Source: Betaproteobacteria bacterium
Lineage (GTDB): Bacteria; Pseudomonadota; Gammaproteobacteria; Burkholderiales; Usitatibacteraceae
Assembly (NCBI GenBank): GCA_016720855.1
Contig: JADKJU010000005.1
Location: 249,636-313,635 of the forward strand
Length of the DNA: 64,000 nt
Direction of reading: 5' to 3'
The position numbers and the translations under genes are program-made. The notes under the pieces were generated by a model. It was given only the letters and a program-made list of their open reading frames with translations, did not search any database and had not been told where the DNA came from. Positions 1 to 64,000 of this stretch are shown piece after piece. Numbering within the stretch: the stretch's first letter is position 1; every line of letters begins with the position of its first letter.

Positions 1-268
1 GGAGCACTTCCGGGAAGACGTCACGGGGCTCGACACGCAGGAGCAGGGGATCGTATTCGCCGAACGCATCCTCCGGCAGGAGGTTCAGCGCGACTTCATG
101 GCCGGCGCCGTTGCCCTCGAGGGCCGCTTCCACCTTGGGGAAGATGCCGCCATACCCGCCGTGAAGATAGGCGACCGTCGTTCCGGGCTCGTCGAGCAAC
201 TGACTGTCGGCATCGCGAAGCTCGTAGGAAATGGTGACAATGCTGCCCGCTTCAATTTGCCCGGCCAT
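1..268 (-). CDS. slyD: FKBP-type peptidyl-prolyl cis-trans isomerase, SlyD-like (N-terminal part; gene continues beyond window edge)
   Basis: Own translation of minus strand from ATG (complement of 266-268): MAGQIEAGSIVTISYELRDADSQLLDEPGTTVAYLHGGYGGIFPKVEAALEGNGAGHEVALNLLPEDAFGEYDPLLLRVEPRDVF. This is collinear with the SlyD FKBP core (..YLHG....L..ALEG...G......A..AYG.YD..L...V....F). It is absent from the ORF track because it is open at the edge. It overlaps the bcp stop by 17 nt. Confidence 0.7.
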   Translation of the reverse strand, partial: MAGQIEAGSIVTISYELRDADSQLLDEPGTTVAYLHGGYGGIFPKVEAALEGNGAGHEVALNLLPEDAFGEYDPLLLRVEPRDVFPEVL

Positions 269-731
269 TGAGCGCCTTCAACGCCTCCAGCACCTCGTCG
301 GCATGGTCTTTCGGGTTCACGTCGCGAAGGATGTGCCGCAGGATCCCCTTCTTGTCGATGATGAAGGTCGAGCGCGTAAGGCTCTCCCTGGGCCGCCCGT
401 CCACCACCTTCTTCTCGAGCACGTCGTATTTGCGGCACACCACGGAATCGTTGTCCGAGAGGAGTTGCACCGAGAGCCCCTGCGCGTCGCGAAACGCCGC
501 GTGCGACAGGACGTCGTCACGCGAGACCCCGAAGACGATGGTGTCGAGCTTCACGAATTCCTGCTCGAGGTCGCTGAAATCGGTCGCCTGCATGGTGCAG
601 CCGGGCGTCCCGTCCCTCGGGTAGAAGAAGAGGACGACGTTCAATTTCCCGCGGAAGCTGGAGAGATGCATCATCTCCATGCTGGCGTCGGGCAGCGAAA
701 AGGACGGGGCCGGATGTCCAACCTGTAACAT
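252..731 (-). CDS. bcp: thiol peroxidase / peroxiredoxin Bcp (AhpC/TSA family)
   Basis: 159-aa ORF with peroxidatic Cys motif FFYPRDGTPGCT. Full-length collinearity with the Bcp/PrxQ family. Confidence 0.9.
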   Translation of the reverse strand: MLQVGHPAPSFSLPDASMEMMHLSSFRGKLNVVLFFYPRDGTPGCTMQATDFSDLEQEFVKLDTIVFGVSRDDVLSHAAFRDAQGLSVQLLSDNDSVVCRKYDVLEKKVVDGRPRESLTRSTFIIDKKGILRHILRDVNPKDHADEVLEALKALNGRAN

Positions 732-835
732 GGGTATCCTCAGGACTCGAATCGATTCTAGCGGATTTCATGGCGCGCAAGGGTGGGCCCGGCGGCGGGC
801 GACAGGATGCGGCAAGGGGGAGCTTTCCGGGCCCG

Positions 836-1945
836 ATGCCGGCCGCGCGATTCCTTCGCGAATACTGGCAGAAGCGCCCGTTGCTGGTGCGCGGCGCCTT
901 CCCCGGTTTCGCCGACCCTCTCGGCGTCCGGGAGGTGCTCGCGCTTGCGCAATCGCCCGATGCCGAATCGCGAATCGTGAAGCGCGCCGGTCCCTGGTGG
1001 TCGCTCGAGCACGGTCCGTTCACGCGCAAGGTGCTCGAACGGCGGCCGCGCAAGGACTGGACCGTCCTCGTGCAGGACACCAACCATTTCAGCGCCGCCG
1101 CCGCGGCGCTGCTCGCGCGCTTCTCGTTCATCCCGCACGCGCGCGTGGACGACCTGATGGTCAGCTACGCGGTCCCGGGCGGAACCGTCGGGCCGCACGT
1201 GGATTCGTACGACGTCTTTCTCATCCAGGGCACGGGCCGGCGCCACTGGCAGGTCTCGGGGCAGCGGGATCTCGATTTCGTCCCGGGGCTGGACCTGAAG
1301 ATCCTCGCGCGCTTCGAGCCCGAGGAGGAATGGGTGCTCGAGGCCGGCGACATGCTCTACCTGCCCCCCGACGTCGCGCACTACGGGATTGCGCAGAGCG
1401 AATGCCTGACCTGGTCCGTGGGCTTTCGTGCGCCCTCGGACGCGGAGATAGCCGCCGGCTTCCTCGACTATCTCGGCGAGCGCCTCGATCTCGCCGGACG
1501 CCACGCCGACCCGGACCTGAAACCTGCGCGCGGAGCAGGGCGCATTCCCGCGGAACTCGTCGAGCACGTCGCGCAAACGCTCGACCGCATCCGCTGGAGC
1601 GGGCGCGACGCACTCGAATTCGCGGGCCGGTTCCTGTCCGAGCCCAAGGGGCATGTGTACTTCACGCCACGGGCGCGTCCCCTGCCCCGGGCGCGGTTCG
1701 AGGCGGCCGCCGCGCGCCGCGGGCTGGTGCTGGACAGGCGCGCGCGCCTGCTCTACGCCGGGGGCATGTTCTTCCTCAATGGCGAGGCAGTGTCCGCGCG
1801 CGGGCCATGTGCGGCGTGGTTGCGCAAGCTCGCGGACTCGCGCACGCTTGAAACGACGGCGCGCGCGCCATCGGCGTTCCGGGAACTGGCCCACGAATGG
1901 CACTCCCGGGGCGTCCTTCACCTGGGCGAGGAGAAGACACCATGA
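836..1945 (+). CDS. roxA: JmjC/cupin ribosomal protein oxygenase (YcfD/RoxA-like)
   Basis: ORF 770-1945. I prefer ATG 836 because MPAARFLREYWQKRPLLVRGAF matches the YcfD N-terminus (..HWQKRP..). The Fe(II) facial triad context GPHVDSYDVF is present. Confidence 0.8.
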   Translation: MPAARFLREYWQKRPLLVRGAFPGFADPLGVREVLALAQSPDAESRIVKRAGPWWSLEHGPFTRKVLERRPRKDWTVLVQDTNHFSAAAAALLARFSFIPHARVDDLMVSYAVPGGTVGPHVDSYDVFLIQGTGRRHWQVSGQRDLDFVPGLDLKILARFEPEEEWVLEAGDMLYLPPDVAHYGIAQSECLTWSVGFRAPSDAEIAAGFLDYLGERLDLAGRHADPDLKPARGAGRIPAELVEHVAQTLDRIRWSGRDALEFAGRFLSEPKGHVYFTPRARPLPRARFEAAAARRGLVLDRRARLLYAGGMFFLNGEAVSARGPCAAWLRKLADSRTLETTARAPSAFRELAHEWHSRGVLHLGEEKTP

Positions 1946-2448
1946 GCACGCTCGGCAAGCCCGAACCCCACCCCGCCTACCGGCAGATTGCAGGCATGGC
2001 GGAATCGAGACAGGCCATCGACGAGGTCATTTCCGTCGCGCAGAAATCCCTCTGCATTTTCGACTACACCCTTGACCAGCGCGGATTCGGCAGCCCGGCG
2101 CGCATGGAGACGCTGCGCCAATTCCTGCTCGCCGGCCGGGCGCACCGCCTGAGGATCGCGCTGCATGAGCCCGAACTGCTCGAGCGCCACGAGCCGCGCC
2201 TGATGATGCTGCTGCGCCAGCTCCCCGCCTCCATAGCGATCCACCGGACGGTCGGCCAGGCGCGCAACGCCTGCGATCCCTTCGTGCTGGCCGACGACCA
2301 CAGCGTCTGGCACCAGCAGCACCATGACCAGTTGCGCGCCATTGTTGCACTGCACTCTCCGGCCGACGCTTCCCCCCTCAAGGACCGCTTCGAGGAAATC
2401 TGGGAGCTGTCCGAGCCCGCGGTCAGCTCGACCACCACTGGCCTTTGA
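1942..2448 (+). CDS. conserved hypothetical protein, translationally coupled to roxA
   Basis: ATG 1942 overlaps the roxA stop (ATGA). 168 aa with GC3-rich coding signal. I recognise no catalytic motif. Confidence 0.55.
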   Translation: MSTLGKPEPHPAYRQIAGMAESRQAIDEVISVAQKSLCIFDYTLDQRGFGSPARMETLRQFLLAGRAHRLRIALHEPELLERHEPRLMMLLRQLPASIAIHRTVGQARNACDPFVLADDHSVWHQQHHDQLRAIVALHSPADASPLKDRFEEIWELSEPAVSSTTTGL

Positions 2449-2613
2449 AGCGACAGGGTTTTTTCGCTTAAACGGGCTATTCAAGGGATCCGGGCGATGG
2501 TATGATTTTGCGCTGGCCTTGGGCAGCGGCTATGGCATTCTGCATTGCAGCATTCGCCGATGTCCGGCCCAAGAACTCACCCCATAGACACCCATCCCCA
2601 AGGATCCGACCTC

Positions 2614-2852
2614 ATGAAAGCTTCCTACCTCCTCGCCATCCTCCTGGCTGCCGGCGTCGTCGCCTGCGGCAAGACCGAAGCCCCCGCCCCGCGCCCGCCC
2701 CCAAGGTCGAGGCGCCGAAGCCCGCCGAAGCGCCGAAGCCCGCTGAAGCGCCCGTCGCCGCGCCCGCCGCCGGCGCTCCGGCCGCAGACGCTGCCAAACC
2801 CGCCGAAGCCCCCAAGGCCGACGCGAAGCCCGCCGAAGCCCCGAAGAAGTAA
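2614..2852 (+). pseudogene. small lipoprotein with (K/A)PAEAP low-complexity tail, apparent -1 frameshift in a C-run
   Basis: ATG 2614 (AAGGA 10 nt upstream) encodes the signal plus lipobox MKASYLLAILLAAGVVAC. After the C-rich tract 2680-2702 the clean repeat tail APKPAEAPKPAEAP...KPAEAPKK-stop (2850-2852) lies in another frame. The starting frame runs on through the terminator into the IS. Confidence 0.6.
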
Positions 2853-2869
2853 ACGGGCTTCACGGCAGG

Positions 2870-2899
2870 AAAAAGCCGGCCCTCGGGCCGGCTTTTTTT
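2870..2899. terminator. bidirectional rho-independent terminator
   Basis: AAAAA-GCCGGCC-ctcg-GGCCGGC-TTTTTTT: a perfect 7-bp GC stem with a 4-nt loop, a T7 run downstream and an A5 run upstream. It starts 18 nt after the TAA at 2852. Confidence 0.85.
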
Positions 2900-2923
2900 C
2901 GCCTGGGGAAAGGGATGGAAAAG

Positions 2924-2934
2924 GGGTCTGTCCC
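2924..2934. repeat. left target-site duplication of the IS (gggtctgtccc)
   Basis: The identical 11-mer recurs at 4258-4268, immediately outside the inverted repeats. The exact length is ambiguous (9-11 bp) because the adjacent base also pairs as inverted repeat. Confidence 0.8.
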
Positions 2935-4257
2935 ACTACTGTCCGGTTAACGTGACGGGGTGAGACAAAAATGTCTTATCTGACGAGACGTTACGGATGA
3001 TTCAGCTTGGTGCCGACTTGAATGTGATTGCCGGTTTCGGCGATGTTCTCGGGTATCACAAGCCCGGGGACGCTCATGTACGTCGGCAAGACGCTGTTCG
3101 CGCAGATCATGGACTTCGTGCCCTGGACGAGTTTCCGGCGCATCGTGACTCGCTACGGTGGCGACCAACGCGTGCGCACACTCAATTGCGCCGAGCAGTT
3201 CCGCGTCTTGGCGTTTGCACAGCTGACGTGGCGGGAGAGCCTTCGCGACATCGAAGCGTGCCTGTCGGCGCAAGCCGGCAAGCTCTATCACATGGGTTTG
3301 CGCGAAGCGGTAGCGCGCTCCACGCTGGCCGATGCCAACGAGTCGCGCGACTGGCGAATCTGGGCCGATTTCGCGCAAGTGCTGATTCGCCGGGCGCGCC
3401 ACTTGTACGCCTCGGACAGCCTTGCCGTGGATCTGGCCAACACGGTATACGCGCTGGATTCGACCACCATCGACCTGTGCCTGTCGGTGTTTCCTTGGGC
3501 GCACTTCTGCTCGACCAAAGCCGCGGTGAAGATGCACACCCTGCTCGATCTGCGCGGCAACATCCCGAGCTTCATCCACGTCAGCGACGGCAAGCTGCAC
3601 GACGTCAATGTGCTCGATCTTCTGGTGCCCGAGTCCGGCGCCTTCTACGTCATGGATCGCGGCTACACCGACTACGCTCGACTCTACGTCCTGCACCAGG
3701 CGGCGGCGTTCTTCGTCACCCGCGCCCGATCGAACATGGATGCCAGGCGCCTGTACTCCGCCCCCAGCGACCGCAGCACCGGCGTGATCTGCGACCAAAC
3801 CATCGCCCTCAACGGCTTCTATGCGAGAAACGACTACCCCGAGCAGTTGCGTCGCATCCGCTTCAAGGTGCCCGAATCGGGCAAGACCCTGGTGTTCCTG
3901 ACCAACAATACGACCCTGCCGGCATTGACGATCGCCGCGCTCTACAAGAGCCGTTGGCAGGTCGAGCTGTTCTTCAAGTGGATCAAGCAGCATCTGCGGA
4001 TCAAGCGCTTCTATGGCACCACGGAGAACGCCGTCAAGACACAAATCTGGACGGCCGTATCCGTCTACGTGCTGGTGGCCATCGTGAAAAAGGAGTTGCA
4101 TCTCGAAGCCTCGCTCTACACGCTGCTACAGATTCTCTCGGTCACCGTATTCGAAAAAATGCCGCTGCAACAAGCCCTTGTCGACGATGCGCGACTCTTG
4201 ACCAACCCCCTCAACCCCAACCAACTGACTCTTCTCGGTTTTTAACCGGACAGTAGT
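2935..4257 (+). mobile_element. IS4-family insertion sequence, 1323 bp, apparently intact
   Basis: Perfect 16-bp terminal inverted repeats: ACTACTGTCCGGTTAA (2935-2950) and TTAACCGGACAGTAGT (4242-4257). It has a single DDE transposase ORF and flanking direct repeats. GC content is visibly lower than the neighbours. Confidence 0.9.
3076..4245 (+). CDS. IS4-family DDE transposase
   Basis: ORF 3028-4245. I prefer ATG 3076 (MYVGKTLFAQIMDFVPWTSFRRIVTRYGGDQRVRTL, the typical N-terminus of this transposase group). The C-terminal YKSRWQVELFFKWIKQHLRIK motif is the Y-(2)-R-(3)-E-(6)-K signature of IS4/IS5 DDE enzymes. Confidence 0.9.
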   Translation: MYVGKTLFAQIMDFVPWTSFRRIVTRYGGDQRVRTLNCAEQFRVLAFAQLTWRESLRDIEACLSAQAGKLYHMGLREAVARSTLADANESRDWRIWADFAQVLIRRARHLYASDSLAVDLANTVYALDSTTIDLCLSVFPWAHFCSTKAAVKMHTLLDLRGNIPSFIHVSDGKLHDVNVLDLLVPESGAFYVMDRGYTDYARLYVLHQAAAFFVTRARSNMDARRLYSAPSDRSTGVICDQTIALNGFYARNDYPEQLRRIRFKVPESGKTLVFLTNNTTLPALTIAALYKSRWQVELFFKWIKQHLRIKRFYGTTENAVKTQIWTAVSVYVLVAIVKKELHLEASLYTLLQILSVTVFEKMPLQQALVDDARLLTNPLNPNQLTLLGF

Positions 4258-4268
4258 GGGTCTGTCCC
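4258..4268. repeat. right target-site duplication of the IS (gggtctgtccc)
   Basis: Direct repeat of 2924-2934. Confidence 0.8.
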
Positions 4269-4309
4269 CTTTTTCATCCCGTCCCATTTTTCACCCCTTT
4301 CCCTATTCC

Positions 4310-5077
4310 CTAGACTTCCCGCCAGGCAAAGCCCTCGTCCTGCGTCGCCACGCCCACCCAGGACTCCTCGCAACCCAGGGCACCGGCCAGGGCGGCCGTG
4401 GCGAGCTCCGGCCGGTTGTTTTCCCTGGAGAGGTGGGCAGCGAGGATGTGCTTCAGGCGCGAACAGTCGATGCGCGACACGATCGCCGCGGACGCCGCGT
4501 TTTCAAGGTGGCCGAAACGCCCCGCGATGCGTTCCTTGAGGACCTTCGGATAGGATCCGCCCGCGAGCATTTCCGCGTCGTGGTTGCACTCCAGCACCAA
4601 CGCGTCGCACCCCGAGAGTTTTTCCTCGACGTGCAGCGTGGACATTCCCAGGTCCGTCACCACCGCCAGCCGCGCCGCGCCGTCGGAGAAGACGTACTGC
4701 ACCGGTTCCCTCGCGTCATGGGGCACCGGGAACGGATCCACGAGCAGGTCCCCCACATCGAACGTCGCGTGCGGATCGATGAAGCGCACGAGGGTGGCGG
4801 GAAAATCCAGTGGCAGGGAAAGGGCGGTACCGCGCGTGAGGTGCACGGGAATCGCATGGCGTTTCGCGAACCGCGCCACGCCTCCGAGATGATCGGTGTG
4901 CTCGTGGGTCACGACGATCGCCGCAAGGTTGGCCGGCGCAAGGCCCAGCTTCCCGAGCCGGAATGCGGTGTCGCCCAGCCCGAACCCGCAGTCCATGAGG
5001 ATGCGGGTCGCTCCCCGCTCGACCACCAGCCCGTTGCCGGAACTTCCGCTCCCGAGGGAGGCGAAACGCAGCGCCAT
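4310..5077 (-). CDS. MBL-fold metallo-hydrolase
   Basis: 255 aa with the metallo-beta-lactamase motif THEHTDHLGG. It sits downstream of bamC-dapA, as in many proteobacteria. Confidence 0.85.
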   Translation of the reverse strand: MALRFASLGSGSSGNGLVVERGATRILMDCGFGLGDTAFRLGKLGLAPANLAAIVVTHEHTDHLGGVARFAKRHAIPVHLTRGTALSLPLDFPATLVRFIDPHATFDVGDLLVDPFPVPHDAREPVQYVFSDGAARLAVVTDLGMSTLHVEEKLSGCDALVLECNHDAEMLAGGSYPKVLKERIAGRFGHLENAASAAIVSRIDCSRLKHILAAHLSRENNRPELATAALAGALGCEESWVGVATQDEGFAWREV

Positions 5078-5093
5078 CGGCGCGCCCGCCCCG

Positions 5094-6266
5094 CTACTTC
5101 AGCTGCTCGAGGAGGAGCGCCAGGATCCGCTTGGACGTGGGGGAAGCCTCCGCCTCGCCCTTCGCGTTCTGCACCACCACCTGCGAAGACGTGCTGTTGG
5201 ACTCGGTGACCTGCACGCGATACTGCGGCAGCGCGGGCTTCGCCGCCGGCCGCCAGAACGCCAGCTTGTCGAGGAAGCCCTCGTTGGAGGTCGCACCGGC
5301 CGCATCCGGGTCGAAATAGCGGACGAAGTAGGTGCCCTTGGAACGGTCGCGATCCTCGACAGTGAAGCCCGTCCGGTCCAGGGCGAGGCCAACCCGGCGC
5401 CACGCGCGATCGAAGCCGTCATTCACGACCAGGGGTCCGGCGCCATTGTTCTGGACGGTGGCATTGGGCGCGATGATCGTGGCGGCGGTGACCACCGAAG
5501 GAACCGTTCCCGGCTTGCCCGGCGAAGCGGGCGCAACCGGTTTCGCCGGGTCGGCCAGCTTCAGCAGCAGACGCGCGAGCATCTCGCCCTCCAGATCCCG
5601 GTCGCTGCCCGTGCCGCGGGGCTGCCAGACGGTCGTGTCCTGCATCTGCGAGGGGTACACCTCTTCCAGGCCACGATGGCTCACGTAGATCTCGGTCGTT
5701 CCCGGTTCCAGTCCGCGCTCGAGGCGGGTACGGAAGCGGTCCCGTTCACCCGTGGAATACATGCCTGGCAGGACGCGCTCCATGACGCCACGGATTCCGG
5801 TGGTCTCGATCTTCGGTCGCGTCTCCTGCCAGTTGGTTTCCAGGAACGCGGCCTCGACGGATTCGCGCGCGATCGAGAAGCCCATGTCCTGCCAGAAGGC
5901 GCGGACGATGGGCCAGACCTCGGCGGGCTCGGCTTTCGCGACGATCCAGCGCTGGTTCCCCTCGCGCTCGATGCGCGCGTTCGGCACCGCCGGCAGGACG
6001 CCCGACGGGGTCGCGGCGCGAGCGGCCGGCGTCCCCTGCGGGGCGCCCGCGCGGTCCTTGTTGTACTGCGAGTAGCTCGTGGATGCCTTCGGATCCGGCA
6101 CCGCAAAGCGCTCGTCCACGGCGGGCGTGGTCAGGTCCGGCGGCACTTCGAGGGGCCGTTCGCGCGTGCGCGCCTCGCGCTGCTGCTGCTCCGTCTTGAA
6201 GATTCCGCATCCGGATGCGAGGACGAGCGGAGCGAGAACGAATGCAAGCGTGCGAATGCGTGTCAT
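5094..6266 (-). CDS. bamC: outer membrane protein assembly factor BamC (lipoprotein)
   Basis: 390 aa with lipoprotein signal LVLASGC. It lies immediately downstream of dapA (classic dapA-bamC synteny). Confidence 0.8.
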   Translation of the reverse strand: MTRIRTLAFVLAPLVLASGCGIFKTEQQQREARTRERPLEVPPDLTTPAVDERFAVPDPKASTSYSQYNKDRAGAPQGTPAARAATPSGVLPAVPNARIEREGNQRWIVAKAEPAEVWPIVRAFWQDMGFSIARESVEAAFLETNWQETRPKIETTGIRGVMERVLPGMYSTGERDRFRTRLERGLEPGTTEIYVSHRGLEEVYPSQMQDTTVWQPRGTGSDRDLEGEMLARLLLKLADPAKPVAPASPGKPGTVPSVVTAATIIAPNATVQNNGAGPLVVNDGFDRAWRRVGLALDRTGFTVEDRDRSKGTYFVRYFDPDAAGATSNEGFLDKLAFWRPAAKPALPQYRVQVTESNSTSSQVVVQNAKGEAEASPTSKRILALLLEQLK

Positions 6267-6282
6267 GGAGGGGGATTCCGGT

Positions 6283-7161
6283 TCAGGAGAGGCAACCCGC
6301 GTCGCGCAGCGCGCCGGTCACGGTTTCGTGGAAGGCAGGGGCGAGCGGGGTGAGCGGCAGGCGGATTCCCTCGCCGATGCGGCCCATGCGGGCAAGCGCC
6401 CATTTCACGGGGATGGGATTGGCTTCGACGAAGAGCTTCTGGTGCAACGGAAGCAGCCGCTGATTCAACGTGATCGCCCGCTTCGTGTCGCCGGCGACTG
6501 CCGCCGCGCACATCTCGTGCATCGCGCGAGGCGCCACGTTGGCGGTGACGGAGATGTCGCCATGGGCGCCGAGCAGCATGTACGCGAGCGCGGTGCCGTC
6601 GTCGCCGGAAAAGACGAGGAACGGCCCGGGCTTGCGCTTGAGCAGATCGGAGCCGCGCTCCAGATTGCCGGTCGCGTCCTTGATGCCCACGATGCCGGGC
6701 ACCTGCGCGAGACGAAGCGTGGTATCCGTCGCCATGTCCGCCACTGTCCGGCCGGGGACGTTGTAGAGGATCATCGGCAGGTCCACCGCCTCGGCGATGG
6801 CCTTGAAGTGCCGGTACAGCCCCTCCTGGGAAGGCTTGTTGTAGTACGGGACGACGGAGAGGGAATAATCCGCCCCGACTTCCTTCGCGAATTTCGCGAG
6901 CTCGATCGCCTCGCTCGTGGAGTTGGCCCCGGTACCCGCGATGATCGGGATGCGGCCCTTGGCGTGCTCCACCGCCGTCCTGATGAGCAGGCAGTGCTCG
7001 TCCACGTCCACGGTGGGCGACTCTCCCGTCGTGCCGACGACGACGACGCCGTCCGTGCCTTCGGCGATGTGCCAGTCGAGCAGGGCCTTGAAACTTGGGG
7101 TGTCGAGCGCACCGTCCGCCAGCATGGGCGTGACGATCGCGACGAGGCTTCCGGTGAGCAT
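6283..7161 (-). CDS. dapA: 4-hydroxy-tetrahydrodipicolinate synthase
   Basis: 292 aa. [13 protein letters not shown]..., GTTGESPT and full-length DapA collinearity. Confidence 0.95.
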
Positions 7162-7227
7162 GGTTTACAGGGCCCGAGGAGGTCCAAAGACCGCGATTTT
7201 ACCGCATTCGCCCGCGCCAACGGCGGC

Positions 7228-7758
7228 CTATGCGCCGGAACCCTCCCGGCGGGCGCATAGGCGCTGGATGGCGGCCGGCCGAGGGTCGGTGACAACGATG
7301 TCCTCGTAGGCCACCACGCGCAGCTTTCCCCGGAACGCTTCGAGGAGCTCTCCCGGAGTCAGGAGGAAGTCGGGATTGGAGGGCTTGCCGAACCGCTCGT
7401 TGCCGCGGGCGAAGGTCTCGTAGACCAGCACGCCGTCCGGCTCGAGCGATCCGGCGAGAATCGGAAGCAGCGGCCGGTGCAGGTAGTGGGTCACCACGAT
7501 CGCGTCGAATCGCCGGCCCTCGAAGGGCCACGCGCCCGCCTCGAGATCAGCGCCCAGGAGCTCGACGCCCGCGGGCGGGTCGATGAAGAGCCCTGGGGCG
7601 CGATCGACGGCCACGACCTCGAAGCCCTGCATCGCGAGCAAGCGCGCATGGCGGCCGGATCCGCAGGCGAGATCGAGCACCTGCCCACCGGGGTGGATCA
7701 GGCTCGCCCACCGGACGACCCACGATGACGGGGAAAGGTTCGCCAGGTGCGCAGCCAT
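7228..7758 (-). CDS. class I SAM-dependent methyltransferase
   Basis: Only the C-terminal 176 codons of track ORF 7228-8679 look coding. ATG is at complement 7756-7758. SAM motif I is VLDLACGSGRHA. It lies 5 nt downstream of the FAD oxidoreductase stop. Confidence 0.75.
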   Translation of the reverse strand: MAAHLANLSPSSWVVRWASLIHPGGQVLDLACGSGRHARLLAMQGFEVVAVDRAPGLFIDPPAGVELLGADLEAGAWPFEGRRFDAIVVTHYLHRPLLPILAGSLEPDGVLVYETFARGNERFGKPSNPDFLLTPGELLEAFRGKLRVVAYEDIVVTDPRPAAIQRLCARREGSGA

Positions 7759-7763
7759 GCTCC

Positions 7764-8888
7764 CTACCCGAACAGTTCCGCGACCGTCTCCTCGCCGATA
7801 GCGAAGGCGGTGCTCATGCCGGTTCCGCTGGTGACCACCACGACGCGAATGCGATCGGCCACCGCCTCCCGCAGCAGCGGCGCAACGTCCGCCACGGGAT
7901 AGACCCCCATCCACCGCTCTGCCACTCCCGGACGCGGCAGGTCGAGCACCGCGTCCAACTCGTCGAGGATGAGCGCGTCCACGGACTCCAGGGAAAACGG
8001 CTCCGCGACCTGCGCGTAATCGTGCGAATCGCCCACGACCAGGGCGCCGTCGGCCCCTTGTGCCACGATGAGGTGCACACCGCGCGCCAGCGACTCGCCC
8101 GCGTCCGCCTCGAGCCTCGCCCTGAGCGCCGCCGCCGGGCGCAGGGCCGCGAAGCCCTCGTACCGGACGAGGCTCAGGTCGGACATCAACACGGAATCGA
8201 GACGGAACGCCGGCGGCTGCGGGACGGTCCGCAGCATCTGCAGCCGGCACTCGCGCAAGCCCGCTCGGCGTGAAACCCCCGGGAAAAGGGCGCGCAGTCC
8301 GGCACCGGGCGCCGCAATGACCGAACCCGCCGCGATCGTACCCTCGGCGTGGTGCACGCCACGCGAATCGATGCCGGTGACCGCCATGCCGCGATGGAAC
8401 GCGACGCCGTGCGCCTCCTCCAGCCAGCGCGCGAGCCGCGGCAGGGCCTCGCGCGGCTCCACCCGCAACTCGTGCGGGCTCCAGAGCGCTCCGGAAAGCC
8501 CCGGGGCGAGCATCGGCCAGCGACGGCGCGCGTGGATCGCGTCGTGCAGCTCGCAGCCCTCGCCGTGCGGACCGGCCGCATAGGCTGCGAGCAGCTCGCG
8601 CGCCTCGGGGCGGCGGGCCACGATGAGCGCGCCGCGCTGCAGCACCGCGATCCCGGCCTGCGGCGCCACCTGCGCCCACACGTCACGCGAACGCAGGGCG
8701 CGCCTGCGCGTGTCGCCCTCGGCCTGGCCCGTGACGGTGACGAAGCCGAAGTTCTGGATCGAGGCCCCGCGGACCTGCGGATCGCGATCGAGAACCGCCA
8801 CCTTCAGCCCGCGCTTAGCCGCCGCAAGCGCGTGGGCAAGGCCGACGATCCCCGCGCCGACGATGGCGAGATCCGGCGCAGAGGTCAT
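7764..8888 (-). CDS. FAD-dependent oxidoreductase (DAO family) of the phosphonate-cluster-associated type
   Basis: 374 aa with N-terminal dinucleotide fold DLAIVGAGIVGLAHA. It is co-directional and tightly packed with ald-phnX-phnW. The subfamily assignment is from memory of the clade annotated as associated with AEP catabolism. Confidence 0.75.
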   Translation of the reverse strand: MTSAPDLAIVGAGIVGLAHALAAAKRGLKVAVLDRDPQVRGASIQNFGFVTVTGQAEGDTRRRALRSRDVWAQVAPQAGIAVLQRGALIVARRPEARELLAAYAAGPHGEGCELHDAIHARRRWPMLAPGLSGALWSPHELRVEPREALPRLARWLEEAHGVAFHRGMAVTGIDSRGVHHAEGTIAAGSVIAAPGAGLRALFPGVSRRAGLRECRLQMLRTVPQPPAFRLDSVLMSDLSLVRYEGFAALRPAAALRARLEADAGESLARGVHLIVAQGADGALVVGDSHDYAQVAEPFSLESVDALILDELDAVLDLPRPGVAERWMGVYPVADVAPLLREAVADRIRVVVVTSGTGMSTAFAIGEETVAELFG

Positions 8889-8901
8889 GACCTTGTCCTG
8901 C

Positions 8902-10020
8902 TCAGGCCGCGACGAGCGGCTCCGGGTCGCTGAAGGCGTAGCCCAGCGCCTGCGCCACCTCGCGGTACGTGACCTTCCCTTCGCACACGTTCAGGCCGGA
9001 CATCAGATGCGGGTTGGCCGCGAGCGCCTTCTTCCAGCCGAGCGCCGCCAGTTGCTGCGTGAAGGGAAGCGTCGCGTTATTGAGCGCATACGTGGACGTG
9101 CGCGGCACCGCCCCGGGCATATTGGCCACGCAGTAGTGCACCACGCTGTCGACCACGTACGTGGGGTCGGTATGCGTGGTCGCGCGCGACGTCTCGAAAC
9201 AGCCGCCCTGGTCGATCGCCACGTCCACCACCACCGAGCCGGGCTTCATGCGCGCCACGTGCTCTCGCGTGACGAGTTTCGGCGCAGCCGCGCCCGGAAC
9301 CAGCACGCCCCCGATCACCAGGTCGGCCGACAGCAGGTGCGACTCGATGTTGTCGCGGTTTGAAAAGATGGTGATCGCCCGCGCGCCCAGCAGGCGTTCG
9401 ATGCGGCGAAGCGCGTCGATGCTGCGATCGATCACGACCACGATCGCGCCGGTGCCCACGGCGATCTGGGCGGCGTTCGATCCCACCACCCCCGCGCCGA
9501 GGATCACGATCTTGGTCGGCGCCACGCCCGCCACCCCTCCCAGCAGCACGCCCATCCCGCCGTGCGCCTTCTCCAGCGAATGCGCTCCCGCCTGGACGGC
9601 CATGCGCCCGGCGACCTCCGACATCGGCGCGAGCAGCGGCAACCCGCCGCCCTGTTGCGTCACGGTCTCGTAGGCGATGCACACGGCCCCGCTCGCCACG
9701 AGACCCTTGCACTGCTCGGGGTCCGGCGCCAGGTGAAGGTAGGTAAAGAGGACCTGCCCCGGCCGCAGCCGCCCGATCTCGACCGGTTGCGGCTCCTTCA
9801 CCTTCACGATCAGGTCGGCGGCGGCGAACACCTCGTCCGCCCCCGGCAATATCGTGGCGCCCGCCTTCTCGTAGACCGCGTCCGTCGCGCTGATGCCCGC
9901 GCCGGCGCCGCGCTCGACCACCACCTGGTGTCCTTGCGCCACGAGCTCGCGCACCGCGGAAGGCGTGAGGCCCACGCGGTATTCGTGGTCCTTGATTTCC
10001 TTCGGTACGCCGATGCGCAT
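8902..10020 (-). CDS. ald: alanine dehydrogenase
   Basis: I prefer the start MRIGVPKEIKDHEYRVGLTP (canonical Ald N-terminus). NAD fold ILGAGVVGSNAA. 372 aa. Confidence 0.9.
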   Translation of the reverse strand: MRIGVPKEIKDHEYRVGLTPSAVRELVAQGHQVVVERGAGAGISATDAVYEKAGATILPGADEVFAAADLIVKVKEPQPVEIGRLRPGQVLFTYLHLAPDPEQCKGLVASGAVCIAYETVTQQGGGLPLLAPMSEVAGRMAVQAGAHSLEKAHGGMGVLLGGVAGVAPTKIVILGAGVVGSNAAQIAVGTGAIVVVIDRSIDALRRIERLLGARAITIFSNRDNIESHLLSADLVIGGVLVPGAAAPKLVTREHVARMKPGSVVVDVAIDQGGCFETSRATTHTDPTYVVDSVVHYCVANMPGAVPRTSTYALNNATLPFTQQLAALGWKKALAANPHLMSGLNVCEGKVTYREVAQALGYAFSDPEPLVAA

Positions 10021-10100
10021 GGCGGCTCCGCTGTAGTGGCCGTCATCGGGCCGTTGCAAGGACCTGCGGCGTTCCTATCGACCCGGGCGCTTCGGGGCCG

Positions 10101-10931
10101 TCACGGCCGCTCGCCACGCGCAAGCCGTGCCTCGATGTCGTCCAGGCACGGGATCAGATCGGCAATCGAGTCGATCACGTAGTGCGCACCGCGCTGGTAC
10201 ATGGTCGGATAGATGCGGTCGCGATGCGCCTGCTTCACGCTCTCGGACATGGCGTTCCATTCGGCGAGCGGCACGCCCACCTCGTTGCCGGAGATCGCCA
10301 GGCCGATGGACCACGAGCCCGCGTTGATGCCCTCCTCGATGCCGGTGAGCGTGTCATCGACCTTCACGAGGGATTCGACCGGCGAGACCTGCAGCTCGAT
10401 CATGTTCTTGAGGACCATGTACGGGTACGGGCGGCCGGCAGGCACGTCGCCCGCGCCGCAGGTGTAGTCGGGGACGTAACCCTGCTTCTTCGCATCGGCC
10501 TGGTTGATGGCGAGCATGCCGGGCAGGTAGCCGGAGGTGGAGCCGATCCTGTAGCCCCGCCGGCGGCACTCCGCGATCACGTCGAGCGTGCCCGGAATGA
10601 GCGTCGAGTAATCGGAGAGGCACGCCTCCTGCATCGGCACGAAGTCGGCGAACATCCGGTCCACGTCGGCCGCGGTGGGTTCCTTGCCGTGCTTCTCGAC
10701 CCAGCGCTCCCGCACCGTCGGGATTTCCGAGATTCTCTGGATGTGGACCTTCTTGTGCGCCCCCATCGGCAGGCGGGCTTCGGCCATCGAGATCGGAACG
10801 CCCGCCTTCTCGTAGACCTTGATGAAGACCACCGCGGGCGCCATGCATCCGAAATCCATCGTCGTGCCTGCCCAGTCCAGGACAACGGCCTTCAGCTTGC
10901 CTCGGTACTGCCTCCGATACGTGAACGTCAT
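10101..10931 (-). CDS. phnX: phosphonoacetaldehyde hydrolase (phosphonatase)
   Basis: HAD motif I is VVLDWAGTT (Asp nucleophile). The Schiff-base Lys region is PMGAHKK. I prefer ATG 10931 (GGAG 12 nt upstream) over 10949 or 11036. Confidence 0.85.
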   Translation of the reverse strand: MTFTYRRQYRGKLKAVVLDWAGTTMDFGCMAPAVVFIKVYEKAGVPISMAEARLPMGAHKKVHIQRISEIPTVRERWVEKHGKEPTAADVDRMFADFVPMQEACLSDYSTLIPGTLDVIAECRRRGYRIGSTSGYLPGMLAINQADAKKQGYVPDYTCGAGDVPAGRPYPYMVLKNMIELQVSPVESLVKVDDTLTGIEEGINAGSWSIGLAISGNEVGVPLAEWNAMSESVKQAHRDRIYPTMYQRGAHYVIDSIADLIPCLDDIEARLARGERP

Positions 10932-11154
10932 TTTCGTCTTCTCCGTCATCTGGGAACGGGCCGGTCGCCCATTCGGGTTCGTTGCCTGGCACCACGCCAG
11001 TGTATTGCTTCGTGCTTCATGGAACCAATTCGGCATCGGGCGCGGTTGGGTTGGGAGGCGGCGGGGATGGTTGATCGCAATCCCCCATCCCCGGCCTCCT
11101 CCATTCGCCGCCCATCACCCTTCAATGCCATCGGCCGTCCGCCAAGGCGACGCA

Positions 11155-12288
11155 CTAGGCCGCAGCCCGCAGGGGCGCCATCTTGCTCACCCCCATGTCC
11201 CTGAGCGTCTCGGCCACCGCCCCGACCACGTTACGCATCTCGTTCGCGTCGATCGCGCCGATGCAGCCGACACGGAACGTCTCCACCTTCGTGAGCTTGC
11301 CGGGATAGAGGATGTAGCCGCGCGCCTTCACCTTCTCGTAGAAGGGCTTGAACGCGTAGTTGGGGTCGCCCGGCGCGTGGAAGGTGACGATGACCGGCGC
11401 CTGGATCGCGCGCGGCAGGAACGAGTTGAAGCCCACGCCGGCCATCCCCTCGATGAGGGTCTCGCAGTTCTTCGCGTAGCGCGCGCCGCGCGCCTTCGTC
11501 CCGCCCTCGGCCAGGAACTGATCCAGCGCCGCGCGAAAGGCCGCGACCACGTGCGTCGGCGGCGTGAAGCGCCATTGCGTCGTCTTCTGCATGTACGTCC
11601 ACTGGTCGAAGAGGTCCATGGCGAGCGAGTGCGAGTTGCCCTGGCTCTTCTCCAGGACCGCCTGCTTCACCATCACGAAGCCCATCCCCGGCACCCCCTC
11701 GATGCACTTGCCCGAGGCGGCGATCACCGCATCGATCGGGTATCGGGAAACATCGATGTCGATGGCGCCGAACGAGCTCATCGCGTCCACGATGAGCCCC
11801 TTGCCGTGGCGTGCGCACGCTTCCGCGATTTCCGGCAGCGGGTTCAGGATGCCGGTGCCCGTCTCGCAGTGCACCTGCGCGACGTGCGTGATCTCCGGGT
11901 CGGCCCTCAGCGCGCCGTCGATCATGGCGCCGGTCGGATGCTCGTCCTCCGGCATGTCTAGCGCAACGTGGTCGCGCCCGAGGTACGTGAGGATCTTCAG
12001 GATCCGCTGGCAGTAGGCGCCGTTCTGCGGGACGAGCACCTTGCCGCCTCGCGGCACCACGTTCGCCAGCGCCGCCTCCACCGAGAAGGTGCCGCTTCCC
12101 TGCAGCGGCACGCACACGTGCGAGCCGGCGCCGTGGATCACGTCCACGAGGTCCCTGCAGATGCTGGCGGTGATGGCGTTGAAGCCGGCGTCCCACGAGC
12201 CCCAGTCGCGCAGCATCGCCTGCTTGGTCGCGAGCGACGTGGTGAGCGGGCCGGGGGTGAGGAGGATGGGGTCGTTGCCGAGGATCAT
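11155..12288 (-). CDS. phnW: 2-aminoethylphosphonate--pyruvate transaminase
   Basis: 377 aa class-V aminotransferase. [18 protein letters not shown] and the PLP-Lys context ASGKCIEG. It is adjacent to phnX. Confidence 0.9.
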
Positions 12289-12303
12289 GAGCGTCTCCTG
12301 GAA

Positions 12304-14043
12304 TCAGGCGCGCCAGCGCTGGGTACGCCGGTCGAGCCACACTTGCAGCACATAGTAGACTCCGCAAACCGCCGCCGAGGTGAAGACGATGAGCGTGGCC
12401 ATCGCCGCCGCCGCGCCAATGTCGCCGGCCTCGTCGAGGTTCACGATCGCGACGGAGGCCACGACCGTCCTGGGCGAGTAGAGGAACATCACCGCCGAGA
12501 CCGTCGTCATCGCATTCACGAACAGATAGCGGCTGATTTCCAGGACGGCGGGCAGGCATACCGGCACCGTCACCCTGAAGAAGGTGCGCCAGAACGGCAC
12601 GCGCAGCGACGCCGACACCGCCTCGAACTCGCTGTCGATCTGCTTGAGCGCCGTGAGCGCCGTGAGATGCGACGACGTGTAGTAGTGCACCGTCGTGCAG
12701 ATGACGAGGATGGTCATGCTGCCGTAGAGCGCGTGCAGGGGATTGCCCTCCTCCACGAAGAAGAAGATGTAGCCCAGCCCCAGCACCATCCCCGGCACGC
12801 CCATGGGCAGCACGGCGAGAAGGCGCACGAAAGGCCGCCAGGCATCCATGCCGCGGGTCTTCTCGAGAAGATAGGCGGTGAGGAAGATGAACGCCGCGCC
12901 GGCCGTCGCGCACCAGAAGCCCATCCGGATGCTGTTCAGGTACGAATCGAACATCCCGGCCTCGACCAGGCCCATGCGGTAGTGGTCGAGCGACATGGCG
13001 AAATCGTACGGCCAGAACTTGATGAAGGAGGCGTACATCGCCATGCAGAGCACGGAGAGCATCACGATCGCGCCGAACCAGCAATAGGCGGACATGGCCA
13101 GGTCGAAGCCGCGCGCCGGCTTGGGCACATAGGGGACGGAGCGCGCCGTGAGGAGCGCCGACTGGCGCTTCTGCACGTAGCCGTCCACCAGGTAGGTGAC
13201 CGCCACGGGCACGAGCAGGATGATCGACACCACGGCGCCCTTGGCGAAGTCCTGCTGGCCGATCACGAGCTTGAAGATGTCGGTGGCGAGCATGTTGAAG
13301 TTGCCGCCGATCACCTTCGGGATGCCGAAGTCGCTCAGGGCGTACGTGAAGACCACCATGCAGGCGCTGATGAGGCCGTACTTTGCCCCCGGCAGGGTGA
13401 TGGTGAAGAACTTGCGCAGGGTGGGGGTGCCGAGCGAGTCGGCCGCCTCGTAAAGGCGCGCGTCCGTGAGCGAGAGCGCCGTCACCAGGATCATGAGCGC
13501 GTGCGGGAAGGTGGCAAACACGAGCGACAGGACGATGCCGGGCGCGCCGTAGATCTGCGTGTCGCCGAGCAGGAACTTCAGGACCCCCTGGTTCCCGAAC
13601 CAGAAGATGAAGGAGATCGCGGCAAGGAGCGAGGGCGCCAGGATCGGCACGAGCGCCACGCTGCGCAGGAGCGCCTTGAGCGGCATGCAGCTGCGCGTGA
13701 GCCCGTAGGCGTACGCGAACGCGAGCGGGATCGTGACGCCGGTCACCAGGGCGGATATCCACACGCTGTTCCAGATCGAGCGCAGGAGCGCAGGCGTCTG
13801 GAAATAGGCGCTGAAGTTCGCGAAGGCGACGAACTCCCCCGCGCGGTCCTGCATGCTCTTCACGAGAATCGTCGCGAGAGGGGCCAGCAGGAAGACGGCG
13901 AGCCCGATCCCGGCCGCGAGCAGGATCGCGTGCGCGATGCGGTCGCTCCAGTGGACGCGCAGGCGCGGCTGGTAGATGCCGCCGAAGAGTTGCGGCGCGC
14001 CCGGCGCGGCCGGGCTGCAGGCGGGATCCGGCGCCGCGCTCAC
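12304..14043 (-). CDS. phnU: 2-AEP ABC transporter, fused double permease
   Basis: 579 aa polytopic membrane protein of iron(III)/AEP-type fused permease architecture. It lies between the ATPase gene and phnW. Confidence 0.8.
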   Translation of the reverse strand: MSAAPDPACSPAAPGAPQLFGGIYQPRLRVHWSDRIAHAILLAAGIGLAVFLLAPLATILVKSMQDRAGEFVAFANFSAYFQTPALLRSIWNSVWISALVTGVTIPLAFAYAYGLTRSCMPLKALLRSVALVPILAPSLLAAISFIFWFGNQGVLKFLLGDTQIYGAPGIVLSLVFATFPHALMILVTALSLTDARLYEAADSLGTPTLRKFFTITLPGAKYGLISACMVVFTYALSDFGIPKVIGGNFNMLATDIFKLVIGQQDFAKGAVVSIILLVPVAVTYLVDGYVQKRQSALLTARSVPYVPKPARGFDLAMSAYCWFGAIVMLSVLCMAMYASFIKFWPYDFAMSLDHYRMGLVEAGMFDSYLNSIRMGFWCATAGAAFIFLTAYLLEKTRGMDAWRPFVRLLAVLPMGVPGMVLGLGYIFFFVEEGNPLHALYGSMTILVICTTVHYYTSSHLTALTALKQIDSEFEAVSASLRVPFWRTFFRVTVPVCLPAVLEISRYLFVNAMTTVSAVMFLYSPRTVVASVAIVNLDEAGDIGAAAAMATLIVFTSAAVCGVYYVLQVWLDRRTQRWRA

Positions 14044-14053
14044 GGGGTCACCA

Positions 14054-15142
14054 TCAGGCGGCGGGCGCTCCGAAGACGCGGATGCGGTCTGCCGGGACGG
14101 CGACCCGCAGCGTGTCGCCGGGTTTCACGCGGAATTCCGCGAGGTCGTTCACGGAAAGGTCGGCGATGAGCGGCTGTGCGATGCCGTTCACGCGCACCGT
14201 GAGCCGCGAGTAGGCGCCCAGGAACTCGATCTTCTCGACCACGGCGGACGCCGAGTTGGCCGTGGCGCCGTTCACGCCGCGCACCAGGACGTCCTCCGGC
14301 CTGAAGAAGACGCGCAGCGCACCGTCCTCGCCGGCCGTGGGGCCCACCACGCATTCGAATCGCTGCTCGCCCACGAGGATGCGGTTGCCGCCGGCGCGCG
14401 ACGCCGGCAGCAGGTTCGTCTTGCCCACGAAATCCGCAGCGAAGGGCGTGGCCGGGTCGCGGTAGATCTCCTCCGGGGTCCCGATCTGCTCGATCGCGCC
14501 ATGATTCATGACCACGATCCGGTCGGCCATCGAAAGCGCCTCCTCCTGGTCGTGGGTGACGAGGATGGTGGTGATGCCCAGCCGCTGCTGCAGCCCGCGG
14601 ATCTCGCCACGCAGGCGAACGCGCACGCGCGCATCGAGGGCCGAAAGCGGCTCGTCGAGGAGCATCAGCCCCGGCGACGTGGCGAGCGCGCGCGCGACCG
14701 CGATGCGTTGCTGCTGCCCGCCGGAGAGCTGGCTCGGGTACTTCGGCCCGCTGTCGGGCAGCCCCACGAGTGCCAGCAGCTCGGCGACGCGCGCCTCCCG
14801 CTCCGCGCGCCTGACACGCCGGTTGACCAGTCCGTAGGCGACGTTTTCCGCGATCGTGAGGTTGGGAAACAGCGCGTACGACTGGAAGACGATGCCGTAG
14901 TCGCGCTTCATCGGCGGCAGGAGGGAAATGTCGCGGCCGGCCTGCACGATCGTGCCGGAGGTCTGGACTTCCAGCCCCGCGATGATCCTGAGCAGCGTCG
15001 TCTTGCCGCATCCCGAGGGCCCGAGGAAGCAGAGCAGCTCGCCGGGCCGCACCGACAGGCTCACGTCCTTCAAGGCGACGAAGGAACCGAACTCCTTGCG
15101 GATGTTTCGCAGGATGAGGAAGTCGGGGGGCGGGGCGGACAT
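14054..15142 (-). CDS. phnT: 2-AEP ABC transporter ATP-binding protein
   Basis: I prefer the start MSAPPPDFLILRNIRKEF. Walker A GPSGCGKTT, signature LSGGQQQR, Walker B MLLDEP. Confidence 0.85.
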   Translation of the reverse strand: MSAPPPDFLILRNIRKEFGSFVALKDVSLSVRPGELLCFLGPSGCGKTTLLRIIAGLEVQTSGTIVQAGRDISLLPPMKRDYGIVFQSYALFPNLTIAENVAYGLVNRRVRRAEREARVAELLALVGLPDSGPKYPSQLSGGQQQRIAVARALATSPGLMLLDEPLSALDARVRVRLRGEIRGLQQRLGITTILVTHDQEEALSMADRIVVMNHGAIEQIGTPEEIYRDPATPFAADFVGKTNLLPASRAGGNRILVGEQRFECVVGPTAGEDGALRVFFRPEDVLVRGVNGATANSASAVVEKIEFLGAYSRLTVRVNGIAQPLIADLSVNDLAEFRVKPGDTLRVAVPADRIRVFGAPAA

Positions 15143-15212
15143 GGTGCTTTTGGAAGCGGACGGGGCCGGAGGGGCGAAGCACGCCCGCCCGGTCCCGGGG
15201 GTCATGCGCGCA

Positions 15213-16238
15213 TCACTTCTCCGACTTCGAGGCGTAGCGCTTCTGCCATTCCGCGAGGATCTTGTCGCGGTTCTTCGCGGCAAAGGCGAAGTCGTTCTTG
15301 ATGAGCTTCTTGTCGAGGTCCGCGGGCAGGTACGGCAGCGCGGGCTTCACGTCGGGGTGGGCGACGATCGCGAAGTTCTTCGAGTAGGCCTGGTTCGCCT
15401 CCTTGGTGACGGTCCAGTCCATGAGCTTCTTCGCGGCGTCCATCTTCTTCGAAGTCTTCACGATGCCGGAGGCCTCGATGTCCCAGCCCAGGCCTTCCTT
15501 CGGGAAGACGAGCTCGACCGGCGCGCCCTTCTGCTTCACGTCGTTGCCGCGGAAGTCGAAGGAGATGCCGACCACGAACTCGCCCGCACCGGACTGGCGG
15601 CAGGGCTTGGAGCCGGAGTGGGTGTACTGCGCGATGTTCTCGTGCAGCTGGTCCATGTACTTCCAGCCGCCTGCTTCGCCCATCGTCTGCAGCCAGGCCG
15701 TCACGTCGAAGTAGCCCGTGCCGGAAGAGGCGGGGTTGGGCATGGTGATCTGGCCCTTGTACACGGGCTTCACGAGGTCGGCCCACGACTCGGGCTTCGG
15801 GATGCCCTTCTTCTTGCCTTCCACCGTGTTGTAGCAGACCACCGCGGCGAATACGTCCATGCCCACCCAGGCCGGCGGGCGCGCCTTGTCGCTGAAGGTG
15901 GCGTTGAGCTTGCCGAAGCCCACCGGCGCGTAGGGTGCCAGCATGCCCTCGGCCTTGAAGATCTCCATCGACGAGGCCGCCACGCCGAAAATCACGTCGG
16001 CCTGCGGATTCGCCTTCTCGGCCAGGAGCTTTGCCGTGACGACGCCCGTGGAATCGCGCACGAACTTGAGCTCGATGTTCGGGTTGGTCTTGTTGAACGA
16101 CTCGCTGTAGGCCTTGAGCTGGTCGGTCTCGAGGGCGGTGTAGACGAGCAGTTCGGTCTTCTGGGCCCAGGCGGCGCCGGCCGTGAAGGCGAGGGCGACG
16201 GATGCGGCAAGGGCGAGCGGACGTAAGACGTGGCGCAT
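15213..16238 (-). CDS. phnS: 2-AEP ABC transporter periplasmic substrate-binding protein
   Basis: 341 aa with a Sec signal (AFTAGAAWA-QK). ...KFVRDSTGVVTAKLLAEKANPQADV... is typical of the AEP-binding protein family as I remember it. Confidence 0.8.
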   Translation of the reverse strand: MRHVLRPLALAASVALAFTAGAAWAQKTELLVYTALETDQLKAYSESFNKTNPNIELKFVRDSTGVVTAKLLAEKANPQADVIFGVAASSMEIFKAEGMLAPYAPVGFGKLNATFSDKARPPAWVGMDVFAAVVCYNTVEGKKKGIPKPESWADLVKPVYKGQITMPNPASSGTGYFDVTAWLQTMGEAGGWKYMDQLHENIAQYTHSGSKPCRQSGAGEFVVGISFDFRGNDVKQKGAPVELVFPKEGLGWDIEASGIVKTSKKMDAAKKLMDWTVTKEANQAYSKNFAIVAHPDVKPALPYLPADLDKKLIKNDFAFAAKNRDKILAEWQKRYASKSEK

Positions 16239-16341
16239 GGGATTCTCCTTCTGGTGGGAACGGTTGCGCGCGGGGCGTCAGGATGGCGCGCCGAGCCCGG
16301 ATTATCGCCGGATTGGCCGCAATCGCAATAGCTCGCCCGTA

Positions 16342-17625
16342 TCAGGGCGCCGGACGGGCCGCGGGCGTGATAGGGAACCCGCGGGGCAACGCCGTTCCCT
16401 CGATCCCGCCGGTCGGAAGGCCAAGGTGACGAAGCATCGTGGGCGCAAGGTCGATGAGGCTCGCTGTGCCTGGCATTGCGCCCCCACGATATCCCCCGCC
16501 CCTCAGCACGAGAAAGGGGCGCTGCTCGTAGGGGCCGAGGCCGCCATGCTGTCCGTTGCCCGGCCGCGATTCGCCGCCGAGGGCATTCTCGGCCACGTCA
16601 CTGCGGCCGCGCACCCCGTAGTCGTTTGGCTCGTCGTCACCGGCAAGGTTCACGGCTACGGCGAGCGTGCCGCCGTTCGGCAGGCCCAGCCCGGAGAGCG
16701 CTTCCCCCGCGAAGACGCGGCCGGCGAAATCCTGCGCCTCCAGCCAACTCACGAGGTCCGGAAGCCTCGCCCTCCCCTCGTCCGCGACATGGATGATGAC
16801 CGCCGTTCCCTGCGGCGCGACAACGACGTCGCGCGAATCGAGCGCGGACTTCAGCCCGGCCTCAACCAGCCTCGCGTCCACGTCAACGCGCCGGCGTATC
16901 GTCTGCATCCCGTGGTCGGAGCACACCACGAGCAGGATGCGCTCGCCGGCGGGATCGAGGCGCTCCACTCGCTCGAGCACGCTTGCAACATTGCGGTCTG
17001 CCTCGCCAATCGCGCCCCGGTGCAGGGGTGAACCCAGGGGCGCATGGTGCCCGGTGTGGTCGGGTTCGGAGAGCCAGAGCACAGCGAGGGGCGGCCGGCG
17101 TCGCTCGATCACCTCGTCGCAGAAGCGCTGCGTCATCACCCGGTCTCCATCGGCACCCACTTCGATGGCAAGGCCATCGTCGAGTCGCGTGCGTCCCGGT
17201 CCGAAGGAGCCAGACCGGTGGTAGACGTAGCCGGCGCCTTCCGGATCGAGGACGTAGGCGGCGCCCGGCGAGACGTTGGACATCGCGACGGCGTGACCGA
17301 GGGGAGCAACGCGTTCGTGCATCGTCGGGCAACCGAGTGCCCGCCCGGTTGCGCGGCGAAGCCGATCGAGGAAATCGGGGCGGCCAACGGAAAAACATTC
17401 GAGCCCGCCCCCCTCGTCGAGCACCATGGTGTTGCCGAGCAGGCCATGGGCGGCGGGCAGGCAACCGGTGGCGATCGAGGCGGCGCTGGTGCGCGTGGTC
17501 GACGGGAACACACCGCGAAACTCGACGAAGTGCGCGCCCTCCTCGCCCAGGCGCGCGAGCGTCGGCGCCGTCTCGCGATCGACGAGATCCGCGCGCAGGC
17601 TGTCGCAGACCACGAGCACGGCCAT
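16342..17625 (-). CDS. alkaline-phosphatase-superfamily phosphodiesterase/pyrophosphatase-like enzyme (NPP/PhnA-like fold)
   Basis: 427 aa. The metal and nucleophile motifs of the AP superfamily are VVCDSLRAD, FPSTTRTS (Thr nucleophile context), EPDHTGHH and CSDHGM. Confidence 0.75.
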   Translation of the reverse strand: MAVLVVCDSLRADLVDRETAPTLARLGEEGAHFVEFRGVFPSTTRTSAASIATGCLPAAHGLLGNTMVLDEGGGLECFSVGRPDFLDRLRRATGRALGCPTMHERVAPLGHAVAMSNVSPGAAYVLDPEGAGYVYHRSGSFGPGRTRLDDGLAIEVGADGDRVMTQRFCDEVIERRRPPLAVLWLSEPDHTGHHAPLGSPLHRGAIGEADRNVASVLERVERLDPAGERILLVVCSDHGMQTIRRRVDVDARLVEAGLKSALDSRDVVVAPQGTAVIIHVADEGRARLPDLVSWLEAQDFAGRVFAGEALSGLGLPNGGTLAVAVNLAGDDEPNDYGVRGRSDVAENALGGESRPGNGQHGGLGPYEQRPFLVLRGGGYRGGAMPGTASLIDLAPTMLRHLGLPTGGIEGTALPRGFPITPAARPAP

Positions 17626-17637
17626 CCGTGCCGTCGT

Positions 17638-18444
17638 TCAAGGGGCGTACCCGTAGTGGTCCCCGGACTTCACCAGCGTGCGCCGGTCGAGGTAGTCGTG
17701 GAAGTGCACCGTCACCTGGTCGGGGTCGATGAGGACGACCGCATAGGCCGGGGGCTCATGGCTCTTCGGCACATCCGTCTCGGTCACGAAGTCGAAAGGC
17801 ACCTGGTGGTTGAGGCCGCGCATCGTCGAGACGGGAATGCGGCGCCAGCTCCCGCACACCGGACGATGCACGTGACCGTAGAACAGGTGCCGGATATTTT
17901 CGCGTCCCTCGACCAGCCGCGCGAAGCGCTCCGGGTCCACGAGCGAGATCCGGTCCAGGCAGGGGATGCCGATGGGAAACGGAGGATGGTGCATGAAGAG
18001 GTACACGGGGCGGCCCGCCGACTCGTCGAGCCGGCGCGTGAGCCACGCGGCGCGCGCATCGCAGTAGCGGCCGCCGTTGACCCCCTCGTCGAGCGTGTCG
18101 AGGAACAGGAAGTCGCCTTCCGGGAGCCGCAACGCGGACTGCACGAATCCGCCTTCGTCGCAGGCGACGTCGGGAAAGACCGCGGCGAACGGCGCGCGCG
18201 CGTCATGGTTGCCGAGGAGCGGATACCAGGGCATCGGCAGCCGCTCGAGCTGGGTGCGAAGGCCGCGGTAGGCCGCCTCCTCGCCCTTGTGCGCCAGGTC
18301 GCCGGTGACCACGCAGAAGCGGGCGTCGGCGTGGTTCGCGACGACGTCGTCGATGCAACTGCGCAGGCGCTCGTAGGGGTCGAGATCGTAGAGCTTCACG
18401 CCGGGCGCGACGAGGTGGGTATCGGTGATGTGGATGATCTTCAT
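17638..18444 (-). CDS. calcineurin-like metallophosphoesterase (GpdQ/CpdA-like phosphodiesterase)
   Basis: 268 aa with all signature blocks: HITDTH, GDLAHKG, GNHD, MHHPP and GHVH. Confidence 0.85.
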   Translation of the reverse strand: MKIIHITDTHLVAPGVKLYDLDPYERLRSCIDDVVANHADARFCVVTGDLAHKGEEAAYRGLRTQLERLPMPWYPLLGNHDARAPFAAVFPDVACDEGGFVQSALRLPEGDFLFLDTLDEGVNGGRYCDARAAWLTRRLDESAGRPVYLFMHHPPFPIGIPCLDRISLVDPERFARLVEGRENIRHLFYGHVHRPVCGSWRRIPVSTMRGLNHQVPFDFVTETDVPKSHEPPAYAVVLIDPDQVTVHFHDYLDRRTLVKSGDHYGYAP

Positions 18445-18452
18445 CGGAGGGG

Positions 18453-20108
18453 TCAGGTGGAGACGGCGAGTGCGCCGGGTGCGTCGGGAAGGTTGGCATA
18501 GCCGCGGGTCGCGGCGTCGATGAGCAGGCGCGTGTAGGCGTCGGCGGGCCGGCGGAACACCGCCTGCGTGTCGCCCGCCTCGCGGATCGTGCCGTCGCGC
18601 AGGACCACGACGCGGGCGGCGACCTGCGCGATCACGCCGAGATCGTGGCTGATGAACAGGCAGGCAGTCCCGGATTTCTGCTGGAGCGCCTTGAGCAGGG
18701 AAAGGACCTGGGCCTGCACGGAAACGTCGAGGGCCGACGTGATCTCGTCGCAGATGATGAGGTCGGGCGTGGCGGCGAACGCGCGCGCGATGGCAACCCG
18801 CTGCTGCTGGCCGCCGGAGAGCTGCCGCGGATAGCAGTCCAGGAAGGAGGGGTCGAGCTGCAGCTGCTCGAGGAGCTCGACCGACCTCCGCCGCGCCTGC
18901 TCCCCGGCAAGGCCATGGAAGAGCGCCAGCGGCCGCGCGAGGATCGCCTCGATGCGGTGGCGGGGATTGAGCGAGGACAACGGGTCCTGGAAAATGATCT
19001 GGATGCGCCGGCGCATCCCGACGCTGCGCTCGCCGGCGAGGGCGGGCAGGTCCCGGCCATCGAACCGTACCGATCCCGAGTCAGGCGCGAGCAGGCCAGC
19101 GATGACGGCGGCCGCGGTGCTCTTGCCGCTTCCCGACTCCCCCACCAGCCCGAGCGTCTCTCCCGGGGCGATCTCGAAAGAGACATCCGACAGTGCGGGC
19201 CTCGCGCCGGCCGCGGCCTTGCCAAAGGGCCAGCGCCGTCGCACCCCGTAGCTGTAGCCGAGGCCGGAAACGCGCAGGAGCGCCTCTGCCGGGGACGCCG
19301 CCGCGGTGACGGCCGGTGCCCGGTCGATGCGGGGCACCGCGGCGATGAGTCGGCGCGTGTATTCGTGGGCCGGGTTGCGGTAGACCTGCCCGGTCGGCCC
19401 ATCCTCGACCACGCGGCCCTCGAGCATCACGAGTACGCGGTCGCACATCTCCGAGATCACGTTGAGATCGTGGCTCACGTACACCAGCGTGGCGCCGAAG
19501 CGCTCGCGCAGCCGCTGCACGAGCTCGAGCACCTGGATTTCCGTGGTCTTGTCGAGCGCGGTGGTGGGTTCGTCGAGGACGACCAGGCGCGCGTTGCCGG
19601 CGAGCGCCGCGGAGATGACGACGCGCTGCCGCTGGCCGCCGGAGAGCTCGTGCGGGAAGCGGTCGTAGAGGGTTTGCGGATCGGGCAGGTTGACGGCGAC
19701 GAACAGCTCCAGCGTCGCCTCGCGCGCCTCGCGCGCACCGCAGGCGCGGTGCAGGCGTACGGCCTCGGCGACCTGGCTGCCCACGCGAAGATGCGGCGTG
19801 AGCGAGCTCAGCGGATTCTGCGGAACGAAGGCCACGCGCCCGCCGCGCAACCGGGCGATGCCGGCGCGGTCGAGCTTCCGGATGTCCTTGCCTTCGAGGA
19901 GGATCTCGCCCGACGTGATGACGCCGCCGGGCCGGCAGTAGCCGAGGAGCGCGCGCGCGAGAGTCGATTTCCCCGAGCCGCTCTCGCCGACGATGCCGAG
20001 GCTTTCCCCTTCGTCCAGGGAGAAGGCCACGTCGATCACGGCCGCGCCGAGGGCGCCGTCGGGCCGTCGGTAGCTCAGGTTCAGCCCGCGCACGTCGAGG
20101 AAGCTCAC
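18453..20108 (-). CDS. ABC transporter ATP-binding protein with duplicated ATPase domains (DppD/DppF-type fusion)
   Basis: Two Walker A motifs (GESGSGKST twice) and two signatures (LSGGQRQR, LSGGQQQR). I propose a GTG start at 20108, which overlaps the stop of the upstream permease (GTGA). Confidence 0.85.
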   Translation of the reverse strand: MSFLDVRGLNLSYRRPDGALGAAVIDVAFSLDEGESLGIVGESGSGKSTLARALLGYCRPGGVITSGEILLEGKDIRKLDRAGIARLRGGRVAFVPQNPLSSLTPHLRVGSQVAEAVRLHRACGAREAREATLELFVAVNLPDPQTLYDRFPHELSGGQRQRVVISAALAGNARLVVLDEPTTALDKTTEIQVLELVQRLRERFGATLVYVSHDLNVISEMCDRVLVMLEGRVVEDGPTGQVYRNPAHEYTRRLIAAVPRIDRAPAVTAAASPAEALLRVSGLGYSYGVRRRWPFGKAAAGARPALSDVSFEIAPGETLGLVGESGSGKSTAAAVIAGLLAPDSGSVRFDGRDLPALAGERSVGMRRRIQIIFQDPLSSLNPRHRIEAILARPLALFHGLAGEQARRRSVELLEQLQLDPSFLDCYPRQLSGGQQQRVAIARAFAATPDLIICDEITSALDVSVQAQVLSLLKALQQKSGTACLFISHDLGVIAQVAARVVVLRDGTIREAGDTQAVFRRPADAYTRLLIDAATRGYANLPDAPGALAVST

Positions 20109-20998
20109 GTGCCCCCCACGTGGCCGCGCGCCGCATCCATGCCGAGCGCGCCTGCGAGCGCTTCCGCGCCGAAGTTGAGGCCGATGACCAGCGTGCTGAT
20201 GAAGACCGCCGGGAAGAGCACGAGCCACGGCGCGAAGGAGAGCTGGCCGACTCCTTCAGACACCATGAGGCCCCAGTCGGGGGTCGGCGGCGAGAGCCCC
20301 AGCCCGAGGTAGGACATCGTCGAGAGCAGCAGCACCGCGTGCGACATGCGGATCGCGAACTCGACGTACACCACGTCGAGCGTGTTGGGCAGGATCTCGC
20401 GGACGATGATCGAGGCGGCGCTCTCCCCGCGCAGCTGCGCGGCCTTCACGTACCCCAGGTTCACCTGGGTCAGGGCCTGCGCGCGCACGATGCGGACCAC
20501 GCCCGGGAAGTAGACCAGCCCGATGAGGCCCACCAGCACGCCCAGCGACTCCCCGAACCCGGTGATGAAGAGCGAGACGAAGAGGATTCCCGGGAGTGCC
20601 AGCTTGATGTCGCACAGGCGCATGAGGACGTCGTCGAGGACGCCACCGGACCACGCGGCAGCCACCCCCAGCAGGCTTCCCAGCACCACCGCGACCACCA
20701 CGCCCGTGAACGTGACGAGCAGCGCCATGCGCCCGCCGTGCAGCAGGCGGGAGAGATAGTCGCGGCCCAGCGCGTCCGTGCCGAGCAGGAACTCGCCGCC
20801 GGGCAACTCGACCCGTCCACCCACGAGCTCGGTGGGGTCGAAGGGCGCGATCCACGGGGAGAACAGCGCGAGAATGAGGTGGATCGCGACGAGCGAGAGG
20901 CCGAGAATCGCGGCGGGCCTGCGCAGTGCGAAGGTATCGATCCTCACGGCGCGATCACCGGCTGCGCGCGCGCGGATCGAGCGCCATGACGGCGGCAT
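20105..20998 (-). CDS. ABC transporter permease (DppC/OppC-like)
   Basis: 297-aa membrane ORF. The start is uncertain (ATG 20998 or GTG 20947), and either overlaps the upstream permease gene. Confidence 0.8.
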   Translation of the reverse strand: MPPSWRSIRARAAGDRAVRIDTFALRRPAAILGLSLVAIHLILALFSPWIAPFDPTELVGGRVELPGGEFLLGTDALGRDYLSRLLHGGRMALLVTFTGVVVAVVLGSLLGVAAAWSGGVLDDVLMRLCDIKLALPGILFVSLFITGFGESLGVLVGLIGLVYFPGVVRIVRAQALTQVNLGYVKAAQLRGESAASIIVREILPNTLDVVYVEFAIRMSHAVLLLSTMSYLGLGLSPPTPDWGLMVSEGVGQLSFAPWLVLFPAVFISTLVIGLNFGAEALAGALGMDAARGHVGGT

Positions 20999-21911
20999 CC
21001 GCGAGCAGGTTCATGGTGACCACGATCACCGCGGCGATGAGGCTGATCGCCTGCACGACCGCCACCTCGCGCTTCTCGACGGCGTTGATGAGGACGAGAC
21101 CCAGGCCGGGGTAGCCGAAGACCTTTTCCACGACGATGATGCCGCTGAGCAGGCCCGCCACATAGAGCGCGGCCGAGTTGAGCGCGGGGATGACGGAAGC
21201 CGGAAGCGCGTGGCGCAGCACGATGCGCAGGCGCGAGGCGCCGGCGAGGCGGGCTCGCTCGACGTAGTCGCTGTTGAGCGACTCGATGAACCCGGCGCGC
21301 ACGAGCCGCACCAGGTGCGCGATCGAGCCGATCACCACGGTGAGCACCGGCAGGAACGCAGCCCCGATGAGTGCCGACGGCGGATCGTTCGTGAACGCGG
21401 TGATGACGGCCGGGAAAACCGGGATCCAGATCGCGAAGCAGAGTATGAGGAAGTTGCCGGACGCGAACTCGGGGATCGAGTAACCCAGGATCGCGCCGGA
21501 GGACGCGGCGAAATCCGGCGCTCGCCCGCGCCAGAATGCCGCCGCGATGCCGATGGCGAGGGCGGCCGGGATCGCGACCAGCGCGGTGACCAGCCCCAGC
21601 AGCAGCGAGTTGCGCAGCGGGTAGGCGATCACCTCGGTCACGTTCGCCCTGCCGATGATGGTCGTGCCGAAATTGCCCCCGACGGCGCCGGAGAGCCACT
21701 CGACGTAACGAACGGCGGCCGGCCGGTCCAGGCCGAGCTCCGCGCGCTTTCGCGCGAAGTCGGCCTCGGTCATTTCCGCCGCCTCGTCCGCGGTGAGGCT
21801 AACCTGAAGGGCGTCCCCGGGCAGGATCTCCGTGGACACGAATACCAGCACCGTCACCAGCCAGATCACGAGTAACGACAGCGCGAGCCGCCGCCCGATC
21901 GCCTTCAGCAT
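20955..21911 (-). CDS. ABC transporter permease (DppB/OppB-like)
   Basis: 318 aa with typical N-terminus MLKAIGRRLALSLLVIWLVTVLVF. Confidence 0.85.
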   Translation of the reverse strand: MLKAIGRRLALSLLVIWLVTVLVFVSTEILPGDALQVSLTADEAAEMTEADFARKRAELGLDRPAAVRYVEWLSGAVGGNFGTTIIGRANVTEVIAYPLRNSLLLGLVTALVAIPAALAIGIAAAFWRGRAPDFAASSGAILGYSIPEFASGNFLILCFAIWIPVFPAVITAFTNDPPSALIGAAFLPVLTVVIGSIAHLVRLVRAGFIESLNSDYVERARLAGASRLRIVLRHALPASVIPALNSAALYVAGLLSGIIVVEKVFGYPGLGLVLINAVEKREVAVVQAISLIAAVIVVTMNLLADAAVMALDPRARSR

Positions 21912-21912
21912 C

Positions 21913-23460
21913 TCAGGCCTTCCACACCTCGTCGAAGCGGATCGACCAGAACTGCGAGTGGTTCGCGAGCCCGTGGACGTTCGACTTGTGCAGCAGCATG
22001 TTGCGGCGCCCCACGGGGTGGATGGCCGGAACCTCGTCGGCGAGAATCTGCTGCATGCGCACGTACAGGAACTTGCGCTTCGCCATGTCCGGTTCCGCGA
22101 CCGCCTCCGCGTAGAGCCTCATGTACTCGTCGCAGCCCGGGCCGCTCCAGTAGCCGCTCTCGTTGTTGTCGGGGCGCATGCGGTAGAGGCTCACGCCGGG
22201 ATTGCGCACGCCCGAAGGGCCGTAGGCGAAGCGGTGCTTGCGGGTCTTCGCCTTGTCCTCGACTCGCCAGTCGCGGTAGCCGTCGGAAGGACGCTGCTCG
22301 ATGGGGAGCGTGATGCCGGCGTCCTTCACCGTTTGAGAGACGACCTGGAAGACGCGCGGGATCTCGGGCCACGAGGCCGTGAAGTAGAAGGTGGGCAGCG
22401 TGATGCCGTTGGGATGGCCGGCTTCGGCGAGCAGCCTCTTCGCCTTCGCGACGTCGCGCTTGAAGGTGATCGGGAGGAACTCCGGATTGGCCGGCGTGAG
22501 GTGCGAGTCGTTGCCCACCCAGCCGGTCTTCGCGCCGTAGACGATCCGCATCACCTTCTCGCGGTCGATGGCGAGCGCGAACGCCTGCCGGATGCGCTTG
22601 TCGTTGAAGACCGAACCCTCGTACTTCGGCAGGATCATGAGGGCCTGGTCGCCCGCAAGCGCCGTATTGAGGACCGCGCCGGGAAGGCGCTCGAGCTCGG
22701 GAAGCAGGCCGGGGTCGACGCCGAGCACCGCGTCGAAGAGCCCGCCGCGAAAACCGTTCAGGGCGCTTTCCATGCGCCCCGGCGAACTCGCAATCTCGAG
22801 CCGGTCGACGTAGGGAAACCCCTTTCGCCAGTAGTTGGCGTTGCGTTCCATGACGAGCCGGCGCTTCGGATCGAGGTCGACTATCCGGAAGGGGCCGGTG
22901 CCGATGCCGTCCAGCCCGATCGTCGCGATGGGCGCGGCCGGCATGATCATCAGCTGGTACTCGCCCAAGATGAACGGAAACTCGCTGTTGGGCTTGTCGA
23001 GGTGAATGCGCACCTTGTGCGTTCCGGTCTTCTCCACCTTCCTGATCTGCCGCGCGAAGGAGGTCTTCTCCTGGTGGAAGGCGAAGGAGGAGACCACGTC
23101 GTCGGCGGTCATGTCCCTGCCGTTGTGGAACACCACCCCCTCGCGCAGCTGGATGTCCCAGACCTTGACGTCGGTGCTGGGCGTCCATGACGTGGCGAGC
23201 TCGGGCTCCACCTGCAGCCGGTCGTTCACGTAGGCGAGCCCGTTGAAAGCGCTGCGCGTATTGATGTCGAGCAGGTAATAGGGGTGGCGGCCGTTGTTCG
23301 CGTCCCCCATGCGGTTGTTGGGATAGAGGTTGGTGTAGACGAACTTCCCGCCGGCCCTGGGCTTGGGCTGCGCCAGCGCCTCGGCAGGCCCGAGAATGTC
23401 CTTCAGGCCCAGGCCGGCGAGCGCGGCACCGCCAGCGACGAACAGTTCACGACGATTCAT
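21913..23460 (-). CDS. ABC transporter substrate-binding protein, family 5 (peptide/opine/nickel type), Tat-exported
   Basis: 515 aa with twin-arginine signal MNRRELFVAGGAALAGLG...ALA. Family-5 SBP length and composition. Confidence 0.8.
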   Translation of the reverse strand: MNRRELFVAGGAALAGLGLKDILGPAEALAQPKPRAGGKFVYTNLYPNNRMGDANNGRHPYYLLDINTRSAFNGLAYVNDRLQVEPELATSWTPSTDVKVWDIQLREGVVFHNGRDMTADDVVSSFAFHQEKTSFARQIRKVEKTGTHKVRIHLDKPNSEFPFILGEYQLMIMPAAPIATIGLDGIGTGPFRIVDLDPKRRLVMERNANYWRKGFPYVDRLEIASSPGRMESALNGFRGGLFDAVLGVDPGLLPELERLPGAVLNTALAGDQALMILPKYEGSVFNDKRIRQAFALAIDREKVMRIVYGAKTGWVGNDSHLTPANPEFLPITFKRDVAKAKRLLAEAGHPNGITLPTFYFTASWPEIPRVFQVVSQTVKDAGITLPIEQRPSDGYRDWRVEDKAKTRKHRFAYGPSGVRNPGVSLYRMRPDNNESGYWSGPGCDEYMRLYAEAVAEPDMAKRKFLYVRMQQILADEVPAIHPVGRRNMLLHKSNVHGLANHSQFWSIRFDEVWKA

Positions 23461-23513
23461 GCGTTACTCCTCCAGTGGCCATGTCGCGGCGATATCGATC
23501 CCCGGCCGGCGGC

Positions 23514-23533
23514 GGGGCCCGAATGCGGGCCCC
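23514..23533 (-). terminator. GC-rich hairpin between dctP and the downstream ABC operon (possible terminator)
   Basis: GGGGCCC-gaatgc-GGGCCCC, a 7-bp stem 14 nt after the dctP stop. There is no U-run, so function is uncertain. Confidence 0.3.
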
Positions 23534-23546
23534 CTTTCGCGGCTGT

Positions 23547-24659
23547 TCAGATCTCGGCCGCCCCGGCGATGAGCGTCGAGAGCTTCGCCGTCTGGCTCGT
23601 GTAGGGCACCACGACCGCCGCGAAAGCGCGCTGCGAGTCGAGCACCTTCTTGAAGAACGGGTCCTTGGCCTCGAGGGCTCCCAGCACCTTCTTCGCCGAC
23701 TTGATGAAGGCCGGCGCATAGTCCGGCGGCGCGTCGAAGACCGTGACGCCCTTCTTCTTGATCTCCACGAGCGCCTTGGCGTTCTCGACCTGGAAGTACA
23801 TGATCGAGTCGAAGAGCGAGGTGTTGATCGCGACCTCGACGATCGCCTTCAGGTCCGGCGGGAGCGCCTTCCACTTCGCGCCGTTGATCACGATGTCGGC
23901 GATGTCGATGGCCTGGTGGATGCCCTGGATCGAGTAGAACTTGAAGACGTCCTGCAGGCCCACCTTGATGTCGCTCGCGGGGTTGATCCACTCCACCCCG
24001 TCGATCACGCCGCGCTCGGCCGCGGGGATGAGCTCGGCGCCGGAGAGGTTCACCGGGATGCCGCCCATGTCCTTGAGCACGTCGCTCGGCAGCCCCGAGG
24101 AGATGCGGAAGCGCATCTTCGTGAACTCGGCAACCGTCTTCGGCGGCTTCTTGAACCAGCCGAAGCACTCGGGTCCGTCCGCCGCGTAGAGAAACGCCAT
24201 CACGTCCGTCTTGAGCATCTTCTGGTAGTACTCGAGGTAGAGCTCACGGCCCCCGCCCTGCAGGTACCACGCGAGCTGGCCCATCTGGTCGAGGCCGCTG
24301 CCGGAGCCGCCGAGGGGCGAGCTGAAAAGGCCGCCTGCCGGATGCTTGCCCGTGGCGTAGTGCGTCCACCACTGGCCTGAGTCGATCACGCCCTTGTTCA
24401 CGGCATCGAGGATCTCGTTGGGCTTCACGATGGCGCCGCTCGTGAGGACCTCGATCTGCAGGCGCCCAGCCGACATCTTGTTGATGTTGGCGGAGAACCT
24501 GCCCAGCAGGTCCATGTGCGGCGTGCCCGAGGGATTGGCGCTCTGCAACTTCCACTTGATGGGCTGGCCCTGGGCCTGCGCTGCGGCCGGGATCAACGCC
24601 GCACCGGCCGCGAGGCCCACACCGGCGGTTTTCAGGAACTTTCTGCGTTGCATGGTCAT
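23547..24659 (-). CDS. dctP: TRAP transporter substrate-binding protein (DctP family), Tat signal
   Basis: 370 aa. MTMQRRKFLKTAGVGLAAGAA...AQA. It follows dctQ and dctM on the same strand. Confidence 0.85.
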   Translation of the reverse strand: MTMQRRKFLKTAGVGLAAGAALIPAAAQAQGQPIKWKLQSANPSGTPHMDLLGRFSANINKMSAGRLQIEVLTSGAIVKPNEILDAVNKGVIDSGQWWTHYATGKHPAGGLFSSPLGGSGSGLDQMGQLAWYLQGGGRELYLEYYQKMLKTDVMAFLYAADGPECFGWFKKPPKTVAEFTKMRFRISSGLPSDVLKDMGGIPVNLSGAELIPAAERGVIDGVEWINPASDIKVGLQDVFKFYSIQGIHQAIDIADIVINGAKWKALPPDLKAIVEVAINTSLFDSIMYFQVENAKALVEIKKKGVTVFDAPPDYAPAFIKSAKKVLGALEAKDPFFKKVLDSQRAFAAVVVPYTSQTAKLSTLIAGAAEI

Positions 24660-24686
24660 CTCCTCCTTGCTTGGGGTGGGTGGAGC

Positions 24687-26009
24687 CTACTTCGGACCGA
24701 ACACGAGGTTCGGGACATACAGGATGATCTGCGGGAAGAAGTAGAGGATCAGGACGGCAATCCATTGCAGGGCCATGAACGGCAGCATGCCCTTGTAGAT
24801 GTCCGCCAGATCCCATTGCGGCATGATGCCCTTCAGGTAGTAGGCCGACAACGCGACCGGCGGCGAGAGCCAGCAGGTCTGCAGCGTCACGGCGAGCAGG
24901 ATGCTGAACCACACCATGTCGACATTGAGGGCGGTGAGCAGGGGCAGGAAGATCGGCACGATGATGACGACGATCGGCACCCACTCCAGCGGCCATCCCA
25001 GGATGAAGCACAGCACCAGGATCGACAGGATGAGCAACTCGGGCGAGATATTCCACGCGACCATCACGTTGGCGATGTAGGTCGGCGTGCCGAGCGCGGA
25101 GAAGACGGACCCCAGGAACGTGGAGGCGACGAGCAGGACCATCACCATGCTCGCGGTCTGCGCCGTCCGGAACACCGAGTCCTTGAACACCGCCCACGTG
25201 AGGCAGCGATGGGCCGCCGCGGCCACCAGGGCGCCGATGCAGCCGAGGGCTGCGCCCTCGGTCGGCGTGGCCCAGCCCGAGACGATCGCCCCCAGCGTCG
25301 AGAGGATCAGCAGCGTTGGCGGCATCATGCCCAGCAGCAGCTCGCGGGCGATGTAGCTCTTCGGCACGTCGAGTTCCTTCGCCGAGAGCGGCGGCCCCAG
25401 GCTCGGGTTTCTCCACACACGCACGGCGGTGTAGGTGAAATAGAGCGCCGCGAGGAGGATGCCCGGCAGCAGCGCAGCACCATAGAGCCGGGCGACCGAC
25501 ACGGAGAGCACCGGGCCCATCACGACCAGCATCACGCTCGGGGGGATGAGAATGCCGAGCGTGCCGCCGGCGCAGATCGTCCCCGCGGACAGCCTCACGT
25601 CGTAGCCCGAGCGCATCATCACCGGCGCGGCCATGAGCGCGATGATCGTCACCGAGGCGCCGACGATGCCCGTGGCGGCCGCGAAGAGCGCCGCCGTGAA
25701 GATGGTCGCGAGGTAGAGCGAGCCGTGCACGCGCCCGAAGGCGAGCTGTACCGCGTGGAACAGGCGGTTCATGATTCCCGCGCTCTCCAGGACGTAGCCC
25801 ATGAAGGTGAAGAGCGCGACGGCGGCGAGCACCGTCTCCATCATCGAGTCGATGACCTGGTAGGTCATCAGGTAGAACACGCGATCGCCCAGGCCGATGT
25901 AGCCGAACACCATCCCCAGGAAGACCAGCGTGAAGGAGATCGGGAAGCCGCCGAGGATGACGACGAACATCATCCCCAGCAGAACGAGGCCCAGGACTTC
26001 GTTGCTCAT
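24687..26009 (-). CDS. dctM: TRAP transporter large permease
   Basis: 440 aa polytopic membrane protein with a typical DctM sequence. Confidence 0.9.
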   Translation of the reverse strand: MSNEVLGLVLLGMMFVVILGGFPISFTLVFLGMVFGYIGLGDRVFYLMTYQVIDSMMETVLAAVALFTFMGYVLESAGIMNRLFHAVQLAFGRVHGSLYLATIFTAALFAAATGIVGASVTIIALMAAPVMMRSGYDVRLSAGTICAGGTLGILIPPSVMLVVMGPVLSVSVARLYGAALLPGILLAALYFTYTAVRVWRNPSLGPPLSAKELDVPKSYIARELLLGMMPPTLLILSTLGAIVSGWATPTEGAALGCIGALVAAAAHRCLTWAVFKDSVFRTAQTASMVMVLLVASTFLGSVFSALGTPTYIANVMVAWNISPELLILSILVLCFILGWPLEWVPIVVIIVPIFLPLLTALNVDMVWFSILLAVTLQTCWLSPPVALSAYYLKGIMPQWDLADIYKGMLPFMALQWIAVLILYFFPQIILYVPNLVFGPK

Positions 26010-26039
26010 GCGTGCTCCCCGGGGCGTCCGAAGGCGGGA

Positions 26040-26579
26040 TCAGACGAGTTCACTGGGCGCCCCCTGGTTGCGGTAGTCGACGCCCGTGCGCAGCGTCTTG
26101 AAGCACTTGATCACCTCAGCGACGCCCTGCACCAGAAGCAGGGCGGACGAGAGCGGAATCACCGACTTGTACCAGTAGGCCGGCGGGCGCCAGGTGGTCA
26201 TGAGGGCCTCCTTGAGATCCCAGGACTCGCGGGCGAAGTCGAAACTGACCCAGGTGAACATCGCCATGCCGGGCAGGAAGAAGAGCAGGTACTGCGCGAT
26301 GTCCATGCGCACCTGCGTCTTGAGCGACCAGTCCTTGGAGAAGAAGTCCGTGCGGATGTGCTTCTGCAGGTGCAGCGTGTACGCCGCGGCCAGGAAAAAG
26401 TGCGCGCCGTAGCACATCGTCGCGATGTCGTTCGCCCAGATGGTCGGCGTGAAGAACTTGCGCACCATGACTTCGTAGGCGAGGACGAGGAACATCGGCA
26501 CGATGAGCCAGGAGCTCAGCTTGCCCGCCCCGATGCTCACGCGGTCGATGAAATCGGCGATCTTGTCCAGTGTGTCCAT
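26040..26579 (-). CDS. dctQ: TRAP transporter small permease
   Basis: Only the last 179 codons of track ORF 26040-27008 are coding. ATG is at complement 26577-26579 (MDTLDKIADFIDRVSIGAGKLSSWLIVPMF). Four predicted TM segments. Confidence 0.8.
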   Translation of the reverse strand: MDTLDKIADFIDRVSIGAGKLSSWLIVPMFLVLAYEVMVRKFFTPTIWANDIATMCYGAHFFLAAAYTLHLQKHIRTDFFSKDWSLKTQVRMDIAQYLLFFLPGMAMFTWVSFDFARESWDLKEALMTTWRPPAYWYKSVIPLSSALLLVQGVAEVIKCFKTLRTGVDYRNQGAPSELV

Positions 26580-26656
26580 TGCGGCGGCGTTCCTCCTCGT
26601 TGTTCTTCTTCCGAATCCGGTCCCGTCGCTGCGCAGCGGCGCGCGCGGGTTGCCGC

Positions 26657-26911
26657 CTATCGCGCCTCGGTGAGCCTCCCGGCGCCGATTCCGTACCCCG
26701 TGAGCGTGCGGTCCGCGTGCCGCAGCCGCCATGAGAGCATGCGCCTCGCGTAGCGCAGCGACGCCTCGCGGTGCGCCGGGTCCTCCGCCACGTTCCGCAG
26801 CCGGTGCGGGTCGCACTGCAGGTCGAACGGGAGCGGCTCGAGGCCGGCGAACGCGGGAAGCGGTCGTCGTCCTCGCGACCCGGCCCGGGACACCTGGTTC
26901 CGGAAATTCAT
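26657..26911 (-). pseudogene. 84-codon ORF resembling only the extreme C-terminus of a sulfatase/AP-superfamily enzyme (probable gene remnant)
   Basis: MNFRNQ...LEPLPFDLQCDPHRLRNVAEDPAHREASLRYARRMLSWRL resembles the sulfatase C-terminal motif (L.DL..DP.E..N.A.DP........L...L). It has a strong GGAGGAG Shine-Dalgarno 6 nt before the ATG. It sits in the 440-bp gap between the ALDH gene and dctQ. Confidence 0.4.
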
Positions 26912-27021
26912 TTGGGTTCTCCTCCCGTCGGTGGGGGCGGTCCCGGCAAACGCCGGGCCGCCCCTCATGATGGAGCCGCGGTGCTTCTCCTTCGCGACGG
27001 CCCGGCACGGGCCGCCACGTC

Positions 27022-28491
27022 CTACCACCTCATGTGAATGTTCTTCACCTGCGTATAGCTCACCATTTCCTCGAACGTCTCCTCGACGCCCAGGCCGCTC
27101 TGCTTCCATCCACCGTACGGCGCACCGAGGTAGCGGCCGCTGCCGTTGATCCAGACGTAACCCGCGTCCACCCGCTCCGCCGTCTCCATGGCGAGATCCA
27201 GCCGGTTGGTCACGATGGCCGCCGTGAGGCCGTACTGCGTGCCATTCGCCATCGCGATCATCTCTTCCATGTCCGTCCACGCGAGGACGGACATCACCGG
27301 CCCGAAGATCTCCTCCGAAGCGATACGCATGTCCTGGCTCACGCCGTCGAACACCGTGGGCGCGAGAAAGAGGCCGTCGGCGAGCTTCGGGTCCGCCGGT
27401 CGCCCGCCCCCCGTGAGCAGTTTCGCCCCCTGCGCCTTGCCCGCCTCGATGAAGCCCGTGATGCGGTCGTACTGCTTGCGCGAGACGATGGGCCCGAACT
27501 CGTTCGACTCGATCCACGGGAAGCCCACGGGCAGAGCTTCGGCGAGCTTCACGATCTCGTCCACGACGGCGCGGTGCAGCGACCCGTGCACGAACACGCG
27601 CGAGGTCGAGCTGCAGGACTGGCCCTGCCGGTTCATGTTCATCCCCTTGATCGCGGCGGCCGCGGCCTGCTTCGGATCCGCGTCGGGGAAGATGATGATG
27701 GGATTCTTGCCGCCCAGCTCCAGCGTGCAGCGCTTGAGTCCCTCGGCGGCGCCCCGGGCGACGAGGCGCCCGGTCTCCACCGAGCCCACGAATCCGATGC
27801 GCGAGACAAGCGGGTGCGCAACGAGCGCCGCGCCCGTGCGGCCGTCGCCCGCGACCACGTTCACGACGCCCGGCGGGAAGATCCCGTCGGCCAGTTCCGC
27901 CAGGCGGAAGCTGGAAATGGGCGCCTGCTCCGAACTCTTGATCACCACGCAGTTGCCGGCCGCGAGCGGCGCCGCGGCCTTCTCGCCGCAGAAGCGGAAC
28001 GGGTGGTTGAAGGGATTGAGCTTCGCGACGACACCGTAGGGTTGCCGGCGGGTCAGGTTGAGGTGGCGCGGCCCCTGCGAGCTCGTCTCGCCTTTCACCT
28101 CGGTGATGAGGCCGGCGAAGTAATCGAGGCTGTCCGCGGTCCAGTGCATGTCGCCTTCCATGCCCTTCACCGCATTGCCCGCGTCCACGGCGTCGATGAT
28201 CGCCAGCGCCTTCGCCTCGTCGCGGATGCGCCTGGCGAACGCCTCGAGGCACTTCGCGCGCTCCTTGAGGCCCACCTTGCGCCAGGTCTCGAAGCCCTTC
28301 GCCGCCGCCTTCACGGCCAGGTCGACGTCCGTTTCGTCCGCGTACGGCACCGTGGCGAGCACGCGCCCCGTCGAGGGGCTCGTGGAATCGAAGGTCCTGC
28401 CGCTAGCCGCCGCGTGCCAGGCGCCGCCGTAGTAGTGGCCCCGGTTGGTGAACGGCAGGTCCGGCTCGCCGTGCGGATTGGCGCCGCTCAC
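27022..28491 (-). CDS. NAD(P)-dependent aldehyde dehydrogenase (operonic with phnA)
   Basis: I propose a GTG start at 28491, which overlaps the ADH stop (GTGA). Catalytic motifs ELGGKNP and QGQSCSS. 489 aa. Confidence 0.85.
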   Translation of the reverse strand: MSGANPHGEPDLPFTNRGHYYGGAWHAAASGRTFDSTSPSTGRVLATVPYADETDVDLAVKAAAKGFETWRKVGLKERAKCLEAFARRIRDEAKALAIIDAVDAGNAVKGMEGDMHWTADSLDYFAGLITEVKGETSSQGPRHLNLTRRQPYGVVAKLNPFNHPFRFCGEKAAAPLAAGNCVVIKSSEQAPISSFRLAELADGIFPPGVVNVVAGDGRTGAALVAHPLVSRIGFVGSVETGRLVARGAAEGLKRCTLELGGKNPIIIFPDADPKQAAAAAIKGMNMNRQGQSCSSTSRVFVHGSLHRAVVDEIVKLAEALPVGFPWIESNEFGPIVSRKQYDRITGFIEAGKAQGAKLLTGGGRPADPKLADGLFLAPTVFDGVSQDMRIASEEIFGPVMSVLAWTDMEEMIAMANGTQYGLTAAIVTNRLDLAMETAERVDAGYVWINGSGRYLGAPYGGWKQSGLGVEETFEEMVSYTQVKNIHMRW

Positions 28492-29594
28492 GGGACGATC
28501 GCCGCGCGCAGCACCTTGCGGTCCTCGGCGTCCTTCATGGCCTGGCCGACCTGGTCGAGACTGTACTTTCCGTCCACCAGCGCGTGGAAGGGGAAGCGCT
28601 TGCGGTTGCCGTGCACGAAATCGAGCGCCTCGATGAGGTGCCTGGGGTGGTAGTTGTGCACGCCGCGGATGGTGAGGAGCTTGCGCAGGATCATGTTGGC
28701 GTCGATCGTGACGTTCGAGCCCGGGTTCACGGTGCCGCCGAACACGAAGCGCCCGCCCGTGCGCAGGAACTGCAGGCCGGGGATCGCCACCTCGGGGTAG
28801 CCGCACACCTCGATCACCGCGTCGGCGCCTTCGGGGCGGCAGAGCGCGCGCACCTGCTCCACGAGCCCCGCTTCGGGCATCGACGAGGGATCGAACACGT
28901 GGTCGCAGCCGAACGCCAGGCCCAGTTCGCGCCGCGAGGCGACGTTGTCCAGGCCGATCACCAGGCGCGCTCCGCGACCCTTGGCGAGCGCGGCGCCATA
29001 GAGGCCGAGGAGCCCCAGGCCGAAGATGACGACGGCATCGCCCAGCTTCACCTGCGCCTGCTCCGTGACGGACACCATCGTCGCCACGCCGCAGTTGACC
29101 GGGGTCGCCTCCTCATCCGTGAGGTCGTCCGGGAGCTTCAGGATCCAGGACCTCGGCAGCACGTAGCAGTACTCGCCGAACCCGCCGTGGTGGTGGGGTT
29201 CCGTCGTCACCGCCATGTGGCCGTACTTGTCCACACCCGGGGACTTCTGCGGGAGGTCCAGCACCTCGGTGTAGTAGTTGTTGCCCGGGATGAAGTACTC
29301 GCTCCAGGTGATGCGGTCGCCGGACTGTAGCGGTGCCCCGCGCATGTCATGAGTGATGCCCTCGCCCAGTTCGAGGATCGTGCCGATGATCTCGTGACCC
29401 AGCAGGCCGGGGCACGGATTCGGCCGGTGGCCCAGGTAGGAGTGGATGTCCGACCGGCAGATGGTGGACATGCGGATCTTCACGAGGACCTCGTCCCGGC
29501 GCGGCGCGCGCACCGGGAAGAGGCGGATCTCGAAGGGCTTGTTGGGCGCGTCGTAGATCGCGAGGCGGCCCATCAGGTCGGCGGCGATCGCCAT
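28488..29594 (-). CDS. zinc-dependent (MDR) alcohol dehydrogenase of the phosphonate-catabolism-associated type
   Basis: 368 aa. Zn ligand contexts CRSDIH and GHEIIG, NAD fold VIFGLGLLGL. It is wedged between phnA and the ALDH gene with 1-nt and 4-nt junctions. Confidence 0.85.
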   Translation of the reverse strand: MAIAADLMGRLAIYDAPNKPFEIRLFPVRAPRRDEVLVKIRMSTICRSDIHSYLGHRPNPCPGLLGHEIIGTILELGEGITHDMRGAPLQSGDRITWSEYFIPGNNYYTEVLDLPQKSPGVDKYGHMAVTTEPHHHGGFGEYCYVLPRSWILKLPDDLTDEEATPVNCGVATMVSVTEQAQVKLGDAVVIFGLGLLGLYGAALAKGRGARLVIGLDNVASRRELGLAFGCDHVFDPSSMPEAGLVEQVRALCRPEGADAVIEVCGYPEVAIPGLQFLRTGGRFVFGGTVNPGSNVTIDANMILRKLLTIRGVHNYHPRHLIEALDFVHGNRKRFPFHALVDGKYSLDQVGQAMKDAEDRKVLRAAIVP

Positions 29595-29595
29595 G

Positions 29596-30867
29596 TCAGT
29601 GCGCGGGGCCGTTGAGGGCGAACTCGAAGAGCTGCCAGCTCTTGAGCACCTGCACGCCGCCCTTGATCCGGTAGTCGTCGTTGAGGGGCCGGTTGATGAT
29701 GAACGGCACCTTGGCCTCCGAGACCCCGCCGTGGGTGCGCAGGCGATGGCCCTCGAGACCCTTGAGGTCGTGGTCCTTCTCCGAGGCGCCGATGCACACG
29801 TCGTGCGTGGAAATCACCACCACGTCGGCCTCGCGGTCCTCCGGCAGGCTGTGCACCTCGCAGGCGTCCTTCTTGCCGAGGACCGACTCGATGCCCCGGA
29901 TCGGCCGGATCACTTCCATCACCTGCTCCGGGGTCACCTTGCCCGCCCCGCCGGTGATCCACACGCGCACGAAGCCGCCGAGCGCGCCGTGGTGGGCGAC
30001 GAAGGCGTCCGTGATCGGGCAGATCACCTGCACGGCGCCCTTGCCGAGCTTCGCGTCGAGGATGTCCTGCAACCAGATGACGTTGGGCTTGCCCTCGGCG
30101 TTCGACTTGTCGTTCATGCCGTGGTCGGCCGTGAGCGCCACCGTGGCGCCCAGCTCCGCCAGGCGCCCGAAGCGCCAGTCGAGCTCCTGGTAGAAGCGGC
30201 GGGCCTCGGACTCGGTCGGCGCGTACTTGTGCTGGATGTAGTCCGTGAGCGAGAGGAACAGGATGTCGCGGTGTGACTGCTCGAGCAGCTTGATACCGGC
30301 GTCCAGCACGAATAGCGAAAGTTCCATCGAGTACATGTCGGGCTGCGGGTGGCCCAGCCAGGCGGCCGCGTTGTCGATGCCGTGCTCGGCCAGCGTGGTC
30401 GAGGCGGACTTCTCCGAGGAAAAGCACACGTTGCCCTTCGTGACGTCGAGGCCCTTGCCGAGCTGCGTCCTCAGCTTGTCCTTGGCCGTGATCGCGACCA
30501 CCTTCGCGCCGGCATCGGCGAAGCCCTTGAGCACGGTGTCGCCGCGCAGCAACTCCGGGCCCGTCATCACGACCGCCTTGCCCGTCTTCACGTCCAGGTA
30601 GTAGTTGCCCGAGATGCCGTGCTTCGAGGCCGGCGTGCCGGTCACCACCGACATGTTGTTGGGGCAGGTGAACGACGGCACGGTGCCTTCGGCCACGACG
30701 GCGAAGCCTTCTTTCATGAACCGGGCGATGTTCGGGACGGCGCCTTCCGCGATGAACTGCTGCAGGTAGGCCGGGTCGCCGCCGTCGATGATCACGACGG
30801 CGACGGGCCGGTCCGGCCAGCGGTAGCTCGTGCCGTTCACCACGACGGGGGGTCTTGCGTTCGCCAT
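29596..30867 (-). CDS. phnA: phosphonoacetate hydrolase
   Basis: I prefer the start MANARPPVVVNG. AP-superfamily motifs are VIIDGGDP, PSFTCPNNMS (Thr nucleophile), LTDYIQHK and TADHGMN. Length and order match PhnA. Confidence 0.85.
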   Translation of the reverse strand: MANARPPVVVNGTSYRWPDRPVAVVIIDGGDPAYLQQFIAEGAVPNIARFMKEGFAVVAEGTVPSFTCPNNMSVVTGTPASKHGISGNYYLDVKTGKAVVMTGPELLRGDTVLKGFADAGAKVVAITAKDKLRTQLGKGLDVTKGNVCFSSEKSASTTLAEHGIDNAAAWLGHPQPDMYSMELSLFVLDAGIKLLEQSHRDILFLSLTDYIQHKYAPTESEARRFYQELDWRFGRLAELGATVALTADHGMNDKSNAEGKPNVIWLQDILDAKLGKGAVQVICPITDAFVAHHGALGGFVRVWITGGAGKVTPEQVMEVIRPIRGIESVLGKKDACEVHSLPEDREADVVVISTHDVCIGASEKDHDLKGLEGHRLRTHGGVSEAKVPFIINRPLNDDYRIKGGVQVLKSWQLFEFALNGPAH

Positions 30868-30967
30868 GAATCCACTCCTTCCCATGGGGCCGCCAGTCGG
30901 GCCTGGCAAGGCCGGGGCAGCGGGGTTTCCGATTGCGTTTGCCGAAAGCTAGCAGCTTCGCCTAATA

Positions 30968-30980
30968 TCGCATAAATCGA
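30968..30980. promoter_or_regulatory. candidate LysR-type T-N11-A box in the phnA / lysR divergent region
   Basis: TCG-CATAAAT-CGA (T-N11-A with a 3-bp dyad). It lies about 100 bp upstream of the phnA ATG and 30 bp upstream of the LysR ATG. Pattern match only. Confidence 0.3.
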
Positions 30981-31009
30981 AAATTCATCCAGACTCATCG
31001 TTTGAATCA

Positions 31010-31882
31010 ATGTATGAAAAGTGGCTCAAGGCGTTCCACATGGTGGCTTCCCACGGCGGCGTGGGAAGGGCCGCCAAGGCGCTGAACGTCGGCCAGCCCA
31101 CCATCTCGGCCCACCTCAAGACCCTCGAGGACTACTTCCGCGTGGAGCTCTTCTACCGCCAGGGACGGCGAGTGGAGCTCACCGAAGTGGGGCGATCCCT
31201 GCACGAGATCACCCGGAGCCTCTACGGCCACGAGTCCGAGGCCGTCGCTTTCCTGCGCTCCGCGGGCCGCAGCGAGCACGGGCGGCTGCGCGCCGGCGCG
31301 GTGGGGCCCTTCGACGTGATGGAGATGGTTCACGCGTTCCACGCAAAGCACCGGTGGGTGGACTTGTCCGTCGATGTCCTCCCGCGCCGGGAGTTGGTGA
31401 CCCGCCTGCGGGCCTTCGATCTGGACGTGGGGGTCTTCGCCGACGCACCGGAGGAAGCCGACTTCCACTCGTTCGTCTACGACCGCCACCCCGTGCGCAT
31501 CATCGTCCCGGCCCTGCACCGCCTGGCGCGAAGGAAGCGAATCCAGATCAATGACCTCGAGGGCGAACCCTTCGTCCTGCGCGACCCCTCGTCAGTCACC
31601 CGGCGGGCCTTCGAGCAGGCCCTGCAGCGCGCCGCCGTGAAGGTCCGCCCCGTCATCCAGACCAACAGCCGGGAAGCCGTCCGCGAGGCGGTCGCCCGGG
31701 GGATGGGGCTCGGCGTGATCTCGGAGCGGGAACACGCCCCGCACCCGAACATCCATGTCCTCACGGTCGAGGACGCCGACATGAGCACGGGCGCCTGGGT
31801 GGCCTGCCTCGCCGCCCGCCGCGGCCGCCCCCTCATCGACACGTTCATGAAGCTGGTCCAGCAGAACCGCCCGGCCGGATGA
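31010..31882 (+). CDS. LysR-family transcriptional regulator (divergent from the phnA operon)
   Basis: 290 aa with N-terminal wHTH FHMVASHGGVGRAAKALNVGQPTISAHLKTLE. Confidence 0.9.
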   Translation: MYEKWLKAFHMVASHGGVGRAAKALNVGQPTISAHLKTLEDYFRVELFYRQGRRVELTEVGRSLHEITRSLYGHESEAVAFLRSAGRSEHGRLRAGAVGPFDVMEMVHAFHAKHRWVDLSVDVLPRRELVTRLRAFDLDVGVFADAPEEADFHSFVYDRHPVRIIVPALHRLARRKRIQINDLEGEPFVLRDPSSVTRRAFEQALQRAAVKVRPVIQTNSREAVREAVARGMGLGVISEREHAPHPNIHVLTVEDADMSTGAWVACLAARRGRPLIDTFMKLVQQNRPAG

Positions 31883-31907
31883 CGGCGGCGGCCGTCATTT
31901 CGGTTTG

Positions 31908-31935
31908 TTGACAATCGAACCTCGCCCTGTAGATT
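31908..31935 (+). promoter_or_regulatory. sigma70-like promoter with overlapping dyad (candidate GntR operator)
   Basis: TTGACA (31908-31913), 16-nt spacer, TAGATT (31930-35). The inverted repeat GACAATC (31910-16) / GATTGTC (31932-38) brackets it. Confidence 0.4.
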
Positions 31936-32662
31936 GTCGCCATATCAACTTCACCTGCCCCGCCCCGTGCCCCAATCCACCGCCAAGCCCACGGAAGACC
32001 CGCCGCTCGCCGCCCGTGTGCACGCCGATATCGAGAGGCAGATCCTCTCGGGCAAGGTGCTGCCAGGAGCAAAGTTGGTCGAGGAGGACGTGGCCGACCG
32101 GCTGCGGGTGAGCCGCGGTCCGGTGCGCGAGGCCTTCCGCGCCCTCGAGCAGGCGGGCCTCGTCCGCATGGAGAAGAACCGCGGCGTCTTCGTGCGCGAG
32201 GTTTCCCTGCGGGAAGCCGACGAGATCTACGAAGTGCGCGCCGGGCTCGACGAGCTCATCGGCCGGCTGGTCGCCGCGCGGCTCACCGCCGCGCGCCTCG
32301 CCGAGCTGCGCCGCCTGCTCACCCGCATGGAGCTTGCCGCCCGCACCGAGGACGTGGACAGCTATTACCCCCTCAACGTGGCGTTCCACGATCACCTCGC
32401 ACTCGCCGCGGGCAACGGGACGCTCCTTGCCTCCTATCGCATCCTCGTGAACCAGCTGCACCTGTATCGGCGCGAGACGCTCGCGCGCGGCGCGGGCAGC
32501 TTCGACATCTCCACCAGCGAGCACCAGCGCATCGTCGACCTGCTCGCCGAAGGCGACGGCGTGAAGGCCGGCCAGCTCCTCTTCGAGCACGCGATGGAAA
32601 GCCGCGAGCGCCTGCACGCGACCCTCCAGACCCCGATCCGGAAAGACGCAGGAACCCCATGA
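31934..32662 (+). CDS. GntR-family (FadR/FCD subfamily) transcriptional regulator, phosphonate-utilisation associated
   Basis: wHTH LVEEDVADRLRVSRGPVREAFRALEQAGLV plus a helical FCD domain. The stop overlaps the next gene start (ATGA at 32659). The track start, TTG 31934, sits inside the putative -10 element, so the true start is probably downstream (for example GTG 31967). Confidence 0.8.
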   Translation: MSPYQLHLPRPVPQSTAKPTEDPPLAARVHADIERQILSGKVLPGAKLVEEDVADRLRVSRGPVREAFRALEQAGLVRMEKNRGVFVREVSLREADEIYEVRAGLDELIGRLVAARLTAARLAELRRLLTRMELAARTEDVDSYYPLNVAFHDHLALAAGNGTLLASYRILVNQLHLYRRETLARGAGSFDISTSEHQRIVDLLAEGDGVKAGQLLFEHAMESRERLHATLQTPIRKDAGTP

Positions 32663-34116
32663 ACGCCGCCGTGAGGCCCCCCAGCCGCCCCAGGTTCCGC
32701 GCCGAGGCCCTGCGCATCGGCGGCGAGCGCGTCGCACGCGATCGCGTGATCGAGGTGAGGAACCCGTACACCGGCGAGGTCGTGGGCACCGTCCCCAGGG
32801 CCTCCGTCGAGGACGTGCGCCGCGCCTTCGCGATCGCGCGCGCGTACCGCGCCACGCTCTCGCGCCACGAGCGCTCCAGCCTCCTCCTCAGGGCCGCCGC
32901 CCTTCTTCGTGCCCGGGTCGACGAGGCTTCGGACCTGATCACGCTCGAGTCGGGCCTGTGCAAGAAGGACACGGTCTACGAAGTGGGTCGCGTGTGCGAT
33001 GTGCTGACCTTCGCCGCGATGGAAGCGCTCAGGGACGACGGCCAGTCGTTCTCCTGCGACCTCACGCCGCACGGCAGGAAGCGCCGCGTCTTCACGCGAC
33101 GCGATCCGCTGATAGGCGTCATCTCGGCCATCACGCCGTTCAACCACCCGATGAACCAGGTGGCGCACAAGGTCGCGCCGTCGGTGGCGACCAACAACCG
33201 GATCGTGCTCAAGCCCACCGAGAAGACGCCACTGTCGGCGCTGTATCTCGCGGACCTGCTCTACGAGGCCGGCCTGCCGCCCGAGATGCTCCAGGTCGTG
33301 ACGGGCGACCCGCGCGAGATCGCGGACGAGCTCATCACCAACGAGCACGCCGACATGGTCACCTTCACCGGCGGCGTCGCCATCGGCAAGCACATCGCCC
33401 GGACGGCCGGTTACCGCCGCGTGTGCCTCGAACTGGGCGGCAACGACCCGGTCATCGTCATGGAGGACGCCGACATCGAGGAGGCCGCCGCGCTCGCTGC
33501 GCAGGGCTCCTACAAGAACAGCGGACAGCGCTGCACCGCCGTGAAACGCATGCTCGTCCACGAGAAGGTGGCCGACCGATTCGTCGAGCTCCTCGTCGAG
33601 AAGACGAAGGCCTGGACGTACGGCGACCCCTCCGATCCCGCCGTGGATATGGGTACGGTCATCGACGAAGCGGCGGCGAGGACCTTCGAGGCACGCGTGA
33701 ACGAGGCCATCGCGCAAGGCGCGCGGCTGCTCGCCGGCAACGAGCGCCGCGGCGCGCTCTATTCCCCCACCGTGATCGACCGCGTCATGCCGGAAATGAC
33801 CGTCGTCCGCGAGGAGACCTTCGGCCCCGTCTCCCCCGTGATGCGCTTCTCGTCGATCGACGAAGCGATCGCTCTTTCAAACGCGACGGCCTTCGGGCTC
33901 TCTTCGGGCGTGTTCACCAACCGCCTGGACTACATCGCGCGCTTCATCGCGGAGCTCAACGTGGGCTCGGTCAACGTGCGCGAGGTGCCCGGCTACCGGC
34001 TCGAGCTCACGCCCTTCGGCGGCATCAAGGACTCGGGCCTGGGCTACAAGGAAGGCGTGCAGGAGGCGATGAAGAGCTTCACGAACCTGAAGACATTCAG
34101 CCTCCCGGCGTTCTGA
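32659..34116 (+). CDS. phnY: aldehyde dehydrogenase, putative phosphonoacetaldehyde dehydrogenase
   Basis: 485 aa. ELGGNDP and GQRCTAV catalytic motifs. Coupled to the GntR phosphonate-type regulator. The PhnY subfamily assignment is from memory and context only. Confidence 0.6.
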   Translation: MNAAVRPPSRPRFRAEALRIGGERVARDRVIEVRNPYTGEVVGTVPRASVEDVRRAFAIARAYRATLSRHERSSLLLRAAALLRARVDEASDLITLESGLCKKDTVYEVGRVCDVLTFAAMEALRDDGQSFSCDLTPHGRKRRVFTRRDPLIGVISAITPFNHPMNQVAHKVAPSVATNNRIVLKPTEKTPLSALYLADLLYEAGLPPEMLQVVTGDPREIADELITNEHADMVTFTGGVAIGKHIARTAGYRRVCLELGGNDPVIVMEDADIEEAAALAAQGSYKNSGQRCTAVKRMLVHEKVADRFVELLVEKTKAWTYGDPSDPAVDMGTVIDEAAARTFEARVNEAIAQGARLLAGNERRGALYSPTVIDRVMPEMTVVREETFGPVSPVMRFSSIDEAIALSNATAFGLSSGVFTNRLDYIARFIAELNVGSVNVREVPGYRLELTPFGGIKDSGLGYKEGVQEAMKSFTNLKTFSLPAF

Positions 34117-34236
34117 ATGCTTCCGGACCGGCGTCAAAGTGTCATAATCGGCGACTCGAGCCCGACCGCAAGCTCGCCAAAGTGAGGTGATCCTTTCCGA
34201 GGGACAGTCGTCCCGACGAAGTCGCAAGCGACCGCA

Positions 34237-35943
34237 GTGCAGACACTCCTCAATCTTCTCGCCAGCGTGGCCCTGCTCGTCTGGGGCACGCACATCGTGC
34301 GCACGGGCATCCTGCGCGTCTACGGCGCCGACCTGCGGCGCGTGCTGTCGAAGAGCGTCTCCAGCCGCGGCTCGGCCTTCCTCGCGGGGCTCGGCGTCAC
34401 CAGCCTCGTGCAGTCCTCGAGCGCAACCGCGCTCATCACCAGCGGCTTCGTCTCGCAGGAACTCATCGCGCTCGCCCCGGCTCTTGCCATCATGCTGGGC
34501 GCCGACGTGGGCACCTCGCTCATGGCGCAGGTGTTTTCGCTGGATCTCTCGTGGCTTTCGCCGCTCGCCATCTTCTTCGGCGTGATCTTCTTCCTCACGC
34601 GCAGGAACACCAAGGCCGGGCAGATCGGCCGCGTGTCGATAGGGCTCGGTCTCATCATCCTCGCCCTGCAGCTCATCCAGGCGGCCGCGAAGCCCATCGT
34701 GTCGGCCGCGGGAACGAAGGTGCTGTTCGACTCCCTGACGGGCGACCCGATGCTCGACATGCTGATCGGCGCGCTGTTCGCCCTGTTCTCGTGGTCGAGC
34801 CTGGCGGTGGTGCTGCTCTCGGCCACGCTCGCCGCCACGAGCGTCATCTCGGTGCCCGTCGCGATGTGCCTCGTGCTGGGCGCAAACCTGGGCAGTGGCG
34901 CGCTCACGGTCTTCGCGACGATGGGCACGCCGGGCGGAGGGCGGCGGGTCGCCTTCGGCAACCTGCTCTTCAAGCTGGTCGGCTGCCTGGTGTTCTCGTT
35001 GGCCCTGCCGCTGGCGCTGCAGGCCATCGCGCATTTCGACGCCGACCCGCGCCGGCAGGTGCTGCACTTCCACGTGATGTTCAACGTGATCCTGGCCGGC
35101 GGCTTCATCTTCTTCACCGACTCCATCGCGCGCCTGCTGGAGAAGTGGCTCCCGGAAACCGCCGGCAGCGGCACCGTCACCGCCGAGCCCCGCCACCTCG
35201 ACGGCGGCGCGCTCGATACGCCGACGCTGGCCCTTGCCAATGCCGCGCGCGAGACGCTCAGGATCGGCGACATCGTCGAGCAGATGCTCAACGGCATGCT
35301 GGAAGTGCTGCGCACCAACGACGAGAAGCGGGTCGACGAGCTGATCCGCCTCGACGACGACGTCGACCGCCTCTACACCGCGGTGAAGCTCTACCTCACC
35401 CAGATCAGCCGCGAGGCGCTGGACGAAAAGGACGGCCGGCGCTGGGCCGAGATCATCTCGCTCACCATCAACCTGGAGCACGTGGGCGACGTGATCGAGC
35501 GCATCCTCGTCGACATCAAGGACAAGAAGATCGCGCACCGGCTCTCGTTCTCGGAAGCGGGGATGCAGGAACTCGCCGACCTGCATGCGAAGCTGGTGGC
35601 GAACCTGCGCCTGGGACTGTCGGTCTTCCTCACCGGGGACGTGAGGAGCGCGCAGATGCTCCTCGAGGAAAAGGAGAAGTTCCGCGACCTCGAGCGCTCC
35701 TACGCGAGCCAGCACCTCGACCGCCTCTCGGTCCAGTCGGTGCAGTCCATCGAGACGAGCTCGCTGCACCTGGACATCATCAGCGACATGCGCCGCATCA
35801 ATTCCTTCTTCTGCTCGACCGCCTACCCGATCCTCGAGCAGGCGGGGCAGCTGAGGAAGAGTCGGCTCAGGCCCGCCACAGCGGCCGGCGACGCCACGGG
35901 CGCCTTTACCGCCAAGACCGACCTGGCTCGCGGGGCCAAGTAA
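34237..35943 (+). CDS. Na/Pi cotransporter family protein with C-terminal PhoU-like domain (YjbB/NptA type)
   Basis: 568 aa with a GTG start. LLASVALLVWGTHIVRTGILRVYGADLR is the hallmark N-terminus. The C-terminal half has paired PhoU-like helical repeats. Confidence 0.85.
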   Translation: MQTLLNLLASVALLVWGTHIVRTGILRVYGADLRRVLSKSVSSRGSAFLAGLGVTSLVQSSSATALITSGFVSQELIALAPALAIMLGADVGTSLMAQVFSLDLSWLSPLAIFFGVIFFLTRRNTKAGQIGRVSIGLGLIILALQLIQAAAKPIVSAAGTKVLFDSLTGDPMLDMLIGALFALFSWSSLAVVLLSATLAATSVISVPVAMCLVLGANLGSGALTVFATMGTPGGGRRVAFGNLLFKLVGCLVFSLALPLALQAIAHFDADPRRQVLHFHVMFNVILAGGFIFFTDSIARLLEKWLPETAGSGTVTAEPRHLDGGALDTPTLALANAARETLRIGDIVEQMLNGMLEVLRTNDEKRVDELIRLDDDVDRLYTAVKLYLTQISREALDEKDGRRWAEIISLTINLEHVGDVIERILVDIKDKKIAHRLSFSEAGMQELADLHAKLVANLRLGLSVFLTGDVRSAQMLLEEKEKFRDLERSYASQHLDRLSVQSVQSIETSSLHLDIISDMRRINSFFCSTAYPILEQAGQLRKSRLRPATAAGDATGAFTAKTDLARGAK

Positions 35944-35978
35944 CACCGCGGCCGGCGCTATCCGGGCCGGGACCCTCC

Positions 35979-37832
35979 TCAGGCCCGGTCGGGAACAGCC
36001 CGCCGCAGCGCACCCCATTGCAGCGCCGCCACCAGCCCGAGCAGGCCCAGGCCGGCGGCATCGGTGACGAGGCCCGGCTTGATGAGCAGGAACGCCGCCG
36101 CCGCGAGGAGGAATCGCTGCCACAGGACGAGATGCCCGAGCAGGTAGCCGTAGAGGGAGGCGGCCAGCGCCATGACGCCCAGGACGGCGGTGCCGGTGGC
36201 GAGCGCGATGGTCCCCCAGTCGCCGATGGCCAGGAGCGCCGGCTCGTAGACGAACATGAAGGGCACGATGAAGCCGGCGGCCGCGATGCGCACCGACTCG
36301 AATCCCGCGCGCCACATGTTGGCCTTCGCAAGCGCCGCCGCCGCGAAGACGGCCAGCGCCACCGGCGGGGTGATCGCGGAAAGCACCGCGAAGTAGAGCG
36401 CGAACATATGCGCCGCGGGTGTGACCACGCCCAGCTTGACCAGCGCCGGCACGAGGAGCGACACCATCACGATGTAGGCCGGGGTCGTGGGCATGCCCAT
36501 GCCCAGCACGATTCCGGCCATCGCGGTGAGGACCAGCGCGAGGATGAGGCTGTTCTGCGCCAGCGCGATGACGATCTGCGTGAAGGTGATGCCGAGCCCG
36601 GTGAGGGAGATGACGCCGATCACGATACCGGCGCAGGCGCAGGCCATCGCGACCGAGAGCGCGTCCCGGGAGCCGCCTTCTAGCGCCTCCAGGACCGTGC
36701 GCCAGGAGATGCCCTCGCGTGTGCTCCTGCGCATGAGGGCGACCGGAATGGTCGCGACCGTGCCGACGAGCGCGCAAAGCGGCGCGCTGTACGACATCGA
36801 CATGCCGGCAAGAACCAGCAGGATGGGGATGAAGAGGTGGCCGCGCTCCTTCATCACCGCGACGAAGCGCGGAAGCTCGGCACGCGGCACGCCCACGAGG
36901 CCGACGCGCTTCGCCTCGAAGTGGACCGCGAAGAAGAGCGCCACGTAGAAGAGCAGTGCCGGGATCCACGCCCAGACGGTGACCTGGAAGTAGCTCACCG
37001 CGAGATATTCGGCCATGACGAAGGCCGCGGCACCCATGATCGGGGGCATGATCTGCCCGCCCGTGGAGGCGCTCGCCTCCACCGCCGCGGCGAACGGCGC
37101 CCGGAAGCCGGTCTTCTTCATGAGCGGGATGGTGATCGGCCCGTCCACCATCACGTTCGCGACGGCGCTGCCGGAGATGGTGCCGAACAGGCTCGAGCTC
37201 ACGATCGCGACCTTGCCCGGCCCGCCCGCCGTGTGCCCGGTGAGCGAGAGCGCGAAGTCCATGAATAGCCTGCCCGTGCCGCTCTTCTCCATGAAGGCGC
37301 CGAAGAGCACGAAGACGATCACGTACGAGGCGGATACGCCCAGCGTCGAGCCGAAAATGCCGTCGGTGGACAGGTACATCTGCTCGAGCAGCACCTGCAT
37401 CTTGATGCCCGAGTAGAAGACGGCGTAGGCGAGGAACACGAGCGCGGTGAGGGGCAGGGACCACCCGATCACCCGCCGCGTCGCATCGAGCACCAGGATG
37501 ACCGTGAGCACCGCCATCGCCTTGTCCCAGGCGCTCAGGTCGTCGATGTAGATGATGCGATTGACGATGTACTGGTAGTTGACGAAGAGGTAGCCGACCA
37601 CCAGTGCCGCGGCGGCGATCAGAGCCAGGTCCAGCCCGAGGAGACGACGCGGGCCCCCGCGCTTTCCGCCGGCCGGGAAGAGCAGGAAGACGAGGACGAG
37701 CGCGAACAGGAGGTGCGTGCCGCGGAAGATCATCGCCTCGGGAGGCGCGGAGGCCGCGAACCACATGTGGTAGAGCGACATCGCGACCGCGATGCCGCCC
37801 GTGGCCCAGCGCAGCGCTGCCGTCATCGACAC
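35979..37832 (-). CDS. TAXI-type TRAP transporter fused permease (4TM/12TM)
   Basis: 617 aa. ...SLYHMWFAASAPPEAMIFRGTHLLFAL... is typical of the TAXI-associated fused permease. Confidence 0.85.
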   Translation of the reverse strand: MSMTAALRWATGGIAVAMSLYHMWFAASAPPEAMIFRGTHLLFALVLVFLLFPAGGKRGGPRRLLGLDLALIAAAALVVGYLFVNYQYIVNRIIYIDDLSAWDKAMAVLTVILVLDATRRVIGWSLPLTALVFLAYAVFYSGIKMQVLLEQMYLSTDGIFGSTLGVSASYVIVFVLFGAFMEKSGTGRLFMDFALSLTGHTAGGPGKVAIVSSSLFGTISGSAVANVMVDGPITIPLMKKTGFRAPFAAAVEASASTGGQIMPPIMGAAAFVMAEYLAVSYFQVTVWAWIPALLFYVALFFAVHFEAKRVGLVGVPRAELPRFVAVMKERGHLFIPILLVLAGMSMSYSAPLCALVGTVATIPVALMRRSTREGISWRTVLEALEGGSRDALSVAMACACAGIVIGVISLTGLGITFTQIVIALAQNSLILALVLTAMAGIVLGMGMPTTPAYIVMVSLLVPALVKLGVVTPAAHMFALYFAVLSAITPPVALAVFAAAALAKANMWRAGFESVRIAAAGFIVPFMFVYEPALLAIGDWGTIALATGTAVLGVMALAASLYGYLLGHLVLWQRFLLAAAAFLLIKPGLVTDAAGLGLLGLVAALQWGALRRAVPDRA

Positions 37833-37847
37833 GGCCGCACTCCTGCG

Positions 37848-38786
37848 CTACATCGCCCCGACTTCCTTGTAGTACTTCACCGCGCCGGGGTGGAACGGGA
37901 CGCCGATGTCCTCCGCCATCATCTTCGGGGTGAGGCCGGTCATGGCCTTGTTGATCGCGGCCATGTCGGCCACGTTGGCGGCCATGGCCTTCACCATCGC
38001 GTACACCTGCTGCTCGGGAAGGCTGCAGGCGACGACGAGGTGCGCGGAATAGACGATCGCGGGCACGTCCTGGTCCTGCTTCGGGTATGTGCCGCCCTTG
38101 ATGACGCCCTTCACGTAGCCGGGGTTCATTCTGCGCATCGCCGCGACGATCTCGTCCGTCACCGGCACCATCCTGATGTCGCGCCCCGAGGCGACGTCCA
38201 TCACCGAGGAGGCGGGAATCGTCGTGCCGAGCGTGAACACCTGCGCGTGGCCGTCCTTCATGAGCGCCGCCGCGTCCGTGTAGCTGTTGACGAAGCTCAC
38301 CTTTGCGCTCTGGTAGGAGAGCCCGACGGACTGCAGGATCTGCTGCGAGATGAGCTCCGCGGTGTTGCCCTTCGGCTGCACCGCGATCGACTTCCCCTTG
38401 AGGTCGGCGATGCCCTTGACGCCGCTGTCCGCGAGCGCCACCACCTGGAAGTACTGCGGGTAGAGGTTCGCGAGCTGGCAGGCCTTGGTGACCTTCTGCG
38501 GGTACGGCGGGCGCCCGTGGACGCCGTCGACCGAGGTGATGCTGTTGCCGAAGCCCACGTCGGCCTTGCCCTCGTCCACGCCGCGGATGTTGGCGATGCC
38601 GGCGCCGGGGCTGGTCTGGACCTGGAGGCCGGGGATCGCCTTCTCCCACATGCTCTTGAGCTGGCCGCCGAGCGGCACCCAGACTCCGCCCTGCGGGCCT
38701 GTCATCAGGCGGATCGTCTGCGCCTGCGAGGCGCCGGCGGTGAATGCGGCGGCGACAGCCACCGCGAGGGAAAGCCTGCGGATCAT
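37848..38786 (-). CDS. TAXI-family TRAP transporter solute-binding protein
   Basis: 312 aa. Signal peptide, then IRLMTGPQGGVWVPLGGQL and GVDEGKADVGFG, the TAXI hallmarks. Confidence 0.85.
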   Translation of the reverse strand: MIRRLSLAVAVAAAFTAGASQAQTIRLMTGPQGGVWVPLGGQLKSMWEKAIPGLQVQTSPGAGIANIRGVDEGKADVGFGNSITSVDGVHGRPPYPQKVTKACQLANLYPQYFQVVALADSGVKGIADLKGKSIAVQPKGNTAELISQQILQSVGLSYQSAKVSFVNSYTDAAALMKDGHAQVFTLGTTIPASSVMDVASGRDIRMVPVTDEIVAAMRRMNPGYVKGVIKGGTYPKQDQDVPAIVYSAHLVVACSLPEQQVYAMVKAMAANVADMAAINKAMTGLTPKMMAEDIGVPFHPGAVKYYKEVGAM

Positions 38787-38967
38787 GATGTGCTCCTCCG
38801 TATTGTCGGTTGTCGTTCCGTGTAGGCCCTAGACTTGACCGCGCGAGTATCGCACAGGGTCCGGGGCGGCCGCATTGCGCCAGGCGGCCCCGTCGCGTTC
38901 CGCCCGGGACGCCATCGGCAGCGATCCCGGGGACCGCTACACTGTCTCCTTTCGCCAGGAGCCGCCC

Positions 38968-40347
38968 ATGAAGAAGCTCGCAGGTTCGCCTCGCGACGCC
39001 GCAGCCATCGTCGAGGCCATCCGCAAGTCGCCGCTCGGCAAGGTGAAGGTCGCCGTGTCGGACATCGACGGCATCCTGCGCGGCAAGCTCCTGCACAAGG
39101 ACAAATTCCTCGCCGCCGTCGAGGGCGGCTTCGGCTTCTGCGACGTGGTGTTCGGCTGGGACTCGGGCGACCAGTGCTACGACAACACGAAGCTCACCGG
39201 CTGGCACCACGGCTTTCCCGATGCGATGGTGAGGCTGGACCTCAACACCTACCGCACCGTGCCCTGGGACGGCGGCATCCCCTTCTTCCTCGGGCACTTT
39301 GTGAAGGCGGACGGCTCTCCTCTCCCGATCTGCCCGCGCCAGGTGCTACGCCGCGTGCTTGCGCGTGCGGAAAAGATGGGCTTCGCCGCAATGGTCGGCT
39401 CCGAGTACGAGTTCTTCAACTTCGCCGAGACGCCGCAGAGCTGGGCCGCCAAGAAGGGCGTGGGGCCGGAGCCGATCACGCAAGGCATGTTCGGCTATTC
39501 GCTGCTGCGCACCAACGCCAATCGCGAGTACTTCAATGCCCTCATGGACGACCTGGGCACCTTCGGCATCCCCATCGAGGGCCTGCACACGGAAACCGGC
39601 CCGGGCGTGTACGAGGCGGCGATCATGTTCTCGGAAGCGCTGGAGGCGGCGGACCGCGCGCTCCTCTTCAAGACGGGAGCCAAGGAGATCGGCGCGCGCT
39701 TCGGCATCATGCCGTCCTTCATGGCCAAGTGGAGCCAGCAGTATCCGGGTTGCTCCGGTCACCTGCACCAGAGCCTTTCCGACGGGAAGAAAAACCTCTT
39801 CTCCGACGCGAAGGGCCGCCACGGCGGCATGTCGAAGCTCTTCGAGAGCTACCTCGCGGGCCAGATTGCCGCACTCATGGAAATGGCACCGATGTACTGG
39901 CCGACCGTGAATTCCTACAAGCGCCTCGTTGATGGCTTCTGGGCGCCGGTGAAGCCGACCTGGGGCGTGGACAACCGCACCGCCAGCTTCCGCGTCATTT
40001 CCGGCAGCCCCAAGGCGACGCGCCTGGAGACGCGCTGCCCCGGCGCCGACATGAACCCCTACCTCGCCACGGCCGCGGTGATCGCCGCCGGGCTGCACGG
40101 CGTGGAGAAGGGCTTGAAGCTCACCGCGAAACCCGTCCACGGCACCAACGAAGGCGCGGAGAACATCCCGCGCGCACCGCGCACGCTCATCGAGACCACG
40201 CGCATCTTCCGCGACTCCAAGGTCGCCCGCGACTGGTTCGGCGACGACTTCGTGGACCACTTCGCCGCCACGCGCGAATGGGAATGGCGCCAGTGGCTGG
40301 ACGCCGTGACCGACTGGGAATTGAAGCGCTACTTCGAGATCATCTAG
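38968..40347 (+). CDS. glutamine synthetase family protein (gamma-glutamyl-amine synthetase, PuuA/GlnA4-like)
   Basis: I prefer ATG 38968 (AGGAG 7 nt upstream). 459 aa with GS catalytic-domain collinearity (..GPGVYEAAI.. , ..NRTASFRV..). Confidence 0.8.
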   Translation: MKKLAGSPRDAAAIVEAIRKSPLGKVKVAVSDIDGILRGKLLHKDKFLAAVEGGFGFCDVVFGWDSGDQCYDNTKLTGWHHGFPDAMVRLDLNTYRTVPWDGGIPFFLGHFVKADGSPLPICPRQVLRRVLARAEKMGFAAMVGSEYEFFNFAETPQSWAAKKGVGPEPITQGMFGYSLLRTNANREYFNALMDDLGTFGIPIEGLHTETGPGVYEAAIMFSEALEAADRALLFKTGAKEIGARFGIMPSFMAKWSQQYPGCSGHLHQSLSDGKKNLFSDAKGRHGGMSKLFESYLAGQIAALMEMAPMYWPTVNSYKRLVDGFWAPVKPTWGVDNRTASFRVISGSPKATRLETRCPGADMNPYLATAAVIAAGLHGVEKGLKLTAKPVHGTNEGAENIPRAPRTLIETTRIFRDSKVARDWFGDDFVDHFAATREWEWRQWLDAVTDWELKRYFEII

Positions 40348-40368
40348 CGCGGTTGCGATGCGACGCGC

Positions 40369-41979
40369 CTAGCGGTACTCCGCCCGCCATTTCGCAACCT
40401 CCGAGAGCAGGCCCTCGGGTCGCTCGACGATCACCTCGGGCTCCCCGTCGAGCACGCGGCCGCGCTCCGCATCGAGGCAGATCGTCTCCCCTTCACGAAG
40501 CGTGCGCGTGCCCAGCATGATCGCGCGCGCCTTCTCGTCGATGCGCAGGGTGGTACAGCCCACCAGGCAGACCTTGCCCATCTGCCGCGCGACCACCGCG
40601 GCGTGGGACGTGCGCCCTCCCCGCGCGGTCAGCACGCCGGCGGCCAACGCGATGCCGGCGATGTCCTCCGTACTGGTGTCGTTTCTCACGAGAATGACCG
40701 GCCCGCCGGCGGCAAGCCTCTCGCACGCCTTCGTGTCGAGCGCGATGGCGCCCACCGCGAGCCCGATGCTGGCGGGCTGCGCGAACGCGAGGGCCGCCTC
40801 GCCTTCGTCCGCGACGCGGCGGCGCTCGATCGCCGCCAGGTCGATGCCGTCGAGCCGGGCGAGCGCCTGCGCAGGCGTGCAAAGGCCCTCGCGCACCTGC
40901 TCGACCGCCATGCGCAGCGCCGCCCACGGCGTGCGCTTGGCCGTGCGCGACTGCAGCAGGTAGAGGCGTCCGTCTTGCACGGTGAACTCGAATTCCTGCG
41001 CATCGCCGAAGGTCGCCTCCAGCGTGTGGCGCAATTCGTCCAGCCGCTGCGCAACCTCGGGCAGCGCCACCGGAAGACGACCGGTGTCATTGACGGGATG
41101 CCGCCCCGACACCACATCCTCGCCCTGGGCGTTGAACAGGAAATCGAGATAGAGGCGGTTCTCGCCCGTGGAAGGGTCGCGCGTGAAGCCCACGCCGGAG
41201 CCCGATGTGCCCCCCGCGTTTCCGAACACCATGCGCTGAACCGTGACCGCGGTGCCGATCGCATGGTCGAGCCCGTGCAGCCGGCGGTACTCCTGCGCGC
41301 GCGCCGAATGCCACGAATCGAACACCGCGATCGTGGCCGCCTCGAGCTGCTCGCGCGGATCCTGCGGGAAGGCCGCCCCCGTCGTCTCCGCGAAGAGCTC
41401 CAGGTTCTCCGCCGTGAGCCGGGTGAGGCTCTCGAAATCGAGCTCGCGCGGGCCGGCCACGCCCGCCTGGGCGACTGCCGTCGCGGCCAGCTCGTCGAAG
41501 GCGGCACTATCGGCGCCATGGACGATCTGCGCGTACTGCTGCACGAGGCGCCGGTAGGAATCCCAAACCAGGCGCGGGTTCCCGGTGAGCCGCAGGAGCC
41601 CGCGCACGGTGCGGTCGCACAGCCCGATGTTGAGCACCGTGTCCATCATGCCGGGCATCGAAACCGGCGCTCCGGAGCGCACGGAAACGAGCAGGGGCCT
41701 TCTTTCGCCGCCGAACGACAGCCCGCAGGCCTGCTCCAGGCGACGCGACCACTCGCCGAGCGCGGCGTGAAGCGGCGCCCGGGCCTCCTCGGGATTGCGC
41801 TCGTGGAGCCGGCACCAGTCCGTTCCGAGCACGAAGGCATGCGGGACCGGCATCCCAGCCGCCGCCATCCGCTGCAGGTTGCAGGCCTTGAATCCCATCG
41901 CGTTTGCATTGCCCGGCACCGCACCGGCGTGGGGGATTCCGATGCCGAACACCGTGCAGGCGCTGTCGGGGGCGGTCAT
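40369..41979 (-). CDS. pyruvate-phosphate-dikinase-like protein: ATP-grasp nucleotide domain plus phosphohistidine swivel domain, no PEP/pyruvate TIM barrel
   Basis: 536 aa. The N-terminal two thirds are collinear with the PPDK N-domain (SVRSGAPVSMPGMMDTVLNIGL, FEFTVQDGRLYLLQSR). The swivel motif is TARGGRTSHAAVVARQMGKVCLVG. The ORF ends about 60 aa after it. Confidence 0.8.
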   Translation of the reverse strand: MTAPDSACTVFGIGIPHAGAVPGNANAMGFKACNLQRMAAAGMPVPHAFVLGTDWCRLHERNPEEARAPLHAALGEWSRRLEQACGLSFGGERRPLLVSVRSGAPVSMPGMMDTVLNIGLCDRTVRGLLRLTGNPRLVWDSYRRLVQQYAQIVHGADSAAFDELAATAVAQAGVAGPRELDFESLTRLTAENLELFAETTGAAFPQDPREQLEAATIAVFDSWHSARAQEYRRLHGLDHAIGTAVTVQRMVFGNAGGTSGSGVGFTRDPSTGENRLYLDFLFNAQGEDVVSGRHPVNDTGRLPVALPEVAQRLDELRHTLEATFGDAQEFEFTVQDGRLYLLQSRTAKRTPWAALRMAVEQVREGLCTPAQALARLDGIDLAAIERRRVADEGEAALAFAQPASIGLAVGAIALDTKACERLAAGGPVILVRNDTSTEDIAGIALAAGVLTARGGRTSHAAVVARQMGKVCLVGCTTLRIDEKARAIMLGTRTLREGETICLDAERGRVLDGEPEVIVERPEGLLSEVAKWRAEYR

Positions 41980-43913
41980 TGGACCACCAGCTCGCCAAGG
42001 ACCGCATCGCGAAGCTGCAGCGCCGTGTGCATCAGCGCGTCCGTCGCTGCCTCGAGGTTACGCGCGCACTCGACGAACCCGTAGAGACTGCCAAAGTCGC
42101 CCGGCTGCGCCGGGACAAGGATCTTGGCGGCCCGGTGGACCTCGTCGCTGCGCCGCTCGAGGGTCATGATGCGATGGATGGCTTCCAGGAAATCCTGCGT
42201 GTCCTCGCGCGGGCTTCCGCGGTGCAGCGTGCGCGCGGTCTCCACGGCCTTGAGGTACTCCTGCACGCTCTCGACCGAAATGGCGGCCAGGGGGCGAAGC
42301 GCCGCGTACAGCGGCTCGCCGCGCAAGTCATGGGGCATGAGCGCCAGGTGGAACGCGGCCTCCTCGAGTTCATCCACGATGTCGTCGGCCACCTCGATCA
42401 GGTCGCGGTAGGACTGCGCGCGCTCGGAATGGCGCGCCTGCGCGCGCGCGGTGTTCACGAATTCGTCGGCGCGGTGTTCCCAGGCCTTGGCGCGGCGGGC
42501 GTTTCGCGCGAACTCCTCGGCCGCGTCCGCAGCACCCGCATTCAGGAGCGCGTCGCGGATCCCGCTCGCGATCTCGAGGGCGAAGGCGGCGTGCTCGGCG
42601 GCGATGTCGAGGACGCTTTCCTGCGCCGACCGGAAGTAGCTCACCAGCTCCGCGCGCACCTCGTCGCGCACGAGGCCCTCGGGACGCCCGCCCTGAAGGC
42701 CCTGCGCGCAGGTGCGCATGACGTAGCGCATGAACTTCACGGCGGCGTCGCGGCCCAGCACGTCGTCCAGCCGCGCGCCGAAGGAAGACGGCGTCCGGGA
42801 GACGAACGCCAGCGAATCGAAGATCATCTGCTCCCCGCCGGCACGCAGGAAAGCCATGTGCCCGTGGTCGTTGTCGGCCGCCCACTTGAGCAGCTCCGCC
42901 ACCTCCTTCCTGGGCAGCAGCAGCCGCAGGCGCTTCCTCGCGCGGTTCCAGTCGATGAGGAAGACGAGCCGCGAGCCCATGAAGGCGAGGTAGTCCTCGA
43001 TCTCCGCGGCGCTCCCGGCCGTGTAGGTGCCGATGCACAGGTGGTACACGCCGTCCTTCATGCTCCGGTCGTTGCGCGAGAGCGTGTCCTCCCAGCGGAC
43101 ACGGCGCGCGTCGAAGAGCCCCTGGAAGAACATGAGCCGCTGCATGTGCACGTCGGTGTAGGTGAGCGTGACGCGATTGGCCTCGACGTGCACCACGAGG
43201 ACGTGCGCATCCGTCGTGCCGATGTCGTTCTGAAGCACCAGCCGATCGCCCGAGCGCGTGGCCGTGGTGCCCAGGCCCGGGTGGTCGAACTTGACGGATG
43301 CCGTGCGGTTCACGCCGCGCATGAAGGCCGCCACCAGCGGCCGGTCGCCCGGCGCGATCCCGTAGGCATGGGCGCCGTCGATGATCTCGGACGAGACGCG
43401 CACCTGCAGCCCGTTCAGGGCCTTGTGCATGTCCATCACCAGGCGATGGACGCTGTCGGTGCCGTCCTGTCCGCCCGAGGTGAGCGCAACGATCTGGTCG
43501 CTGGTGATCTGCTCGTCCGTGCCGCACCAGGGCAGTCCGGACAGGCGCTGGCGGCGCTCGTCGAATGCAGCCACGTCGTCGCCGGAGGCCTTCAGCGGCG
43601 CGAGCATCGCATCGACCTCGGCCAGCAGGCGCGTGCAAAGGCGATCCACGCCCGGCATGAAGTAGCGGCCATCCCCGATCCGCGTTGCGCAGGCCGCGAC
43701 CTCGTCGAACCCCGCCGCGGCCAGCCCCGCCGCCTCGCGCTCGGCGCGCAATTCAGGCGCGGCGCTGCCCGGATGGTCCGCATGGCCCTGCGCGACCTGC
43801 AGGACGGTAAACAGGTACTTCGCGCGGTCGTTGGCCGACAGCGCCTCGTTCAGCAACGCAGGCAGGCGCAAGCCTTCCTCACCCAGCGCTTCGACGATCC
43901 GCGATTTTTCCAT
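41976..43913 (-). CDS. 645-aa protein of unknown function with C-terminal DUF47/PhoU-like helical domain; translationally coupled to the PPDK-like gene
   Basis: The stop overlaps the downstream ATG (ATGA at 41976-41979). The last ~200 aa show two DUF47-type repeats (WEHRADEFV...LIEVADDIVDELEEAAFHLAL and LERRSDEVHR...LEAATDALMHTALQL). I do not recognise the N-terminal ~430 aa. Confidence 0.7.
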   Translation of the reverse strand: MEKSRIVEALGEEGLRLPALLNEALSANDRAKYLFTVLQVAQGHADHPGSAAPELRAEREAAGLAAAGFDEVAACATRIGDGRYFMPGVDRLCTRLLAEVDAMLAPLKASGDDVAAFDERRQRLSGLPWCGTDEQITSDQIVALTSGGQDGTDSVHRLVMDMHKALNGLQVRVSSEIIDGAHAYGIAPGDRPLVAAFMRGVNRTASVKFDHPGLGTTATRSGDRLVLQNDIGTTDAHVLVVHVEANRVTLTYTDVHMQRLMFFQGLFDARRVRWEDTLSRNDRSMKDGVYHLCIGTYTAGSAAEIEDYLAFMGSRLVFLIDWNRARKRLRLLLPRKEVAELLKWAADNDHGHMAFLRAGGEQMIFDSLAFVSRTPSSFGARLDDVLGRDAAVKFMRYVMRTCAQGLQGGRPEGLVRDEVRAELVSYFRSAQESVLDIAAEHAAFALEIASGIRDALLNAGAADAAEEFARNARRAKAWEHRADEFVNTARAQARHSERAQSYRDLIEVADDIVDELEEAAFHLALMPHDLRGEPLYAALRPLAAISVESVQEYLKAVETARTLHRGSPREDTQDFLEAIHRIMTLERRSDEVHRAAKILVPAQPGDFGSLYGFVECARNLEAATDALMHTALQLRDAVLGELVVQ

Positions 43914-44085
43914 CGCTTCGGGTTTCCGGGAGTCCTCACTGGAATCTACCGGGACGCCGTGTATGCCTCATGTCATAGGTCAACAGGTCGCCAATCGGCG
44001 CGGTTCCAGTGCATCATTCGCCGTACCCGCCGGACGATTCCGGCGTTTCACCCGCCCGCAAACCCCCTTTCCAGTCCCTTCCGCC

Positions 44086-45220
44086 ATGGCACTTTCCCGC
44101 TTCGCGTTTCCCACGACCATCCATTTCGGCCCCGGTGCGCGCCGCCTGGTCGATGACCACCTCAAGAGCCAGGGCATCGCTCGCCCGCTCATCGTCACCG
44201 ACCGCGGGCTTGCCGCGCTGCCGATCCTCGCGGAGTTGCGCGCGCTCCTGCCCGGGCTCGCGGTGCAGACCTATTCCGGCGTGCACGGCAACCCGACGAA
44301 GTCGCAGGTGGACGCGGGAGTCGCCGCCTTCAAGGCGCACCGCGCCGATTGCGTGATCGGCTTCGGCGGGGGCGCGGCGCTCGACGTCGCCAAGGCCGTG
44401 GCGCTCATGGCCGTGCACGAGGGCGACATCCTCGAATACGCGTGGGACCACCCGGACGTGCGCCCGATCGTGAACGCGCTGCCGCACTTCGTGGCACTGC
44501 CGACGACCAGCGGGACCGGAAGCGAGGTGGGGCGCTCCTCGGTCATCTCGCACGACACGACGCACGTGAAGAAGATCGTCTTCTCGCCGGCGCTCCTGGC
44601 GAAGGCGGTGTTCGCGGATCCGGAACTCACCCTGGCGCTGCCCCCTCCCATCACCGCGGCGACCGGCCTGGATGCCCTCACGCACAATGTGGAGAGCTAC
44701 CTCTCGCCCGCCTATCACCCGCTTTGCGACGGCATTGCGCTCGAAGGCACCCGCATCGCTGCCCGCGCGCTCGCGCTGGCGGTGCGCGAGCCGGCGAACC
44801 TGCAGGCCCGCTCCGACATGATGATGTCCTCGATGATGGGCGCGATCGCCTTCCAGAAGGACCTGGGCGCTGTGCATTCCTGCGCCCACGCGCTGGGCAC
44901 GGTGGTGGACATGCACCACGGGCTCGCCAACGGCATCATGATCGACCACGTGATGCGCTTCAATGCCGATGCGGCCGCGCAGAAGATGGGCGAGCTCGCG
45001 CGCGTCTGCGGCGCGGGGCGCCTCGGCAAGCGACTTCGTGGCCTGGCTCGGCCGGCTGAAGCAGGAAGTCGGAGTCCCCGCGAAGCTCGGATCGAAAGGC
45101 GTCACCGCCGCGCACATTCCCGCGCTTGTCGAGGTGGCCGTGAAGGACACCTGCCACCAGACCAACCCGAAACCGTGCACCGCCGACGATTTTCGCCGGA
45201 TCTTCGAAGGCGCGATATAG
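44086..45220 (+). pseudogene. iron-containing (group III) alcohol dehydrogenase with an apparent 1-nt frameshift near 45012-45020
   Basis: ATG 44086 gives MALSRFAFPTTIHFGPGA..., GGGAALDVAKA and HSCAHALG. After ..MGELARVCG the frame turns into Arg-rich junk. The +1 frame carries the expected C-terminus ..DFVAWLGRLKQEVGVPAKL...FRRIFEGAI-stop (45220). The combined length of 378 codons is normal for the family. Confidence 0.75.
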
Positions 45221-45240
45221 TGATGCCTCCCTCACCCCGC

Positions 45241-45261
45241 CCCTCTCCCGGAGGGAGAGGG
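45241..45261. repeat. perfect 9-bp GC hairpin CCCTCTCCC-gga-GGGAGAGGG preceded by CCCTCACCCC (boxC-like intergenic element)
   Basis: Seen directly in the sequence. It lies between the Fe-ADH stop and the next ATG (45270). The right arm contains the only purine-rich Shine-Dalgarno candidate for that gene. Confidence 0.5.
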
Positions 45262-45269
45262 AGAAAAGC

Positions 45270-46088
45270 ATGCATCCACTGAAAATCGGGATTTCCGCCC
45301 GGCTCCTCTACCCGGATCCGCAGCGCACCTTCCTGCCCACGAAGACGGTGCAGTACCTCGAGCAATCCGTCGCCAGCTGGGTGATGTCGGGCCAGGTGCT
45401 GGCCTTCATGGTGCCGGAGATGAGCCTTTCGTCTCCGCACCTGCCGGCCAACGTCACGGTGAAGGACTACGTCGATGCGCTCGACGGCCTGGTCCTGCAG
45501 GGAGGAGCGGACATAGCGCCGGAATCCTATGGCGAGACGCCCCTCAATCCGGCGTGGTCCGGGGACCGCGTCCGCGACCGCTACGAGATCGAACTCTTCG
45601 AGGAGACGGTCCGCCAGGGCAAGCCCGTGTTCGGCATCTGCCGCGGCTGCCAGCTCATCAACGTGGCCCTGGGGGGCACGCTCTACCAGGACATCAACAC
45701 GCAGGTGCCGGAGACGCTCCTGCACCGCTGCGACAAGCGCTACGAGGACAACTTCCACGCCATGCGCGTCATCGAAGGAAGCTGGCTCTCCGCGGTGTAC
45801 CCGGGCGCCGCGATCACGCGCGTCAACACCATCCACCACCAGTCGGTGAAGGCCCTCGGCCGGGGCCTCGTCGTCGAGGCCGTCAGCGAGCCCGACGGCA
45901 TCGTGGAGGCCATGCGCTGGGAGGGCCCGAGCTTCGTGCTGGGCGTGCAATGGCACCCCGAATTCATGGATCCGTCCGACGCGGCGCTGCTCGACGGCAA
46001 GCCGCTGCAGGCCGCGTTCCTGGCCGCCTGCCGCAGCCGCAAGACGACCGGCAATCCCTCGCCCGTGACTGCCGTCATGGCTGCCTGA
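45270..46088 (+). CDS. gamma-glutamyl-gamma-aminobutyrate hydrolase family protein (peptidase C26, PuuD-like)
   Basis: 272 aa with nucleophile elbow GICRGCQLIN and His context VQWHPE. Confidence 0.85.
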   Translation: MHPLKIGISARLLYPDPQRTFLPTKTVQYLEQSVASWVMSGQVLAFMVPEMSLSSPHLPANVTVKDYVDALDGLVLQGGADIAPESYGETPLNPAWSGDRVRDRYEIELFEETVRQGKPVFGICRGCQLINVALGGTLYQDINTQVPETLLHRCDKRYEDNFHAMRVIEGSWLSAVYPGAAITRVNTIHHQSVKALGRGLVVEAVSEPDGIVEAMRWEGPSFVLGVQWHPEFMDPSDAALLDGKPLQAAFLAACRSRKTTGNPSPVTAVMAA

Positions 46089-46194
46089 AGTGGCGTCCGA
46101 TCGACCAACCCCCGGGAGCACCCGACGGGGAATCCGTCCGGCCTGCGAATCCCCTTTGCATCCACCCGCGGTTCCACCTGCTGCGATCGCCTCC

Positions 46195-47574
46195 ATGCCC
46201 ACGCTGAGAATCACCAACCCCGCCAACGGCAAGCCCGTCGCCTCCCTCCCCGCCGACGACGCCGCGAGCGTCAAGGCGAAATTCGCCGCCGCGCGCGCCG
46301 CGCAGCCCGCGTGGGCGAGGACGCCGCTGAAGAAGCGGCTCGCGGCAATCGCGAAGTTCCGCGCCCTCGTCATCGCGCAGACCGAAGAACTCGCCGCCAT
46401 CCTCACCACCGAGGTCGGCAAGCCCATCTCGCAGTCCAGGAACGAGCTGAAGGGCCTCATCGGCCGCCTCGATTTCTTCCTGGAGGAAACCGCCCGCACG
46501 CTCAGGCCCCGCAAGGTGGCCGGCGCGAAGGGCGGCGCGATGCAGGAAGTGATCGGCCACGAGCCGCTCGGCGTCGTCGCCAATGTCTCGGCCTGGAACT
46601 ACCCGTACTACGTCGGCGCCAACGTGTTCGTCCCCGCGCTCGCCACGGGCAACGCGGTTCTCTACAAGCCGTCCGAATTCGCGACCCTCACCGGCCTCGC
46701 CATCGCGCGGATGCTGCACGAGAGCGGAATTCCCGACGACGTCTTCATCCCCGTCATCGGCACGGGCGAGGTCGGCGCGGCGCTCGTGAAGCAGCCCGTG
46801 GACGGCGTCTTCTTCACCGGCTCCTACGGGACCGGCAAGCGCATCGCCCAGGCCGTGCGCGGGCGCATGATCCGCCTGCAGCTCGAGCTCGGCGGCAAGG
46901 ACCCGGTGTACGTCTGCGAGGACGTGGACGTGGCGGCCGCCGCGGCGGGAATCGCCGATGGCGCGTTCTACAACACCGGCCAGAGCTGCTGCTCGGTCGA
47001 GCGCATCTACGTTCACGAGGCCGTCTTCGAGGCCTTCCTCGCCGCCTTCGTGAAAGAGGTGAAGGGATTCAAGTCGGGCGACCCGCAGGCGGAGGCGACG
47101 TACATCGGCCCGCTCACCCGCGCGCCGCAGCTGAAGGTGCTCGAGCAGCAGGTGGCGGATGCGAAGCGCAAGGGCGCGAAGATACTCGCCGGCGGCCGGC
47201 GCGTGAAGGCGAAGGGCCACTGGTTCGAGCCCACCGTGATGGTGAACGTGGATCACTCGATGAGCGTGATGCGCGAGGAGAGTTTCGGCCCGATCATCGG
47301 CCTCATGCCGGTCAAGGACGACGCCGAGGCCGTTCGCCTCATGAACGACACGGACTACGGCCTGACTGCCGGCGTCTACACGAGGGACCGCAAGCGGGCG
47401 CAGCGGGTCCTTGCGCAGGTGCACGCGGGAAGCGTGTACTGGAACTGCTGCGACCGCGTGAGCCCGCGCCTGCCCTGGTCCGGCGTCGGGCATTCCGGCA
47501 TCGGGCTCACCCTTTCCACCCATGGCATCGAGGCCTTCACGCGCACCAAGGCGTGGCATCTCAAGACCCCCTGA
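46195..47574 (+). CDS. NAD(P)-dependent aldehyde dehydrogenase
   Basis: I prefer the start MPTLRITNPANGK. ELGGKDP and TGQSCCSVER. 459 aa. Confidence 0.85.
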   Translation: MPTLRITNPANGKPVASLPADDAASVKAKFAAARAAQPAWARTPLKKRLAAIAKFRALVIAQTEELAAILTTEVGKPISQSRNELKGLIGRLDFFLEETARTLRPRKVAGAKGGAMQEVIGHEPLGVVANVSAWNYPYYVGANVFVPALATGNAVLYKPSEFATLTGLAIARMLHESGIPDDVFIPVIGTGEVGAALVKQPVDGVFFTGSYGTGKRIAQAVRGRMIRLQLELGGKDPVYVCEDVDVAAAAAGIADGAFYNTGQSCCSVERIYVHEAVFEAFLAAFVKEVKGFKSGDPQAEATYIGPLTRAPQLKVLEQQVADAKRKGAKILAGGRRVKAKGHWFEPTVMVNVDHSMSVMREESFGPIIGLMPVKDDAEAVRLMNDTDYGLTAGVYTRDRKRAQRVLAQVHAGSVYWNCCDRVSPRLPWSGVGHSGIGLTLSTHGIEAFTRTKAWHLKTP

Positions 47575-47588
47575 ACCCGGAGAATTCC

Positions 47589-48041
47589 ATGCGCATCGCC
47601 TGGCTGGTCTCAATCCTGCTCGCGGCACCGCTTGCCGTCCTGGCCCAGAACAAGAACTCCAACGACTATCGCGAAGGCTACCGGAGCGGCTACGACGACG
47701 GCTTCGCGAGCGGCTATCGCAAGGGCCTCGACGAAGCTTCCCGGGGCGCGCCGCCGGCAGCCGCTCCTCCGATGGCCGTCCCGCCACCGCCACGGACGGG
47801 TCCCATCACCGTCTCGACGGCCCACTACGGCACCTCCGCGAGGAGTTGCGACGCCACGCGCTGGGTCGCGCGCAAGGTGAATGGCCGGCGCACCGCGTCG
47901 TTCGAAGTGACCAACGACATGTGCGGCGACCCGGCCAAGGGCGACCGCAAGGAGCTCGAGATCACCTACTTCTGCGGCTCGATCGCGAAGACCGCGTCCG
48001 CCTACGAGCACCGCACCGTTTCCCTCGACTGCACGTACTGA
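47589..48041 (+). CDS. secreted hypothetical protein (150 aa)
   Basis: Only the tail of track ORF 46311-48041 is coding. Signal peptide MRIAWLVSILLAAPLAVLA-QN, a Gly/Tyr-rich stretch (YREGYRSGYDDGFASGYRKG), a Pro-rich linker and a 4-Cys C-terminal domain. Confidence 0.6.
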   Translation: MRIAWLVSILLAAPLAVLAQNKNSNDYREGYRSGYDDGFASGYRKGLDEASRGAPPAAAPPMAVPPPPRTGPITVSTAHYGTSARSCDATRWVARKVNGRRTASFEVTNDMCGDPAKGDRKELEITYFCGSIAKTASAYEHRTVSLDCTY

Positions 48042-48050
48042 GGCCCGCGT

Positions 48051-48731
48051 TTGGAAACGGAACTCGCCGCCCTGCTCCGGACCGCATTCGTGGCGCTGGC
48101 CGCGCTGCTGCCGATCACGAATCCGCCGGGCAACGCGCCCATCTTCCTGTCGCTCACGCGCGCCATGGACGAACCGGGACGCCGGGCCATGGCCAGGCGC
48201 GTGGGGCTGAACTGCCTCGTGCTGCTCGTTGCCGCCGCGTATGTCGGCAACTACGTGCTCGCGTTCTTCGACATTTCCCTGGCCGTGGTGCGCGTAGGCG
48301 GCGGGCTCCTCGTGGCGGCGACGGCATGGCGTCTGCTCGCAGCCGAAGGCGAGGCGAGCGGCGACGCGCCCGGCTCGACCCGCGAGGCCTCCCCCGAGGA
48401 AGTGGCGGGCCGCGCGTTCTATCCCCTGTCCTTCCCGATCACCGTGGGCCCGGGCTCGATCTCGATTGCGATCACGCTGGGCGCAAGCCTGCCCGCGCGT
48501 GGCGCTGCACGCCTTTCCTCCTCCCTGGGACTGCTCGCAGGCATCTGGGTGGCCTCACTGGCAATCTGGCTCGCCTACCGCTACGCCTCGCACCTCGTGC
48601 GGCTGCTGGGCACGTCGGGGACGGCCGTGTTCCTGCGGCTCTCGGCTTTCATCCTGCTCTGCATCGGCGTGCAGATCTGCTGGGATGGCATCGCGGAACT
48701 GCTCGCGCCCTGGCGTCCGGCGATGCGGTGA
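48051..48731 (+). CDS. MarC-family (UPF0056) integral membrane protein
   Basis: 226 aa with the hallmark LLPITNPPGNAPIFLSL. The start is TTG and uncertain. Confidence 0.8.
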   Translation: METELAALLRTAFVALAALLPITNPPGNAPIFLSLTRAMDEPGRRAMARRVGLNCLVLLVAAAYVGNYVLAFFDISLAVVRVGGGLLVAATAWRLLAAEGEASGDAPGSTREASPEEVAGRAFYPLSFPITVGPGSISIAITLGASLPARGAARLSSSLGLLAGIWVASLAIWLAYRYASHLVRLLGTSGTAVFLRLSAFILLCIGVQICWDGIAELLAPWRPAMR

Positions 48732-48747
48732 GGAAGAAGACGCGACC

Positions 48748-49485
48748 ATGACCCAGCTTCAAGGCAAGGTGGCCGTGGTGACCGGGGGTGCGGGGAGCCT
48801 CGGGCTTGCAGCCGTGCGCGCGCTCCTCGAGGACGGCGCCCGTGTGGCGCTCGTGGACCTGGATGCCCTGCGCCTCGATACGCTGTCGAGGTTCCTGCGC
48901 GGCGACCGGATCGTCGTGGCCGCCGACGTCACGGATGCGTTCGCCGTTCGCGCAGCCCACGAGCGCGTTCGCGCCGAGTTCGGTCCCGTGGACATTCTGG
49001 TGAATGCCGCCGGCGCCACCTCCGAGGCTGTCGTCGCGGCCATCGACGAGGCCGCCTGGCGGCGCACCCTCGGCGCGCGCCTGGACGGCACCTTCCTATG
49101 GGCGCGCGCCGTGCTCCCGGAAATGGCCGCGCGCGGCTGGGGGCGCATCGTGAACGTGGGGGGGCAGGGCTCGGCCGCGACCCCACGCGGGCCGGCCGAT
49201 GCGGCCGCTTCGGGCGGGGTCGCCTCGTTCACCCTGGCACTCGCCCGCGAAGGCGCGCCGCGCGGCGTCACGGTGAACGCCATCGCACCCGCCTTCGTTC
49301 GCTCCGCGTCCATCACGGAAAACCTCTCCGAGGCGCAGCGCCGGCAGGCGCTTGCCAGGATTCCGGCCGGGCGCTTTGGCGAGCCCGAGGAGTTCGCGCA
49401 TGCCGTGCGCTACCTCGTCTCGCCCCTCGCGGGCTTCGTGACCGGGGAAATCCTGGGCCTGGACGGCGGGCTGCACCTCACCTGA
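48748..49485 (+). CDS. short-chain dehydrogenase/reductase-fold protein lacking the catalytic Ser-Tyr-Lys
   Basis: Rossmann motif VTGGAGSLG is present. Aligned by eye to FabG (NVGS...NYAAAKAG..LARE), the window protein reads NVGG...ADAAASGG..LARE, so Ser to Gly, Tyr to Asp and Lys to Ser. Confidence 0.75.
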   Translation: MTQLQGKVAVVTGGAGSLGLAAVRALLEDGARVALVDLDALRLDTLSRFLRGDRIVVAADVTDAFAVRAAHERVRAEFGPVDILVNAAGATSEAVVAAIDEAAWRRTLGARLDGTFLWARAVLPEMAARGWGRIVNVGGQGSAATPRGPADAAASGGVASFTLALAREGAPRGVTVNAIAPAFVRSASITENLSEAQRRQALARIPAGRFGEPEEFAHAVRYLVSPLAGFVTGEILGLDGGLHLT

Positions 49486-49517
49486 CCCTGCGCCGGGCCG
49501 GGCGCGATGCCGATTTC

Positions 49518-49531
49518 TTGATCTCCCTTAA
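49518..49531 (+). promoter_or_regulatory. degenerate FNR/Dnr-type box upstream of the hemerythrin gene
   Basis: TTGATCTCCCTTAA (TTGA-N6-TTAA). TAGTCT at 49554-49559 lies where a -10 element falls if the box is centred at -41.5. Confidence 0.35.
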
Positions 49532-49582
49532 ATTTCCGCGGGACGCACCCCGGTAGTCTGGCTCCTCCATTCTGGAGGGTCG

Positions 49583-50155
49583 ATGCCCGCTTCGCCGACC
49601 GAACAGTCCGGCGCCCCGTCCCCGGGGGACGCCCTCGGCACCTGCTACCGCTGCATGGCGCGAATGCTCGATCGCCTGGAGCGGCTCGCCGCCGAGTTCG
49701 ATTCCTCCTTGCACGAAGCGCCGCCCGCGGATGCTGCGGACCGCGCCGGCGCGCTGGTTGCCGACATCGACGAGGCGCTCGCCGTGCACATGGGGGACGA
49801 GGAAAAGGACATCTTCCCGGCCCTGCTCGCGGCGGCCGATTCCCCCGCCCGCCGGGCCCAGGCCTTCGAACTGGTCTCCTCGCTGCTGGTCGAGCACCAT
49901 GAACTGGCGGAGCTGTGGCACGCGCTTCGCATCCCGCTCCTCGCGCTGGGCAGCGGGGTCGCCGTCAGCCTGCCCGGCGGCACGGCCGCGGACTTCCTCC
50001 AATTCGCGCGGCGCCACCTGGAACGCGGGGAACTCGAGCTCGCCGACCTGATGCGCGTAATCGGCCCGCAAAGGTCACGCGAGATCGGCGTCGCCATGGC
50101 GCAGCGCCACGACGATACGCACCTGCGAATCAAGGACTGCCCGCTGAAGCCCTGA
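49583..50155 (+). CDS. hemerythrin (HHE cation-binding) domain protein
   Basis: 190 aa. HMGDEEKDIFPAL and EHHELAE motifs. GGAGGG Shine-Dalgarno upstream. Confidence 0.75.
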   Translation: MPASPTEQSGAPSPGDALGTCYRCMARMLDRLERLAAEFDSSLHEAPPADAADRAGALVADIDEALAVHMGDEEKDIFPALLAAADSPARRAQAFELVSSLLVEHHELAELWHALRIPLLALGSGVAVSLPGGTAADFLQFARRHLERGELELADLMRVIGPQRSREIGVAMAQRHDDTHLRIKDCPLKP

Positions 50156-50170
50156 ACCGGGGTCGGGCAA

Positions 50171-50193
50171 CTTCCGGTGCCTGGCACCGGAAG
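50171..50193. terminator. 10-bp perfect hairpin between convergent hemerythrin and ctaA genes
   Basis: CTTCCGGTGC-ctg-GCACCGGAAG. There is no U-run. It lies 16 nt after one stop and 5 nt before the other. Confidence 0.45.
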
Positions 50194-50197
50194 GTCG

Positions 50198-51265
50198 TCA
50201 GCGCAGGGTTCTTGCGAGCCAGACGGCCGCAGTGAGGACGACGACCGCGCCGCCCTGGTGGGCGGTGGCGATGCCGACCGGCACGGCCATCAGCAGCGTC
50301 GTGATGCCGAGCACGACCTGGAGCAGCGTGGCACCGGCCAGCGTGCCGGCGGCAAGACGCGATTCCTTGCTTGCGGTGCGCGAGGCGAACACCCGCCACG
50401 CGAGGATCCACGCACCCGCGAGGACGACGAGCGCGAGCGTGCGGTGCACGAACTGCACGGTGGCCATGTTGTAGGCGAAATTGCGCCACCACGGCTCGAT
50501 CAGCAGGATCTCGGGCGGAACCCAGTGGCCGTTCATGAGTGGCCAGGTGTTGTAGGCGAAGCCGGCGCGGATGCCGGCCACGAACCCGCCAGTGAGCGCC
50601 ATCGCGAACACGACGACAGCGAAGGCGAGACCGGCGCGCCGCAGTGCGTCGGTCGCGCCCGACCGCGCCGGGCGCAGGATGCCATGCGCCACCCAGAACA
50701 TGCACGCGTATATGAGCAGCGCCAGGCCCAGGTGTGCCGTGAGCCGGAACTGGCTCACCTGCGGATCGTCCACCAGACCGCTCTTCACCATGTACCACCC
50801 CATCCCGCCCTGCAGCCCGCCCAGCAGCAGGATGCCCGCGAGCTTCCAGCCCAGGGGCCGGTCCAGCCGCCCGCGCAGCCAGAAGTAGAGGAAAGGCACG
50901 AAGAAGGCCACGCCGATGAGTCGCCCGAGCAGCCGATGGAAATACTCCCACCAGAAGATCGACTTGAACCCCTCGAGGCCCATGTCGTGGTTGCGCAGCC
51001 TGAACTCGGGCGTGAGCTTGTACTTGTCGAAGGTCTCGGCCCACTGCGCCTCGTTCAGGGGCGGGAGCGCGCCCACCAGGGGCTTCCACTCGACGATGGA
51101 CAGGCCGGAATGGGTGAGGCGGGTCGCCCCGCCCACCACGACCATCGCAAAGACCAGGGCGCAGCAGGCCAGCAGCCAGAAAGCCACAGCCCGGCGGCCC
51201 TTGCCCGGGGTCGCGTAAGGGGAGGCCGCCGCCGCGGCGATCGGGAGGGCGTTCACGGGGTCCAT
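50198..51265 (-). CDS. ctaA: heme A synthase (COX15/CtaA family, proteobacterial type)
   Basis: I prefer ATG at complement 51263-51265. GGATRLTHSGLSIVEWKP, WWEYFHRLLGR and FVHRTLA are conserved His-bearing helices. Confidence 0.85.
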   Translation of the reverse strand: MDPVNALPIAAAAASPYATPGKGRRAVAFWLLACCALVFAMVVVGGATRLTHSGLSIVEWKPLVGALPPLNEAQWAETFDKYKLTPEFRLRNHDMGLEGFKSIFWWEYFHRLLGRLIGVAFFVPFLYFWLRGRLDRPLGWKLAGILLLGGLQGGMGWYMVKSGLVDDPQVSQFRLTAHLGLALLIYACMFWVAHGILRPARSGATDALRRAGLAFAVVVFAMALTGGFVAGIRAGFAYNTWPLMNGHWVPPEILLIEPWWRNFAYNMATVQFVHRTLALVVLAGAWILAWRVFASRTASKESRLAAGTLAGATLLQVVLGITTLLMAVPVGIATAHQGGAVVVLTAAVWLARTLR

Positions 51266-51319
51266 TTTAGGTGCCGGCTCCACTTCCGGCCATGTCCCGA
51301 AGGCCCAAAAAGGCTTTTC

Positions 51320-51333
51320 TTGAACCCGTTCAA
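51320..51333. promoter_or_regulatory. FNR/Dnr-type box (perfect palindrome) in the ctaA / oxidase divergent region
   Basis: TTGAACCCGTTCAA = TTGA-N6-TCAA. TAGCAT at 51356-51361 has class-II spacing (box centre to predicted start site about 41.5 nt). The first downstream start codon with a Shine-Dalgarno is 51417. Confidence 0.6.
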
Positions 51334-51416
51334 GTTTTTCCGGCGCCCGGCTGCCTAGCATACCCCCGGTGACGTGCCGAACCTCGCGGCCCGCGCCCAT
51401 TCCAGGAGAAGTCCCC

Positions 51417-51602
51417 ATGAGCCAGGTACCCGCCACGCCCGGTGCGGCCGACGATGCCGACGTGCACGACGAACCGATTCCGATGATGCAGCAACTCATC
51501 GACAACCCGTTCCTGCTCCTGTTCCTCGGGGTCGCGATGCCCACCGTCCTCTACATCGTCTGGGGCGTGATGGAAATCGTGGGCATCCCGCTCACCAAGT
51601 GA
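51417..51602 (+). CDS. small single-TM membrane protein heading the oxidase operon
   Basis: 61 aa with AGGAGA Shine-Dalgarno and one hydrophobic helix (FLLLFLGVAMPTVLYIVWGVMEIV). It may be analogous to small accessory subunits of B-type oxidases. Confidence 0.5.
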   Translation: MSQVPATPGAADDADVHDEPIPMMQQLIDNPFLLLFLGVAMPTVLYIVWGVMEIVGIPLTK

Positions 51603-51630
51603 CCGCCGCGACCACCCCGGAGAAGACCCC

Positions 51631-52185
51631 ATGAGCGCCATCCAATCCCCGCCCCAGAGAGTCTGGTGGAAGCAACCCCTCGACCGAGTCGAAGGCACCT
51701 GGATCGTCATCGCCTTCGTGTGGTGCATGGTCATGTTCTTCATGATGCCGTACTGGCACGTCTACGGTAAGCAGAACCTCTCCAACGAGGCCTACCGCTC
51801 CACGCCCGAGGCGTTCCTCGCCAAGGCGCAGGCGATGGTGGACAAGCACACCGTGCGCACCGTCACGGAGCAGAACATTCCCGTCGTGCACCCCGTGCCG
51901 GGCGCCGACGTCTATCTCGTGGCGCGCCTGTGGCAGTGGTGGCCGGTGCTGGAACTCGAGGAAGGCCAGACCTACCGCCTGCACATCATGTCCACCGACT
52001 GGCTGCACGGCTTCTCCCTGCAGCCCGAGAACATCAACATCCAGGTGCATCCCGGCTACGAGCACGTCGTGACCATGACGCCCACCAAGGAAGGCACCTA
52101 CTCGATCATCTGCAACGAGTACTGCGGCATCAACCACCACACGATGGCGAGCAAGCTCTACGTCGTCAAACCGAAGAAGCAGTAG
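51631..52185 (+). CDS. heme-copper oxidase subunit II, single-TM, CuA cupredoxin domain (B-family/ba3-like)
   Basis: 184 aa. The CuA ligands are intact: DWLHGF ... CNEYCGINHHTM (C-x3-C-x3-H-x2-M). Collinear with ba3 subunit II (..DVIHGF....ICNQYCGLGHQNM). Confidence 0.85.
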   Translation: MSAIQSPPQRVWWKQPLDRVEGTWIVIAFVWCMVMFFMMPYWHVYGKQNLSNEAYRSTPEAFLAKAQAMVDKHTVRTVTEQNIPVVHPVPGADVYLVARLWQWWPVLELEEGQTYRLHIMSTDWLHGFSLQPENINIQVHPGYEHVVTMTPTKEGTYSIICNEYCGINHHTMASKLYVVKPKKQ

Positions 52186-52195
52186 GGAGATCGCC

Positions 52196-53926
52196 ATGGC
52201 CGTCAATCGCAATTTCCGCACCTGCCCGTCCACCGGACTCGTCTACCACGAGCCCGCCGAGGCGCTCATCCGCTGGAACGCCGTCGCCGGCGTCGTCTCG
52301 CTCCTCGTGGGCGGCGTCCTGGCCCTGCTGGTCACGCTCACGCGCTGGCCGGCGGTGAGGCTCCTGCCGCCCGACTGGTTCTACCTCGTGCTCACCGCGC
52401 ATGGCCTGGACATGCTGGTGTTCTGGATCATCTTCTTCGAGATCGCGGTGCTCTACTTCGCCGCCTCGACGCTGCTCAAGTGCCGCCTGGCGACGCCGAA
52501 GGTGGCCTGGGTGGCCTTCTGGCTGATGATCGTGGGCGCGATCACGAACAACGTCGCCGTGTTCAAGGGCGATTCCAGCGTCATGTTCACGTCCTACGTG
52601 CCGATGGGGGCTCACCCGCTCTTCTACCTCGGGCTCATCCTCTTCGCCGTGGGCGCGCTCGTCGCCTGCTTCGTGTTCTTCGGCACGCTCGTCGTGGGCA
52701 AGTCGGAGAAGACCTACAACGGCTCGATCCCGCTGGTGACCTTCGGCGCCGTGACCGCGGCGATCATCGCGGTATTCACCATCGCCGCGGGCGCCATCAT
52801 CCTGATACCGACCTTCATGTGGTCCGTGGGGCTGGTCTCGCACATCGACTCCCTCATGTACCGCACGGTCTGGTGGGCGTTCGGGCACTCCTCGCAGCAG
52901 ATCAACGTCGCCGCGCACGTGTCCGTGTGGTACGCGATCGCCGCCATCGTCTTCGGCGCCAAGCCGATGAGCGAGAAGGTGAGCCGCACGGCCTTCGTGC
53001 TCTACATCCTGTTCCTGCAGCTCGCGAGCGCGCACCACCTGCTCGCCGACCCGGGCCTCACCTCCAACTGGAAGATCTTCAACACCAGCTACGCGATGTA
53101 CCTCGCCGTGCTCGCCTCCATGGTGCACGGCCTCACGGTGCCGGGCGCGATCGAGGTGGCGCAGCGCGAGAAGGGCTTCAACAAGGGCCTTTTCGAGTGG
53201 CTGAGGAAGGCCCCGTGGGGCAATCCCAGCTTCTCGGGCATGTTCATGTCGCTCGTGGGCTTCGGCTTCCTGGGCGGGATCTCGGGCGTCATGATGGGCA
53301 CCGAGCAGTTGAACCTCATCATCCACAACACGATCTACGTGCCGGGCCACTTCCACGCGACGGTGGTCGTGGGAACCACGCTCGCCTTCATGGCGCTCAC
53401 GTACTTCCTGATCCCGACCCTTTTCCGGCGCGAACTGATGTTCCCGGCGATGGCCAAGTGGCAGACCTACGTCTATGGCCTGGGCATGATGGGATTCTCG
53501 GTCTTCATGATGGGCGCCGGAACGCTCGGCGTGCCGCGCCGCCATTGGGACATGGCCTTTTCCGGCGCGGTCCTGCCGCACGAGTTCCCCGGCACGGCCT
53601 ATCTCATGATGGGCCTCATGGCGGTCTCGGGCATCCTCGCGACCGTGGGCGGCGCGATGTTCCTCATCAACACGGTGGGGTCGGTGTTCCTCGGCAAGAA
53701 GATCCAGACGCCGGGCTTCGCCCGCGTGTCGGTGAAGGATGGCATGGCCCCGGCGCCGACGCCGGAATTCGCGGCGCCCGCAGTCCCCGCGGTGCACGGC
53801 TCCATCGGCATCGGCGGTTTCGTGGCGCCGGGCACCTTCGTGCTGGCGATGGTGTTCCTCACGTCTTTCATCCTCTACTACTTCGTGAACTGGAAGTACC
53901 TGTCGACCGTCTGGCCGCTGAAGTAG
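52196..53926 (+). CDS. heme-copper oxidase superfamily subunit I, B-family-like but lacking the cross-linked Tyr (NOR-like active site)
   Basis: 576 aa. The His ligands are LTAHG (helix II), WWAFGH (VI), SAHH (VII) and GHFHATV (X). Aligned by eye with Thermus ba3 RTLFWWTGHPIVY, it reads RTVWWAFGHSSQQ, so Gln occupies the Tyr237 position. Confidence 0.85.
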   Translation: MAVNRNFRTCPSTGLVYHEPAEALIRWNAVAGVVSLLVGGVLALLVTLTRWPAVRLLPPDWFYLVLTAHGLDMLVFWIIFFEIAVLYFAASTLLKCRLATPKVAWVAFWLMIVGAITNNVAVFKGDSSVMFTSYVPMGAHPLFYLGLILFAVGALVACFVFFGTLVVGKSEKTYNGSIPLVTFGAVTAAIIAVFTIAAGAIILIPTFMWSVGLVSHIDSLMYRTVWWAFGHSSQQINVAAHVSVWYAIAAIVFGAKPMSEKVSRTAFVLYILFLQLASAHHLLADPGLTSNWKIFNTSYAMYLAVLASMVHGLTVPGAIEVAQREKGFNKGLFEWLRKAPWGNPSFSGMFMSLVGFGFLGGISGVMMGTEQLNLIIHNTIYVPGHFHATVVVGTTLAFMALTYFLIPTLFRRELMFPAMAKWQTYVYGLGMMGFSVFMMGAGTLGVPRRHWDMAFSGAVLPHEFPGTAYLMMGLMAVSGILATVGGAMFLINTVGSVFLGKKIQTPGFARVSVKDGMAPAPTPEFAAPAVPAVHGSIGIGGFVAPGTFVLAMVFLTSFILYYFVNWKYLSTVWPLK

Positions 53927-53949
53927 GCTCGGGCGATCGGGAGACCTCC

Positions 53950-54819
53950 ATGAACAGCCGCGTGAAACTCTTCTTCGACCTGTTCAAGCTCCGCATCGGC
54001 TTCGCGATCGGGCTCACCGCCCTGGCGGGGGCCCTCGCGGTCCCCGGCCGGCAGGCAGGCGCTTGGCAGGTGGCGCTCCTGGTCGCGTGCGTCATCGCCG
54101 CTTCGGCGGCGGCAGGCGCGTTCAACCAGTACGTCGAGCGCGACCTCGATGCGCGCATGGGACGCACGCGCGGCCGCGCCTTCGTCACCGGCCAGCTCAA
54201 GCACGGGCCGTTCTGGCTCGGCGTGATCGGCCTCATGCTGGCGCTTGCCGTGTGCGCTGCGGCGGTCGCCGTGAATGCCGTCGCCGCCCTGTTCGTGTTC
54301 CTGGGCGCCTTCTTCTACGGCGTCGTCTATACGGTCATCCTCAAGCGGCGCACGTGGATGAACATCGTGATCGGGGGCCTCGCCGGCAGCTTCGCGGTGC
54401 TCGCCGGGGCGACCGCCGTCACCCCGGGCGAGATCGGCCCCGTGGCCGCCTCGCTCGCCTGGGTGCTGTTCCTCTGGACGCCGCCGCACTTCTGGAGCCT
54501 CGCCATCGCCTTCCAGGACGACTACCGCGCCGCGGGCGTGCCGATGCTTCCGGTGGTCGTGGGCGAGGCCCGCGCGGCCCGGGTCGTGCTCGGCGGCACC
54601 GTCGTGCTCGTCGCCTCATCCTTCCTGCCGCTCCTCTTCGGCCTGGGCACCCTCTATGCGGCCGGCGCGATCGCCGGCGGACTCCTGTTCCTGCGCGGGG
54701 CCGCGCGCCTTGCGGCCGATCCTTCCCGCACCACGGCGATGGGGAGCTTCCATGCCTCCCTCGCCCAGCTCTCGCTCCTGCTCATCGGCGTGATCGCGGA
54801 CGCGGCCTGGCGGGCCTAG
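53950..54819 (+). CDS. ctaB: protoheme IX farnesyltransferase (heme O synthase)
   Basis: 289 aa UbiA-family protein. NQYVERDLDARMGRTRGR and WTPPHFWSLA motifs. Confidence 0.9.
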   Translation: MNSRVKLFFDLFKLRIGFAIGLTALAGALAVPGRQAGAWQVALLVACVIAASAAAGAFNQYVERDLDARMGRTRGRAFVTGQLKHGPFWLGVIGLMLALAVCAAAVAVNAVAALFVFLGAFFYGVVYTVILKRRTWMNIVIGGLAGSFAVLAGATAVTPGEIGPVAASLAWVLFLWTPPHFWSLAIAFQDDYRAAGVPMLPVVVGEARAARVVLGGTVVLVASSFLPLLFGLGTLYAAGAIAGGLLFLRGAARLAADPSRTTAMGSFHASLAQLSLLLIGVIADAAWRA

Positions 54820-54824
54820 CCCGC

Positions 54825-55658
54825 ATGGGTACCGGTTGCCGAACGCGCTGGCTGCAGACGGCGGCCGCGTTCGCCTTCGGGGTCGTCCTCGGGACCGCGC
54901 AGGCGCGTGCGGAATCCGGGGGCGCCGCCCTGGATGCGAACGCGACCCTCGAACGCAGCCAGCGCGCCCTCGGCAACCCGGTGGGCGACTACGCGTTCAA
55001 GGCGGCCGACGGCAAGCCGGTGCGGCTTTCGCAGTTCCGCGGCCGCCCGCTCCTCGTCAACTTCGTGTACACGGCCTGCTCGCAGGTCTGCCCGACCACC
55101 ACGCGATTTCTCGCGGGTGCGGTCGCCGAAGCCGATCGCATGCTCGGCCCCGGCCGCTATGCCGTGGCCACGATCGGCTTCAACTATCCCTATGACACGC
55201 CGGAGGCGATGCGCGCCTTCGCCCGCGCGCAGGGCATCGATCGCCGCGACTGGGTCTTCCTGAGCCCCGAGGCCGGGGTGGTGGAAAGCATCACCCGCGA
55301 CCTCGGGTTCAGCTTTGCCGCTTCCTCCGGCGGCTTCGACCATCTCACGCAAGTCACGCTCATCGACGAGGAAGGCCGCGTGGCCGCGCAGGTGTATGGC
55401 GAGAGCTTCGAGGTGCCGATGCTCGTGGGCCCGCTCAAGGCCCTGCTCACCAATGCTCCCCTGCCGCAATTCTCCGTCGCCAATCTCCTCGAGCGCGTTC
55501 GATTGCTGTGCACCGTGTATGATCCTCGAAGCGGGCGCTATCGCCTGGACTACAGCATCGTGCTCGAGATTCTCATCGGCGCGTCCATCGTGCTCGCCAC
55601 GTTCTTCTTCCTGTTCCGCGAATGGCAACGGCACCGGCGCCGGTTGCGCGCGGGCTGA
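54825..55658 (+). CDS. SCO1/SenC copper chaperone with C-terminal membrane-anchor extension
   Basis: 277 aa. Thioredoxin-fold CxxxC is FVYTACSQVCP. There is an extra ~70-aa tail ending in a TM helix (ILIGASIVLATFFFLF). Confidence 0.85.
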   Translation: MGTGCRTRWLQTAAAFAFGVVLGTAQARAESGGAALDANATLERSQRALGNPVGDYAFKAADGKPVRLSQFRGRPLLVNFVYTACSQVCPTTTRFLAGAVAEADRMLGPGRYAVATIGFNYPYDTPEAMRAFARAQGIDRRDWVFLSPEAGVVESITRDLGFSFAASSGGFDHLTQVTLIDEEGRVAAQVYGESFEVPMLVGPLKALLTNAPLPQFSVANLLERVRLLCTVYDPRSGRYRLDYSIVLEILIGASIVLATFFFLFREWQRHRRRLRAG

Positions 55659-55662
55659 TGCC

Positions 55663-57600
55663 ATGCTCGCCCTCCTGCAAAGGCTCCTGCAGCGGCTCTT
55701 CCTCGGCGCGGAAAGGATCGCCAACGCCATCTTCGGGGAACGCCTCAATCCGCTCTACCACCTCGGGGCGATCAGCTACTACCTGTTCTGGGTCGTGCTC
55801 GCGAGCGGGCTCTACCTCTACGCCTTCTTCGACACGAGCGTGACCGGCGCCTACGCTTCCGTCGAGCGCCTCACCCACGACCAGCGATGGATCGGCGGGA
55901 TCCTCAGGAGCCTGCACCGCTACGCCTCCGACGGCATGGTGCTCACCATGGTGCTGCACCTGACGCGCCACTTCGCCTTCGACCGGCACCGCGGCTTCCG
56001 CTGGTTCTCGTGGGTGAGCGGCGTGATCCTGCTCTGGCTCGTGTACGCCTCGGGCATCAACGGCTACATGCTGCCCTGGGACCAGCTCGCGCAGTTCACC
56101 GTGACCGCCACCGCCGAGTGGTTCGACGCGCTGCCGGTGTTCAACGGCCTGCTCATGCGCAATTTCCTGAGCGCCGACAGCGTGAACGACCGGTTCTTCT
56201 CCCTGCTCTCGTTCCTGCACATCGGCCTGCCGCTGGGCGTGCTGGCGCTCCTGTGGATCCACACGCACCGCGTGCCGCAGGCGAAGACGCTGCCGCCCAA
56301 CCCGCTCATGGTCGCGCTCGGCGCGGCGATGATCGCGCTCTCCGTCGTGAAGCCGGCGCTGAGCCAGCTGCCCGCCGACCTCGCGACGACGGCGTCCTCG
56401 ATCGAGTTCGACTGGTTCTACCTGCCTACCTACGCCCTCATCTACCGCTGGACGCCCGGCGCCGTCTGGGCGCTCGTCGTCCCCCTCACGATTCTCGCCG
56501 TGCTGGCACCGTGGCTGCCGCCGAAGTTCGGGCGGCGCGCCATTCGCGCGTTCCACGTGCTGGCCCATCCCGACAATCGCATCGTCCCGGTGAAGGAGGA
56601 CGAGTCGATCCTCGACGCCTGCCTGCGCGAAGGGCTTCCCATGCCCTTCGATTGCCGCAACGGCGGCTGCGGCGTTTGCAAGTGCACGGTGCTGCACGGG
56701 GAGGTGGAATTGGGCGCCTACCAGGAAAGTGCCCTGTCCACCGCGGACCGCGAGGCCGGCCGCGTGCTCTCCTGCGTGGCGAAGCCCCTTTCCGATGTCG
56801 AGATCGAATACGAACCCACGGACGAATCCGCGCGTCCCGTCACCCTGCATGACGCGCGAGTGGTCTCCATGGACCTGCTCGCGCCGGACGTCATGCGCGT
56901 TCGCCTCGAGGTCGAAGGGGGAGCGAGGATCCCCTTCTACGCCGGCCAGTACATCAACATCCTGCTGGACGACGGCCAGAAGCGCGCCTTCTCGTTCGCC
57001 ACCCCTCCGCACGAGCCCGGCCCGATCGAGCTGCACATCCGCCGCATCGAAGGCGGGCGATTCACCACGCACGTCTTCACCGCCATGAAGGTCGGCGATC
57101 ATATTCGCTTCGAGGGACCGGTGGGCTCCTTCTTCCTGCGCGAGGACGGGGACAAGCCCGTCATCTTCGTGGCCGGGGCCACCGGATTCGCACCCGTGAA
57201 GAGCATGGTGGAGCACGCGCTGCATGCCGGCGTGACCCGGCCCATGGTGCTCTACTGGGGCACGCGCAACCTCGCCGACATGTACCTTCGCGAACTTCCC
57301 GAGCGCTGGGCGAAGGAGCATGCGAACTTCCGCTTCGTTCCCGTGCTCTCCGATGCGGTGCCCGGCGACGGCTGGGAGGGCAGGAAGGGCCTTGTCCACG
57401 AGGCGATCCTCGCCGACTATCCCGACCTCGGGGGGCATCGCATCTACGCCTGCGGCTCGGTGAAGATGGTCGAGGCCGCGCAACCTGCGTTCGCCAAGCA
57501 GGGGCTCTCGCCCGACGACTGCTTTTCCGATGCGTTCAAGCTCGCACCGCGCATCCATTCGAAGGACGCCGATCTCGTGCGCCTGGGGGGGCGCCCATGA
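55663..57600 (+). CDS. fusion protein: di-heme cytochrome b (bc1/b6-type N-domain) + plant-type [2Fe-2S] ferredoxin + FAD/NAD(P)H ferredoxin-reductase domain
   Basis: 645 aa. Two His pairs are each spaced 14 residues apart (SLHRYASDGMVLTMVLH and FLHIGLPLGVLALLWIH). The 2Fe-2S motif is CRNGGCGVCKC...SCVA. FNR motifs are RAFSFA, FVAGATGFAP and YACGS. Confidence 0.85.
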   Translation: MLALLQRLLQRLFLGAERIANAIFGERLNPLYHLGAISYYLFWVVLASGLYLYAFFDTSVTGAYASVERLTHDQRWIGGILRSLHRYASDGMVLTMVLHLTRHFAFDRHRGFRWFSWVSGVILLWLVYASGINGYMLPWDQLAQFTVTATAEWFDALPVFNGLLMRNFLSADSVNDRFFSLLSFLHIGLPLGVLALLWIHTHRVPQAKTLPPNPLMVALGAAMIALSVVKPALSQLPADLATTASSIEFDWFYLPTYALIYRWTPGAVWALVVPLTILAVLAPWLPPKFGRRAIRAFHVLAHPDNRIVPVKEDESILDACLREGLPMPFDCRNGGCGVCKCTVLHGEVELGAYQESALSTADREAGRVLSCVAKPLSDVEIEYEPTDESARPVTLHDARVVSMDLLAPDVMRVRLEVEGGARIPFYAGQYINILLDDGQKRAFSFATPPHEPGPIELHIRRIEGGRFTTHVFTAMKVGDHIRFEGPVGSFFLREDGDKPVIFVAGATGFAPVKSMVEHALHAGVTRPMVLYWGTRNLADMYLRELPERWAKEHANFRFVPVLSDAVPGDGWEGRKGLVHEAILADYPDLGGHRIYACGSVKMVEAAQPAFAKQGLSPDDCFSDAFKLAPRIHSKDADLVRLGGRP

Positions 57601-58097
57601 ACCGCCCGCTGCGCTACCTCCTGCAGGGCCTCCTCTATGGCGCCTTCGCGGCCACCCTGGGCTATTTCTCGACCTCGCCGGCGTTCGAGCCGCTTCCCCC
57701 GGGCCACGCGCTCATCCGCCTGTCGCTCAACCACGCCGGACAACGCAAGGTGGCCTGCCGCACGCGCACGCCCGAGGAACTCGCGAAACTGGCGCCCAAC
57801 ATGCGGGCAGCGGAAGACTGCTCGCGCGAGCGCGCGCCCGTGCTGGTGAAAGTGGAGCTCAATGGCAAGTCCGTGGCCGACATCGTCGCGGCGCCGACGG
57901 GCCTGTCGCGCGACGGCGCGTCGGTGGCCTACCGGCGCATACCCGTCGTCGCGGGCACGTACCTCGTGAAGGTGAGCATCGCGGACAACGCGGCGGGACT
58001 TTTCGACCGCGTGCGTGAGGAGGAAGTGCGTCTCGAGCCGGGCCGCGTGCTGGTGATCGACTTCGAACCCGGCAAGGGCGGGATCGTGTTGCGCTAG
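57597..58097 (+). CDS. 166-aa membrane-anchored hypothetical protein
   Basis: ATGA overlap with the preceding gene and 2 nt from the next. One N-terminal TM (YLLQGLLYGAFAATLGYF). Strong GC3 coding signal. No motif recognised. Confidence 0.6.
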   Translation: MNRPLRYLLQGLLYGAFAATLGYFSTSPAFEPLPPGHALIRLSLNHAGQRKVACRTRTPEELAKLAPNMRAAEDCSRERAPVLVKVELNGKSVADIVAAPTGLSRDGASVAYRRIPVVAGTYLVKVSIADNAAGLFDRVREEEVRLEPGRVLVIDFEPGKGGIVLR

Positions 58098-58099
58098 CC

Positions 58100-59677
58100 A
58101 TGAAAGCCGCCTCCCTGTCGCTTCCCCGCCCCGGCCGTGCCGCGCTCGTCGTGGAGCGGGTGGACGCGCTCTTCGACCGCGCCTTCGGCCAGCGCCTGAA
58201 CCCGTGGCGGCATCTCGGCGCGCTCGGCTTCCTGTTCTTCTGGATCTGCTGCGCCTCGGGCATCTGGATCTACGTCGGCTACGACACCAGCACCCTCGGC
58301 GCGCACGAGAGCCTGGCCGCGATGGACCGCAACGAGTGGCCGCTTGGCGCGCTGGCGCGCGCGCTGCACCGCTACAGCGCCGACGCCCTCGTGGTGGTGA
58401 CCGCGCTTCACCTCGCGCGGGAACTGGCGCGCCGGCACTACGCGGCGTTCCGCCTCTACGCGTGGCTCACCGGGCTCGTCGTCCTGGTGCTGATGTTCGC
58501 CGCCGGCATCGGCGGCTACTGGCTGCCCTGGGACCAGCTCGCGCAGTGGAGCCTCACGGCCACCACGGAATGGTTCGACGCGCTGCCGGTCTTCGACGGC
58601 GCCCTGTCGCGCAACGTCATCGCCGGCAGCCAGGTGAACGACCGCTTCTTCTCCCTCCTCATCTTCCTGCACATCGGCCTGCCGCTCGCCATGCTCGGCG
58701 CGATGTGGGCGCACGTGCAGCGCGTGAGCCCCGCACGCACCAATCCGCCGGGCGCGCTGGGGTGGGGATCCCTCGCCATGCTGGCGGCGCTTTGCCTCGC
58801 CAAGCCCGTCTCGCTGATGCCTGCGGCCGACCTGGCTTTCCTGCCCGCCAGGATCCCCGTCGACTGGTTCTATCTCTTCCCGCACCCGCTCATGGCCTGG
58901 CTCGGACCCGACGGGCTGTGGTGGGCGACGGCCGCCTTTCTCGCGGGCCTCGCAACCCTGCCGTGGGCCACGCGCGTCGCGCGCGCACCGGCGGCCCGCG
59001 TGAGCCTGGCCAACTGCAACGGCTGTGCGCGCTGCTTCGCGGACTGCCCGTACGACGCGGTGGTGATGGTGGCGCGCACCGACGCGCGTCCGCATCCGCG
59101 TCAGGCACAGGTGAACCCTGACCTGTGCGCGGGCTGCGGCATCTGCACCGGCGCCTGCCCATCGTCCACGCCGTTCCGCCGGGACGAGGCGCTGGTCACC
59201 GGCATCGACATGCCCTCCATGGCCATCGGCGAAATGCGCGACCGGCTGGAGGCGCGCACGGCTGCCCTCGTGGGCCGCCCGCGCATCGTGGTCTTCGGTT
59301 GCCGCTGGGGAGCGGATAGCGAAAGCCTCGCAGGGCCCTCCACCGCCGCGATCGAATTCGTCTGCGGCGCGATGCTGCCCCCCTCGTTCGTGGAATACGC
59401 GCTGCGCGCAGGGGCCGACGGCGTGCTCGTCGCCAGTTGCCGCGAAGGCGACTGCGAGTTCCGCACCGGCGACCAGCTCATCGCTGCGCGGCTGGGCGCC
59501 GAGCGCAAGCCTGCATTGCGATCGAGCGTGGCGCGTGAGCGCGTCCGGCTGGTCCCCGCCGGGCGCACCGATACCGGATTCCTGCGCACGCAGCTCGATG
59601 CCTTCCGCGCGGACCTCGAACGACTCGAATCCCGCCATGCCTCACCCCCCAAACGCCAGGAGAAGCACCATGGCTAG
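58100..59677 (+). CDS. fusion protein: di-heme cytochrome b + 2x[4Fe-4S] ferredoxin + MvhD/FlpD-like (hydrogenase iron-sulfur subunit) domain
   Basis: 525 aa. The cytochrome b part is paralogous to 55663-56500 (ALHRYSADALVVVTALH and FLHIGLPLAMLGAMWAH). Cluster motifs are CNGCARCFADCP and CAGCGICTGACP. The MvhD-like segment is IVVFGCRWGA...FVCGAMLPPSFVEYALRAGADGVLVASCREGDCEF. Confidence 0.8.
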   Translation: MKAASLSLPRPGRAALVVERVDALFDRAFGQRLNPWRHLGALGFLFFWICCASGIWIYVGYDTSTLGAHESLAAMDRNEWPLGALARALHRYSADALVVVTALHLARELARRHYAAFRLYAWLTGLVVLVLMFAAGIGGYWLPWDQLAQWSLTATTEWFDALPVFDGALSRNVIAGSQVNDRFFSLLIFLHIGLPLAMLGAMWAHVQRVSPARTNPPGALGWGSLAMLAALCLAKPVSLMPAADLAFLPARIPVDWFYLFPHPLMAWLGPDGLWWATAAFLAGLATLPWATRVARAPAARVSLANCNGCARCFADCPYDAVVMVARTDARPHPRQAQVNPDLCAGCGICTGACPSSTPFRRDEALVTGIDMPSMAIGEMRDRLEARTAALVGRPRIVVFGCRWGADSESLAGPSTAAIEFVCGAMLPPSFVEYALRAGADGVLVASCREGDCEFRTGDQLIAARLGAERKPALRSSVARERVRLVPAGRTDTGFLRTQLDAFRADLERLESRHASPPKRQEKHHG

Positions 59678-61097
59678 CCTTCACTCCGCCCATGCCCACT
59701 CCCTCGCTTCGGCTGCCGACCAATCGGCGAGCGGCACCACATTCGGGATCACCGTGGGGCGCGACGCCTCCGCGCGCCTCGCGACCGGCTGGCTCGCGCT
59801 CGGCATCGCCGCGCTCGTCGGATCCGGCGTGTTCTCGCTCCTGCTCGTGCTCGCGCGCACGCCGGGGCTCAAGGAAATCTTCCCCGTCGCCGATTTCTTC
59901 CAGGTGGCGCTCGTCGCGCACGTGGACCTGTCGGTCCTCGTCTGGTTCCTTGCCTTCGCGGGCGTGCTGTGGAGCCTTGCGTGCGATGCCCGCGGCATCG
60001 CCGTGGGCTGGGTCGCCCTGGCGCTGTGCGCCGCCGGGACGCTGGCGCTTTGCGTGGCCCCGCTCGCGGGGAACGCGGTGCCGGTGCTGGCCAACTACAT
60101 CCCCGTCATCGACAACGCCGCGTTCCTGGGCGGTCTTGCCGCCATCGGCGCCGGCGTCGCGCTTGCGGCGACGCGCACGTTCTGGGCGGCTCGCGCCTTT
60201 GCCCCGACCCTCGACGGCGAGTCGGCGCTACGCTGGGGAATCCTCGGATCGGCCGTCGCGACGGCCATTGCCCTGGCCGCCTTCGGCTGGTCGTGGATGG
60301 AGCTCTCGCCGCACCTCGAGCGCAAGGCCTACTACGAGCTGCTCTTCTGGGGCGGCGGCCACGTGCTGCAGTTCACGTGGACCCTGCTCATGCTCGCCGG
60401 CTGGCTGTGGCTTGCGAGCGCTCTGGGGCTGCGCCCGGCACTTTCGCCTCGCGTGACGCTTCTCGTCTTCACGATCGCGCTGGCCTGCGTGTTCGTCACC
60501 CCCGTCATCTACATCGCCCACCCGGTCGCCTCGGTGGAGCACCACAAGCTGCAAACCTGGCTCATGCGTTTCGGCGGCGGGCTCGCGATCCCGCCGGTTC
60601 TCCTCGCGCTCCTGTGGGCGATGCGCAGCCTGCCATCCCTCGACGCGCAGAAGCGCCCGATCTTCGGGGCGCTCGCGGCCTCCATCGGGCTCTTCGCGGC
60701 CGGCGGCCTCATCGGCTTTGCCATCAGCGGGGCCAACGTGAAGATCCCGGCGCACTATCACGGCTGCATCGTCGGGGTGACGCTCGCGTTCATGGGACTG
60801 GCCTACCACCTCCTGCCGCAGCTCGGTTTCGCCGCGCCGCGCTCGCGTCTGGCCGCGTGGCAGCCCTGGCTCTACGGCGGAGGGCAGCTCGCGCACATCG
60901 TGGGCCTGGTGTGGTCGGGCGGATACGGCGTTGAACGCAAGGTGGCGGGCGCCGCGCAGGTGCTGCGCACGCCGCAGGAGGTGGCGGGCATGGGGCTCAT
61001 GGGCCTGGGCGGCCTGGTAGCGATCCTGGGCGGCCTCGCGTTCGTGATCGTCGTGATCGGCGCCCTGCGTCGTCCCGCCGGCGCCGAGACCGCCTGA
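59670..61097 (+). CDS. highly divergent heme-copper-oxidase subunit-I homologue (12 TM) retaining all six canonical His ligands
   Basis: I prefer ATG 59670 (AGGAGA Shine-Dalgarno). 475 aa. His84 (LVAHVD), His231 (LLFWGGGH), His291/292 (VEHH) and His362/364 (AHYHG) sit at nearly the same positions as ba3 H72, H233, H282/283 and H384/386. There is no Tyr at His+4 (HVLQF). Confidence 0.65.
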   Translation: MASLHSAHAHSLASAADQSASGTTFGITVGRDASARLATGWLALGIAALVGSGVFSLLLVLARTPGLKEIFPVADFFQVALVAHVDLSVLVWFLAFAGVLWSLACDARGIAVGWVALALCAAGTLALCVAPLAGNAVPVLANYIPVIDNAAFLGGLAAIGAGVALAATRTFWAARAFAPTLDGESALRWGILGSAVATAIALAAFGWSWMELSPHLERKAYYELLFWGGGHVLQFTWTLLMLAGWLWLASALGLRPALSPRVTLLVFTIALACVFVTPVIYIAHPVASVEHHKLQTWLMRFGGGLAIPPVLLALLWAMRSLPSLDAQKRPIFGALAASIGLFAAGGLIGFAISGANVKIPAHYHGCIVGVTLAFMGLAYHLLPQLGFAAPRSRLAAWQPWLYGGGQLAHIVGLVWSGGYGVERKVAGAAQVLRTPQEVAGMGLMGLGGLVAILGGLAFVIVVIGALRRPAGAETA

Positions 61098-61108
61098 GCG
61101 CACCGGTC

Positions 61109-61909
61109 ATGACGCGCGAAGAGCGCATGCTTTCCGCGACCGCGGCCGCATGCGCGGCGCTGGTCTTCATCATCGTCGCTGCCAGCGCCTGGCTGAGGCT
61201 CGTGGCCGTGCCCTGTCCGCCGGCAGGGTGCGAGGGATTCACGCTCACCGATGCCGTGCGCCTCGCGCACCGCGTGGCCGCCATGGGCGTGACGGTCCTG
61301 GCCCTCGTCATCATCGCGCTGGCGTGGAAGGCGCCCCGGCGCTGGGGCCTGCGCATCGCCGCGGCCATCCTCTTCGGCCTCGTGGCCGCGCTCGCCGTCA
61401 TCGGCCGCCGGTCGGCGGGAGCCGCCCCGCCCGAGGTGATGCTCGCCAACCTGCTGGGGGGCCTCACGCTTCTTGCGGTCTCCGTGGCCCTGGCCGTCGC
61501 CCCGCGCCAGCCGCGGGGACGGATCGCACTCCCCTTCGCTGCCGCAGCGTTGCTGTTCGCCGTGTCCACAGGGACGGGGGGCCTGCTGGTCATGGCACCG
61601 CCGGCCGACACCGCGTCGCTGGGCCTCGCCCATCGCGCCCTTTCCTGGGCCACCCTGGCGGGCTGGGGGCTGCTGGCGTTCGCAAGCGCACCCCCGGCCG
61701 GTGTACGTGCGGCAACGCGCCTCGCCGCCGCGCTCATGGCGCTTCAGGTCCTGCTCGCGCTGTCGTTGCCCGCCGGGCCACTGGCGCGTTGGCTTCACAA
61801 CCTGCTCACGTCCGCGGCGCTTCTCCCCGTCATTGCTGCAGCGCTGTCCTGCCGGGCCCCCTTGCGCCCCGATCCCGCGCACCCCGAACGCCTGCCTGCC
61901 GGATCCTGA
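61109..61909 (+). CDS. polytopic membrane protein, CtaA/COX15-like (putative)
   Basis: 266 aa with about 8 hydrophobic segments. A Cys pair lies in the first loop (CPPAGC), followed by AHRVAAMG. Later helices carry His (LAHRAL, WLHNLL). The family call is by pattern only. Confidence 0.4.
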   Translation: MTREERMLSATAAACAALVFIIVAASAWLRLVAVPCPPAGCEGFTLTDAVRLAHRVAAMGVTVLALVIIALAWKAPRRWGLRIAAAILFGLVAALAVIGRRSAGAAPPEVMLANLLGGLTLLAVSVALAVAPRQPRGRIALPFAAAALLFAVSTGTGGLLVMAPPADTASLGLAHRALSWATLAGWGLLAFASAPPAGVRAATRLAAALMALQVLLALSLPAGPLARWLHNLLTSAALLPVIAAALSCRAPLRPDPAHPERLPAGS

Positions 61910-61960
61910 GCGGCAGCCGGGTTATCATGGGCGCTCCCAACGCCCTGTGCCCATCCCTTC

Positions 61961-62674
61961 ATGCAGCCCGGAGAACCGCGCTCACGCGGGCCCGACATCC
62001 CGGTCGAGCAATTCCTCGTCAACCTGCCGCTCTTCAGCGATCTCACGCCCGAGGAGATCCAGCGCGTCGCGGGCGGCACTCGCCGCATCTACGCGACCAA
62101 GGGCGAGACGCTTTTCACGCGAGGCGACCGTTGCGAGGGCTTCCACGTCGTCCTCTACGGGCAGGTGAAGCTCTTCGTCACTTCACCCCAGGGCTCCGAG
62201 AAGGTGATCGAGATCATGGGCCCGGGCATCTCGTTCGGCGAGGCGGTCCTCTTCATGGACATCCCCTACCCCGTCTCGGCGCAGGCGCTCAAGGATTCGC
62301 TCCTGCTGCACGTCTCCAAGAGCCTCGTCTCGGAGGAGATCGTGCGCGATCCCCGCTTCGCGAGGCGGCTGCTGGCCGGCATGTCGAAGAAGCTTCACCA
62401 GCTCATCCACGACGTGGAGGCCTACTCGCTTCGCTCGGGGCTGGAGCGCGTGATCGGCTACCTGCTGCGCGACGACGCCATTTCCGACGGCTCCGCGCGC
62501 TCGACGAGCGTGACGCTGCCCGCCAACAAGATGATCGTGGCCTCGCGCCTCAATCTCACGCCGGAGTACTTCTCGCGCATCCTGCACGAGCTGGCCGGCG
62601 CGGGGCTGATCGTGATGGAGGGCCGTTCGGTTTCGGTCCCCGACATCGAGCGCCTGCGTACCTACACCGGCTGA
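61961..62674 (+). CDS. Crp/Fnr-family transcriptional regulator, Dnr/NnrR type (no FNR Cys cluster)
   Basis: 237 aa with a cNMP-like beta-barrel and a C-terminal HTH carrying the E--SR recognition motif (TPEYFSRIL), which reads TTGA-N6-TCAA boxes. The N-terminus lacks the Cys-x2-Cys-x5-Cys of FNR. Confidence 0.8.
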   Translation: MQPGEPRSRGPDIPVEQFLVNLPLFSDLTPEEIQRVAGGTRRIYATKGETLFTRGDRCEGFHVVLYGQVKLFVTSPQGSEKVIEIMGPGISFGEAVLFMDIPYPVSAQALKDSLLLHVSKSLVSEEIVRDPRFARRLLAGMSKKLHQLIHDVEAYSLRSGLERVIGYLLRDDAISDGSARSTSVTLPANKMIVASRLNLTPEYFSRILHELAGAGLIVMEGRSVSVPDIERLRTYTG

Positions 62675-62684
62675 ACGCGCAACC

Positions 62685-63854
62685 ATGGCCGCCCGCACCT
62701 CATCCAAGCCGAAATGCGGACCGCCGGCCGCCGCAAACCTCCTCGCCCCCCAGGTCGAGGAGTGGCTCAAGGCCGCCGCCCTCGACGTGGCCGACGACGG
62801 GATCGTCATCTCCGATGCGTCGACCCCCGATGCGCCGATCGTCTATGTGAGCCCGTCGTTCGAGCGGCTCGTGGGTTACTGCGCCGCCGAAATCATCGGC
62901 ACCAACTGCCGCATGGTGCAGGGGCCGGGCACCGATCACGAGACCGTGAAGGGCATCGCGATCGCGCTGCAGAAGGGCAAGGTCTTCCAGGGCGAGATCC
63001 TCAACTATCGCAAGGACGGCACGCCCTTCTGGAATTTCCTGCGCATCGCGCCCATCCGCGACGCCGCCGGGAAAGTCACCCACCATGTGGGCACCCAGTC
63101 GGACGTGACCGAGCTGCACCACGCGCGCGAGCGCGAGCACGACTTGCAGGACACGGTCGCCCACGCCTCGCGCGTGCGCACGGTGGCCGCGCTGGGCGCG
63201 TCGCTCGCGCACGAAGTGAATCAGCCGCTCGCGGCCATCATCACCAACGCCGAGGCGGCGCTGCGCTTCCTCGACGCCGGCAACCCGGCGGAAGTGCGCG
63301 AGGCCCTGGTGGCCATCGCCGGCGATGCGCGGCGCGCCGGCGAGATCATCCATCGCGCGCACCGACTCGTTCGCAAGCAGCCCGCGGCAGCCGAGGCCGT
63401 CGATCCCGCGCGCACCGCCTCCGAGGTTCTCGACTTCGCGCGTGCACGGCTTCGCCATGCCGGCGTCAAGGCGCGTCTCGAGGCGGCCGGAACGCTGCCG
63501 CGCGTAATGGCCGATCCCATCCAGCTCCACCAGGTGCTCCTCAATCTCGTGGTGAATGCGATCGAGGCGATGGAGGGCGCGGCGCCCGGCACCGAGCGCA
63601 CGCTGGTCGTGGCGATCGAGCGCGAAACGGGCGGCGTGCGCCTTCGCGTGCAGGACACCGGTCCAGGCGCCGACGACGAATCCCTGGCCCGCATGTTCCG
63701 GACATTCCATACGACGAAGGCCCGCGGCACCGGCCTGGGACTGCTCGTCACGCGCTCCCTCGTGGAGGCGCACGGGGGGCGGCTGGAAGTTGCGCGCAAC
63801 CCCGGCCGCGGCCTCGTCTTCACGATCCACCTGCCCGGAGAAGAGCCGAAATGA
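62685..63854 (+). CDS. LOV-domain sensor histidine kinase
   Basis: 389 aa. The LOV core is GIVISDAS.PDAPIVYVSPSFERLVGY...GTNCRMVQGPGTD...EILNYRKDGTPFWN...THHVGTQSDVT (photoactive Cys in NCR). HisKA motif SLAHEVNQPL. HATPase motifs DTGPG and GTGLGL. Confidence 0.85.
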   Translation: MAARTSSKPKCGPPAAANLLAPQVEEWLKAAALDVADDGIVISDASTPDAPIVYVSPSFERLVGYCAAEIIGTNCRMVQGPGTDHETVKGIAIALQKGKVFQGEILNYRKDGTPFWNFLRIAPIRDAAGKVTHHVGTQSDVTELHHAREREHDLQDTVAHASRVRTVAALGASLAHEVNQPLAAIITNAEAALRFLDAGNPAEVREALVAIAGDARRAGEIIHRAHRLVRKQPAAAEAVDPARTASEVLDFARARLRHAGVKARLEAAGTLPRVMADPIQLHQVLLNLVVNAIEAMEGAAPGTERTLVVAIERETGGVRLRVQDTGPGADDESLARMFRTFHTTKARGTGLGLLVTRSLVEAHGGRLEVARNPGRGLVFTIHLPGEEPK

Positions 63855-64000
63855 TCGCCGCCGAAGGCGTAAGCCTCTACATCATCGACGACGACCCGTC
63901 CGTGCGCGCCTCCCTCACTCGCCTGCTGCGCGCCGAGGGCGCGAATCCAGAGACGTTCGCCACGGCAGAGGACTTTCTCGACTTCCTCCCCAGTGTCGCC
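63851..64000 (+). CDS. response regulator receiver domain (FixJ/NarL-like), N-terminal part only
   Basis: ATGA overlap with the kinase stop. MIAAEGVSLYIIDDDPSVRASLTRLLRAEG... It is truncated by the window end. Confidence 0.75.
   Translation, partial: MIAAEGVSLYIIDDDPSVRASLTRLLRAEGANPETFATAEDFLDFLPSVA

Follow-up and report, generated by a model that had tools for sequence, protein, structure and literature searches.

The window analysed here is a stretch of 64,000 nucleotides from a betaproteobacterial genome (GenBank assembly GCA_016720855.1, contig JADKJU010000005.1), and coordinates are counted from its first letter. It contains a conserved, co-oriented gene cluster in which a CuA subunit II gene and a canonical-type HCO subunit I gene lie 6-8 kb upstream of the gene of interest, hereafter called the target (Table 1).

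Table 1. Genes and features of the cluster and its flanks (window coordinates).
Feature	Position	Strand	Remarks
Heme A synthase (COX15/CtaA)	50198..51544	-	Divergent from the operon; Pfam match from residue 121
TTGA-N6-TCAA, FNR/Dnr-like box	51320..51333		Between ctaA and the operon; consensus match only
Small single-TM ORF	51369..51602	+	5' of the subunit II gene
CuA subunit II (CNEYCGINHHTM)	51631..52185	+	
eNOR-type HCO subunit I, 576 aa	52196..53926	+	GHSSQQ with Gln at the ba3 Y237 position; HH and HFH intact
Heme O synthase, UbiA-family, CtaB-like	53950..54819	+	
SCO1/SenC copper chaperone	54825..55658	+	
Cytochrome b (2x H-x13-H) + plant-type 2Fe-2S ferredoxin + FAD-binding + NAD(P)-binding reductase fusion	55663..57600	+	
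166-aa protein: N-terminal TM helix, beta-sandwich, two conserved Cys	57597..58097	+	Matches no family
Cytochrome b (N-terminal, 2x H-x13-H) + 2x[4Fe-4S] (CxxCxxCxxxC) + MvhD/FlpD fusion	58100..59677	+	8-nt overlap with the target
Target: 475-aa, 12-TM HCO subunit-I-fold protein	59670..61097	+	NCBI MBL0144181.1
266-aa polytopic membrane protein	61109..61909	+	No family match; conserved in closest relatives only
Crp/FNR-family regulator	61961..62674	+	
Apparent sensor histidine kinase	62685..63854	+	Read from the translation, no domain-library scan; conserved in closest relatives only

Two gene starts at the upstream edge of the cluster deserve a comment. Since the Pfam match of the ctaA product begins only at residue 121, the true start of this gene probably lies near 51265, and that of the small single-TM ORF is probably internal, ORFs of equal size being found at the same position in three other loci (L001, L083 and L087). 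The 576-aa subunit I displays the features of eNOR, a B-family-derived nitric oxide reductase (Hemp & Gennis 2008; Murali et al. 2024, PMC11214002), namely the Gln of GHSSQQ, the HH and HFH motifs, and a CuA subunit II. As Gln at the position of the cross-link Tyr is diagnostic of eNOR (PMC8756737), this neighbour was classified as such, and its interpretation as an sNOR, based on the idea of a norSY-senC arrangement, was dropped. In both cytochrome b fusions, the four heme-b His are intact, as are the Fe-S/flavin motifs. The 166-aa protein, which travels with these fusions and with the target, gave a good structural model (pLDDT 90.8), but the Foldseek matches of this model are beta-sandwiches of a generic kind (best E=1.2e-3, TM-score of at most 0.44), with no cupredoxin or COX2 among them; that it would be a degenerate subunit II is possible but not supported.

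The target ORF is genuine: it translates to 475 aa, an AGGAG Shine-Dalgarno sequence lies 8 nt 5' of its ATG, and its GC3 is high (0.89). The first-pass annotation, made from the sequence alone, had described a protein of about 12 TM helices, encoded by a gene overlapping the preceding cytochrome b/Fe-S gene by 8 nt and homologous to HCO subunit I, and these points were all borne out. The AlphaFold2 model (pLDDT 85.7, pTM 0.88) comprises 12 long helices, and its top 35 Foldseek matches in the PDB are all HCO subunits I (probability 1.0, query-normalised TM-score 0.54-0.72), the NorB structures ranking in the middle of these fold matches. The annotation had also stated that the protein bears little obvious similarity to standard oxidases. 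This holds for pairwise comparison, phmmer with the target recovering no oxidase from the PDB, but not for profiles, since Pfam COX1 (PF00115), whose cut-off is 34.8 bits, matches it at 60.4 bits (E=1.9e-16), the alignment spanning positions 3-423 of the 436 in the profile. With a profile built from close relatives, the PDB search again gave no oxidase, ba3 being reached only by the broad profile of the whole target family. With that family profile, the best scores among the HCOs tested were those of eNOR subunit I (123-162 bits, whereas the solved B-family oxidases gave 51-70 bits); ba3 (E=1.8e-18) and, more weakly, 7deg (E=7.8e-13) were the only two solved oxidases reached, and A-type COX1 was not matched. 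In the same line, hhalign aligned the target family with the family of the neighbouring eNOR subunit I with a probability of 99.9% (E=2.4e-33). The target is a true, very divergent homologue of HCO subunit I, and its family probably constitutes a large, uncharacterised set of paralogues of the eNOR/B-family subunit I.

Other identities were considered for the target and set aside. Its NCBI name, cbb3-type subunit I (CcoN), does not fit, because the family profile reaches only B-family structures, no NCBIfam model (neither a CcoN equivalog nor any other, TIGR00780 included) matches at E<=0.01, and no ccoO or ccoP lies nearby. NnrS is excluded by a Pfam scan that returned no match to it at E<=0.1. 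As for NorB of the cNOR/qNOR type, two of the three His that form its FeB site together with a Glu are missing. Finally, the features of an eNOR subunit I are themselves lacking, the target having Gln at +3 and Phe at +4 from H231 and missing two His.

The first-pass annotation had matched the His residues of the target to the heme and metal ligands of ba3, and this proved right for four of them. In the HMMER profile alignment, H84 (in the motif AHVD), H231 (FWGGGH), H362 and H364 (AHYHG) face ba3 H72, H233, H384 and H386, respectively, and R423/K424 face R449/R450. Among 113 relatives sharing 31-49% identity with the target, H231 and H362 (113/113) are invariant, H84 is found in 112 and H364 in 111, and each of H84, H364, Q234, R423 and K424 is kept in at least 97% of the sequences; around H231, the motif W-G-G-G-H-x-x-Q is invariant in the family. 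Despite the low overall identity, conservation reaches 90% or more at about 40 positions. The match did not hold for H291/H292 of the EHH motif, which had been proposed as CuB/FeB ligands with ba3 spacing. Two independent profile alignments, hhalign with the family of the adjacent eNOR subunit I and HMMER with ba3, place the helix-VII His-His pair of eNOR and ba3 opposite I280/Y281 of the target; these residues lie 49/50 positions after H231, exactly as in ba3 (233 to 282/283), versus 60/61 for H291/H292. Moreover, EHH is not conserved in the family. Among close relatives, E290 is invariant and H291 is present in 32/33, with position 292 being occupied by H, R, Q or Y (R/Q/Y in 10/33), whereas family-wide counts are F32/H30/Y25 at position 291 and R38/I15/M10/H7 at position 292. 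In the family as a whole, neither helix VII nor helix VIII contains a conserved His pair. The absence of the cross-link Tyr was, for its part, confirmed: in HVLQF, which begins at H231, the position of ba3 Y237 is taken by F235, or by Q234 in a gapped alignment.

Judging from these alignments, the target keeps the three heme ligands and the Arg/Lys pair of the heme propionates, and only one of the three CuB/FeB His. It would therefore be able to hold two hemes, heme binding by the family being predicted from the conserved ligands only, and it would be unable to build the canonical three-His CuB/FeB centre; a protein with such a set of sites would not be a conventional O2 or NO reductase. As two of the three active-site His are lost, catalysis by the target as a NOR or oxidase of known type is unlikely. 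A non-canonical metal site is possible, in which H231 would be joined by E290/H291, conserved in the betaproteobacterial clade, or by Y281. In a tentative alignment, the family consensus has hydrophobic residues opposite S309/T312/T315 of the ba3 K-channel. Polar intramembrane residues are conserved in the target (N142, Y143, E223, Q234, T296, S338, Q398, Q406 and H409), and their number suggests chemistry rather than a passive scaffold.

The target had been presented as a stand-alone gene devoid of a cognate subunit II, and this view has to be abandoned. It is the distal gene of the eNOR operon of the window, and it belongs to a widespread, probably accessory family found in eNOR and in oxidase/heme-A gene clusters. 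In about 80 betaproteobacterial genomes, the gene set of the operon is found again at every locus with sufficient flanking sequence, in two main orders and a few variants. The cytochrome b fusion, the 166-aa protein and the HCO-like protein are found together in 74-76 of 82 betaproteobacterial loci and in 27-34 of 80 metagenome loci. Clustering at 50% identity divides the family as a whole into 1,695 clusters, and in a collection of species-representative genomes the number of confirmed matching stretches is at least 594. Cultured organisms that carry the gene include Ramlibacter cellulosilyticus USB13, Comamonas granuli NBRC 101663, Noviherbaspirillum sp. ST 5-3, Denitratisoma oestradiolicum and Thioalkalivibrio sulfidiphilus HL-EbGr7. 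Throughout the family, the genes that constantly accompany it are those of heme A/O synthase and of oxidase assembly: ctaA stands head-to-head with the family gene in 5/9 informative distant clades, a UbiA gene is adjacent or fused to it in further clades, and, of the 34 metagenome loci whose flanks reach 3 kb or more on each side, 32 have HCO or heme-A biogenesis genes as neighbours and 26 have ctaA or ubiA. Fusions to UbiA, TPR domains and cytochrome b were found, as well as a system-II cytochrome c biogenesis context. Since many clades carry the HCO-like gene without a cytochrome b fusion, either with ctaA only or in aa3 clusters, the link to cytochrome b is clade-specific.

The recurrence of heme A/O synthases and of oxidase/eNOR assembly genes points to the role that we favour: the target would probably be a two-heme membrane protein with an accessory role for heme-A-dependent HCOs, rather than a minimal NOR or oxidase, and it may work in heme O/A handling or assembly. 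In the betaproteobacterial clade, it may instead serve as a redox partner, with the cytochrome b fusions connecting it to NAD(P)H. The adjacency to ctaA/ctaB would be equally expected if the target were simply an enzyme using heme A. The reading initially put forward, that of a minimal catalytic HCO/NOR in which H231, H291 and H292 would form a three-His CuB/FeB centre next to the high-spin heme, with electrons received directly from the cytochrome b/Fe-S fusion and no subunit II needed, is very improbable. It draws on the conserved heme ligands, on the invariant E290 and nearly invariant H291 of the close relatives, on the 8-nt overlap, on the existence of one cytochrome b::HCO-like fusion and on the location of H291 where helix VIII begins on the periplasmic side, at a depth that resembles that of the canonical site as far as the secondary structure of the model goes. 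It is contradicted by the alignment of the canonical HH with I280/Y281, by the spacing, by the replacement of H292 in close relatives and by the residue counts, according to which positions 291 and 292 are not conserved ligands, as well as by the tentatively assigned hydrophobic K-channel positions. The proposal of a new minimal branch was overstated: the branch is distinct and large, two of the three His are lost, and a counterpart from Ferrigenium has already been named. Its electron-transfer component is, for its part, plausible, the two genes being translationally coupled and co-occurring in most related loci, with one relative being a cytochrome b::HCO-like fusion.

That component is central to another reading, in which the target would be a heme-only redox enzyme, placed at the end or in the middle of an electron path in the membrane. 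Electrons would flow from NAD(P)H to FAD, 2Fe-2S, the two hemes b carried by the cytochrome b fusions, the low-spin heme and finally the high-spin heme, which would turn over O2, NO, peroxide or another substrate without CuB, or would pass electrons to eNOR or CtaA. The intact cofactor motifs of both fusions, the frequency of the cytochrome b fusion/166-aa/HCO-like module, the many invariant polar residues within the membrane and the co-detection of the proteins in the Ferrigenium proteome, as described in a preprint (Becker et al. 2026, bioRxiv 10.64898/2026.01.22.701106), are in its favour. So is the fusion of cytochrome b with an HCO-like domain in P0121, although it is the only such sequence and lies at the edge of a contig. 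However, many clades have no cytochrome b fusion, no obvious proton channel is seen, and the UbiA/TPR fusions and the system-II context point to biogenesis, so that we regard this reading as rather unlikely. As a separate observation, the tight coupling to two redox fusions in this clade suits a catalytic or electron-transfer role better than that of a chaperone. Lastly, the target could be a functionless, decaying duplicate of eNOR subunit I, as the loss of two active-site His and of the Tyr/Gln position might suggest. This is effectively refuted by the conservation of the family, with its many clusters, confirmed stretches and conserved positions, to which can be added the intact ORFs, the high GC3 and the detection of the equivalent protein in Ferrigenium.

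Two open questions give this family its interest: how heme a/o is delivered into oxidase subunit I, and from where eNOR obtains a cofactor whose synthesis depends on O2 while the cell is denitrifying. A widespread subunit I paralogue with both heme pockets, without the catalytic metal site and beside heme A/O synthase genes in many lineages is, by virtue of these pockets and this adjacency, a concrete and testable candidate for a missing accessory function. More speculatively, and with a low probability in our view, the HCO-like protein and the NAD(P)H-linked cytochrome b fusions of this clade might form a dedicated machine that makes or inserts heme A (heme As) for eNOR and aa3 when oxygen is scarce, either with the HCO-like protein as membrane acceptor or template that receives prenylated heme from CtaB/CtaA in its two oxidase-like pockets, or by feeding electrons to the heme A synthase reaction. 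If true, it would address the maturation of a heme-A-containing eNOR during denitrification near anoxia and the delivery of heme a to subunit I. The idea that the target is an alternative heme A synthase replacing CtaA is weakened, because a canonical ctaA adjoins the operon here and stands head-to-head with the family gene in other clades. Should the heme-only enzyme fed by NAD(P)H through the cytochrome b fusions prove real, the HCO superfamily would gain a new electron-transfer architecture. Besides, annotation of these genes as 'cbb3-type cytochrome c oxidase subunit I' or K02274 inflates terminal oxidase counts in metagenome-based metabolic inference.

Compared with known systems, the target shares with eNOR subunit I the 12-TM fold, the heme ligands, the Arg/Lys propionate pair, the helix-VI G-H-x-x-Q and the operon itself. 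It differs by the lack of both helix-VII His, by Phe instead of Gln at the Tyr position, by a length reduced by about 100 residues, by the absence of its own CuA subunit II and of conserved K-channel-equivalent residues, and by the fact that its family is not confined to eNOR operons but also occurs beside ctaA and within aa3 clusters. With subunit I of the B-family oxidase ba3 of Thermus thermophilus (PDB 1EHK/1XME), the target has a TM-score of 0.70 and aligned H84/H231/H362/H364 and R423/K424, whereas identity is about 19%, I280/Y281 replace H282/H283, F235 (or Q234) replaces Y237 and there is no CuA partner. In gNOR, one active-site His is replaced by Asp and the metal site is kept (Murali et al. 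2024, PMC11214002); the target family is likewise an HCO family with active-site His replacement, but it lacks two His and has no conserved acidic substitute at these positions. Surf1 and the CtaA-CtaB complex, which are factors of heme-a insertion and assembly, keep similar genomic company (ctaA, ctaB, surf1, cox11, sco1), although their folds are unrelated to that of the target and the likeness is one of gene context alone. Literature searches for a CuB-less subunit I homologue linked to CtaA yielded nothing beyond the 2026 preprint, the available part of which gives a name, with no ligand analysis or family-wide context found in it. There, Ferrigenium straubiae IMG 2878407321, annotated K02274 and detected in the proteome, is called an 'eNOR scaffold protein of unknown function' (Becker et al. 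2026, bioRxiv 10.64898/2026.01.22.701106). Besides genes for heme O synthase and Sco1, its eNOR operon is described as encoding two fusions, cytochrome b-FeS-FAD-NAD and cytochrome b-FeS, and a hypothetical protein. This COX1-like gene stands, like the target and its counterparts in the related betaproteobacterial loci, in a syntenic eNOR operon with cytochrome b fusions, the gene order being slightly different and PerM being inserted. Matched by gene order and annotation rather than by sequence, the target and the Ferrigenium protein most probably belong to one family.

The 475-aa protein encoded by the distal gene of an eNOR (B-family-derived nitric oxide reductase) operon is a homologue of subunit I of the heme-copper oxidoreductases (HCOs). 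Its gene carries an AGGAG Shine-Dalgarno sequence 8 nt 5' of the ATG, shares 8 nt with the 3' end of the preceding gene, stop codon included, and has a GC3 of 0.89, as is usual for genuine genes in this window of 68% GC; the exact protein is found in NCBI as MBL0144181.1. Pfam COX1 (PF00115) matches it over profile positions 3-423 of 436 (E=1.9e-16, 60.4 bits for a cut-off of 34.8). In Foldseek against the PDB, the first 35 matches of its AlphaFold2 model (33-sequence alignment, pLDDT 85.7, pTM 0.88, 12 long helices) are all HCO subunit I (probability 1.0, query-normalised TM-score 0.54-0.72), spanning the A, B and C families, cNOR and qNOR, and nothing else is significant. The HCO assignment made by the first-pass annotation is thereby borne out, as is the extreme divergence that it reported: no oxidase was matched in the PDB by phmmer or by a profile of 33 close relatives, none of the NCBIfam models matches, and a Pfam scan gives no NnrS signal.

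More than 6,700 sequences of the family were retrieved by a word-indexed search, with 1,695 representatives at 50% identity for E<=1e-3 and 787 for E<=1e-30, and a species-representative genome collection yielded at least 594 confirmed stretches that match it. Conservation was read from an alignment, A2, of 113 representatives sharing 31-49% identity with the target. The histidines listed in the first pass are all present, namely H84 (AHVD), H231 (FWGGGH), H291 and H292 after E290, and H362/H364 (AHYHG), and so is HVLQF after H231. A2 was aligned with the family of the neighbouring 576-aa subunit I by hhalign (probability 99.9%, E=2.4e-33, 438 columns) and with the Thermus thermophilus B-family oxidase ba3 by HMMER (E=1.8e-18). 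In both alignments H84, H231, H362 and H364 correspond to ba3 H72, H233, H384 and H386, and in the HMMER alignment R423/K424 fall on the propionate-binding R449/R450. H231 and H362 are invariant in A2, as are W227, G230 and Y143, while H84 (112/113), H364 (111), Q234 (112), R423 (110), K424 (111) and N142 are nearly so.

These four ligands of the first pass therefore stand, whereas H291 and H292, proposed together with H231 as CuB/FeB ligands, do not. In both profile alignments the helix-VII pair H282/H283 of ba3 falls on I280/Y281, and the spacing from 231 to 280/281 (49/50 residues) equals that from 233 to 282/283 in ba3. The EHH motif lies in the first turn of helix VIII of the model (helices 260-283 and 289-320) and is not conserved in A2, with E in 55/113 at position 290, F32/H30/Y25 at 291 and R38/I15/M10/H7 at 292 (H23/R8/Q1/Y1 in the 33 close relatives). 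The cross-link Tyr is missing, as had been said. Since the two profile alignments and the spacing agree on the register, the target retains, at the level of sequence, all that is needed for two hemes but only one of the three CuB/FeB histidines.

The target had also been described as stand-alone, which does not hold: seven same-strand genes lie upstream of it, among them a CuA subunit II and the 576-aa subunit I. The latter (E=3.6e-49 against ba3) carries Gln at the position of the cross-link Tyr, the diagnostic substitution of eNOR (PMC8756737), and the target is thus a member of an eNOR operon.

Features of the eNOR operon and its surroundings (window coordinates)
Feature	Position	Strand	Remarks
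FNR/Dnr consensus match	49518-49531		TTGATCTCCCTTAA; 2 mismatches; upstream of hemerythrin gene
Hemerythrin gene	49583-50155		beyond ctaA
Heme A synthase (ctaA)	50198-51544	-	canonical; divergent from operon
FNR/Dnr box match	51320-51333		TTGAACCCGTTCAA; 2 mismatches, TTGA-N6-TCAA core perfect; between ctaA and operon
Small single-TM ORF	51369-51602	+	...DNPFLLLFLGVAMPTVLYIVWGVMEIVGIPLTK; just 5' of subunit II gene
CuA subunit II	51631-52185	+	CNEYCGINHHTM
576-aa subunit I, eNOR-type	52196-53926	+	Gln at ba3 Y237 position; C-terminal ~45-aa TM segment …APGTFVLAMVFLTSFILYYFVNWKYLSTVWPLK
UbiA-type heme O synthase	53950-54819	+	
SCO1	54825-55658	+	
cytbFNR	55663-57600	+	cytochrome b fused to 2Fe-2S, FAD, NAD(P) domains
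166-aa protein	57597-58097	+	
cytbFeS	58100-59677	+	cytochrome b fused to 2x[4Fe-4S] and MvhD/FlpD domain
Target	59670-61097	+	475 aa
266-aa polytopic membrane protein	61109-61909	+	no family match; two AHR motifs loosely recalling CtaA
Crp/FNR regulator	61961-62674		

Across 82 genome loci (80 around relatives, plus L001 and L002), cytbFeS is found in 76, the 166-aa protein in 74, SCO1 and cytbFNR in 66 each and UbiA in 62, most absences being due to short flanks. Subunit I is detected by tblastn in 78, some of which are self-matches to the target gene, and blastp gives 67 genuine full-length homologues. The two main gene orders are SCO1-cytbFNR-166-cytbFeS-target and SCO1-cytbFeS-166-target-cytbFNR. 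The 266-aa protein is restricted to the closest relatives (L003, L004, L054 and L075).

The small ORF 5' of subunit II, with 47-53-aa ORFs at the same place in L001, L083 and L087, may be an unannotated small subunit, presumably comparable to subunit IIa of ba3. It is overlapped by the 5' part of the longest ctaA ORF (448 aa), in which the COX15-CtaA profile begins at residue 121 only, and ctaA probably has its true start close to 51265. In distant eNOR operons (L083 2473-2619; L087 3004-3132), the counterpart of the C-terminal TM segment of subunit I is a separate 42-48-aa ORF; the two arrangements are related by fusion or fission of a gene for a small subunit. Matches to the FNR/Dnr box (TTGAT-N4-ATCAA) with at most 2 mismatches number 16 in the window for 6.1 expected.

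Both cytbFNR and cytbFeS, paralogous in their N-terminal cytochrome b domain, keep two H-x13-H pairs, which supply the four ligands for two b hemes, and intact Fe-S motifs; because of this, they could provide a transmembrane electron path linking cytoplasmic NAD(P)H/Fe-S domains with the periplasmic face, on which the low-spin heme of the HCO fold is located. We take cytbFNR to resemble the fusion that has long been debated for Accumulibacter under the name 'novel cytochrome b/b6'. [quoted passage not shown] Foldseek matched it only to generic beta-sandwiches, with no cupredoxin among them, and the designation subunit II is not warranted.

Family-wide, the HCO-like genes are associated with genes for heme A/O synthases and for HCO assembly. 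The contigs of eleven distant representatives were looked up, nine being informative. Two hold eNOR operons devoid of cytochrome b fusions, in the order subunit II, eNOR subunit I (GHxSQQ), 42-48-aa peptide, HCO-like gene, UbiA, SCO1. In five, ctaA lies head-to-head with the HCO-like gene (18-190 bp between), once within a classical aa3 cluster (COX2-COX1-Cox11-COX3-SURF1-UbiA), and in another ctaA is 4 kb away. The ninth (L088 2350-3732) lies within a system-II cytochrome c biogenesis cluster, ResB-CcsA-HCO-like-thioredoxin-TPR, matching several HCO-like::TPR fusions (P0131, P0178, P0209 and P0241) whose C-terminal TPR is of the CcmH/CycH type. In one of the two eNOR operons, directly 3' of the subunit I gene, the HCO-like protein is naturally fused to a UbiA-family heme O synthase (P0248, L083 2629-4875). 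When metagenomes were scanned with the gammaproteobacterial clade as seed, 80 loci were obtained, with eNOR-type subunit I in 20, an A-type aa3 cluster in 7, ctaA in 30, ubiA in 26, the 166-aa protein in 34 and a cytochrome b fusion in 27; where at least 3 kb was available on both sides, 32/34 had at least one scored neighbour and 26/34 ctaA or ubiA. Cultured carriers include Ramlibacter cellulosilyticus, Comamonas granuli, Noviherbaspirillum sp., Denitratisoma oestradiolicum and Thioalkalivibrio sulfidiphilus.

The target would bind two hemes, would not work as a conventional NO or O2 reductase, and may serve heme-A-dependent HCOs as an accessory protein; taken as a whole, this picture of a CuB-less accessory paralogue is rather probable. 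Its service would consist either in heme handling and assembly or in electron transfer and catalysis. The fusions to UbiA and TPR domains argue for the former, as do the contexts with ctaA or with cytochrome c biogenesis genes and the name 'scaffold protein' used in the preprint. Electron transfer or catalysis is favoured by the cytochrome b module in the clade of the target, by many conserved polar intramembrane residues and by a cytochrome-b::HCO-like fusion (P0121), a single sequence that starts at a contig edge; a heme-only redox enzyme seems less likely. The minimal NOR with three histidines initially suggested is highly improbable.

The operon is described, with two cytochrome b fusion genes, in the preprint. 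There, the 'scaffold protein' (IMG 2878407321, annotated K02274, cytochrome c oxidase subunit I, in the supplement) is encoded after a cytbFNR gene and a hypothetical gene and was seen in the proteome; it matches the family of the target by gene order and annotation. The family has therefore already been noticed and named, and the target is a new member of an uncharacterised one; the main text and supplements searched hold no ligand analysis or function of the scaffold protein. The searchable literature yielded no description of the loss of the helix-VII His pair, of an eNOR-like origin or of the ctaA/aa3-cluster association beyond eNOR. The public names, 'cbb3-type cytochrome c oxidase subunit I' (NCBI, also for the target), 'cytochrome c oxidase subunit 1' (IMG) and K02274, all misfit a protein lacking two CuB ligands, and can inflate oxidase counts in metagenome studies. 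On present evidence, the finding is not artefactual, nor does it amount to a new kind of enzyme, and the family is a good experimental target.

Within the superfamily, the A2 profile picks up B-family structures alone from the PDB (ba3 and 7deg, 51-70 bits), whereas it scores eNOR-type subunit I from related loci at 123-162 bits, and it does not match the A-type COX1 of locus L095. In addition, G-H-S-S-Q-Q of eNOR aligns with the invariant G-H-x-x-Q of the family. The simplest reading of these sequences would be that an eNOR/B-type subunit I was duplicated long ago and that the metal site was lost afterwards. While gNOR was described as the first HCO family with even one active-site His replaced (Murali et al., PMC11214002), the family of the target is devoid of two.
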